Assembly (NCBI RefSeq): GCF_036321535.1
Contig: NC_087436.1
Location: forward strand, 26,848,001 to 26,912,000
Direction of reading: 5' to 3'
Length of the DNA: 64,000 nt
Source: Camelus dromedarius
Taxonomy: Eukaryota
Part shown: positions 1-64,000 of the stretch, in pieces
Position numbering within the stretch: position 1 is the stretch's first letter
How the letters are laid out: every line of letters begins with the position of its first letter
Position numbers and translations under genes: made by a program
The notes under the pieces: model-generated
The model's database searches: none
What the model was told of the DNA's origin: nothing
Seen by the model: only the letters and a program-made list of their open reading frames with translations

Positions 1-207
1 TCAAATTGGGAACCTGGAGCAATTGTAGATCTCACCTTGTGTTTTTCCCATCTCTAAGAAACCACTGTCTTCCATTACTTGATGTCCAGTGTGTTGAGAA
101 GCATTCTTTAATGAATTTTGCTTTTTTTTGAGAGCTGTGGGTTTTTTTTTTCAGGCAGAAAAGTAAATCTGTACCTGTTACTCTATTTTCTTGATAAGCA
201 AGTGTCC
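1..207 (-). mobile_element. Ancient L1 (L1M-type) 5' end relic
   Basis: Reverse complement of aaatctgtacctgttactctattttcttgataagcaagtgtc resembles the old L1M 5' start (..ccaagatggagtaacagggaccagattt..), from memory of the consensus. Confidence 0.4.
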
Positions 208-811
208 CAATGATTTAAATAATATTATTATTTTATGATTACATAAATAATGTTTATTCTAGAAAACTCAAATACAACCAGAAAATGTAGAAAAATTTCC
301 ATTGAAATTTCCTACTCTGAGAATTACCAACTACTATCACTATTAACATATTTTGACTATTCATTTATGCATAAATTTAAGTGTGTGTGTGTACTCATAA
401 ATAGTACTTTATGTAAATGGAACTTTTTTTTGATTTATAATAATGGAACCAATCTTCTATACTCTCCTGCATTATGCTTTCCACATACATAATATATTAT
501 GAATATCCTCAGAGTTATAGCTCTAATTCATTGTAATGATTTTAATTCATTTATTTCTATATTTTAAAACATTACATGGAGCATGATTATACAATTATAC
601 AGTTGTTTTTTTGTACTGATGGAATTCACTTTTTAAAATTCTTGACTCAAGCTAAAGATGAAGCAATAATAATTATTTCATATATATTCTTTCAAAGGGG
701 GATTTTTTTTTTAATGATGGAGTCTGAGAAACAGCTACAAGCCACACTATTCATCAAACTATTTTAAGGATTTTGCTTTTATTCTGAATCAAATAAAATA
801 GTGTTAGAAGG

Positions 812-1725
812 AAATCCATGCAATCGAGTAATAAGTTCTAGTTCTACGGTTGGGTTCTTTAAAAGGAAAAGTTCACTGAGAGAAGTTTCCAGATCATATA
901 TTTAAATGAAAATTCTATGAAACTTGTCCTGTTTGAAATAAATTCTTTAACAAAATTTATTACAGATTAGTTAATGGCACTAAGATAAAATCTAGAATTA
1001 TTGTATTCCATATTACAGTGCAAAAGTATTCCTGAAAAAGTACTACAGTACTACATTATAAAGTATCTCCCTCAGCTAAAGAAGACAGTAACTAAGACTA
1101 TGAACTATTTGGAAATTCTGGTTTATTTAGGCAGTCAAACTTTGTTGAGGGGAGATACTGAAAAATATGACAGGTGATTTCTTAGGATTCCACAGCGCCC
1201 TAAGGAACCAAGGTTGAAATTGTTACTTGACAAGTGTCAGTTTTGTGGCACCTCAGTAAATTAGATGGGACAGTGTCTTGATAGCAGAGGCTGAGCTAAG
1301 TCTGGATTCCTGCCTTCCCTCACTTGCTCTATCCTACAAAATTTAGGGAACTAAATGTATTTTGGGTCTTAGAGCACACTGCAGGTAGTCTGTCAATGAC
1401 TAGTCCAGTAGTGCCAAGCCTCTCTGCATTATTACTCATGGCCAATTCTAAAACCTTTCACCACCAAGCTTCTGGTCACAGCTTACAGTGCCAGGTGTGG
1501 CTCGGAGACTCTGGCTCATTCATTTGCACAGGAATGGTGGTGTCGAGCCCGTATGTGTACTTTAAAAATATTAGTGATCTGACAACTTAAGAGTAATTTG
1601 TTAAATTCACATATAGCAGACTTCGCAAAGTGGTAATAGTATCTTAGACATGTTATACTCAGGAAACTTCCAAGAAAAATAAACCATATAATTCACTAGT
1701 AGAAGGCTATTTGATGGGAGACTAC
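812..1725 (+). mobile_element. Decayed Gypsy-type LTR retrotransposon pol, reverse transcriptase/RNase H part
   Basis: One frame from 1100 reads MNYLEILVYLGSQTLLRGDTEKYDR*FLRIPQRPKEPRLKLLLDKCQFCGTSVN*MG (Gypsy pattern MN..EVLVYLDD...LKLSLDKCQF..SV.Y.GH). After a shift near 1355 it reads CILGLRAHCR*SVND*SSSAKPL (pattern SFLG..GYYRRFV.DYS..AKPL). Confidence 0.75.
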
Positions 1726-1729
1726 TCTG

Positions 1730-2205
1730 GTTACTAGTGGTGCATAAATAATTGCCCCCAAAACTAAGTGCTTCAAATAATCATTTTGTATTGCTCATGA
1801 TTTTGTGGGGCACAGATTTGGAAAGGTCTCAAATCACCCACAGGCTCAAGAAGAACTGGATATTAAACTTGGCTCAGTCTTTCTCAGGGCTGGAAGTTGA
1901 TGATGGCTACTGACTGCTATATGTAGCACAGTCAGCATGTTGTTCTCAGAAAAGTCAGACTTTATAAGGGCAGCTACCTTCCCCATAGCAAAAATCCTTG
2001 GAGAACCAGATGATAGAAGCAGTGATCTAGCCTTGGCAGTCTCATACCATCACTTCTACCATACCTTACTGGTCAAAGAAGTCACAAGGCCTGCCAAAAG
2101 GAAGGAATTGGATTTCAACACTTGATGTAGAGTGAAGAGGTGACATTAAAAAAAAAAAAAAAAAGCATGTGTGATATGGAATATAACTTTATGGCTATTT
2201 TATGG
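1730..2205 (-). mobile_element. MaLR LTR (MLT1F/G/H-like) inserted into the Gypsy relic
   Basis: MLT1 antisense motifs: ccccaaaactaagtgcttcaaataa, tgctcatgattttgtggg, atctagccttggcagtctcataccatcacttctaccata. Confidence 0.7.
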
Positions 2206-2229
2206 CTAAAGTGAGTTAATTTTATCCTT

Positions 2230-3010
2230 ATCACTACAAGAGTGACAGAAATCATATTTTATTATTAGAGCATTGATTCAGATACATTCCCCCACAAACA
2301 GCTTATAGAGCAGATAGTAATGTCTTAGAAATAGCAACCCATAGATCCATACATGCTATATGATCAATCTGGATGTAGGAGAAGAAACAAATATTAGGAT
2401 CAATTAGGGATTAGTTCTTCTGGTATAAAGATATTAATGCACCATAGCTAAAAGCAAACAAACTTGATATTTGTGTCTAAAGCACATAGTAGCAAATATG
2501 GCTCACAAAAGTGTACAATTTAAACCATGTACATCCATAGTAACTAATACCTACCTAGCTTGAATTTATTTATTCATAGTCTCTAGGTTTAGAATAACAG
2601 AATCTTTGAAACCTACTGATTCAAACTATTCAACTCACTGAACCCAGCCACATGTCATTGAAACTGAAAACTCCATTGTGGAAGAGACGATGTAGAGAAT
2701 GTTATAGTCTTTTTATGGATTGTCTACTGGGATCTAGTCCTATTAAGGGAACATTTTTGTAGCTTGCCTAATAGGGAAAATGTATTAAGCATTTTAAATA
2801 TCTGAACCACTCCCTATCATCCTCAAAGGGATCTTGACTAATTTAAAAGAATTTTCAACCATAATGGGAACTCTCTGTCAGAAGTAGGAAAGGCAGGAGA
2901 ATAGGTCCTGGGTTTTTAACTAGATGCATAAATATTTCCTAGGAGAACACTGTTCCATCTTGCTGACGATCCCTCATCAACTCTTCTGTAGAAATCATTG
3001 GGAAGATAAG
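2230..3010 (+). mobile_element. Decayed Gypsy-type integrase
   Basis: EQIVMS*K*QPIDPYMLYDQSG from 2308 (QLVLP..LHD..GH); IRD*FFW at 2403-2423 (RDRFYW); YGLSTGI*SY*G at 2714-2749 (YG.P..IHSDQG); TTPYHPQ at 2806-2826; then MGTL and PHQLFCR. Motifs are in the expected order. Confidence 0.75.
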
Positions 3011-3548
3011 AATAATTTTCTATAGGAATAAATATTTTTTAAGTATAACAATACCCAAAAGTTCAATCTAGGCTAGAATTCACCTAAGAATTTTGACAAT
3101 ATATGCCTATTTATTTCTCAGAATACCTTTGTAGTAGGTACTATTATAATTATTTTACAAATGACATCTCCCTCCCTTAAAACTTTGTTACATAAACCTC
3201 AGTATCTACGTTTACCTGTGCTTTACCGCTCTTTATTAAGTTGGCTACCAAATTTCTGTTTCCAATTAATTTAACTGTAGTCATATAAGAACACGAATAT
3301 TTATAGTTGAGGTCCTATTATAAAAAAGAATATTCCTTGTACTATGTTTTTACATATGGAAATTCTATTGGGAAGAGGTGTTTTAATTTAGTATTTCACG
3401 GAAAATTCATTGTCATACATTATAAAGAGTTAAAATTTATATAAAATCTCTGCCCTTATGGTATATAAGGGGGATATTATTCTGCCCTATTTCATCTCAC
3501 ATGCATTGTGGAGTTTAGTCTACCTACATAACCTATTGACACCACTGA

Positions 3549-4400
3549 TGTAAGAGCCTCTAGACTTCACTGGAGCAGATGTAAGAAGACTTATTTATAA
3601 CCAGTTCTCTAGGTACCAGGGTTATACCACAGAATAAAGGAGTTAAAAACACTGCTTTTTGAGTCTTTGGGAGTAATTCAAGTTGGGTTTGCCTGGTAGT
3701 AAATTCTGAGATATTAGGATTTAGAATGCATGTTAGAGAATGCTCTTTGGTTAAACATCTATGGATAGGAAGAGGAGGAAACAAGACTGATGAAAGAAAA
3801 AAATGTTGCTATGTGATGCTGTGTCAGGAAAGGCTGAAATGTCCCTTCACATTTATTCAATATTGAGACAGGAGGCAAAGTCTTTATAACCATGTTCACC
3901 TATCTATCAGTCATGAATTTGGACTGTCCCAAGAAGGACAGATGATTCTCTTCAGTCAAGGCAAAGCCTAAAGCAGGCTGATGGTTGAATTCCATCAGCC
4001 TGTAGTACCCAGTACCTGGATAGTAAGTCCTTTGTACTTGAAAGAGGATCTAGGCAGCATATTAGACCTACAAAGACATAACCTACAAAGACAGTGGTTA
4101 GAAGAGGAAAGAAGACACTAGGGCAGACTGTTCAATAAGAGACAGCATGAGGCACAGACTAGTAGCAGACAAGAACTTTGCACCTCAGCCCTTGGGGACT
4201 GGAACCAGACTTCCTGTAAGGGGAAGGTAATGTGAGAGACAAAAGGAGCCAAATTCACTGCATGATCCACAAAAGTCAAAAGTCAAGTCCCAACAGAATT
4301 TTAAGGCAAAACAAGAGTCAGTTCAACCGGTATCTGGCAGTTCTCCCCGTGTGTCACCATGAGGTGGAGAGACACCTGAGCAGTGATACGTATAGTATTT
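3549..4400 (-). mobile_element. Probable ancient LTR of unassigned family, interrupted by an LTR16-like element
   Basis: Begins tgtaagagcc at 3549 (minus-strand end ..gctcttaca). GC-richer sequence resumes at 4080-4400. Family not recognised. Confidence 0.25.
3675..4075 (-). mobile_element. ERVL-class LTR, LTR16-like
   Basis: Minus strand reads tgctgcctagatcctctttcaagtacaaaggacttact..., similar to the remembered LTR16 start (gccgcccagatcccccttcagga..gacttatt). Confidence 0.55.
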
Positions 4401-5177
4401 GAGCAATACCAAACTGAATACAAGACTACAGTGATTTCTGCTAATTTGGGGTTATTCTTTGAGATACATCTGGCGGAAAAGGACCTGTTAAATGAGGTTT
4501 GTCATCTCCCCCCAAATGACAGCAGCTTTATCCAAGTAGTAGAAAGAATAAGGGATTCTGTCTTATGTTTTCCTAGGTTAAACAGGTTGAAAATAAATGT
4601 CCAATTCTAATGGTCTTCTTGAACATTTACTATTTTTGTCATAAACAAATGATTACCAGAACAAACAAGTTATGTTATTTAAAGACTATTATAACAATCA
4701 TTGACTTAGGTATTCACTAATAATCAAGAAAAGACATCCTAACACATAATTCAAAATGATCTCACTGAAGTTGATTTAAGGATAATACTGAGATATATTT
4801 CCTACAATTCAAGATTATGTGAGTTCCTTTCAATATGACACTGCCACAGAAAAGAGGGAAACAAACACTCATTTATCTTGTTTTCACACAATATGTAAAA
4901 TCATTCAATTGAAGAACTTTTGATTAAATGGCTAAATTAGAATACTCCCTGAATCAAACACAAAATATCTGAAAGAAAAAAGAAGACTTCTTATAATAAA
5001 ATTACTCCACTGCTTGTATTCCAATTTAATGTAAAGGGATATTTCATTATATTTTCAGGTGAGAAGTTATTGAGTTTCAGGTTTTACATGAATGGGAATA
5101 AACACTATCACCAGATTGAAGATAACTAGTCACTCCTGGTCTTTTGAAACTTTGCAGTACCATATCTGGAAATTTTT

Positions 5178-5220
5178 AACATTCTTTTAATATGTAGCCA
5201 AACATTCTTTTAATATGTAG
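5178..5220. repeat. Direct repeat aacattcttttaatatgtag x2 (23-bp period)
   Basis: Identical 20-mers at 5178-5197 and 5201-5220. Confidence 0.95.
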
Positions 5221-5431
5221 GTTTTCAATAATAATAACCTTTCACTTGATAATTTAAGTTTCCAGACCATTTGGAGGTTTATCTTTCTATGCTTTGAATA
5301 TTTCATTCTGCCCTAAGTAATGAAGAATTTTTTAAAATACAGGAGTCCTGTCTTTGCTACTTCTACCAGAATATACTCCAGTAATAAATAAATAATTTTT
5401 CATACTACATTTGGAAAACATGGGGGATTTC

Positions 5432-5497
5432 TCTACTAATGTATACAATTACATCAGTGAAGAATCTACTAATGTATACAATTACATCACTGAAGAA
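5432..5497. repeat. 33-bp tandem duplication
   Basis: tctactaatgtatacaattacatca(g/c)tgaagaa at 5432-5464 and 5465-5497, one mismatch. Confidence 0.95.
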
Positions 5498-6386
5498 TTA
5501 TATCATTTTATATATATAATTATAACAGAAATGTACAATTATATCATGACTATTCTTAGTATATTTTATATTTATTTCAGATATTATGTCAAGATTAAAA
5601 GACAAATGTTAAAAACGAGGAAAAAAAGGACTAGAATGTGATATAAATTTTATCTGTAATCAATGAAGCATGGTGATGAAAAATACCAAAGCACACATTC
5701 ATTTATTTAAAAAAATTAAATCTAATACAATACACTGTGACTTACTTATTAAGAAGGTAAGATATTTAAAGTACCAATTAAAAGGATATATGGATGTAAA
5801 AATAATACAATCTAATTGCAAGAATGAAGAGTTAGTGGACAAACTTTCTGTATTTTCCTTTGAATAAAAAAAATTAGTCTCTCATTAGTCTAATCTGCCT
5901 TTATCTGTTGCTCAGTTTTGAAAAAGAATGCATGATATATTGAGTGTGTTTTTTTATTTTCCAAACAGCTTAGTGTTAGTATTAATGACTAACCTTAATA
6001 CACTAGGATTTTACCCTTTTTACTTGGTTCAGCAGAAAGACTGCAGAATCAGAAATCACGTAATTCTGATCCCACCACTAACCACCTTTGTTTACACATT
6101 TAAGGACAGATCTTAGAAACTAAATTTAAAAATGGGTTTTGTCCTAGGCATACTAGCAAGAGTGCCCTTTTCTCTGAATGCATTAGAGACACAAACTGAT
6201 AGTGGAACAAGGCCGCTAGTCCAACTCCCTTTAACCAGAAAAAAATTTCTCATGTATTTTTAATAACATGAGATTCTGAGTGTTACTTCTTTTGAAGAAA
6301 GTTCTCTATGTGGTTGTATGATTTGCACGAAATGTAGGCTAAGTCAGAGATGTTTAGAGTCGGGAGAATCTTTAGTGATCTCATTC

Positions 6387-6564
6387 AGTACTTTCAACAC
6401 ATAAGCAGTCATCAACTCAATGGAAAATCTTCATAAAGAGACAGATATCCCAGGTCTGCCTCCTAGAGATTATGGCTCAGTAAGTCTGAATTTGGAGCTA
6501 GAAAATTGTGATTTTTAGAAAAGCTCCTGCAATGAATTGTGGTCAATCACATTGGGAACAACTG
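6387..6564. mobile_element. hAT-Charlie MITE (MER5A-like), apparently inside a MIR
   Basis: agagattatggctcagtaagtctg...aagctcc...ttgggaacaactg resembles MER5A; flanks are MIR-like. Confidence 0.5.
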
Positions 6565-7125
6565 ATCGAGGCTTTTCCTTAGTTTAAGAATGACAAAATT
6601 AATAATCAGAAAAGGAATAACATCTAGGTGGCTGTCTTCTGCCCCCAAGTCAATGCTACATACAGTAGAACTGTCTCTTTATATTTCATTATAATACACA
6701 TCAAAGAAATACATTAATTTGCCACAAGTTAGATGCTTCAATATTGAAAGTTAGAGATTTTATGAATAAGTTTTATAATAAATATTCTTGATATGCATCT
6801 ATGGCAAGAGTACCAGCCAGTTGTGTAACTCATAGACAAGAGCCTTCAGGGTATTCTGATGACATTCCAGAATTTGGTCATCTTCTTGTTTTCCCTATGA
6901 CTAGATGTTGACATTAACTTCTCTAACATAAAGTTTGTATAGAAAAGACAGGTTTCTGTTTCTAAAAGAGCTAGTCATATAAACTTAAAATAACTGCCAT
7001 TTGTTCTGCCCTTTAACAGATTTTCAAATATGTTTATATTTAGCATTTCATTTTTCAGAAACACTCCATGAGGCACATTGATGCTAATGTAAAGGGTACA
7101 ACACCCAAAAGCACATATATACATA

Positions 7126-7146
7126 TGTGTGTGTGTGTGTGTGTGT
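7126..7146. repeat. (TG)10 microsatellite
   Basis: Direct reading. Confidence 0.95.
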
Positions 7147-9579
7147 ATGTGTATTTCTTCTTTCAGAAAGGTAATAAGTGCTCATAGGTATGATATTGTA
7201 GGAAGATCAGGAGTTACAACTTTGTGGTATGACAAGCAGGATTTTCCAAAAATGATTCTGAGCATATACTTGTTTGCCGAGGAATCAGAGGTTTATTCCT
7301 TTCCCTTGGGAAGACACTGCACCTAAATGCTGAAGACGTCATACCCTTGGCTAGAGAAATCTCAACTATTCAGATGAGGGGAATCTAGTTTTCAGATACC
7401 TTCTGTAAATATCTGGTACTTAAACCTCAAAAGCCTGGTACCCAAGGAATCTATTTTTTCTCCTACTGGGATGGCTTTCATATTCACTCTACATGAAAAG
7501 AAAATAACAAGAGAAACAGGATTCATCCTTAGAAATGGAAAACCCACTATAAGTCCAATAGATCGCACACGTATTACCATGTTAATAAAAGAACTGGAGA
7601 TCACATGCCTCTTTTCTTCCTCCTGATTCTTTAATGCTAAGTGCACCCATTGATCCATGTCCAATGACATGGTAAAATTAACCATAAAATCTATTGTCAG
7701 TTAGTTGCCTCCACAAAGAGATCATCATTCCTAGACAGAAGTATTTAATTTTCTCATTCTTTAGTATATATACGAGAAAAAGAACTTAAATTTCCAGAAC
7801 AAAATGTTACATGGAAATTCTTTTTCTTGAAGTCAGAACACAATTGTCCACCATTTCCTATGCAGCAACCTATTTGAAGCCCTATAATCAAGATTTTCTT
7901 TGTCAGTCCTTTGAAAAATCTGACACTTTTTCACAAGAAAAAAAGTCCACATTCTTCAACTAGTAAACTGCAGCAACAAAGACTTGAGACAGAATCAAAA
8001 GATGGTCTTCTGTTCAGGCTCAGATGTTTCAGAGTGAATGGGATGGAGATGTGGATGGTAATGTAGACTTGAGAAAGGGAGAGGTTAGGTGCTCTCTAAT
8101 TGTTTTCCTAACAGTGATAACAGCAACATCTTTATTTAATGATTTCCTTCTAATAATTACTAAAAGACCAAGGTGACCTTACTCAACTGATCATTAAATT
8201 TTCCCTAGAGTTAATAAAAACCTCCTTTTTTTCTGAATTAGTGTATTGGCTTCAAAATACAGTGTCACTATTTAATTTTCACTATTAATTGTAAATATTA
8301 AAAATAAATATTGTTGCCTATTATTTAAGCAAATCACACTGTTGGACTTTCTGAGGCAGTGGTTAATAAGCAAATGGTAGATAAAACATCATTTTCACTC
8401 CTGTGAGTCTGCATGGATTAACTTTGCAAACTCTGACCTCAGCCACCGTCATTTCCATAGGCCTCACTGGACACAGGCCAAGGAGAAGCAGCATTATTTC
8501 AAACATATGAACTAGGAACAATTCAATATACACGTTTAGTCCCTCTCCAATCTTCTGGGTTCATCAGAACAAGGAAGCCCTCCAAAGTTCACACACCTAT
8601 AGACAGGGCAGCCCCTCTTAGAGAACTCCTTTGTGAGTCTCCCTGAGAAGTCTCATTAGAGATCCAAGAAAACCTGTCTCAATTTCAGGATACAAGTTGA
8701 CAGAAGTTATTTCAGTTGATCTCGCTGAATGCCACAGAGAATAAAACTCAGAATTTTCTTATCCTGAGATCATGGGACAATTCTGAGCTTCCAGTTTATC
8801 CTCTACAATTCAGAAGCTATATCACATTTCCATTGTGTTGAACTTTCAAATAAATTAGGCCATTTAACATTAAAGTTAGCATTAGAATATTTGTTTGGAA
8901 TCTTGCTGTCTTAGCCATTAACTGGGTATATAACTATTCTGAAATTGCTGAATGTCCCTGACACATTCTACTTATCTGTAAAATAGAGAACTAAATATTA
9001 TTACTAACTAAAGGTTCATCTTAGGTCCAAAAATATTACCAACATCCACTTTAAATCTCAACAATCTATCAATTATTTCTTAGGTTCAGACTATCCATAT
9101 GTCCAGTTCATATTCCAGCAGCATCTTAATGGTCACTTACTCTAGCTTTCTCCCTCCCAGTGTTATTCACAGTGAGGTCGGAAATAGTTCTGTAAGGCAT
9201 TTCTAATCATGCCATTTTCCCTCAAATATTCTTAAGTCATTGGTTAATTTTTTTCAATCTCCAGAGGTAGTCAACCCCTAAATTCCTTACTAATTAATGC
9301 CTGATTACACCCACAAATACTTCACATTGCTCAGTGATTACATCATATGTTTGTCCTTGCTTATGGTCTTTGAGGCAGTTCCTGATCACACTCAGAATGT
9401 TTTTGCCCTTCACCATTTATTTGCCTAACTTTTACACTTTCTTCAGGATTCTGCTCAATAATTATTTCCTATTGGGAGTAACAAACTTCTTCAAAACCTT
9501 CTAAGTTGGAACTTACCCTGTTATATGTTCACATAGAACTTTTTTTCTCTCTTTTTTTTTTACGTTGGCCATTATTTTT

Positions 9580-10198
9580 TGTGGGTTCGTCACCAGTTGT
9601 GGGTTCTGGCCAGCAGAAGTCCCACCGAGACGGAATGAATTACTCAAGACTCTGTGGAAAAGTCAAGAGAGCGAGAGGGAGTGTAGGGGGTGGGGAAGCC
9701 AACTCCCTGAGCCTCTCAAATCTCCCATATTTATTGAGTACAGTCAAAGGAGGAATGCAGAAATTTAGGGAAGGACAGGGTGGGATCACAATGAGTACAA
9801 AGGCTTTGTTTATTGTTGGTGTTTGGCTCAAGGTCAGAAGACCCTTTTGGTGAATCATGTTCTTGTTGAGCCTTACAGCTTATCAGGGCAGAACGTATGA
9901 GAATCAGCTGCTTAACAACTTGGACTCAGGCGGCTGTGCCTGTCTTAGGTTGCCCCCCTCAGGGGATCTTACCCGTCATTGGCTAACTAGCCTTCTAACC
10001 TCTGAGTCTGCAGCTTTTTACCATTCCAGCCCAAGGCTGTTCTGGGGATAGAAGACTAACAGCAGGCACACCCAGCGTTTATAACCGGGGGCCTTGGTCA
10101 TTGCTAAAACCTCAAGGCAGTTACTAAGCACATCTTCTTTAAGGAGATAAGCGGCTTGGATCTGTTACAATTTGTTAACCCAATCATGGGCTCCCACA
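9580..10198 (-). mobile_element. Young retroviral solo LTR (class II/ERVK-like), 619 bp
   Basis: Inverted termini TGTGGG...CCCACA; perfect 6-bp TSD ATTTTT (9574-9579, 10199-10204); minus-strand AATAAA at 9730-9735; about 10 retained CpGs. Confidence 0.85.
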
Positions 10199-10730
10199 AT
10201 TTTTATTTTTTTCTTCCAGTTTTATTGGTTATATAATTAGCATAGAACACTGTATAAGTTTAAGGTGTACAGCATAATGACTCAGCATATGTATATTCTG
10301 AAATGATTACCACAATATATTTAGTTAATATCCATCACACCAAATTGTCACAAATTTTTTTCCTTTTGATGAGAGCTTTTAGGATTTACTCTCTTAGCAA
10401 CTTTCAAATATACCATACAACAGTGTTGACTACAGTCATCATATACATTACATTCCTGGGAGCTACTTGTCTTATAACCCGGAAATCTGTAGCTCTTACT
10501 CCTCATTCCTTACCCCCAGACTTCGGCAATCACAAATCTGATCTTTATTTCTATCAGGGTTTTTGTTTTTTTTTTCATTTCACTTATAAGAGAGATCATG
10601 CAGCATTTGCCTTTCTCTGACTTATTTCACTTAGCATAATGCTCTCAAGGTCCACCCGTATTGCTGTAAATGGCAAGATTTCCATTTTTTATGGTAAAGT
10701 AACATTCCATTGTATATATACACCATATTT
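10199..10730 (-). mobile_element. L1 3' end (L1MA9-like)
   Basis: tataagtttaaggtgtacagcataatg...gaaatgattaccacaat...cttatttcacttagcataatg; the T-rich tail continues left of the LTR. Confidence 0.75.
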
Positions 10731-10761
10731 TCTTTTCTTTTTTAGTTTAATCTCTATATCT

Positions 10762-10860
10762 TCTTTTTATTGATGTATAATACTTACAATTTTGTATTTG
10801 TACAAGATAGTGATTCAATATTTTAAACCTTACAAAATGATGAACGTGATGAGTCTAGTC
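10762..10860 (-). mobile_element. Short L1 3' tip
   Basis: tttttttattgatgtataat...atagtgattcaata...aatgatgaacgtgatgagtctagt. Confidence 0.45.
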
Positions 10861-11054
10861 TATGGTATTCCTATGACCTCATGCTGTCACCCCAGAGACC
10901 ACCACAAGTCAAAGCCCTCACCCTCTGACAATCTCAGTCCCTCTGTGACATCCTGGCTTTCTTAATAATTAGTAGATCCCAAATTCAGAACTCAAGAAAC
11001 AACTTAAGATTGTATGCTGTCACACATAATGATCTATATTCTCTTTTGTTGGCT

Positions 11055-11087
<33 letters not shown>
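11055..11087. repeat. (TAC)11 microsatellite
   Basis: Direct reading. Confidence 0.95.
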
Positions 11088-11089
<2 letters not shown>

Positions 11090-11999
11090 AAACAACAATA
11101 TTAATACATTTTGAGATGGACCAAATTATATTTTCCAAATGTGTCTTCAAGAAATTCTGTAGTAACGGATGAAATTACCTCTTAGATAAAAGAAAGGAGG
11201 ATGGAAAAACTAGCCTCACCAAGGGCTCAATGCACAATATAACTTCATCTCCCTGATTCAAAATAACTTCAAGATAAGTAGCACAATGTTGCCAGTACAA
11301 CCTATAGGTCCAAATTTAGTCTATTTTGACTCTTAACAGTAAGTCCTGTAAGTTCATCTAAAAGGACAACAATACATGAAGCCAACACATTTGAAAGGAT
11401 TCAGTCATTTTTGTAAAGAGGTCAAATCTAGTTATAACCAATAATAAAATAATTCAACTTATTCTAAAAACAGCTGAATCATAGAGTAGAATTTGAAATT
11501 AATTTTTAAATGTTAATTTTTATCAGTGATCATGGCTACATATGCAGTAAAATCTATTACCTAAAACCAGTGGATTCCATATTGAAAGATAAAGTTGGAA
11601 TATTAACTCATCTGTAACACTGAATTCCACAGACCATGACTGACAAATTAGACTTGTTTTTAAGGTCAAGAAAATTAGGAAATTCTTATTCTTGAGAAAA
11701 TACAGTTATTTGTACTTGTGTGATTAGTAGTTATATGTAGGTTTTCTTTAGAGTTTTTTTTTTTTTTTTTGAATAATGTCTCCACCTAAAAAGTATTTAT
11801 TTGGAGGCAATGGTTTCTGAATAGTTTAAGCACAAACAGGCCCAAGTGATTTTTATTATTTAGATTCAAGATTGAAACTGGACATTATATGTGAAATTTT
11901 TCCATTTAACTTTTGTAAGAAAGGAAGTTTTGCGAGAAATCTGATGGGTGGGACCTTGTGCCATGATTTTTTAGCCACTTCTATGGTTTAATTGAAAGA

Positions 12000-12210
12000 A
12001 TGAGGACTTTGAGGTCAATTACACATGGCTTTAAATCTTTCCTCTACTTACTGTTTATGTGAATTTAGGCAAATTATACCCTTTTTCATAGTCTCCACCT
12101 CATCTTTTGGATAAGAATAAAATACTTAACATTGTAATTTATATTATTAAAAGATACAATGTATGAATAGGCCTAATACACAGAAGTAGCTCTTCACATG
12201 TTAGCCTATC
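12000..12210 (+). mobile_element. MIR SINE (degenerate)
   Basis: ggactttgaggtca...tttaaatc..ctctacttactg..tgtgaatttaggcaaatta; MIR core pattern. Confidence 0.5.
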
Positions 12211-12605
12211 ATAGTATGTTCCCCTTTGATTAGGATCTTTAAATTCACCCAATTCTATCCCTTCAGTTTGCACATAAGTTATCTTCAGACTAATGAGTTA
12301 TATTCAGACAGCAATAAATCACAATAAAACACAAAATGTGATAATAAAACTGAAAACTTAGGAATCAGTGTCCTTGGGAAAAATTATTAGGTAGAAGTCA
12401 AAGGATATTGATTTAAGTATTGACTGTCATATTGTGGTGAAATCATTAGAACATATTTAAATTTTTTTGGTTCTCAATTTCCTCACCTGTCTAATGTTCC
12501 TACTAATACTTTCATATGATTACCTTGATAATACATGTTAATGTGAATAGTACAGATAAATAAATGAGTAAATAAGATAAATTTTTGTTTTATTTGAATT
12601 TGATC

Positions 12606-12649
12606 AAAGATTCACTTAAGTTTAATTAAAGATTCATTTAAATTTAATT
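12606..12649. repeat. 22-bp tandem duplication
   Basis: aaagattcacttaagtttaatt / aaagattcatttaaatttaatt, 2 mismatches. Confidence 0.85.
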
Positions 12650-13407
12650 ATAGCAATAGCAGAATGATAAAAAAAAATTTGGTGCAAAATGTTCTCATTC
12701 ACGTGAGTTATACCCCCTATCTAAAAGCATTTAGTTGGCACCTAAGCCCTGTGTTTTGATTTCACATGAGAAAAATTATGATCAAATTTCTTTCTAGGTT
12801 AGAACCTTATTTTATCTTTACCCTTCATTATTGGTATACTTTTCACATTATTATAAAGGTCAGCAGAACCCACAGAGTGAAAAGGAAATTAATGGATTTT
12901 GAATCAGGGAAAAAAAAAATTGAACTTTACTCAGAATTCTATAGTGGCCTTTTTCAGTTTAGCGTTTCAGGGAAGAAGTTGCTAGTGAAATTTGCAGAAG
13001 AACTCATGTAAATAAGGTAAAGTACTTTTATGAAGTGGGTTTTAAACATTAGCTTTCTCTTCTCTTGAGTTCAATATATTGAGATAATAGTTGTTAACTC
13101 ACTCCCTTGCTTGCTCACATATTCTCTCACAGCGTACGCATATTCTATGAAAAAAGTATGTAGTCTCTACGTCTAGATATGAACAGACACACCAGACAAA
13201 TATACATGTATACATATACACACACATATATGATATATATATAGTATATCATATATCATATATATGCTCCATTCTCTGTTTAATTTAGGGAAAAATGACA
13301 CTTTTTAGTTGTGCAGCATGTTACAGTATTCAATGAAAGTAAGTACAACTTCAACCACAACTTCAATTATTTTGACAAGACACCAGTTAATTATAAAATG
13401 CTGATTA

Positions 13408-13485
13408 GGGGAGTGGATATAGCTCAGTGGTAGAGCACAAGCTTAGTATGTACCGGTCCTGGGTTCAATAGTACCTCTATTAAAG
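13408..13485 (+). mobile_element. tRNA-derived SINE (camelid Vic-1-like)
   Basis: ggggagtggatatagctcagtggtagag...ctgggttcaat: A box TAGCTCAGTGG and partial B box GGTTCAAT, A-rich end, degenerate TSD aaaatgctgatta (13395-13407) / aacatgctcatta (13486-13498). Confidence 0.8.
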
Positions 13486-15969
13486 AACATGCTCATTAAC
13501 TCTGATTTGTCTTTTTCTAATTGCCTAATTTGACTCCATTTAAATATTCTTAGCTATATTATAAAGCACCTGCTCTTCTTTTTCACACTCTTTTCATTTT
13601 CATATTAACACTATTTTTAAAAGTCCAGTCTATTATCAGTATTGACTTCTTCTATTCATCCTTTTCTTTTGTATCACAATTACATTTCTACAAGAAGACA
13701 TTAATGGAAAAATGCAATTTAAAACACACATGTGCCCATTATTTTTTTCTTAAACTATAATATTCTGAAAAGTACCAAAGTGTAAATGTAGAATATGCAA
13801 CATTTATTTTCTACAAAACAATTGTCAATATTTTATTGCTATGACCCGCAAGTTTTATATAGCATACATCTGATGAGAATCAGATTCTATATATCTCTAT
13901 ATTCTATACATCTTCTATATATCTTTTTAAAATAATTATTCTCCAATGTAAACATTTAATATCAGTTAGGTATTACTTGGCACTTTAATCTGATTTTAAG
14001 TAAATCAACACATATAAATTTACTTATAGTTTGTAAAGATCATTATATCTAAAATAGAGACACAAAACTTATATTGAATATTCTAAGAGCAAAAAAGCTT
14101 AATTTGTTTACTGCTGCTTCTTATTTATTTTTCAGGAGTATAAATATGAATTCCATGATTAAAAGAAAATGTAAATTTAATCCCATGGCTCTTTTGAAAA
14201 ATTATTTCTATGCTTACTTTAATTCAAAGTATATGTTGCAATACCAATTTCTTCATCATTAGCACTTAATGGCTAAGCATAACACTTGATTTCAGTCAGT
14301 GATATGTATAAAAAAAGTTTTTTAAGTGTGTCTTTGATTTATTGTCTGAGTTTTAGAATCTTTAGAGACACACATAGACAAACATGCTTTTGATCTTTAT
14401 GTAACAGGTGAAAAGAGAGAATACACATTTTTTTCTACTTAAAATATTTAAGAATTCCTCGACAGCTACTAAGTTTGACAGAATATTAGCAAAAACTTCT
14501 AAATTGCATCGTATAGCCAAAATTTTAACAAGGATACTATTATAGATACTGATAACATTAAAATATATATAAGAAATAAAAGTCACCTATGGGAATTCAT
14601 GCTTAAAGGGCCAAAATAAAATTTAATTCACATTACTTTTGATTCCTTGTAAGATCTCAAACTAGTTTTTCATGATGTTATTTTGCTACCATCATTTATA
14701 ATTCTAGGGTCACTTTTTTTTTTACCAAACCACAATTCCAAGATGAACTGGGCAATTTTACACTGCCGTGTTATTCTATGAATAATCATTAAGGCTTTTA
14801 ATTTGCCTAGGATACTTTACTTGAATTATATAATTTCAGGGATAAATTGGCATGATGGCCTCCTCATTAGCTGTTGCTAAGTGATACGATTAATAAGTCT
14901 TATCTCAGCCTTTATGTCAGCATTTATTATCCTATTTTTTCATGACTGATTCCAATTTATTTATATCCAAAATTGGCAGTGTTATAATTTTGCATAGGCA
15001 AAAGTCTCACAATGAGAGCCCCAAATATTTAAGAATATTAAAGATTAAATATCCTTTTCAGGTTTTTGAAGTGAATATTAATTTAGCTGTCAATTATATT
15101 AAAGTAAAAAAAGGTATAGCAATTAGTTTACTTAGTTTCACAAATAACAGCCTTAGCATATTTTATTTTATTTATTTCATATTTAAATTAGTTTATTTTA
15201 TCAGCATATTTCCTTTAAATTGTTAAAATTTTATTTTTTGCATATCCCAAATTTGTAATATCTGAAATAAGTAATATTAACTAGGTATTTATAATTGTTA
15301 AAATCAAAAAGGACTTTAAGTTAATCTATGCATTTATATTTTAGGGATTTTTGCATTTCCAATAAGGCATTTATTCTTCTTTTCTTTGTTAAATCTCTCA
15401 AGAAACAATACACTGACAGTTTCATTAGACATAGTTTCAATCTCTGGTTTAGTAGTATCATTAAGATCACAATATATCTTTGATATATTTTGACAAGTAT
15501 ATAAGTTAGGCAGAATAGAAAACAAGAGTGAGAAGTTAATATCATTTTTAATTTTTTACTTTCCAAATTGTCTAAAATACACATATACACCTTTTTGTTT
15601 GTTTGTTTTGATATTGATTTTTGCTCTCTCCACCATAACTCAGCCAGCCAGGACAATGAGCAAGGGGTTAATTATAATGTAAATACAATAAATTAGTTGA
15701 CCATTTAATTCTGAGGTCATATTACATATGCTAATTTTGAAAATGCCATGATATGAATAAGTATATACATTTTTATTAATCAAACTGTCATTACATTAAA
15801 AGTAATTTGTATGAACTCTCCGAGTAAATAGAAGCTATAAAAATTATGCAAAATATGAAAATTACCTACTGGAAGAAACTGAATTGCCAAGAGTTATATC
15901 TTTAAAAAAGGAAATATAGGGAAAATGAATAATAGAAAGATTACCTAAAATGAGAAGAAAAATTAGAGA

Positions 15970-17500
15970 TGATATTTGCATTTGGATACTCTCTTCTGCT
16001 GCTGCTGCCCACTCAGGAGAGATTTCTGACTAACTGAGAAGCTAAGCAGTACTTTTCCTGAGACCAAGGGAACACACTGAGCAGAAGCAAATATAAATTG
16101 TCTTGGGAGTGCAACAACATGATCTTAGGCCTCTAATTTTTACATTCCATTTATTACACTAAATCCAGAACTCAAAAACTATTAGTCATAAATGAAATAA
16201 AATTACATAATTGCAAAACAAGAAAGAGTAGACAATACAGATGGGCCAATAGGACATCCAGGTGATGGCATTATCAGACACAGATTATAAAATAACTAAA
16301 CTTACTATAATTAATATAAAATTTAAGATTAAAATTTCTATGCAAAAGCTATAAACTATAAAAAAATGGGTATTTTAAAATTAAAATATAGTAAAGATAT
16401 TAAGATCTTAAAGGATGGCTTAATAGCTGATTAAATAGGTTAGGAGAGAATTAGTGATTTGAAATATATGTCAGAAGAAACTACACAGAATGAATCATAG
16501 AGAAACAAAGAGAATAAGATGAAAAAGAAAGTAAAAATAAATAAATAAATAAAGATATAGTTAGAAGATCTGAAGTCCCTAAAATAGACCTCAAGAGAAG
16601 AGTGGGGAAGAAGCAATATTTGAATTGATATACAAAGAGGGAAACAGATGATAAGCAATAGATTCAAGCAACTCTTACAATCTTTAAACAAAATGAAAAC
16701 AGAAATTCATACCTATGTGCTCATAAATAACTGTTAAAATTCATTTTAAAAAATGAGATTTCTAAAACATCCAGATAAAAATCATTACGTTCAAAATAAT
16801 AAATATTAAACTGAAATATCCCTCTTTAGCCAAACAATGAAAGAAATTAATGTCAACTTACAATTCCCTAGCCAATAAAAATTTCCTTCAAAGATGAAAA
16901 AAAAATTTTTCAGGCAAAGAAGTTATTGAATGTATCAACATCAAACATAAATTCAAGAAAACACTAAGAAAAAATAATTCCTATATGGCACCTTGGAGAC
17001 ACAGGAAGAAATGAACAGCTATGGAAATGGTAAATATGTGGGTACTTTTAAATGACTTTACATCATATTAAAATAAAATTCTATATTTCAGGTTTAAAAT
17101 GGACATTGAGTTAAAAGCATTAGAACAATATTATAAAATCAAGAAGAGGGTAAATAGCAATAAATTCAAGTTATATTAGATTTCGATAAAGTAAAAGTGG
17201 ATGTTTTAATCTCTTGTTAACCATTTAAAGAACAGAATACGCATATGGTTACCACACCAGAAAAATTGAGAAATGGAATGATAAAAAAATAATTAAAATG
17301 AGAGCAAAAGAAGAAAAAAACCCAGAAATGTTGCGAAAAATTAAGCCCAGATCTTAAGGCAATGTTTAAAAAAAGGTATATCAATTTTACATTAAATGTA
17401 AATGTGTTACAGTTTATATTAGAATATAAAGATTATTATACTGGTTCAAAACTACTAGCAAAATTCAATTATTTTAAGTTTAAGAGGAAAGGGTAAGTTA
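15970..17500 (+). mobile_element. Ancient L1 (L1ME/HAL1-like) ORF1 region
   Basis: A-rich sense strand with ttatcagacacagattataaaataact, gagagaattagtgatttgaa, agaagaaactacacagaatga; many stops. Confidence 0.6.
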
Positions 17501-17634
17501 TAAGTGTATAGAACAAGCAAGCAAATCAGGTGAGGGGAAGAAGGAAAGGCACTATATGACATTACTTGATGTTGATATTGTTCCTCTCTCCTTTAATGGT
17601 AGTTCTATATACATTTTCTATAACGCAGGAACTT

Positions 17635-17676
17635 TATGAGACTACATTCTCTATGAGACTACATTCTCTATGAGAC
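17635..17676. repeat. 17-bp unit x2.5 (tatgagactacattctc)
   Basis: Perfect copies at 17635 and 17652, partial at 17669. Confidence 0.95.
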
Positions 17677-20600
17677 AAATGTAGTTCTTTACTGCCTCAT
17701 TTACTCAATCATTGATGTGAATTAGCAGGATGAAATTTCACAAAGTTCAAAGTGCCTTTTGAGCTAGTCTGACATGAAATAGTTTGTGTCATTTATGTGT
17801 AAATTCATATTGCTGTGCACTGGGATCACCTTATAAATACAATAAAAAAGAAATGTATGATTGCAGCTCATACTGAGATGAAATGAAGACTTTTGAGATT
17901 GTGCATTCAGGCCCATCCTTAAAAATAAACTTACTGTCTATAATCACAAAGACAGAAACATCGTATTGTTGATTTAAATATGCAAATAAAGGGATTTCTC
18001 ACATGTTTGATAATGTCATCGTCCACTCTGGGTTACAGAGTGAATACCAGAGATTTATTTATTTTTATGAGAGCTCATGAGGCTTCCATGAGCTAGCTGG
18101 AAATAGAGGGAATAAAATAGGTTTAACAGAAAAAGTTTATACAATAAGGATATTGTAATGTAGGAAAAATACTTCTATGGCCCCAACACAAATTTGTCAA
18201 ATATTCAAAGCTGTCAAATGACTTTATAAGTCCATATCATTTTTAGTTACCATGAATATTGTGCTCTTGTTTCACAATTATGATTTATCCACATGCTCAA
18301 CTGTATCAGTTTCTAATTACTGTAAACACATTATAATATATACCTTTTTACTTTTTTTTCCACATACTACCTATATTAGGTTGATTGATTTTGACAGATC
18401 TCACTTTCAACCATTCAAATAACTTCTATGGTGTAAAGGAATTATGACAAAAAAGTGTTAGTGGTCTTTAATTAACACATCTTTATGTATTACTTTATTA
18501 GTTTGTTTGCTACAATTGAACCTAATACACAGCTCTTAAGGAAACAGAGCAAATATAACTGGTGTCTACTGAGATTAGTTGGTGGAATGTTGGGAATGAG
18601 AATGGGTAAGTATCAGGTGAAGTAGCATGGAAATATGCAGAGTATGGGGTATTATACAGTTTAAATAGTTGAAGAGTCTGAGAGCAAAGGATATAAAGCA
18701 GGATGTAAAGGACATGAGAAAAATAAAACAGAAGACTGTGTAATGACACAAACATACAATTTTGATCAGTCCTGTGGTGTTGTCTTCCAATGGCTCATAT
18801 TTTAAATGTAGACTATACTGAATCTATTTCATGTGCTTGGAAATCATCTTATAAAGAGAACATTTATTGTGTAACTTTTAAAAAAATTTTATAATTATGG
18901 AATTATCTTTTTGAATTTAATTACATTTGGATTGGATGTATATATTTATTTTCAATTTAACTTTTTCAAATCATTGATTTTTTCAAGGCCAGTGTGACTG
19001 AAAGAATACAAAATAAAATACATCAGCAATGTAACTGATACAAACATAGTGAAAATTAGAATAAGATACTTTAATTGAAAGTAAAATAAAAACTTGAAAT
19101 TATATGAAAATCATTGTGATCAGACTGTTAAAGAAAACTTAAACTGTTCTTATCTCATCAGAACTGCCTGAAGTTACTTTTGTCACTCTGGTTAAAAGAC
19201 AGACCAATTAAGAACATGCAAAACTGTTTAATGTTAGATAAAGAAAATGATACTTCAGATCTATGATTAAACACATTTCAAGATCAGGGTATTCAAATTT
19301 GAGATTTCTGAAAAAGGAAACATTTACTCAATGGACACATACTGGTTAACACCAAATTAATCTCAGAAGAGAAGGTCTTGTTTCTGTTGATTCATTCTGT
19401 CCTTCACATCTTGTCAATTTACCAGTTAACAGAGCAATAGTGTGGAGATAAGCTCTTATCTCAAAATACATCATGCAAGTGTAGGAGAGAGCCTCAGTGT
19501 AGAATTGAAAACAAAATCATCAATTTTATGTATGTGCAGATTAGCGTAGATGGCTGATCATCACCTCTGGAGGAGAAGTACCGTAGGTGGCTGTCAAAGA
19601 AGAACCATTAGGAAGGGAAAACTAGAGTTCAGACTATCTGTATGGTGGGGAAAAAAGTAATTACTCATAGGCTATTAATTATCTGGGACTATCTATTTCC
19701 ATTTTATGAAACCTACAGAGATGGCAATGTGAACCTTTATAAACTGATTTTTTTTTAACCTATTCACTAATGAGTCTCAGCTTAAAATACTGTATTATTA
19801 ATGCCATCATATACTTCCAGTTTAAGATACATATAAACACATAATTTGTTGCAATTTTTGAATTATTTACCACAAATACATTCACTATATGTAACATAAT
19901 TTGGTAAATTATTTTAACATGAATCAATGCCTTTTTCTTAAAAGATAAATATTTTCCTATAGGATATAAAACAATGTTTGGTTACTTATTTACATAAAGG
20001 GATGGGGAAGCAAGATTCTATGTTACTTATTCTAGCACGTAATTAATTGTCCCTCAAAATCTAGTTAACACTTTCTTAAAATCTAAGAAAGTAAGTGGCT
20101 AAATGTATAAAGCCTCTTGGCCATCTTTATGCTGAATAAATATGTCCTTTATTGCCAAATAATTTATTTGATATTTCATTTAACATTCATACCTGAGATT
20201 CTCCTTCCTTAGCTAAGAGAATAATCTGATAATTTTTGTTACCTTCAATTATGGCACAAAATGATTATAGGCTGGACTGAGAATGATTTATACATCCAAT
20301 GCTATAAGTACAATACTATATATAGTATATAGTATATTACATTGTGTGATATAGTAGTCTAACTGTAACGATCATATTTATATAATTTTAGTTAAAGGTG
20401 TAATCCATTGGTTTCTTCTTATAGTTTTCTCTTACTGTTTGTGCACCTTATTTCCATGGTCTTAGCAACCTGGAAGATACATAATTGTTCTCTTATTTTT
20501 TATACCCATTTTATATAGGTGATTGCCTCCACATATATGTATGTACCCCCTTCTCTATAAGGGATTCAGAAATTTGAAGGTGAAAACTGATTTTTGTGTT

Positions 20601-21574
20601 CATCACTTACTTCTGAAGAACTGTGGTAGGTACTTCACATGTCATTATTTTTCCCTAGCTATAAAACTGACTAGTTAGGGACACAGCATCCATTAGAGAA
20701 AAGTGAAGAAAATCATTCTAATGTATTGCCTCTGTTATTAAGGCTGCATAAATATCTGTTTGATTACACAGAAACACACACACACAAACACACACAGTAG
20801 TAGGACACCCAGCACTATTTATATCATTACACAAGTCGTGGATCCAGTAATAAAGGAAAGGAAGGATGAAAGTTAGTATCTTCTTGTTGAGTTTTCATTT
20901 ACTTGATTATTCATGAGACGAAGTTTTTATGTTGAACTCCTTGTATTCTGCAACTTGCATATTTATGTATTTTGCTCATTTTTATATTGAGATACTCTTC
21001 TTTTTAATTTTTTACTTATATGGGGTCAAAGTATTATCATAAATACTATTTGAATTTTACATATATTACAAATATTTTCCCACTGTCATTTTATCTTTTA
21101 GCTACTTTTTTTTCTTTCTTATACAAGTGTGTCTTTTTCTGAATGTAAACATAACATGTAATTTTTAGTGTAGAAAATCTGGAAAATTCATAAAATACAA
21201 AGTGAAAAAGAAAGAACTGCATGTTGTATCATCTGGGGAAAAAATCCCTGAAAAATAATTTATAAGAAACAGCAATAATGAACAATCAAACTTTAACAAT
21301 GTATCTTCAATCTTTCACCTTCCACTCTATTTTTCCAAGGCTACAAGTCACATTACTTATTTTTAACTCTTCCAAATCTCTAAAGAGTGAATAAAATCAT
21401 GTACTGTGAACTATCCAGGCCATAGAAAACCACCAGGAAGTCATCTGCATAGTTACACAACATTTAGCATGGATTTTAGATTCTGAAAATTAGAGCTTGA
21501 AGTAGATCAGCATTATATGAGGTCCCTACAGAACTTGGACTGGTATTAAGTCACTGACCCTCTAATTTAAACCC

Positions 21575-22214
21575 ACCCTTCTAGTCTTAGCTTTTTAGCT
21601 GGGTCTGATGTTCTGTGTTCCACTTTTCTCCTTTGCCTGCTGCTCTGTGTTAGACTTTGCCAATGAGGGGTGCGAGAGGGAGGCTGCAACGATGGAGGAG
21701 TAAGAACAGATCTGCTCCATCCAGGTGGCTTCCTATTGGTTTACTTCTGCAGTTCCTATGACTGCTACCCGGGCACACTTCTTCACTCCAGAAGAAGTAG
21801 TTCTTTTCCATAGCAGCAAGAGAATATGGTTTTCAATTTTTCCAACACTTGCAGATCCAGCTTTGCTGTACCTTTTTTCAGAGGTGGGGTCTTGGCCCTA
21901 CAGAGACCATCCTCCCTGCTCAGACATCAATTCCAGATAAGCAGTGCCCCTGCCTCTGAGGTCTGAGGTCTGGGGACAATCTCCATGGAGCCCTTTGTTT
22001 AAATGTCTAAGTTTTGATAATTTCAGACTATTCTTCTCTTTCCTCAACCCTAGGGATGGTTCCTTCTGCCAGCAATGTGACCTCCATGATACCTTAGTGT
22101 TTGCTTTTTTGTCTTACAGTCATAACTTCCTTCCTAGTTAACAATGTACTACAATAATACATTTTCTTCATTCAAATAATTGGTGTGACTTCTTACTCCT
22201 ATTTGATTGATACA
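21575..22214 (+). mobile_element. ERVL-class LTR (LTR33/LTR41-like)
   Basis: GC-richer block with ctgctctgtg..tttgccaatgagggg..gagagggagg; ends in the ERVL-type terminus gattgataca. Confidence 0.55.
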
Positions 22215-24164
22215 GATGTGTTTCTAGAATCTCATATTGATAAATGTCTCCTTTCTCTTCAAATCTCTTGAATTCTCTAGCCAGTTCTCCTGTGCCATTC
22301 TTATTCTTGTTGGCCAGGCTTTATTGTGATTTTCATGTTGACAAATGACTTTACCAATCCATAGTCAACTGCTGATTTTTATCCTCTGTTTCTTTCATCA
22401 TGCAGCAGTAGAATTTTCTTTATCCATTCTTTCAGTGTCAGCACTGTCACTTGTAATCACTCCTGTCATCATTATGAGTTGAAACTTTTCACCATTCAAA
22501 ATAAATTTCAAGAAAAAGAAGCTACAGTGAAGAAAGCAGGATGTAATATAGAACACATAATTCAGAAGGGAAAGAATACTATACAAACAATGTGTAAACA
22601 AGTGAAATAATTTCAGATAATGATTGAATCAAGAAAAACTTCAGCAAGTTGGTGGGCATCAGAATGAACCAAAAGCAAAAGTAGAGGCAGGAAGATATTG
22701 GGGAGGGGTTAGCCATTATAGTTACATATTATAATGTTGCTACTTTAGTTTTAGGTGGAGTGAAAGTGAGGCTTTATAACCAGGAAAATGACCATGAGTT
22801 CTTTTTGAAACTGTTGTGTGTGAGATGTATATTGAGCCTTCAAGCAGAGATGTCTATTTGGCTTTTAAACGCAGATTTCTGGGGCATAGGACAGGGGTCA
22901 AAATTGTATATATACTTTTCATCAAGTAGTTAACTAAGCATAGTTGAACAAAATGACTGTAAATAATATATAATGCATTTCTGATATTGATTTCCAATGC
23001 CTTGCCAGAAAGAAACTATTAGGTTGGTTCTGCTCTGGTGCAGGCAGAATTTGTCTTTCCTTGCCTACACTTGGCAGTTTTCTTCCTAGGTATCCTGTCC
23101 TATTTTCATTTATATCAGCTTATTTTGAATCTTTGTCTCCTGGAAACAGAACAACTGTTTTATATGCTTAAAGAAAAAATAATCTCTAGAAGTAGAATGA
23201 TTATTAATAGTTTCAGCAAAAGGTCTTTCTTCTGATAATACATGATTCAAGCTTTTATTATTTGAATTTTAGACTTTTTTTTTTTTTGTACAATCAGCTT
23301 GGCTATATAACTGTGTTTTCCTTGTGCTTCTGAGTTTTCCCCATGCTGAATTACAGAATAAGATTATGAGCATCTCCAGTGTATAAGAAAGCAACTTCTT
23401 GACTTAACTGAAAAGCAATTCCTGTTATTGACCAGGAATATGAAGTCATTATATTCTATCTGATTTATTATTTAAACTTCATGGGTGCAGCAATCCTGTA
23501 TTTTGCTATGTAATCACTCTGTAAAATGTGGGTTCTGTTACCCACAAATTCAGGGCAAATATACCTCAGCGGTAGTTAAGCAAATTTACATGGTGATGGT
23601 AAACTTGTAGAACTCATTTCCCACTAAGAGTGATCATAGTTTAAATATTCAGCAGACGAGAAAAGGCAAAGATGAACCTTACTATCTGAACTTGCTAAGG
23701 ATCTAAAAGGGGGAGTGCATATTGGAGGGCCATACAATTACAAGCTGTATATATATTTTTAAGTTCTAAAAGCCATAATCTAATATATTTATTTAAAAAT
23801 AAGCATTTTATAGAAATTTGAAAAAATAAGAAAGCTGGATCTACAGGGGAAATTCCAGCACTCCCATTCCACAGCAATAATAAATCCAGTAATATAGTCA
23901 GAAATAAATTATATTTCAATAATTGTGTTATAAAAATGTTTAAAATGTCCTGACCTCAATGGCTTTGTCTCAGTCAACATGTTAACTTTTGGTAGTTTTG
24001 GTGCAGAGAGAGAGAATGCACTTATTTCACACAAAGCATGTTTATCAATGCATGAATTATCTGCATTGTAAATTATCTACAGATGTTGACAGCCATCCTT
24101 CAGTAGCTAGACACCTGATTACAGACATCACATTATCTTAAAAGATTTAATTAATGGTGACTTC

Positions 24165-24385
24165 GGTATACAGAGTTCTTAAGTGACCCCCAATGAACCT
24201 GAGTCTTATAAAATCCCCTACCCTTTTTGAGTGTTGGTGAGCCTCTGGATATATATCAGTTCTGTGATTATGTGACATTATAAGCAGAGTTGACTTTAAG
24301 AAAGGAATATTATCTGGATGAGCCTAGTATCATAATTACATGAGCCCTTTAAAAGCAGAGTGTTTTCCTCTACTGGAGGCTAAAT
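24165..24385 (+). mobile_element. MaLR LTR 5' part (MLT1E-like)
   Basis: ccccaatgaacct..gtgattatgtgacattata..gttgactttaagaaagg..tatctggatgagcct..tgagccctttaaaagcagag. Confidence 0.6.
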
Positions 24386-24626
24386 AATAAATAATCATTA
24401 CAAGATATTTTGAAGACACCTGATTAAAGTTACATCATGTTTAAGTACTATAACTTAAGTTACCTGTGTAGACCATTCTGTCATTTATAGCATATAGTCA
24501 CAGTATTGTAACTCATAATAAATGTTTATGATACCTAGTTTGTATTCCCCAGAAGATCTAGTAAAATATTTACAAAAATAGCTGATGATTATATTTATAT
24601 TAAGCTATTATGAATGTGATATAATA

Positions 24627-25652
24627 TTTTTTAAACATTTTTTATTGATTTATAATCATTTTACCATGTTGTGTCAAATTCCAGTGTAGAGCACAATTTT
24701 TCAGTTATACATGAACATATATATATTCATTGTCACATTTTTTTCTCTGTGAGCTACCATAAGATTTTGTGTATATATCCCTGTGCTATACAGTATAATC
24801 TTGTTTATATATTCTACAATTTTGAAATCCTGTCTATCCCTTCCCACCCTCCGCCCCCTTGGCAACCACAAGTTTGTACTCTATATCTATGAGTCTATTT
24901 CTGTTTTGTATTTATGCTTTGTTTTTTTTTGTTTTTGTTTTTGTTTTTTAGATTCCACATATGAGTGCTTTCATGTGGTATTTTTCTTTCTCTTTCTGGC
25001 TTACTTCACTTAGAATGACATTCTCCAGGAGCATCCATGTTGCTGCAAATGGTGTCATGCTGCCGGTTTTTATGGCTGAGTAATATTCCATTGTATAAAT
25101 AGACCACAGCTTCTTTATCCAGTCACCTGTTGATGGACATTTAGGCTGTTTCCATGTTTTGGCTATTGTAAACAGTGCTGCTATGAACATTGGGGTGCAG
25201 GTGTCATCCTGAAGTAGATTTCCTTCTGGATATAAGCCCAGGAGTGGGATTCCTGGGTCATATGGTAAGTCTATTCCTAGTCTTTTGAGGAATCTCCACA
25301 CTGTTTTCCATAGTGGCTGCACCAAACTGCATTCCCACCAGCAGTGTAGTAGGGTTCCCCTTTCTCCACAGCCTCTCCAGCATTTGTCATTTGTGGATTT
25401 TTGAATGATGGCCATTCTGAGTGGTGTGAGGTGATACCTCATTGTAGTTTTGATTTGCATTTCTCTGATAATTAGTGATACTGAGCATTTTTTCATGTGT
25501 CTGTTGACCATTTGTATGTCTTCCTTGGAGAATTGCTTGTTTAGGTCTTCTGCCCATTTTTGGATTGGGTTGTTTATTTTTTTCTTATTAAGTCGTATGA
25601 GCTGCTTATATATTCTGGAGATCAAGCCTTTGTCGGTTTCATTTGCAAAAAT
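24627..25652 (-). mobile_element. Young 5'-truncated L1 (ORF2 C-terminus plus 3'UTR)
   Basis: Uninterrupted 225-aa ORF 24948-25625 with the L1 ORF2 Cys-rich motif [18 protein letters not shown]; perfect 19-bp TSD ttatgaatgtgatataata (24608-24626, 25653-25671). Confidence 0.95.
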
Positions 25653-28600
25653 TTATGAATGTGATATAATAAATATTTTTCAAATGTGAATGTTTATATA
25701 CAATTTAGACTATGCACACTTACAGAATAATCTTGATAAAAGTTTTTAATTACATTTAAAATATTTAGTACTATATGCCATATAAAATAAACTCATATAA
25801 AGGATATATACATTTATGGGTATAAATATATATGCACATATATTTTAAATTTAAAAAATGCCTTTAATTAACTTTCTCAACTTTTCTGTCTATAATTTCC
25901 TGTTGAGAATTTATGTTTCTGTCCCTCACTAAATACTGCTCGCTTGACAGCCACCTATTCCGCTGTCTTTCTGTTGATATGATATACACTGGCATTCAGT
26001 AGCTCATACCCACAAGATTGATGATCTTGTTATTCAGGATTTTTTGGAAGCTTTTAGGTTATAAGCTAGATGGGAAGGACAAATCTGCCCAGTCTATTAC
26101 CTCAGTACATGTTTTAATAACAATAAAAGTCATTATGCTTTCCAAGAGGCCATGTTCTTTTATGGAGGCTGATTTGACAAGCTGCAGAGAATTTTCTATG
26201 ATGTGTGGATTTCTGCTTTCAAACATTGAGGTGAATTTTTAATAGTTTTAATAGTTTTTTTTTCTCCTCCTTAGTATGTTTAAGATCAATCTTAATTCTA
26301 AAGTGCTTTTATTTTATGAGTCCTATCCCATTATGAACATTTCTTTCAGAGATTCTTAATATTTTCCATATATATGTATAATAGTTTATGACAATTACAA
26401 TCATACTACTCTCTCACTCCAAAAAACCTTGCCTTGATATTGACTGAAGTGATAGCAGTGAACTTGAGATTCCTGATTTATTATTTTTCATCTGTATTTC
26501 CTCTTGCATTCAAAAAGGTGTTTAATAGTCTGAAATATTAGATTAGCACATACAGTGTTAAAAAATTTTTCGTTTTCCCATTTACTTGGCTTTTCTTTAC
26601 TTTGTCTATTACATCATTTTCTGAGTTAGATCTTACCCTTTCCTCCTCCTTTCTTTGCTCAAAGTCATAACAATGCTACAAACTTACTTTACATGTTTTC
26701 CAAATTCTCAAATGCTATTAGTCTTGTTTATCACATATATACTGAGATACAGGTTCAAAAATCTTTGGTCTATATGGCATTAATACAAAGCAATAGCCAG
26801 TTTTTTTTTTTATTATTATCATTATTAAATATTTAGAGTTATTTACAAATTTTTCTCTCCAATATATTTTTTTATAATTCTTGAACAACAATACTATGTT
26901 TTAGTCAGTCCACTTTAGTCCCTCTATACCAATTAAATTTCTTTGTTGTTGCCTTGATTCATATAGTTATCTGCCCTTCATCTTGATGTTCTCTGTCCTT
27001 TTGTAGACTTTACCCATCCAGCTAGCAGGTAGTCAGCAAAAATAAATGTCATAAATAATATTTCATCTCTTTAAAAATTGTTCTGTGTTATTCCTGCACC
27101 CAATGTCTCCTGTCTTCTTATTCCCCAAATCAATTTATTATATATTATGTTTTACTGCTTAAAACATGTGCAGCCTTGATGAATTCTATAGCTATTTCAT
27201 GCTATAGATTTTATCCCACATCTCCAACCCCCCTTCCCTCCAACCCAATCAACAAATGTGAGCTCATGAAAACCATCTACATTCTGTGTATGTATGTGCC
27301 TCTGTTACCAGAACAAAGCAAGGGGTGAATCAGATATTCTCAAATAAATATTAAACCTATTTTCTCCTAAATAAAGGATGACTTTATTCATGATATATTG
27401 ATCTTTCTAATTTTTTCAATTGAGACTTTTCTGAATTTTTAATTTGAAATTGAGACAAAAACCTTATAGTGTGTCTAATGCCTTTCATTCCATAACAGAA
27501 GACACTTCGCTGCAACTAGATGCTAACGCAAAAATTTATTACAAAAAGGTATTTTCAATAAATTTGTAGTTTTGGTAATAAAACACATATGGCTCTTGAA
27601 GTGAGATTAACCACTGGTTTTAAAGAAATAGTATCTATTATATAGAGATTGTGTCATGTTTAGTCAAAGAGCGGAACCAATCTCTTAAAATTATTATTTG
27701 AAATCCTATAAAGTCCACATTGTGGTGGAATTTTATAAAGTTTATCAGAAACAATAAAAATTAATAGAATTGTTCTCTGGTGGGCTATTTACCTAAATTC
27801 ACATATGAGGACATAGTTAAAAATATTTTTGAACACTTTGAAATTGAATCAGAGAAATTCCAGAAATGTTTTCTCTGATTCCAAATCTTTATTCTAAAAA
27901 TGATTATGATATTTTACAGAAACAACCATGAAAATTAAGGGTTGTCAAATACGGTATTATTAGATTTTGTAGCTTAATAATAATATTTCTGTTTAAAAAT
28001 TCTGTATCAAAGAAATAACAGTAAGTTGAAGCAGCGAAGTTTTTTTTTCATATTTTACTTTGCTATTGCTCCAATTCAGTGTATAAATTCTGTGAGGTGG
28101 TATTTTTTACAAAAAAAAATTATTGTCTTGAGAATTTGACTATTTTCCCTGGGTATATTAAGGATCATTGATAGTGAAACTTATGGTTTAGTTTGGTCTA
28201 ATGGGTAACAGAGATATACTAAATATAGATGAACTAACTGCCTGTGGTTTCATACAAAAATATAAATCTCAATTTATGGACACTAAGTTAATTTGTGATT
28301 TAAATGAAAAAATTACATTTATTAGAAAAATAAAAGGTATGAGGACAGAAGTATTAAGTTGGTCAGAGCATGTAAATAACTTTACCTTAGGGAAGATAAT
28401 ATAACCATTTCCACTAACTTTCAGAATATTAATTGCTCATAAATGTTCATGAATTTATGTGTCACATTAATGGACTTGTTTGAACATGCACAATTTATTC
28501 ATTATTCAACTGCCAGTAATTACGCTGCAGATTTCTCATTCTATACTTCTGCATATTATGTAAACTAACCAATTTGAGGCCTTGTCATTGATTCAGAATT

Positions 28601-29951
28601 CTGCATTTAAATGTAAGGAGAGTAGCTACTATAATAATTGTAATTCACTTTTTTTTTTATTTTCAAAGCGAGGAAGAATGCAAGATGTGTTAGAAGATTT
28701 GTATGCAATCAGTGATAAGTACGAATATAATTTAAATTTTTCCTGTGTGGATAAAAATTGTTTAAAATTTATATTTTTGCTCATTCAATAGCATTTATTT
28801 GGTTACTGTGAATGTTTAAAGGACAAATATTGAAAAAAGTCATGTTAATTTAAATATATATAAAAAACAATCCACTGAACTAAGTAGGATATTTGTTATT
28901 GTGCTTTTTGCTTCCATACATACCAAAAATTGTTTCAAAATTATCTTCCTGTTTTAAAAACCGCTTATGTATAATTAAATGTTTAAACAAAAAAGGGAGT
29001 TTGGGAAAGAATAAGAATAAATATGTTAGTATTTCTGCTTGCTTTAATTGTCAATCACATATAATAGTTGATAATAACTAAAATAATAAGAATTAATCCT
29101 ATTTATGATACTATTTTAATAAGTACACAGTTCGTACTGTTTAAACAACCTGAAAGGCCTTTTTATACCTTTTTAAAGAGAGGTCTTTGGGAATATGAAT
29201 TTGAAACCTAATAATCACAAAACTGACCAATCTGATAACCTCAGTTCAGAAGAACACTGTAAACACAACAGAGTTATTCTGTATTGTTAAATTATAGCCA
29301 CATGCTCAGAAAGGTTTTATTCTGCATGTTTTGAAACAGGGGAGTCAATCACCATATAGCTAAGAGATATATTTGATTAGTATCTTCATATTTTTCCATC
29401 CTTAGCCTCCTGAAACACAAGCCTGGTACCCTGTGGCCCCTTCCATTGTAACTACTATTTACGTGAAAGCAAAGCATGTCATCAAGGAATTCTGTATGTA
29501 ACACAGGTCTCTCTGTTTTAATAAAAATACTGTATGTTGATAAGCCATACATTTTATTTCTGGACCAATTACATGTAGAATAGGTATTTATTTTGTGTTA
29601 AAATTGTTCAAGGAGTATTTCTCATGTTATTCCATTGCCTCCCATTTTAAAAGAACTAAAGGAATAGAAGTCCCTTAATTAGAAGATTCTGTTTTAAAAA
29701 TATGATGCCAGATAGAATATGCAGTATCTAGCAATTAATATTTATTTACTTTTTACTTTCCCAATTACAATAAAAACTCTTTGAGGGCAAAAATTTTCTC
29801 TCTTGTTCTCCATAGTATTTCTAACACAATGTATGGTAACAATAACTATTTCTGAAATAATTAATTCCTTTATGCTACTATGCATTTCTGATATCTACAT
29901 GATAGTTTTACATAAAGCCTTATCCTGACAACCTTAGATTTGTCTAGCAAG

Positions 29952-30037
29952 TATTATGATTTGAATGTTTGTGTCCCCCTAAATTTCAAATGTTGAAATC
30001 CTAATACCCAATGTGGCAGTATCAGAAGATAGGACCT
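29952..30037 (+). mobile_element. MaLR LTR 5' start (MLT1A/B-like), truncated by L1
   Basis: tattatgatttgaatgtttgtgtccccctaaatttcaaatgttgaaatcctaat. Confidence 0.75.
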
Positions 30038-30039
30038 GA

Positions 30040-31155
30040 AGAAGAGCTTCGTGATGGCAGAATAAAAGTCACGGAGCTCATCCTCTCCCATAAATTTATC
30101 AGAAATACATCTACATGTGGAACAATTCTCAAAGAACAGCTACTGAATTTTGGCAGATCTCATACATTCAAAACTACAAGAGAGATTTCCATGTAACCGG
30201 GTAGAACGAAAACAAAACAAAACAGAACTGGGATGGGACCTGTGTCTCAGGAATGGATCAGTGAAAGAGGAAAAATGCCCTCATCCTGGGAAGTTCCTTC
30301 AACAGTGGAGAGATTAGCTGGGACAGAAGGGGAGTTTCAGAGGCTCAAAGGAGAGCACAAAAGCCATTTTGCAGCAGACAGACCAGAGAAACAAGCACAG
30401 AGGTTCCATGCAGTTCTAGCCAAAATGCAGGCCTTCCGGGACAGGGTGCTGAAGGTCGGGCTTCAGAGGACAGACCAGGGGAGAGAACTGGGGTAGGCTG
30501 TGTGGAGACAGCCTGAAGGGGCTTAAGTGAAGTATGAGCTAAAACTTGGAGTGCATGCAGGATGAAGCACAAGTCCACCATAAAAGCCCCATTGTTAACA
30601 TGATCACAAGAAGGGAGGGTCAGAACTTGGCTGTAGCAAACTCCTTCTCCAGGAGCTCACTGAGCACACCCTGCCATAAAAGTCCATTGTTAATGAGCTC
30701 TTGTGAGGGAAGGGATGGCTCCCAGCCATAGCTGTCTCCTTGGATTGCTCTGAAAGGCCTTGACTGCTGGCAGGTTGCCCCCAAGCAGTGGTGGGGCTGA
30801 AATCTGAGCACATTCCCAGGGTCCTAGAAACTATAGAAGGAGGGCTGAAATTTGAGTCCTGTCCCAAGTAGCTTTGGTACTAAAAAAAAAAAAAAACCCT
30901 GTTACCAAAACCCACCACTGGTACTAAAAAAAGACAATGGGTCAATGATGAAAAAAAAAAAAAAAAACTAAACTAAAAATTCCTTGAGACAAATGACAAT
31001 GAAAACACAACCACAGAAAATCTATATTATGTAGCAAAAGCAATCCTAAGAATGAAGTTCATAGTGATACAAGCCTTCAAAAAAACAAGAAAAATCTCAA
31101 ATAAACAATCTAAACTACCACCTTAACAAATTAGAAAAATAAATAAAACCAAAAT
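30040..31155 (+). mobile_element. Rearranged L1: 5'UTR joined directly to an ORF2 segment
   Basis: 30040-30870 resembles a cetartiodactyl L1 5'UTR (gatggc..aaatacatctacatgtggaacaa..ctactgaa). 30919-31155 encodes ORF2 post-endonuclease peptides (QWVNDE; LETNDNENTTTENL; KQEKSQINNL). Confidence 0.75.
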
Positions 31156-31291
31156 CATATGGATGTTATATGAAGCAGAGACAAGACATAATGCTGGATC
31201 TTGCCTAAGTTGAAGACTTGTGAATAAAATAAAATTAATGATTGTTGTTGTTGTAAGATACTATATTTTCGAGTTCTACAACAAGGGATTA

Positions 31292-32170
31292 TCAGAACAC
31301 CTTTATCATATCACCTTCATACTCATTACTGTGACTGCTAGATTGTGGTGACATATTAATCACCAGAGGTTAATATCAGTTCAGATACAGTATCTCTTAA
31401 TTCCAGTAAAGGATCTAGTTACATTTTCTGTAATGTAGTCACCTGTTAAATGGCAACAAGTACTTCTGAGGAAGTTTAGGGAAAGATTCAGAGTATAGAT
31501 CAGTGACTGCATTGCAGGAGAGACTTAGCTTTCCCTTTAATTGAGAGATTTCGGGAATGTAAACAGGTTTGCATCTGAAATAGTTAAGAAGCCATAAATC
31601 GCTTCTATATCTATTCACATTAAGTATCTGCTCATCAGACATAGAATTTATCCACCAATATATGCCAATAGATTTCTTAATAAATTGCCCATCCATCAAA
31701 ATACTTTATTTATTCAATTCTCTTTAATTTGTTGTGTATTGAGTCCACATTATCTGGGAATGTTAAGCACCACCACCTCTGTAATACTTGAATCCCAGTA
31801 ATCTCATTAAGGCCAGAGCACCCAATTTCCATGTAAACATCCTCTGCCATAATATACTTTGAAGGCAGCCACAGAGTTTTCCAGGGATGTTCAGCTACAC
31901 ATATATCAATACCCTGATGAAGGAAGTGTCCAGCTGTATCTCTCAGACTTACGGTTGATAAAGGGCTGAGCAATTTGAACATTCTACCTGCCCATCTCCC
32001 TGAATCTTTGGACTCCTTCCTTTACATAATTCAAGGAAGTCCTGACAATTCATCCTCATAGATTACCATTAAATATTTGGTCCAAGGTTTACAGCCAAAC
32101 TGGCAGAACATCAATGGCACCGCAAGGTGCTCAAGCCAATATAGTCATGTTAATCCTGGATGAATAAATA
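31292..32170 (-). mobile_element. Decayed ERVL internal region (gag-protease; ERV3-16A3/HERV16-like)
   Basis: Minus-strand peptides VKEGVQRFREMG (VEEGIQRLREIG), TSLENSVAAF, DGQFIKKSIGIY..NSMSDEQ (DGQPTK.LLDLY..SEQ), LPQKYLLPF (LPQRDLRPF), RDTVSELILTSGD near 31374-31394 (LDTGSELTLIPGD). Confidence 0.8.
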
Positions 32171-32174
32171 CACA

Positions 32175-32580
32175 TTGCATTAGCTTTTTGTGCTGGAAAA
32201 AAGACTACCACAAACTTACTGCATTTGCTAGCTCAAGTTTCCCTCAGGTCCTCTGATCCCCAGGTTTTTATAGGCTATGAATGAAAGCTGCTCAGGTTCT
32301 AGAGGCAGACTATTGTCCCCTACCATGTGGCCTTCTTCACTGTCTCCATGGTTAGTTCATAACATGACAGTTTGCCTCGTTTAAAACCAGCACAGAAAAT
32401 CTCATGTTCCAGTATGCTAATATGAATTTTCACATAATACAACTAATCAAAGGTGACCTCCCATCACCTTTGTCATATCCTATTGTTTTAGACAAAAATC
32501 ACAGCTGCCTCTCACATTCAAAGGGAGAGAACTTTACAACACTGAATCCCTAGGGGTCACCATAGGTTATGGCTGCCATA
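32175..32580 (-). mobile_element. MaLR LTR (MLT1E/F-like)
   Basis: ctaccacaaactta..., cccatcacctttgtcatatcctattg, cacattcaaagggag. Confidence 0.65.
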
Positions 32581-33416
32581 ATATTCATCAATTAAAGGTT
32601 TTCCTCTTATCTAAAGAATAAGCCCCATAAAAGAAAGAATTTTGTTGAAGAAAATTAGTTCAGCAAAATACTAACAGTCTTACCTATTGTATTATGTTTG
32701 TGTTTTATATTACTTTAACCTTAAAAATTGTAATTGTATATACACATTTTAGGAAAACTGAAGTGTCTGATTTTCTAAGAGAATAATCTTATGAAATTTC
32801 ATTTCTTATTTTTAAATCACCGTGTATTTATAATATATAAAATGTAAGAACAAAAATGAAAATCTGACGAGATCAACAGTTACTGGTTTTTACCACATTT
32901 TATCTGGTATGCATTCCAACAGTATATTTCTCTCTGGCTCCTGACATGTACTTGATTTCAATCCTAAAACATCACATATTTTAGCAGGAGTTTAAAATAG
33001 TTATCTTCCAGTTAGGATGCAGGCGGTGATGGATGCAAGTTGGTTCCCTGGGGACCTTGTTAGAGAAAATCACTCATATGTTCAGTGAGCATTTGAACAA
33101 ATGGACCTGCTGTTCTACCTCTTGCTAGTGTGATTCCTTGATACATGGCCACTGTGTGTGACAACTGATACTGTCATTTAGTTCATAATCATAATATTTC
33201 TAGGCTCAAGTCATAAAAGCTGCATATTAATGCTTCTTTAAAATGTTATCACACATAAGACAGATAAATGAGTAATTTTGGTCCAGGCAGTTATTCAATT
33301 AAAAATAAATGCATGCCCATAGTTGAGGAAATTGAGACACTGTTCTATATATATATATATACATATATATACATTTTTGTATTATGGCATTGTGGAAGGC
33401 TCTAGCTGAGCATGCC

Positions 33417-33441
33417 TCTTGTCGGATTCTTGTCGGATTCT
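33417..33441. repeat. 11-bp tandem duplication (tcttgtcggat x2)
   Basis: Direct reading. Confidence 0.9.
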
Positions 33442-34630
33442 ATTTTTTAGGCAACAGGTGTTTCATTAGAGTGCTTTGCTGCTGTAGATAGGGCTGTATA
33501 ATCATCAGGGAGCATAAATCTATTTATGTCTTGCGTAAAGCTGCCAACAATAACTTTAATCTGGACTTCATGACCTAAAATAAAGCATTTAAGTTGATTC
33601 AACTTAACAAAATAATAAAGATTCCAGGAGATATTTTTATGGATTAAGCATAGAGGTTGCTTAGGTATTCAGTACAAAAGCTAAAAATAAATACCCATAT
33701 ACATCTACAACAGTACAGTCTCCTCAATAGCATTCTTTAAATGGATTCAAATTACGGTTAATTGGATTCCAAAAGGAAAAGGTTTTCCAAAATATATTTC
33801 AAAGACTTTATCTGGTTATTTAATACCACATTCAGAATTCAAATAAGGAATCAAATAATCTAATTTCATCTATATTAACAGACGAGAATAACAACTGAAT
33901 AAACTAGAAACTTAAGTAATACAAAAGCTAACTGTGTTTGGCATTACAATTTGATTTATGCACTTAATTTAAATGCGTATTACTTGAATTTTAGGAATTG
34001 AGTACATTACCACAGACTGAAGTCAAAGCCAATGGAGAACTTGCCTTTGTATCAATTGATCAGCTGTTTTTCTCTCCCAATCAGCACTTTATAGTGACTG
34101 TCACAAACATAGACACTCCAGTGGGTTCACCTGGTTTTAAAAATCTTCTCTTATCAACGCTGGGGATTAGATGTACTTATTCAATAGATTTCAGTCACCT
34201 GTAACATTAACAAATAAGTGTTTATATAATAAAATCTATATGTATAATACAGAATTATCATGAGGCAAATATACAATTATGAATAATCTCATTATTTAGA
34301 ATATTATACATTTTAAACATGACTTTTCTAAATATCTGTTTAATAAAAAATAAACCTGATTATTTAATAATAAAACTAAATAAGTACTATTTGAGTATTT
34401 CAGATACATGTGTATATAATTTGTGAGGTTTATATATTTCAATGATGCATGTGAATACATAAGTACGTGAATAAGTATGTAAATTGCACATATTTAAAAT
34501 ATATTAAAATAGTATGAGTAGTGTCCTGTGAGTTTCAGTTATCTCTGTGTAATTGTCATTACTGTGCTCATCCTATTACTAAAGTTTATAATTCTTGCCC
34601 TTGGCACAATTATGTCGAGATGCATTTCTT

Positions 34631-34780
34631 TTTTTTTTTTTTAACTTTTTTTACTGAATTATAGTCATTTTACAATGTTGTATCAAATTCCAGTGTAGAG
34701 CACAATTTTTCAGTTATACATGAACATTCATATATTCATTGTCACATTTTTTTTTCGCTGTGAGCTACCACAAAATCTTG
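34631..34780 (-). mobile_element. 150-bp L1 3' tip, same family as 24627-25652
   Basis: Near-identical to 24633-24770; poly(T) tail; candidate 6-bp TSD tttctt (34625-34630, 34781-34786). Confidence 0.9.
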
Positions 34781-35530
34781 TTTCTTATGGTTTATTACAT
34801 TCCTCTTTCTTTCTTATCCAACTTACATATGTGTATATTCAGAATATTTCTTTCTAACAGCTTGACGCAGTTATGAAAATAGCCCAAGAGAAGTAGACCA
34901 GGGGAACATATTTAAGCTTCATTTTCAATAAAAAAAAGATATGACTCCTCAGGTATAATATGAATGGTTGAGGATTCAACTAAGAAAACTTAAATTACTT
35001 TATATGACAAATAAATAAAATTTCAAAATAAAAAACTGGCAGGTTTCTGGTTGGAAAAGAATGAACCACAAAATATGGTGGGGTGGCTGAGACCAGAAAG
35101 ATTAGGAGTCAGGGAGAATTTACTGAGAAAGGGGAGAGTCCAAGAAGTTTTCAAGTAAGGCATAAGGTTAAGCATAAGATTTAGAAGAAATATGATGGCT
35201 CATAGGAGGAAACATCCTCTTTATTTCAGTCAAATATATAGTAAGGAAAATGGTTGTCATGGAAATTATTTTTTAAAACATTGAATTTACAAAGTTTATA
35301 CAAGATACTGTCATTAATGAAATAATGCAAGACATAAATTAGAATGTAAAACTCTAACTTTACCCATCTCCTTTCCAACATTCCTGAAGAAAATAATGTT
35401 AACAGCATGGTATATAACCATTTATATAATTTTCTATTTTTTTTTTACCTGTATGCTCAAAATATTTGAAAATGCATATTTTGGGGATTGTTAGCTGTTT
35501 TATTTTATAAAATATAAAGAAATCACATTT

Positions 35531-35864
35531 TAGGTCAATAATTGTATATTTCAAAACTTTGGGGCTAGACGTGCTTCAATATTAAGAATTTTATTCAGAT
35601 TTCAGAAGGATAGTGTGATGCAAGTAACTGATCAGGATTTGTGCAGTGTCCCTTGATCAAACATATCACTATGTCTGCAGTAAAGCATATGGAAATCCAC
35701 ACTAAGTAAAGCAAAACAACATTAGGCAGAAACTTATATCAATTCAGGTTAAGCTTTATCACCAAATTAGTTTACAACAAATTACATTAGTTTACAACAA
35801 ATTCACTTTTCAGAATTTTGCAGGTTAGAGGTTCTGAAATGCAAGTAAGACTTCGTGAACCTAC
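35531..35864 (-). mobile_element. TcMar-Tigger MITE, MER46C-like
   Basis: ttggggctagacgtgcttcaatatt, tcaaacatatcactatgtctgcagtaaagcatatg, cacactaagt, tcaggttaag match the remembered MER46C reverse complement. Internal 18-bp duplication at 35766-35803. Confidence 0.7.
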
Positions 35865-35871
35865 ACGTATA

Positions 35872-36226
35872 CAATCAGCTCTTCATATCTGCAGATTCGG
35901 CATCTGAGGATTCAACCAACAGCAATCAAAAATATTTGGGGAAAATTTTAGAAAATTCCAAAAAGCAAAACTTGAATTTGCAAGGGTAGCTATTTATGTA
36001 GCACTCACATTGCATTTACAACTATTTGGATAGTATTTACATTGTGCTAGGTATTATAAGTAATCTAGAGATGATTAGGTATGCGGGAGGATTGCTAGGT
36101 TATGTGAAAATACTATCCCATTTTAAATGAGGGACTTGATTATCATTAGATTTTTGTATTTGGTTGGGTGATGCATTAGGGTTGTGTCCTGGAAACAATC
36201 TCCCTGAAGATATCAAGGGACAACAG
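35872..36226. mobile_element. TcMar-Tigger MITE, MER2B-like
   Basis: ggattcaaccaac, ttccaaaaagcaaaacttgaatttg, taggtattataagtaatctagagatgatt; TA dinucleotides on both flanks. Confidence 0.85.
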
Positions 36227-36870
36227 TATCACTATGCAGCTGGCTTTTCTTACTTATGTAAAGTCCTTTAGTTTGCTGAATGTAAATTTTAGAAATTATT
36301 TGTGTAGTATTAAAAAGTTTAGTTAAAGCATGCTTTATTTAACATTTTTCAATTGATGAGCATTTAGGACTTTTTGTTGTGCCATTATAGATACAGACAA
36401 GGATAAAATGTTAGTATCAATTTTAAAATAATATTTATTTAAAAAATATTTATCTGAGTTTACATCATCAGACAGCAATTTGGAAAAGTCTGTATTTTAA
36501 GAACCAGAAATGATTTAAAAAAAAAGCATTTGTATACCTTTATTTCTTATCAGGAATTGAAGTGACTTGAAACTAGGCTTTAGTCCCCACGAAAGCAGGT
36601 CCATTCCAGGGCACCCTTAATACCATCATGAGGATTCTTTGCTTCCAACCCCCAGAGTATAAAATTTACCAGAATTCCCTTCCTTGGAAGGCCAAGACAC
36701 TAAATTTGACCACCTAGCCCCAGTAGCATTAGTGAGAAGGGAATGTCTATCATGCTGGCAATGCTCTATTTTTCAAAACTGTCCACTGATTATATGGGTG
36801 TTCAATTTTAGATAATTTATTTAGATGAGCAGTTGTGATTCAGCTTTTTCTGGATGTATAAAATGCATGA

Positions 36871-37025
36871 AAAGACTTAAATATGATTTATCAGTGGAAG
36901 TTATTAATTAGTCAGAGTTATCTCTAAGAGGATTGCATGTCTAAATTTTGTCAGTTTAAATGATAATTTTTGCAATAAAATGTGTAAATATTTTAATGAA
37001 ATTATTAGATTCAGTATAAATTTCT
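36871..37025 (+). repeat. Local direct duplication, copy 1 (155 bp)
   Basis: Aligns to 38570-38726 with about 9 substitutions and 3 small indels (counted by eye). Confidence 0.95.
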
Positions 37026-38569
37026 ATCATCTGCAGTTTTTCAGTTGAATCATGTAAATAAGCAAGAGTTTAAACTCTTTACTTAGTACTTCTACATTAA
37101 AATCAATACAGTAAGTACATATGATACAAAATAGTCTTTACAAATTATTTATACTATAGGACACAAACAGTGATACAATGTCACATAAAGTTTATAAAAT
37201 AGTTCTATTTGTGAATCCATTTTATAAAACAAGTGACAGCATTGGTGACTACAACTGATTTTAGAGAAACTGAGTAGGAAATATGATTAAAGATTTCATA
37301 TTATTAAATCCATTGTTTTATGAGAGGAAATAAAACCTCTTCTTTAAAGAGGACATTAAACTAAATATAAAATTTCTTCATTAGCCATTTAAAGGAGAGG
37401 AACTTATATTGATAGGCCGTTTTTGAATGTCATTACTGAATAGCCCATGTGAAAGACACTGTATTTTCTCTTCAATTGCATTGCTCTAAATACTTTGTTA
37501 AACAATATCAGATATCAATTACTATAGCTGGATTTTTTACATGGTGAGAGACAATTCTTCTTTACAGCATGTTTTTGCTACTTAAATTGCATCTGGTGTT
37601 TTAGAAAGAGTGTGAGCAGATGAGATACATGTACACTGAAAAACAGACACAATTTCTTAAAACACTTTTTCTTCCGAAGTGAAATACAAGCAGAAAGATA
37701 CTTCTACTCATGATCAAATCAGTTTTTAAACTTTCATAAGTATCTCAATTTCAATACAACAGATTTCAAAAATGACTATGTAAGAGTCTTTCTTTTTTTT
37801 AAATTTCTTTGTCCCAAATCTCAGTAGAACAAATCTGAGGTTATATAGGAATATGAGATGATTTTAATTCATTCTCTAATTATTTTATACAACTATTTTC
37901 TGGTATTTCCACTGAGATATTAACTAAAGGACATCCTGCTGACTGTAATAAAAAAGCAAATGTATTTGGTTTTTAATGGCAAAATTGAAGACCTTTATAA
38001 TGATGGAATAATGCCCTCTGTGTTCACCATTTCCAGTGAATCACCTGGTGCAGTGCAATGAGATTTTAGAAATATGTATTAAAACACATTGTATTAATTC
38101 AGTATATTAGTTTCTTAATGAGGTGAGGGTGCTTATAAAAATTTAATAAAAATCTTTTTCAAACTAGAAAACATGTTATTTTAGTAATTCTCTATAATCA
38201 TATTAATTAAATAATCACCATACACAAAGATTTATAATTTCCTAAGTGAGTGGATAATAATTTTTAGAACGTTCAACTCTAAAACTCAGCAAGATAAAAC
38301 AAATCATCTCCTTGTTTGTCTGTGTCGCTCTTAGGGAATGTCAATTTATGGTGAAATGTGAATATATGATTTATAAAGGAAGTCACCATCACTAAGTCTC
38401 AAATGATATGATAAAGTAACAAAAATTTAAATGTTCCATTAATATAACTGGAATAACTTTCAAATTATTTTTAAATATTTGGCAATCTTTTTCTTCAACA
38501 TTGTTGAATAAATGGTATTAATTCCTCAAGTGGAAAGTATTCATAACTACCTAAACACATTTGAGTCTC

Positions 38570-38726
38570 AAAGACTTAAATATAATTTATCAGTGGAAGT
38601 TATTAATTAACCAGTTATCTCTAAGAGGACTGCATGTCTAAAGTTTGTCAGTTTAGTTTAAATTATATCTTTGCAATAAAATATGTAAATATTTTAATGA
38701 AATTATTAGATTCAATATAAATTTCT
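38570..38726 (+). repeat. Local direct duplication, copy 2 (157 bp)
   Basis: Same aaagacttaaatat...tataaatttct sequence as 36871-37025. Confidence 0.95.
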
Positions 38727-39242
38727 TCAACATTGTCTGAGTCCCTAGAGAGCCAAGTATCTTAAAAACTGGACTTGGTTATGTATTAAGAGCAAAGTTT
38801 GAAGATTTGACTAAAGAGCTTAACACAAGTGATGATTTTGAAAAGTCAGAGGAGATATGTTGGAAACAATCTTACCAGAATGAAAGGAACTTAGAATCTT
38901 TCTGCTAGAGAGTTAAGAGGGTGGACTCAATAAAAGTGATTCATCAGTCTTCCCATTCTCTGTGTTTAATGGATTGAAACATGGTTCAAAAGTGAGAGAG
39001 AAAATCCCAGATAATATCAATGAAAGTCACAGAAAAATAAATATCATGTTCTGTCTCCATTTTTGAGACTCTGGAACATAGATTACAGTGTTTTATAGAC
39101 CTACTTTTTCTAGGAGAAACAGAGTAAAATTGTTGATTTGATCAGTTAAAATACCTAATTCCAGCAAAATATAAAAGGTCCCATAATTTCCCAGTTGTTC
39201 TCCAGTCATAGATACAGAATGTCACTGAGATTAAAGAATCAA

Positions 39243-40109
39243 AACTACAATGAGGTATCACCTCACACCAGTCAGAATGGCCATAATTAAAGAGTCCACA
39301 AACAATAAATGCTGGAGAGGGTGTGGAATAAGTGTACCCAACTACACTGTTGGTGGGAATGAGGGGAATGAGTTTGGTGCAGCCATTATGGAAAACAGTA
39401 TGGAGATTCCTAAAAAAACTAAAATTAGACTTACCACATGATCCCACAATCCCACCCCTGGGTATATATCTGCAGGGAACTCTAATTCAAAAAGATACAT
39501 GCACCCCAGTGGTCACAGCAGCACTGTTTACAATAGCCAAGACATGGAGACAACCTAAATGTCCACTGACAGATGACTGATAAAAAGGTTGTGGTATATT
39601 TATACAATGAAATACTACTCAGCCATAAAAAGGAATAAAATAATGCCATTTGCAGCAATATGGATGGACCTGGACATTGTCATACTAAGTGAAGTAAGCC
39701 AGAAAGAGAAAGAAAAATACTATGTAATATCACTTATTTGTGGAATCTAAAACACACACACACACACACACACACACAAATGAACTTATTTACAAAACAG
39801 AAACTGAGTCACAGACACAGAAAACAAATCTATGGTTGGCAGGGAAGAAAGTAGGGGAAGAGGGGAAGTGAAGGGATAAACTGAGAGTTTGGGATTTGCA
39901 GATACTATTATATACAAAACAGATTAAAAAAATAAAAGGTACTACTGTATAGTACAGGGAAATATATTCAATACCCTGTAATAGCCTATAATGAAAAATA
40001 ATATGAAAAGGAATACATATATATATGTACACATATATAACTGAATCACTATGTTGTACACTAGAAATTAACACAACATTGTAAACAGACTATTCTTCAA
40101 TTAAAAAAA
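39243..40109 (+). mobile_element. 5'-truncated L1 (ORF2 end plus 3'UTR), frameshifted
   Basis: [36 protein letters not shown] tail; degenerate TSD aaagaatcaa / aaggaatcaa at a TT|AAAG site; (CA)n in the 3'UTR. Confidence 0.9.
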
Positions 40110-40959
40110 AAGGAATCAATGAAGCTGTCATGGGATTTCTGTGGTAAGAAGAGGGTGATTACACAGCACAACTTATGAGACACGGAGTTTAGACCTGGGA
40201 ACAAATAGAGGATAGGACTTAGACGAGAGGATTAGTAGTGATTCTGTTAACTTCAGGTGAGTACACTAGTGGGTCCTATCAGACCCACGAGATCACCAGG
40301 GCTTGAGAGTGCTAAAAAGACTGAACATGAATTACACTGGCCTCAGACTTTCAGTAACAGAGTCAATGAGGGAACAGGTTGCTACCCAATCAGTGAAATG
40401 AGTTAAGCTCAACTGAAAGATATGTTAAATAAATAAATACATAAATAAATAAGCATCCACATAAGTACAGATCACCCAAATGCAGTACAGAAATTTATCA
40501 TTTTTTACCATTTAGTTTTTATATTTTATGTATGTCATCATTTGGAATTTGCTCATGCACTTTTGGTAAATAGTAATTATTTAATTTCTTCTTGAAAAAC
40601 ACACTTCATATATAATTTTCACATACAGATGGAGCATTGATTTCATAGCTTGTGTCAAACTGCATGAAAAAATGATATATCAGGTTTATATCATTAATAT
40701 ATACAAAATCATGTTAGACAGTTATGCTCTAAGAAATCATTTTTGCAACATGTCCAAAAATTATTATAAATATACTAACAACTCAGATATACAAACTGTC
40801 AAATTCTTCTTTGAATTTAAATAGCATATTTATGAGAATTCTCCAAATAAGCTAAACTGCACATATATTTATATCAATTTTATAAATATCATTGAATATT
40901 GCCAATGATTAAATAATTTATTTCTTCATTTACATAAGTTATGAAGACATGGTTTGCAA

Positions 40960-41464
40960 TGTTGGGAGGCAATTCTCTATGCATCTCTCTCATTTCTAAA
41001 CATATTACAATAAGATGTACTGACAACTTTTTGCTCTAGACTATCATTTCAAGGATATTTGTATAGCAAACATCCTTGGAAGATACATTGTTTTCATATA
41101 GAACAAAGAGCAGATTTGTGTGTTGTATAATAAAGAAAACATCTCTCTTTGTGACAAATACGGGGTGGTGTTATTGTGACCTATTATGAAAAACTGTGAT
41201 TTCCTAAGCTTGAAGTTCCTCAGCTGGGACATAAAACTACTGCTTGAACAATAATATTCTAGGTCCACCTGTATCACCCTCATGGGAGCCTCATGGAGAA
41301 CCAGGGAAAACATGAAGCTCATACAACTGGTAGTGCCACAGGTAATAAAGTTCTTGATCTGACTCAGAATTCTTATGTCTTCTGCCTGTATCTATAAAAT
41401 ATGACAAGCTAACTTATAAGCATGCAAGCAAGATACAATCTCAGATCCTTTACGGTTCTTGACT
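40960..41464 (+). mobile_element. ERVL solo LTR, LTR40-like, inserted in an L2 3' end
   Basis: Starts tgttgggaggcaattctc, contains tcaaggatatttgtatagc and aataaa, ends tctcagatcctttacggttcttgac. Followed by the L2 motif aggcactgtgctaggcact. Confidence 0.75.
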
Positions 41465-42789
41465 AGGCACTGTGCTAGGCACTAGGAAGGCATAATTTGG
41501 ACCAGAAATGCATGATCCCGGATATCAGTGTTTGCCATCCAATAAAAAGAGACAAATACATATGTTCTATGGGTCACACAGGAGAGGCACATCTGCACAG
41601 CAGCCTGATGAATGCAGCGTGTCTGGTGGTAAACTCTGTATTCCACGTAAGTTCAGATCAATGGTAAAGAGAAAAAAAATAAGGCTATCAATGAAGAGAT
41701 ACTAGGATATCAATATTAAGACTGGAATAAGGAGATAAAGGTAATTAGCTAATCTTTTTGGACATAGTTGAATGTGCAGAGGATTTTTTTTTTAATGGTA
41801 GGACATCCTAGCTCAGTTTACTGTCTATACTGTAGTCACCTCCAAGAAGGAGAATGTGAGTTTTGACACACTAGGTTTCTTGTATTGTTCTTAACTAGTG
41901 ATAAACTTGCTTCAACTTACACAAGCAAAGACACATAAAATAAAGCATGTCATGAAAGGGCATTGTGTCAAGATAGAAGTTTAAGTGTAACAATTGTAAA
42001 CTGTGTAGCCTTCCTTTCTGACCTCAAATGCATAGAAATGAAGGTCATGTGTACTTAGAGACAATTCATGACTGCTGAAAAAAAGAAGGTCTATTATTGG
42101 ATCAGAAACTATGATATATCTCTGAAAAAAAGAAGGCAGAAATAATCTGATTAGCAAAAGAAACCATAGACTGAGCATGCACTGCTGTCGTGAGTGTTGA
42201 TAATTTAACGTGGAAGAAATTTAATTGTTCCAGCAGTGGTCAACGATGACCTTTGCTTAGGCAGCAATAATGAATATGGGGCTTAGAATAGTAGAGTAAT
42301 GCCTTCACTGGGCAAGCCCATGAGTGGGAAGACTCCACAATTTAAGAAAATGAGGACACTCTAGCTGTAGATCATTAAAATGGAGAAAAACTATGAGAAA
42401 GAGAAAGTGAATCCAGGCAAACTTGATGTCTACAATAATGAGATGACCAGAAAATTACCCTATCAAAAAAAAGGATCATTGCTAGTAACTTTCTAATACA
42501 TCAAGCTGTTTGTTTTATTAAATGCATATCTAACAAGGTGAAATTTATATTTTAAATTTATTTAAATACTTTTTTTCATCGGTTTCCCTACTTCCCTTCC
42601 CTCCCTTTGTACTGTGTCTCCAAAAGACAAACTTTTCCATGTTTATCACTAGTTATATCCAGCTGAAACATAGTCAGTACTTATTGCTAAATGGATGGCA
42701 AAATGCTTGCTAAATACCAACACAAACAGACAGTAACAACATAACATTTTATTTTAAGTAGCACTACATAACATTAAAATTTTAAAGTA

Positions 42790-43320
42790 GATGTGAACAG
42801 TGAGAAAGAGGCACCAAACTCAAGAAACAAAAGAACAGACCTGATATAAGACATCTAACAATACAAAGAGAAGATGATGTTCAAAGCAAATAATATTTTC
42901 AGAGATTGGACAGTGTATCATACCTACAAAATAAGTAAAGATTATTATGTAATACACCAATAATCACAAAAAGATGAGCACATCTGGAAATAAAAACATG
43001 ATACAAATAAATTAATGTGTAATTGGCTGAACGTATGAATTAAAATAATTAAAAATTCAATTATTAAGATGGATTTTCAAGCTAAGAAAGTCTAAGAATC
43101 CAGTGACAAATGTTAGAGTGATGAAATATAAAAGTTAAAAAAAAAAAACAACTAATTCCCCCAAACTGGTGAATAATCTAGAATTCCACATAGTAGAAGT
43201 TTTAGACTAAGAAAATAGAGAGACTGGAGAAAACACAAGATAAAAGAATAATAAAAAGATCTTTTAAAAATTGAAAAATAAACATGTCTTTAAAGAGACT
43301 TATACAATGCCAAGCAAGAT
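42790..43320 (+). mobile_element. Ancient L1/HAL1 ORF1-like relic
   Basis: A-rich; catctggaaataaaaacatgata, tagtagaagttttagactaagaaaatagagagactggag. Confidence 0.4.
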
Positions 43321-44679
43321 TGGTTAGCATAAAATAATTCAAGTAACAAAATCAATGAATAACTCATTTGAAGGAAATGTGATGGGAAACTCTCCCTAAC
43401 AGATATTAATATTTATATAATCAAAACATACTTATTTTCTTGTCTAATATTTATTTCATGCACTAACATTTAACTAAATACTGTATTTAGTTTTGCTTAT
43501 CACAATAATTGCTCCATCTAGTCTTTAGAAACTTTACATCTTTTTTCAAACATTCTTTTAATATAAATGAGTCAATACTCTCATTCTGAATTTGCTATCA
43601 AGATGAATTGGAGAAGGAATAAAAACAGTAGACAAAAAAATGCAACTTTTGCAAGATTGTCATTGTAACATGGCTGTATAGATAATTATCTTTTCTAACA
43701 CTTCCAGCTTCTGCTGGAACTTCTGTGTAAGTTTAATAGTCTTGCTTTTAACTTCTGTAGTGTAAGAAGTAACTACTCTTTCCCAATCTGTGCTATTTAA
43801 CCTGTTTTCTACATTCTTGCAAAAAGAAAAGGATATATCCATTTTTGGAGCATATGTGAGAAATGCACACAATTATATGGAGAAAAGAATGTTTTCCATT
43901 CTTCAGAAACAAATGTGTACACCATGGTAAATTTCTGTCCATTATTTTTTGAACTTTCACATAACTGAAATAATAAAACATATGATATAGATGGACATCA
44001 TTTTAATCACTATATATTATTTTAATAGTACACTTCATAATATGTTTAATGATTGTTCATTCTTAAAATTTATGTTTTCATTGCTATGTATAATGCTACA
44101 ATGAATGCCTACATAGTGTTAATATCTTTTTAAAATGTTGTTAAAACTATCATAAGTAGGATAATTACTGGATTAAAAGACGAGAACCTGTTTGGGACTT
44201 CTGATACACATTGCTAAATTGCTTTCAAAGAAGTTTTAAGAATTTATAATGCTCCAAATATTTTATAGGCATACTTATGTAAGTGTATAATGTCAACATT
44301 GGATATTCATTTATTATAAAAATCTTTCAGGTATATAAATAAAAATGCATCTCCCAGTTTTAAATTTTATTCCTCTCATTATCACTGAGCTTGCTGTATT
44401 ACAAATATGGACTGGCAATTTTCATATTCTTTTGTTCATTTTTCAGTTTACTGTAGTGATTTAGAGTTTGAGTTTGGAGTCAAACAGATGTACGCTTTAT
44501 GTAGCTACTTACTAATTATGTCATCTTAGGTAACTTAACTTTCATAAACCTTATCTGTATAATGGAGCATAAGGGAGGATTGTTTGTAATATTGAAGTTA
44601 TAAAGTTTTTTGAGAAGATTATTTTATACAATGATTAACTATCAGGCTCTATCTAGAATGCAACATTCACTGTTGTTCT

Positions 44680-45978
44680 ATTGTGGGTACAGGACCCATA
44701 GCAGATTCGACAGTATCTGGTTTTAGAGATTCTAGTAATTGTTCCGAGTGTCTCCCATCCTGCAGTCCTGTTAAAATGGAAAGCAAAGTGGCAGAGCTTA
44801 CTGGTAAAACCACCTGTGCTTCGTAACACCCATAGTCAAAACAAGGAAGGATTGAGAAAAGGCAATGGAAGTCATCAGGGAAAATACTTTGTCTTATACT
44901 CTTGCTGAGCCGTGGCCAATTCCTTATGCCCCACCCCACCTCCAGCATAGTGAGATGGACTCTGAGCAAAGCCTTCTGCAGGTTGGCAGTGCCTGGCCTC
45001 CGTTCCACAGTTCAACTTTTCTTGAACTCCTGAACCCAATGAGTCCACCTTTCTGTGGCCTTAGACCAGAGTACATTGAGAGAATTACTGAAAGAGGCTG
45101 GAGTTTGTCCTTGGAAGTTTATGGCTTATGAGAAAAGAAAGAAAACTACCTGTGTCCTATATAATTTCTTAAGGTCAGAGAAGCCTCTGCAGAGCAGAGA
45201 GGTACTAAGGATTCTCTGAATAGATTGCCAAAAAGAGAGTCGATGGAACCACATCTTAATTTCCTGCAGATCTTAACAGGCACTGAGGACAACCTAAATG
45301 GTGACTGTCACTTTCACAGGAGGTAAGTGTCATAGAGCTACTGGGTTAACGGCAGGGTTAGGCGAGGCTTCTCTCTACCAAGGAAGGGCTTGTGGCCCAG
45401 AATATTCTTAGTGATGGAAATAGCTGGCATAAATCAAAACTTAAGGCAATCACACTTACCATTTTTATAGATAGAAGATAGCAGCAGACAGAGCCAGAAC
45501 AACATCAGAAATGTTTCTCATTCATTTATAACAGTGAACCAGTTACCTCTGCTTCCTCTCTGCCAACTGCCTCTCTCCAACCTCCCAATACCAGAAGAGT
45601 GAGATGCAGAAGTGGAAAGGCAAGGAGATACTCTGAACCAAACCTTCTCCTTGTACTTTGTTTTGAAGTATTAGAAACAAAGAGCAAAAGAGAAGTCTAA
45701 TCACTATTCCCACTTCAGGTCTACGGGACTAGGACTTTAACCTGCTCTTGGAGAGGGGAGAAAATCAGAAGTAAATCATCAAGTGTAAGGATTTGTGTTT
45801 AAATTCAACTGAGGCTTAAAAACTAAGTGACCAGAAATCATTGGAATCTGCTAAAAATCTCATTTGGGGTTTTGAAAAGGAGCTATTACAGAACATTTAA
45901 GGTAATATTTGATTAAAAAATACATTATTTAGAATTTATTTTGCACTGAATTTATATTGCTCAATAAATCAATTTTAT
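44680..45978 (+). mobile_element. Long ancient LTR, LTR78-like
   Basis: ~1.3-kb GC-richer block. The 3' part aagtgaccagaaatcattggaatctgc...tgctcaataaatc resembles the remembered LTR78 end. Confidence 0.45.
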
Positions 45979-46229
45979 AAGAAATGTTCTAAAAGAAGTT
46001 TCCAGTATTGAACAAATGCTAAACAAATTGCCTTGTTTGATACAGTATTATAGGTGCTGTGCATGTCTCTCCGTATTTTTTTTAAGTCAATTGGTAATTC
46101 ATACCTTTTTAGAAATGTGTCCCAATCTAGGTTATCTAATGTGCCAACATAAATTTATTATTTTTCCTTATATTTCTTATGTTGAAACAGTATTTGTTAC
46201 AATGGCAATCCACATCCGGGTCCAAAGTC

Positions 46230-46723
46230 TGTATGAGTTTCCTATTGCTTCTGGAACAAATTAACAATTTAGTGGCTTAAAACAATACCAATTAATTACC
46301 TTATAGGTCTAGACGTCAGAATTCCTAAAACCAAGGTGTCAGAAGTACTGCACTCCATCTGGAGGCTCAAAAGAGTACCTGTTTACTTGCCTTTTTAAGC
46401 TCCTAGAGGTTACCTACATTCCTTGGAATCCTTCCTCCATCTTCAAGGCCAGCAGCACAGCACCTTCAATATATTTCTTTCTCTCCTCTTCTCCCATCAC
46501 ACACTCTCTCTCACTTTTACTTCTGTTGTCACATCTCATTCTCTTTGACCCTCCTTCCTTTCTTTTAGAAGGACTCTTTTGATTATATAAAGCCAGCCAG
46601 ATAATCCAGCTTAATGTTCCCATCTCAAGGCCCTTAAATCAATCACATCTGCAAGGTCTCTTATCATTCATAGGTACTGGCGACTGGGATATGGTCAACT
46701 TTGGAGGGCCATTATTCTGTACA
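46230..46723 (-). mobile_element. MaLR LTR, MLT1C-like, near full length
   Basis: tgtatgagtttcctattgct..tagtggcttaaaacaa..cttcctccatcttcaaggccagca..aatcacatctgcaa..gggccattattctg. Confidence 0.8.
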
Positions 46724-46729
46724 GAATAT

Positions 46730-46847
46730 GTACAAAACTCAGCTAGTGCCCAGAATCCTGATCTATAGAAACTGAGGTAAGAAATAGTCATTGTTTTAAG
46801 CTGCTAAATTTGTGGTAATTTGTTATGTAGAATAGAGAACAAATACA
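46730..46847 (+). mobile_element. MaLR LTR 3' end
   Basis: ttgttttaagctgctaaatttgtggtaatttgttatgtagaatagagaacaaataca. Confidence 0.75.
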
Positions 46848-49169
46848 TTATAGTATCATAAAAGCCAAAGCACATTTAAAGAATAAACTAATAGCTTTGC
46901 AAATTACTTAGCAGACAAAGATGGCTGAAATTGACAAATAATTCTCATTTAATTATGCAAATATCACTGATAAATTTTGCTGATCTGACAGATTATGTGG
47001 GTGCAAAGTAGATTCAAGTGGCTGGGGAAGGAGTGGAAGAGGAGTTAATGGTAAATACGAAGTAAACTTGTGGAGAAGTTTCACTCTGAAGAAAGGTCAG
47101 GTCTAAGGAGACTTAACAGGAAATGGAGAGAGACAATTTGTTTTAGACTTGTCAATAAGTTCTTTTTTAAACACAAGAGACTTGGAAATTTTTAAAGACT
47201 CTTTAAAGATTTAATTGAAGAGTGACTGAGGAAGAGTGAAGTAATCACCACAATAGCTTCATTTTTTTGTCTTAAATATTTTCTAATTAGATCTATTGTC
47301 TGTGGTTATTCATTCAAGTATAATAAGCCTCTGAAAATAAAATTCAAAAATATAAAATAAGCTTTTATTTATTTTTCTTCTAGGAAAACGTATTATTTAA
47401 TTTTGCCTTTTATACCTATAGGAATCAAATTTTATTCAAACATCTGTCATGATAAATTAATTTTCTAATCTTTATTTGTAACTATTTACAATTGATGATA
47501 TCACAAAAATGATACATTACTCTGTGTCCAGGCTGACCTGAAATATATTTTTAGAAATTCAGATATTTTAATCAATGTACAACACATTTTTTCTCTCAGC
47601 TGTTAGTTACTTTGATAAAGAAGTATCTTACATGAAGTAATTACTTACCTTTGAAAACAGAAATGCATAAAGTATAATTTGTAAGGAATTTGTCATATTT
47701 TCAATAGCAAGCATTTGGACATTAGTGACATGACAAGGCAGTTACCTATATGTTAAGAGTTATTTAAAGTATTACGAGATTAGAATACATTTTTTACACT
47801 GAACCTACAGGTCTCAAGTATTTAAATTCCACGTATACTGAGAAATGTATTTTGAGCCCTCAAGCATATTTTCCCCTCTGGTAATTATTTCTATAAAAAA
47901 TAATCATTTGCATGACAGGAATTTTGGTGAATGGTAATTTGTAATAATTTTGAAACCTACAGTAGTCATAAGACCAAAATAATTATATTTTGTATTTTCA
48001 TTATTGTAAGGATCTCTATTAATATAAAAGAGAATTAAAAAGAGGAAGACAATTTCTATAATTTAATCTTATCAAAGAGGTATTGGGGAAATAATTATAT
48101 TTATAAACGTGTGCTCATATACATGTACATTAGGTAACTTGAGAAAACTTCATGAAATCAATTGTTACTTAAAACAAATTTAAAATAACACTTCAAAAAT
48201 ACGTACAGCTGATGTGTGAGCTTACAAAGTACTGGGATAGAACGGACAATGGCTTTTTCTTTAATGTCTCTTTTTATAAAAATTTTAGTCTTCACACAAT
48301 GCCACTAGAAATCTGACATGTTCCTTCTGCCTAATTAATTGTTAGGTGTCATGTAACTTGCTTATTAAAATTTTTTAGAATTTTTTTGTATCAGTGGAGT
48401 ATGAAAATAGTTATGCTTCACTGCACTGTTTAATGTTACATGCCATGAACTATGAAAAGATGATTAAAACATATCCTTGTCCTGATATTTGTTGAAATAG
48501 GAAATGCTATAAAATCAGACCCGATAGGGACATGTCACAGTTTGATGTCATTAATATTCGGACAAGTGTAAGCAGGAATGCTCTTGGAACTGAGAGAATA
48601 TGCTTGCTCCACACAGATGGCATAGTTTACTTCAGCATGTGGGGCTTCCAAAGACATGCTCCTAAGCTGTGTTTTTGTGTTTGTTTTAAAATAAAATGAA
48701 TGCTGAAGGGTACCTCAAGGTCTGTGAGACCTAAAATCAGAATAACCTATATATGATTACTAATACTTTTGTAACACACACATACAGACACACACATCAA
48801 TTGATTGAACTAGTTTCTGCAGAGATAACCTACCTAATAACAGGCTCTACTATGAGGGTTAATTCTAATTTACTATGACCCCTAGAAATATTTTAAATCC
48901 AAGCAATTACAATCCATGAATGACAGCAGAGCTGCCACTAGAAATACAGGATATGAAAAAGAAATTTTAGAACTGTTTACAGCAAAACTGTAACTATTAG
49001 TAATAAAATAAGGCATAGAATTATTACAGATACTCAATTCATTAACTGATTTAGTACACTATCTTTTGTTGTCAACATACATACCAGGTGCTCTGTTTTG
49101 TTTAGTTAATATATTTATTTTTAGTGTTTGAAGTAAAAAAAATTTTTCTTATATTTAACTAACTGCTTA

Positions 49170-49385
49170 CAGCTTGATGGGTAAGGTGTGGGCTGTCAGG
49201 CTATCTGGGAATGAGTCACGGTTCTTACTGGCGGGTGACCTTAAATTAGATACTCAAACTCCCACTGTCTCAGTTTTTCAAGTGTTAAATTTGAGATAAT
49301 GATAGTATTTAATTCACAGGGTTGTTGTGAGTATTGAGCACTTTAGTGTATGTGAAATACTTAGAACTGAGCCTGGCGAATTGTT
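49170..49385 (+). mobile_element. MIR SINE
   Basis: gtgacctt..ctgtctcagttttt..ataatgatagta..cacagggttgttgtgagtatt..cttagaactgagcctggc. Confidence 0.7.
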
Positions 49386-49764
49386 CATGGGTGAACACAT
49401 TACAAACACCTTGCTAAACAGAGCCATAGCCAAGGCATTTGCTGAAAGTATTTGAAGAAAGAAGGTATTTTCTTCTGGCATTTCTAAGCTAGAGCTCTTG
49501 GTCACAAGCTGAAGAAGGCTTGTTTCAAATAAAGCTACTTTAAAGGAAAGCAGGGCTGAATGTTGGGGAGATTAAAAGGGAAAGTCTTCTGATGCCAACC
49601 TTCATTTGGATCTGTCAAAGGTTAGAGTGAATCTGTTCAGTTGGGTAACCTTTATAGTTATGTAAGCAAATCAATTCCCCTTGGGTTCTAGCCAATTAGA
49701 GTAAGATAGCTAAAATTTTCAACTAAAAAATTCCTAATATAATAGTTATATGTAGGCTTTTTCT

Positions 49765-49935
49765 TTCCTTTTTAGTTGTGTTAAAATACACATAATTTTT
49801 TTTTTATCATCTTAACCCTTTTAAGTGTACAGTGAAATGTATTCATGTTTTTGTGCAACTATCACCACCACCCATCACTGTAATTCTCTCCACTTTGTAA
49901 AACTGTAGCTCTACACCCATTAACATTCTCTTCTA
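49765..49935 (-). mobile_element. L1MB-like 3' tip
   Basis: aaaatacacataa..atcttaacccttttaagtgtacagt..gtgcaactatcaccacc. Confidence 0.6.
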
Positions 49936-50899
49936 GTGAAAAAGAAATTACAGAAAAACATTAAAATCTCAGTTAAGGATGTTAATTACATGGACACATC
50001 AATGTAATATACTTTTTCTCCTTTATAAAAGTCTGTTATATTTTAAATGATAAAACAAATTCAGTACAATATTTATACCTGATAGCTTCTTACTTGATTT
50101 AGTAAAGTATCTGAGGTGAATTTTCTTATAACAACCACAGAAGACATTAGCAGGGAACACACTGAAATACCAATTTTATTAACTCCTAAAAACCTAATCA
50201 GAACAAAAATCTCATAAACTAATCATTTACAACTAAAATACATTTTTTCAAAACATATAAAACAGGGCTACCAACAACAATGCTCATAAAATTATGTTCA
50301 TGCTTTCTTGAGCCTTTAAAATTTTTTCCAGAGCATCATATTTTGCTCAAATATAAATTCTTTGCTTTCCATATATCATATCTGAAGGTGAATGAGTTCT
50401 AAAACTTCAGTCTAATTGAAGTTTTATTGTGACATTGACATTAAATACATGCATGAGATATGCAAGTGTAAATATAAAATTTTATGCTTACCAAATCAAG
50501 TAAAATAAAAAGGAAAGTTTCTAAAGAGTGATCTATATCATGTGATTGTACACTATTATAAAATTAAATACTAGGTCAAAATTTCCCTGATAACAAGTGA
50601 TCATGCAAGTTGAATTTTAAAAAAAGAACTAAAAAATATAAAACTATTTTTAAGTTTTTTGGCATATTTATCTTGGATATTTAATTAATTCTTTTTGATT
50701 TGGGGATTTTGTCTCTATTTCACAACTTGACAGGCAGCACTAAGGGAGTGAAACATAGAGTCTCAAGCTGGAAGGGTGGAGCTTGGGAGATACTTCCCTG
50801 GCACAGTACCTGCTGGGGGCAGTTTAGTTGGTGGCTCTAGACAAAGAAAGTTCTTGTTTGAATCTATAGAAAGACTAAACTCAGTGAATAGCTCCTCAT

Positions 50900-51440
50900 A
50901 CTCCTGATGGAAAGCAGAATTCTAACAACATTTTCTCTGAAGACATGGATTATGTCTGGCCCACTTCTTTTGCCTTACATTGTGGGGAGGATGTATTGCT
51001 CCGCCTGACTGATGTTCGGCTTGGCAAAGTGATTTGAATAGTCCTCTACAATACAACCAGGTGTAATCTGAGCAGAAGTCTAAAAGATGCTTGCACAGCA
51101 GTGTTTGTTCTTGAAACTTGGGTGATCTGCCATGAGAATAGCAGACCCCAGAGCTGCTTCCCCTTAAACCTGGGCTATAAAGTGGAACAGGTGTGAACTC
51201 AATCTGCAGCTCTGAAGAAAGAAAAATCAGGCTGCAGACTGAAGCATATACATCTAACCACTAAATTGGCTGAACTACAGTCACCTACCCTGCAGAACTT
51301 GCATGGGATAATGTTTGTTATTCTAAGTCACAGATTTGAGGGGGCTTTCTAAACAACAGTATTGTGGCAATAACTGACTCACACAGATATTGGAACTTAG
51401 AGCCCAAAATTAAAATATGTAGCACTGGCTCTGGATTGAC
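50900..51440 (+). mobile_element. MaLR LTR (MLT1H/I-like) with start of internal sequence
   Basis: ctgccatgagaa, tgtttgttattctaagtcac, gtggcaataactgactcacaca, then gatattgg..aaaatatgtagcactggct. Confidence 0.6.
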
Positions 51441-51509
51441 AACAGATAGAAAGGAAATGCGCAGGAATAATGATTTATATCATTTATAGAAGATAACAGC
51501 AGATTGTAA

Positions 51510-51771
51510 ACTGAGGTAGGGTTTCTCTGGTACAATCTTGAGGCAGAAATTTTTCCCCAGAAAACAAATTTTTAATTCTTCATGTCTTCAACTGTTTGGG
51601 CGAGATTCATTTACATAATGAAGTGAATGTGAATACTTCAAGGCAATGGATTGTAAATATTAATCACATTTATAAAAGATCTCTGTGGCAAAATCTAGAC
51701 TAGTGTTTGACCAAATGATTAGATCAAACACTATAGCCTAGCCAGATCGACACACAAAATTTTACCATCAC
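51510..51771 (-). mobile_element. MLT2-type ERVL LTR 5' part
   Basis: tctagactagtgtttgaccaaa..tagcctagcca..gacacacaaaattttaccatcac. Confidence 0.7.
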
Positions 51772-53134
51772 TGTAGCTATAACTAAAGAAAGAAATAGCC
51801 ATATCTTGAGAAGGACTGTAGTTGTGATTTTCTAGACATGGTTTGACTGGGATGAAAAGTGTTTTAACTTTCAAACTTAATTTTATGCATAAATTGAACA
51901 AAGGAGTATAGCTATGTGACAGTATCAGTTATTTGCAGAAATAAAATAGTTCAATAAAATTCATTGCCCATTTTATATAAAATAATTTCAATTCAGTTCA
52001 TTAAAATATTTTTTAGCTTTATGACACTGGCTTGCCATTTTTCTTCTTCCAGTGTCCTTTTCAGCTTTTGGTATCATGAATTCATTGACAAGTGAGCTGA
52101 TAGTATTATCACTATTCCTGTTTTTTGGAAGAATTTTTGAATTTCGAAATTTTTTTGTAAATTTTTATTAGAATTCTCTGTTGAAGCCATAAATGCCTAT
52201 AGTTTCATTGTGGAAAAGGTTTTATTGAAGCCTTCAAATTTCTTGAATAATTAAATAAATATACAGATTCTTTATTTAATTTTGTTTCAATACTTTAAGT
52301 TATATTTTTCAAACAATTTTTCTATGAAATTTTAATGTTCCATTTTTGATGGTATGCTTTTCATAATATTAATTTATTGCCATTTTATTGTCTACAGGAT
52401 TATAATGCCCTCTTTTTTCCTGACAATTATTACTGAATCTTCATTTCTAAAATTTGTATTAATATTACCAAAGAGTTAAATTTCAATAGTCTTTAGGGAG
52501 AACCAATTTTGTCTTCAATGATTATATCTATTTTATGTTTGTTTTTTATTTCATTAATTTTTCTTGTTATCTTTATTATTCTTTCTTCTACTTTCCGTGC
52601 GGTGCTACCTTTTTCTAGTTTTTAGACATATACCCTTAGGTTTTTGATATTGTGCCTTTCTTCTATTATAATATATTCATGGCTATAAATTTCTCTCCTA
52701 AATGGCTTAATTTGTTTAATACAGTTTTGGTTTGTAGTATTTTCCTTACCACCCAGTCCAAGCTATATTCTAATTTTCAGGGTGTTTTCTTCACAGGCAC
52801 ATGAGAATTTATATTAAATATTATTTGTATTACATATAAAGTATGCATTCTACATTTGTTTGTAAACATATCAGGATTTTTGTAGATGTCTTTTAGTTAT
52901 GAATTTCTAGCTTTATTTCTTCTCACTGTCCCTTTTTGCCTTATCTAAAACCTGTATTACTGAAAGCATAAATATTGAGAATTTTCATATATTCTTGGTG
53001 AATAATCTTATCATTATGCCATGTCCCTGTTTATCACTAGTAATGCTCTTTGGCTAAAGCCTTTCTGATCAGTTATTAACACAGCTATACTAGTTGTTTT
53101 GTTGTAGTTATTACGTTATTTTTTGTCTAAATGA

Positions 53135-53645
53135 TTTATCAGTTATCTGTTACTGCGCAACAACTTATTCCAAAACTTAGTGGCTTAAAACAACAATAGT
53201 AATTTATTATTTCTTGCAATTTCTCTAAGGGAGCAGCTTAGCTGGATATTTCTGACTTGAGTGTCACTCAAAAGGTTGCAAGAGGTTAGCTGAGACAACA
53301 GTTATATGCAGGTTTGACTATGGCTGGAGAATATTTTTCAAAAGTGATTCTTTAACATGGTTGGAATGCTGTGCTGGCTCTCGTTGGAGGCCTCTGTTTC
53401 TGCTCAAGTTTGCCTTTCTACAGGTTGCTTAAGTGTACTCATGACATGAAGGCTGCCTTTCTGTAAAGAAAGCCATGTACAAACCTCAACGTATTTTATA
53501 ATCTAGACTCTGACACACTGACATTGAGTCAGAATTCTACAGAGAACACAGATCAGCTCTATTCAGTATGGTATTGCACTGCACAATTCTGTGAATACTA
53601 GGAAGTGAGAACCACTGGGGGCTATTTCAGAGGTTGTCTACCACA
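53135..53645 (-). mobile_element. MaLR LTR, MLT1F-like, nested in the old L1
   Basis: tatcagttatctgttactgc..ccaaaacttagtggcttaaaacaac...gggggctatttcagaggttgtctaccaca. Confidence 0.8.
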
Positions 53646-54988
53646 TGTGGTCTATTTGTTCCTTCATTCTACTTTCAAACTTTCTATGTCTGTACATTTT
53701 ATAGCTATTTCTTATAAATACCATATAGTTTTTACTCCATCTGGCAATTATTTTTCTTTAAATTTTAGCATAAGTCAGTGAAATAGCATTGAACATAATT
53801 TTGGATTTACATTAGTGTAATTCTACCAACTTAGTAGAGATGACTTATTTGTCTTATCTTTTTAATATTTATTTTCCTCTCTCTTTTGGAATAATATATA
53901 TGTTATTATTCCATATTACTCCCATATTAGCTTGGCAGTTTAGTGTTGTGTATATGTGTTCAATTTTTTTTTAATGCTAGTATAAAGAATGCACCATGCT
54001 TCCTTGGCTAAGTAAATTATAATCTTACTTTGTTCTTTTATTGTTCCCCTAAAAAACACAATTTTAATAGATTTTTTTAAACTCCATTTACTAGAGTTTT
54101 TAAATTACATGCAATTATTTTGGTGATTTTAATTCTAACATATGTGTTTCTTATTTCATCCAGTTAACATTCCCTTAGATTAGATTGTATATTTACCTCT
54201 TATAACTCTTCATTTCTTTCTGCTTCTCTGTGCTACCATCTGGAGAATATTCTTTTTCTTAAGTTACACCATTCAATATTTCTTTTTTCTGTGCCTGTTG
54301 GTGCAAATTCTCTAAACTTCTCTTTCCCTAAAACTGACTTTTTTCACTTACATTATCATAAAATATTTTGTGCTGAGTTTATATTTAAAAGTTGGCAGTG
54401 TAATTTCTTTAGATTTTTAATGCATCATCCCTTTATATTATAACTTTAATTTTTTTTCTATTACTATTATTTGTGTGGCAGCTGGAAGTCTAATTATTGT
54501 CCCTATAAAAGTAATTAGTTTTAATTCCTGATTATTCATGAGATTTTCTTCATGTTTTTACTTTTCAACAGTTTCATTCTGATGTGCCTTGTTAAGACAT
54601 TTCTGTTACTTTATGGTGGGTCTTCTTTTGAAGTCTGGGCCTGAAGAGTCCATTTCGCCCCTGTAGATTTGTTTCTATTGCCTCTTTTAACTCCTGATTT
54701 GGACCATGGTGCATTTGCCTAGTTCTATTTGATTGAGTGTCTAAAACTGTATACAAGAAAGTATAGAAATAAGAAGAGGAATAGGATAGTATAATTTTTC
54801 TTAAGAAAGGATTTACATTTGTTCCCTGGGATCTTTATTTGAATTCCAGAAAAAAGGTAAACTTAATTTCCCCTCAAGGGCTGTCTACTTCCTGCAACAG
54901 TTGATCTCTAAGTGTAAACCCTCAGGGTCCAAATGTAAATTAAGAGAAATTAAATTAGTTCTACTTTCTTTGACACATTCTACCTGAA

Positions 54989-54990
<2 letters not shown>

Positions 54991-55038
<48 letters not shown>
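54991..55038. repeat. (TG)24 microsatellite
   Basis: Direct reading. Confidence 0.97.
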
Positions 55039-55042
<4 letters not shown>

Positions 55043-55155
55043 ATTTTGGGTCTGAGTCTCTCAAAAGCACTTTTCACATTATTATCCTAACAGACATTTC
55101 TTTGAGAACTGACAGACCCATTTAGGGAAAAAGATGTTCCAAAATACCTGGCTAC

Positions 55156-56441
<1,286 letters not shown>

Positions 56442-59289
56442 GTGGCTAAACTATCATTTTTCAATCTCCAGAATCTCTGTCTTACATTTTTCCCATTGTT
56501 TCATTGGGTCTTTGATATTACGTACATGTAAATATATATATATATATATATATTTTTTTTTCCAGCTTTTCTCTGCCATAGTGGGTGGTTGCCAGAATTA
56601 CCTAACCCAATATTATTTTACCTTACTCTACTGAAGAAATAATTAGCTGTCTCATATAGGTTGTTTGATATTATCAATATGTTTTCTTTTAAATAAATGT
56701 GCTTACTTCTTCCTATTTAATATATACGTTAAATATTGTCAAATTAAGTGATTTTGCTGAATTTAAAACAAATTAGAAATATAAACTGGAAAATTTTAGA
56801 TTCAGAGTGTCACAGAAATACATTATGATTTAATTTAATTACTTATTTGAATAACTTTAAAAGGAGACTACAAATATCTGAGTATTTTTCACCAATTTAT
56901 ATGACTGTATTAAAATGTGATGAAATATTTTATACAATTATAATATAAAATCATTAAGGTTAGAAATATTTTTCATAATATTATGATCTTGCTATCACCT
57001 ACCATAAAATTCATTTTCCAAATTCAGTTATCAATCAATAAAAATAATTTAAATAATATCTTAGTGGTAGATTAAAAAACTATTACACGTTACTTAACAT
57101 TAACTATTCTGTCACAGATTTTGGCTGTAAATCTAACTATTAAGAAATCTTAGCACATATATAGTATAAAAATATCATGTACCGAAATTCATCACATATT
57201 GAAGTATATTTAGCCATCAATACCATTTCACAGAACATCGTCTAATATTTTTCCTATTTTTCCCTACTATCTGTAAACTATGGATATGATAAACAAGCAA
57301 ACACTTGTTAACTAATTGTGTTGGAAACACCACACATCAACTTAATTTAATTACTAATTAAGTCCAATCCAAATGGAAAGATTATGAAAGAAAGAGGAAA
57401 ATAATGATCTTTTGGTCAAAACATGTTTTCTTCTTTAAGGTGTCTGTTAAAAGACAAAAATCAGTGCAAGCCGTTAGTGAATAAAATTCTCATGATGAAT
57501 TATGATATGTAAAACTAAGCATCTTAGGTATAACATTGAAGCTTCTGCTGTATAAGTTAACTTTTTTCTTTTCTAAAAAATACACTTTGTAAAACGATGT
57601 TTTAAGTTACTTGAGTATCATTCAGTGTCACAGTGCATATGGTCAGTATAACACAGGATTTCTACTACAAATATCCCCGTAAAGCATTCCGGCCAGAAAT
57701 TGGTAGAAGTAAGTATTTCGGATAGAATATTGGTATAGCGAATCTGCCACATATTATAGATTATAAACGTTTTTATCGTTCTACCTCTATTTGCTCACTT
57801 GTGATTGAGTTATTATGGAAACACAGATTTCCTAAATGTATAAAATAAGAATGAATTTATAGATCAAGTCTAGGAGTTTGATGATTACTATGTATGTAAT
57901 CTTTACTTCAAAGAAGGGAACCAAATTTGTACATGCACTTAGTATAATGATATCTTGAAGCAAAGAGCTATTTTCATACCACATTACATAATAGACTAGG
58001 TGTGAAATTAGTTTTATGGTGAATGTATACCCTGAAGGTTGTTAGCTTTTTATTATGTACAGCTTTTTGTACACTGGATGCATTAGCATTTCTTTTTATA
58101 GATAACAAAATTGATATGTTTAAATGAATGACTAACTCTTAAAGTGCACTCACCATTTCCTATGAACCCAAATACTAATTCCACTTTTATTTTGCAATTA
58201 TAACTCAAAAAGACATTTGCTTCCAGGTCAGCCACACATGTACTTTGTATAATTTAAAGATGAAGTGAAAATAGGAAAGTCTACATTTTCCAAGAGAAGT
58301 ACTGTGAGAAAACAAATACACATACACAAAACTATATAGTCATAAACACTTTGTATCTTGAATCTAGTTCAGTTTTTGAAGAATCTAAAGATGTGGATAA
58401 AATTGTGTGTGATCAACTCTAAGTTGAAATGATAAAAAATAAACTACGAACATCTGTATGAACTAATTTGGCAGCAAGCAACTGAGGGCCGTGTATGTTT
58501 CCTTTTCTCCAAATTGAGCTGTTAGGTTACTGCATGACAATGGTAACCAAAAAAGAAACATAGGATGAAAAATATACTTCTCTTATTCATGGATCTTTTG
58601 GGAGCTATAGAATTTAATTTTGTTTGTTTGCTTGTTTTTATTCAAAGATGACAATAGGAACTATGTAAAATGTAAGATTTTTTACTTTTCTTACCATTTC
58701 ATACCTGTTAAAAGAATTAATAAAATTGTGTTTAAAAGTATAAATATAACCAATCTCAATATTTCCTATGTGTGGGTTTTGTAAACATTTAGCACCTAGG
58801 GATAAGAATTAGATATTTTTAATTCTATAGTGCCCTTATACTGGAAGATGCTATTATATTCCTAAATTTTATCTTTAAAGTAGTTAATTTATTTCAAAGC
58901 AAATGAAACCCTAATTGGAAAGAAAGGAATCGGTAAAGAGATTAGGTGTGTACCATCATGAATATATATGCTATTGAAATAATGCCATTAAATTAGATCT
59001 AGCTTTCATTTCTCCTGAATGTCATTCAGGTAAAATTTGCTGTAAAGAAGTGACACATATGGTCAGGATTTTTTTTCCTAAAGCAGTTTTTCCAATATAA
59101 TGCATAATCTTTACTATCTTTTCAATTATCTTACAGGGAGATTTAAAAATTTAGGGCACTCAAAATACATTTTACTTTACCCCAGATAACCAGAGAATTA
59201 TTCCAATCCACTCCCAGATATCTGTTTTCATTCATTAAAAAATCACTTATCACATTAGTTATCATCAACCAAAAAATGCACAAAGGAGG

Positions 59290-59495
59290 AATAACTAAGG
59301 CTTCCTGAATTCTTAATTTGTGTCAGTCACTGGGATAAACACTTTAGGTAAATTGTCTAATTTTTGTCATCAAAAATTAGAAACAGGTACCATAAGTGTT
59401 TTTATTTCATACATAAGGCAACTGAGGCTTAGTGAAGTTAAGTAACTTGCCAAAAATCACATGACCAGTATGTGGTAGAAAAAGATATGAAAGCT
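59290..59495 (-). mobile_element. MIR SINE
   Basis: ataaggcaactgaggcttagtgaagttaagtaacttgccaaaaatcacatg. Confidence 0.7.
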
Positions 59496-62374
59496 TTTAC
59501 AGACTGTATGATGCTGATAGCAGTATAAACTCAAAGTAGAAAGTCCAATGAAAAAAGAGTAGTAAAGAAATAAATATGAAAGTTACTAAAAGGGCAAAGT
59601 AAGATTCATTGTACTTCTTTGAATGAGATTTTATCCCTTCTCGAAATAATTCACTTTTTAAATGTTGTGCAATTAAAGGATAAGAATAATAAGTGTAATA
59701 TTCAAAAATATGCAAAAGCATATTTAAGAAGGTCAGTTAAATATGCTTATTACCAACATTTGTTTATACAGTCTGAGAACAATGTCAGTAATAACTCTTC
59801 ACAGCAGAAATTTAATTGATTATTTGCATCTCTCTGAAATGCATTTTTATATCTGCAATATTCACAAAAGTAATATGTCAGAATTATCTTGAAATCCTTT
59901 AAAATATAATAGCATGAATAATTTATCCCTACTTAAAAATTGTGGTAGGGTAATACTAATCAATACAGAACACAATCAGTATTTACACTGTTGTGTTAGG
60001 ATAATAGTGATAAATACAGAAAACAGATCACAGTCCTTTCTTAACTTCCAAGTACACCTGTCAACAATAAACTACAGAAATGAATGACCATGTTAAATTT
60101 ACGTACACTCTTGGCCCTCAAATCATTTTTCTAAATCTTCAATTGTGTAAGTTAATTTAATCTGATTTTAAGCCACAGAAACTGCTTTGTCCAACTGAGC
60201 CAAAAGAGATTCACTGGAAATATATGGGATGTATCTAAAGAAAACAACAGACTTTAATAGAGGACCACTCATCTAAATAGCAAGAGCTTAGCAAATTCCA
60301 ACTTTGAGAGCCTCTGATAGAACTGGAGCTCCTCAGTGGGAGAGATAGGGTAGAGTAATGTAATACTCACTGAAGTTTCATAAATACTGTCTACCATAAG
60401 GAAGAGGGGTTTCACCAAATGAAAATCAGGGTAATATCAAGAAAGGAAAAGTTAGTAAATGGAATGCCCACACATAAGTTAGCCAATACATCTATTCATC
60501 TAACTGTAATTTTTTTTTCAAACTAGTTAAAGCTAACACAGCTAGTCTATTATCAAGCATTTCTCATTCATTGTATATTTGGCAACAAGAAAATCATCTT
60601 TAAAATTAAGCTACGAGGAATGTGAAAATCACGTCTTCTCAGTTAAATAATTATATCCATATATTTATTTCAAATAAATTTAATGCTTACTGAGATTTCC
60701 AATAATATCTAATCATAAATATGATGTTAAATACATTAAATTTCAGAGCCATAAACCTTGAGATCTACCTTTTTTTTGTGTGAATTTGATACCTTATTTC
60801 ACCATCATATCTACGAGCACACATTGAGTACAGGTCTGTTTTTTGTTTCTTGCTTATGTTTCTTGTTCTCTAACACATCCTTAATTTTTCTCCTTGTTAT
60901 AATATATTTTAATAATTAAAATTATATATAATATATGTCAGTTAAGTACTCGATCAACTCACTGATAAAAAAGAATGTGATCAATTTGGATGTTATATTT
61001 AATGGATGTGTTATAAATTAGATATAATGGCCAAAGCTAGTTTCTAAGTTTCACATAGACTATATCCTTATGAATGTCAAAAGTGTATCAATATAAAAAT
61101 CAATTACTCTTTTGCTGAAATATATTAAAAATTGCAAAACACAGAGGTTACAATTACTGCAAATTATACTTCACTTCTAGAGAACAGTAGTTTACAAATT
61201 TTAATGATTTCAAAAATTTATTTAGAGGTTATTGTGTGAGAAAAAACTAAACTTGACATTGCCATTCCCAGCTGAAGTCTTAGCAGTAATATATAATGTT
61301 CAGGGTGCAGTACATTTCAGGACTATACAAATGATACATATTCATTTGAAAGTTATCATCTCTGGGGTAAAATATTTTTAATAATGTGAAGTTCAGTGTT
61401 TATTTTACTTATTTAATCTTAAATAACTTAAGGTGACAATTTCCATATTGTTAGCTGATTTTAGCTTCCATTTTAATAAAAGAAACAGTGTGAACAAAAT
61501 GTAAATTTTGATGCTGAAACAGAAGAAATAAAACAACTATAAACTTTCATTTATTAAGTTGAGAATATTTATCTGAAATTAATATAATAATTCTGCTTCA
61601 TTTACCTGGCATCATTGGTGAATAAGCTATTTCACAAACATGAATTATCCAAATGACTGAAATTCTCCCAGTTACTAACTGAAAATTTCATTATAAGTGT
61701 TCTGTTAGAAATCCTTCAATAACTTATGACACACTTTTCTGACTCATTTTATAGTAGAGTGAATATAATTTAGCCTTTTCTTGTTGATTCAATCAATCAT
61801 TTTAAATGCTATTCATTTATTCATTTACTGAATGCCCACTAATTCAAAATCTGCAAAGGACTGGGACTCAAAGGATGGATCTCAAACATTAACTGCCTAC
61901 TGAAAGCCACTGGGATCATAGGTAGCTAAAATAGTTTTACCTTCCCTTATAACAGGCCCCCTTACAAGGAGGGGTTGGATTTTTTCCTTTTGATTCCTTC
62001 AAGGATCTGCATAGTTGCTCCTCAATTTTAGCATAAACAAAAACATTAGCTTTTAAAATTCATGTTGCAATGCCATCTCCCTGAGAACTGAAATCCTATC
62101 TTGATCCCATACCTAGGACTCTTTTGCAATTTCCATGGTCACCTAGATTATGGAAACATTGTTTTATAAATGTTGTCATGAAATTAAAATATTAAGAATT
62201 AGTATGCTGTGTAAATTTATTTTTCCTTCCCTTAAATTTCACATTAACTTTTATTTCAGGAATTCCATGTTTCTAAGGGATCTTCTCTCACATTTCTTAA
62301 GTGAGTCATTACTCTTTATGTTCTGCCAAATCATGAGTAATCTTCATCTTATATATTGTCTAGGACAGGGTAAT

Positions 62375-62914
62375 TAGGCACTTGGCGTTCATCACAAATC
62401 TTTTTTTTTTATGAGCCTTTCTACAATGGAAAGACCTAAAAGCTCAACAGTCCCAAGACTCCCTTACAGCTAGTGCTATGGATAAAGCTCAGGTTCAAAA
62501 AACTGCACACACCAGAGTAAGCTGTGAAGTCACTGCTTTGGTCGTGTGTGTGTGTGTGCGCGCGCGCGCGCGTGTGTGTTTTCCTGAAGCTGACATTCAG
62601 TGCCTGGCTTCTGATTTTTCCATTTGAGGGACAAGTAGGTACAGCAGCTCTGACATCTTGGTTCTAGGCAGTTACAATGGTGGCATTTTCCTGACTAGCC
62701 TCCTGAGTACAACTAAGGTGTTATGTGATATCTGTATTCCATTGGCAGCCCCTGATTCTTCATTGAGCGAATTCTGCTACATATTGGTAGTAACTTATGA
62801 ATGCTCAGCTCAGGCGCAGTTGCACTAGCTCCTGCAATGGTTGGTAAAAATTAATTTACTCTCTGCTTAAAATCAATCTAGGTTTCTATTTCCTGTACTG
62901 AACCCTGACTGACA
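62375..62914 (+). mobile_element. ERVL-class LTR, family uncertain
   Basis: gactcccttacagctag.., tctctgcttaaaatcaatctaggtttct, terminus gaaccctgactgaca. Confidence 0.55.
62543..62579. repeat. Compound (TG)7(CG)7(TG)3 alternating purine-pyrimidine tract
   Basis: Direct reading: cg(tg)7(cg)7(tg)3t. Confidence 0.95.
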
Positions 62915-64000
62915 TTCATAAAATTTCAGATCTCTTAAAGCAATATGATAAAAATGGATAAAGTAAGAATACATAAGCTTTATGGCAACTAGTTTCCAAG
63001 ACTAGTAGTTTTTATTTATTTTTGAATTTATGTATTTTTAAAATTCTATTATTTTTGGTTCATTCATATGCTGCAGATGGATAAAATAACCTGAATTGCA
63101 CCTTTAACTCAAAAATAGCAGTTACTAAAAGTAAAAGCAAACACTGGGAAAATATTCTCCTGGGAAAGGAGTAGCTTGCTGGTACTGGTAGGCAGAAGGA
63201 GTAAAGAAATGAAATTTTGAAGTGTAGGGCAGAAAATTTCAGAATAACTTTCAATTCACCAGTTCATGTAAAATTCTTAAAGGCTCAGACCCCACTCTGC
63301 CTGTGAAATTGGAAACTCTATTTTAGTATAAGGGGAAAAGAAAATTCATGAACATGGAGCCAATGACCACTACAGACTGGAAAATAACATAGGGAAATAA
63401 GAAAAAACAAGGTAATAAGACCCTGATTAAAGACTGTATTTGAAGTGTATATAGACTTGACACATGCTTACGAATCTACATCAGTTTTGTTATCTCTCTT
63501 GTTTTAAAAAAAAAAAAAACTATTTTATTCTCAATTGAACTTGACCAGAACTGACATAACATCAATTTCCTGGGTTCTTTAGTAACTAGGAGCAGAGATT
63601 AAACTCCTGATCCCAAGAGAAGATTGAATTCACTAAAAGAATCAACTGCAACTATAATAGACTCATCAAAATCTGTGGCAAATGTCCATGAAAATAATCG
63701 TTTCAAGTTTAAAGAATAAAGACATGCTTGCAATGGATCAGAGATAATGACCTTATTGGGAGCTGAAGGACACTGGTGTTTGTTGGGAAATGTAATGGCT
63801 GGGGAGCCCTGAGTTCCTCCCAAGAACTGTCCATCTTGAACTTTCAAGACTGTCACTAAAGTCATAGGGATACAGGGGATTTGTTTTATTTTGTTTTACT
63901 TTTAGTTTTGTTTGTTTTTTGATCTAGTTTAAGTTTCCTTTTAGTAGTTATAAGAAATGTATTAAGTAACCTAAGACCTTATGTTCCTTTTTATTATATC

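Follow-up and report, generated by a model that had tools for sequence, protein, structure and literature searches.

Within a capsid, the RNA of a Gypsy element is copied to DNA by reverse transcriptase (RT) and RNase H, and a DDE integrase then inserts the product. In mammals such elements are described as a small fraction of the genome, with MamGyp-int and X1_LR-X4_LR representing human Gypsy internal sequences (PMC5753468), and mammalian remains of Metaviridae are reported to be rare and fragmented (PMC3670739). Camelid genomes are listed with 15-56 Gypsy-class candidates each (PMC8605555). Elements of this kind gave rise to the PNMA genes of mammals, one of which, PNMA2, has been traced to the gag of MamGyp-int (bioRxiv 2023.02.09.527862). 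PNMA-type metaviruses are reported from reptiles, fish and amphibians (PMC11011659), and Gypsy12_DR-like elements with a PNMA-type gag are called Barthez, a label that we take from a table in PMC3670739 rather than from a comparison of named elements. That paper, in the text available, assigns PNMA to the Barthez lineage and proposes one therian origin from fragmented remains; another account proposes a Gypsy12_DR-related retrotransposition after the marsupial split, and its available text describes the marsupial PNMA genes as being without pol and LTRs (PMC3789554). Among the literature titles covered, a scope that leaves Dfam and Repbase entries outside, none was devoted to pol remnants of MamGyp; the supplements of PMC11011659 and PMC3670739 may hold relevant elements.

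The window that we analysed, a stretch of 64,000 nucleotides from Camelus dromedarius, carries near its start a dead Gypsy-type remnant that is genuine and inactive, has lost part of its sequence, and belongs to a previously catalogued kind. Comparison of its protein remnants indicates that it is very probably what is left, after internal deletion, of a Ty3/Gypsy (Metaviridae) LTR retrotransposon belonging to the PNMA-capsid lineage. Using phmmer to compare frame 2 of positions 1061-3010 with 1.84 billion proteins, we obtained 12 matches at E<=0.001, of which seven fell on the RT piece and carried RVT_1, four on an LTR-like insert, and one (P0001) on 1396-1579. No retroviral or LINE protein was among these matches, and all seven RT matches (7/7) belong to one Gypsy lineage rather than to retroviral, LINE or Copia RTs, in agreement with the first-pass annotation, which had called the region Gypsy pol. 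Frameshift-aware alignment resolved three colinear blocks on the plus strand, an RT block to the left of the insert (1100-1442) and blocks from the integrase zinc domain (2290-2429) and core (2714-2832) to its right, so that RT precedes integrase and matches lie on both sides of the insert, as had been proposed. Spacing was within 10 bases of that in the reference P0016 at five of six intervals. The tile-strand score was 162.2 here and at most 57.2 in the 40 others in the window, the chain behind it including spurious short blocks; those within the insert were rejected as artefacts of cheap gaps. What did not survive was the continuous 2.2-kb run of RT, RNase H and integrase, as statistically supported sequence amounts to ~600 bases in the three blocks; RNase H is mostly missing, as is half of RT. 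The proposed ends at 812 and 3010 are likewise without support, and neither 852-1099 nor 2833-3010 was confirmed by alignment. Single-frame Pfam scans left RT and rve undetected in all six frames, and a word-index search with the RT piece returned no match.

The RT block (1100-1442, plus strand) comprises the second half of the palm and the thumb, corresponds to residues 500-616 of P0016, and is interrupted by stops and frameshifts. It scores 135.0 half-bits, the highest of 60 shuffles reaching 55.1, and the thumb alone was equalled in 0/500 shuffles. Its phmmer matches range from E 7e-7 to 9e-4, and tblastn gives E 1e-9 for a match that begins earlier, at 1073. Identity to P0016 is 42/108 residues, over a length of 342 bases versus 348 expected. 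The motifs LVYLGS (1118-1135) and LKLLLDKCQFC (1214-1246) lie where they had been reported; the thumb motif given as LG....R..V.D.S..AKPL is also present, with a spacer one residue longer, and because of this difference the pattern as first written gave no match. The aspartates of YxDD have been lost, and the first half of RT was found neither by profile alignments against shuffles nor by spacing. A PDB search with the RT piece found no solved relative; the best solved relatives of P0016 are Ty3 Gag-Pol structures (PDB 7q5b and 4ol8, E 1e-100), compared with E 1e-29 for the best retroviral RT.

Upstream of RT, 19 codons at 795-851 (plus strand) offer a weak, borderline hint of a protease active site, equalled in 1/100 and 4/200 shuffles with two profiles and in 131/500 with a third. 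This piece lies 249 bases from RT versus 1329 expected and, if it is real, ~1080 bases are missing. Two further features raised with the original call, gag and a pair of LTRs, were not found in the window: the gag profile stayed at shuffle level in 32/32 tile-strands, and positions 1-12000 contain no long direct repeat. As only ~800 bases of the window lie upstream, the 5' part of the element may be outside it.

With regard to integrase, the first part of the zinc-binding (H2C2) region aligns at 2290-2429 (plus strand), where it scored 50.9 (0/500 shuffles) and 46.6 (1/500) in restricted ranges, a first profile giving only 15/300; its histidines have been lost. The core block (2714-2832, plus strand; P0016 residues 1064-1105) ends in TTPYHPQ and scores 69.0, the highest of 100 shuffles reaching 54.4. 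The 28 relatives extending over this part are identical to it at 14-22 of 31-36 residues, and the catalytic aspartate has been lost. All four integrase motifs of the first-pass annotation could be located, LYDQSG at 2356-2373, IRD*FFW at 2403-2423, YGL..I*SY*G at 2714-2749 and TTPYHPQ at 2806-2826. The sequence between zinc domain and core (2430-2713, plus strand) is colinear by length only (291 versus 285 bases expected), its alignment being no better than shuffles (239/500, 379/1000). A possible continuation of integrase at 2833-3010 (plus strand) does not beat shuffles either (282/500, 476/1000), and a short MGTL motif stands at the expected place there by eye only.

The sequence between the thumb and the insert (1443-1722, plus strand) may contain the connection region and the first part of RNase H, with a motif hint at 1653-1709 (10/18 identical, 45/500 shuffles) at a spacing of 211 versus 219 bases. 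RT and integrase follow the reported order; RNase H as a domain was not confirmed, with 0 hits in Pfam and a best local match equalled in 319/500 shuffles. The colinear (global) test with three profiles was reached by 371, 437 and 11 of 2000 shuffles. Later RNase H motifs are absent, and the spacing leaves no room for them: with the insert set aside, the hint lies 122 bases from the zinc domain versus 708 expected, so that ~590 bases adjoining the insert have gone, a loss that covers the greater part of RNase H and linker. At 1552-1722 an alternative RNase H register scored 3 and 1 of 1000 with anchors chosen by eye; it is incompatible with the register above, both appear plausible, and we put forward neither as established. 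With either register, the space is too short for RNase H together with the linker. We rejected an RNase H-like match at 2579-2638 (1/500), which is out of order and within the integrase spacing, and a direct step from thumb to linker that omits RNase H was not supported (111/500 shuffles). Sliding-window tests placed none of five weak segments at its expected position.

The LTR-like insertion spans 1723-2237 (~500 bases), with approximate ends, the right one between 2200 and 2237, and it resembles an LTR of MLT1/MaLR type. It contains no supported Gypsy match. Four unrelated short predicted proteins match 1772-2200, with identities of 40/55, 29/41 and 64/113 and, for the fourth, only 33/84, and no second copy of the insert occurs within the window. 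Its flanks share one exact 5-base repeat among ~1000 pairs tried, which is chance level, and no target-site duplication was established. Judged by position only, the Gypsy part would be older than the insert.

These features at the insert bear on whether the two sides belong together. Were the RT and integrase pieces separate Gypsy insertions, or parts of a rearranged copy, their junction would be the gap at the LTR, and it is exactly at the insert that ~590 bases are missing; the failure to establish a target-site duplication and the chance-level sequence between the blocks point the same way. However, the two pieces share a strand, stand in the correct order and match the same lineage, and mammalian Gypsy remnants are rare according to PMC5753468. 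We therefore consider two origins improbable and treat the pieces as one internally deleted copy.

The first-pass annotation had missed the link to a particular lineage, which is new here: on protein similarity, the nearest living relatives of this copy appear to be elements of fish, amphibians and turtles. A PNMA-type capsid is present in 94/120 relatives of P0012, which, where named, are fish and amphibian polyproteins; two of the seven RT matches are named turtle proteins, and for each of the seven there is a relative at 59-91% identity that carries a PNMA capsid. When 200 proteins were scored singly, turtle elements were among the top RT-block scores (135-136), and a distant outgroup RT-RNase H from a viral contig scored 33 versus a shuffle mean of 34. 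The proteins compared were gathered outward from the initial matches and include one outgroup, with no named chromovirus, Gmr1, Mag or Osvaldo reference among those scored. The turtle element P0209 encodes PNMA, RT, RH, H2C2 and rve domains. As the window yielded neither gag nor paired LTRs, a PNMA-type gag is inferred from the relatives.

An alternative is that the fossil belongs to another Gypsy clade, such as chromovirus/sushi or Gmr1, and merely resembles the PNMA lineage. Even the best relatives are no more than ~40% identical, and in a tree of 36 rows, which like the comparison set contains no other clades by name, the fossil sits on a very long branch and falls within no supported set. 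Nevertheless, the unbiased search of the whole library gave this lineage alone among the RT matches. In Gmr1 elements integrase is placed before RT, whereas here it follows. We consider membership of another clade very improbable, and the comparisons suggest that the copy is probably of the MamGyp/PNMA lineage.

Set beside the described systems, the locus resembles MamGyp-int and X1_LR-X4_LR (Repbase) in being the decayed interior of a Gypsy element in a placental genome, a likeness to MamGyp-int that is one of description and not of sequence comparison with this copy. The RT-thumb and integrase blocks of Gypsy12_DR-like fish, amphibian and turtle elements (P0209, P0045) align with it in order and at near-equal spacing; those relatives are intact, whereas the fossil has no gag within the window and has lost its catalytic residues, half of RT and the greater part of RNase H. 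Domesticated PNMA genes, which would share the same parental lineage, retain an open gag frame, whereas this locus consists of pol fragments only, with no open frame.

The remnant is plainly decayed. Stops number 57, 49 and 44 in the three frames, the longest stop-free run is 96 codons, and the region contains no ORF of 100 aa, the long open frame expected of a domesticated Gypsy gene thus being absent. With every frame broken and the catalytic motifs of RT and integrase lost, the earlier description of the locus as non-functional is borne out. Three RNA-recorded runs contain part of the stretch (shares 0.36, 0.35 and 0.08), which does not amount to evidence of expression. Within 800-3100, 99-100% of sampled words were found in 14/24 listed runs, making an assembly artefact unlikely; 11 of the run rows bear a possible-source mark, which one study (P4) lacks.

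We propose that an early ancestor of the placentals would have acquired the element in its germ line, that an MLT1-type LTR may later have inserted inside its RNase H, that the first half of RT and ~590 bases adjoining the insert would have been lost, and that the locus has presumably decayed neutrally since, making no working protein. P0001 matches 1396-1579 at 42/61 residues, which suggests that a similar copy exists elsewhere; the DNA behind P0001 was not found in metagenome contigs. In a simulation of neutral change, ~70% protein identity corresponds to ~85% DNA identity. The identities of P0001 and of the insert proteins fit orthologous sites in other mammals, and the insertion may be of pan-eutherian age. 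The P0001 match might instead reflect a remnant kept through co-option as a regulatory element or non-coding exon, which we regard as the least probable of the explanations considered and most improbable in itself: 42/61 corresponds to ~85% DNA identity under neutral change, the LTR insert stands at the same level (40/55, 29/41), so that the Gypsy part is not better conserved than the insert, and there is no Rfam match. Neutral decay of a dead copy is the reading that we retain.

P0001, P0003, P0004, P0007 and P0008 are short predicted proteins that are apparently spurious gene calls on mammalian repeat DNA. The window as a whole reads as mammalian non-coding DNA, with a GC content of 26-40%, a GAPDH-like fragment and no Rfam match. 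The fragment is a processed pseudogene at 55175-56417 (plus strand), with Gp_dh_C at 55893-56219 (E 7e-20). A 234-codon open frame at 24948-25652 (minus strand) has no Pfam match at E 0.001 and resembles the end of LINE-1 ORF2. A tRNA-like SINE head at 13409-13480, whose 18-base core occurs once in the window and which ARAGORN did not call, is assumed to be of camelid type. At 3460-4560, a short purine run (3467-3474) is followed by GC-richer, LTR-like sequence with no second copy in the window, which by its look may include an ERVL-type LTR and possibly also the 3' LTR of the fossil. Another GC-richer stretch at 9560-10200, also with no second copy in the window, resembles an ERV LTR. A 33-base tandem duplication (97% match) lies at 5432-5498 and a (TAC)n run at 11055-11089.

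Apart from its value for dating, the locus is a matter of ordinary repeat annotation. A copy in which both RT and integrase of the PNMA-capsid lineage can still be read is, however, a dating marker: whether placentals and marsupials carry it at the same site would date the last movement of the lineage, on which two papers disagree. It is conceivable, if doubtful, that this is a pol-bearing copy of the family that gave rise to the eutherian PNMA genes, its RT and integrase undescribed, that inserted after the placental-marsupial split. If so, it would be direct evidence of a lineage still transposing in the eutherian stem, and would favour separate marsupial and eutherian insertions, as put forward in the available text of PMC3789554, over the single therian domestication from dead remains put forward in that of PMC3670739.
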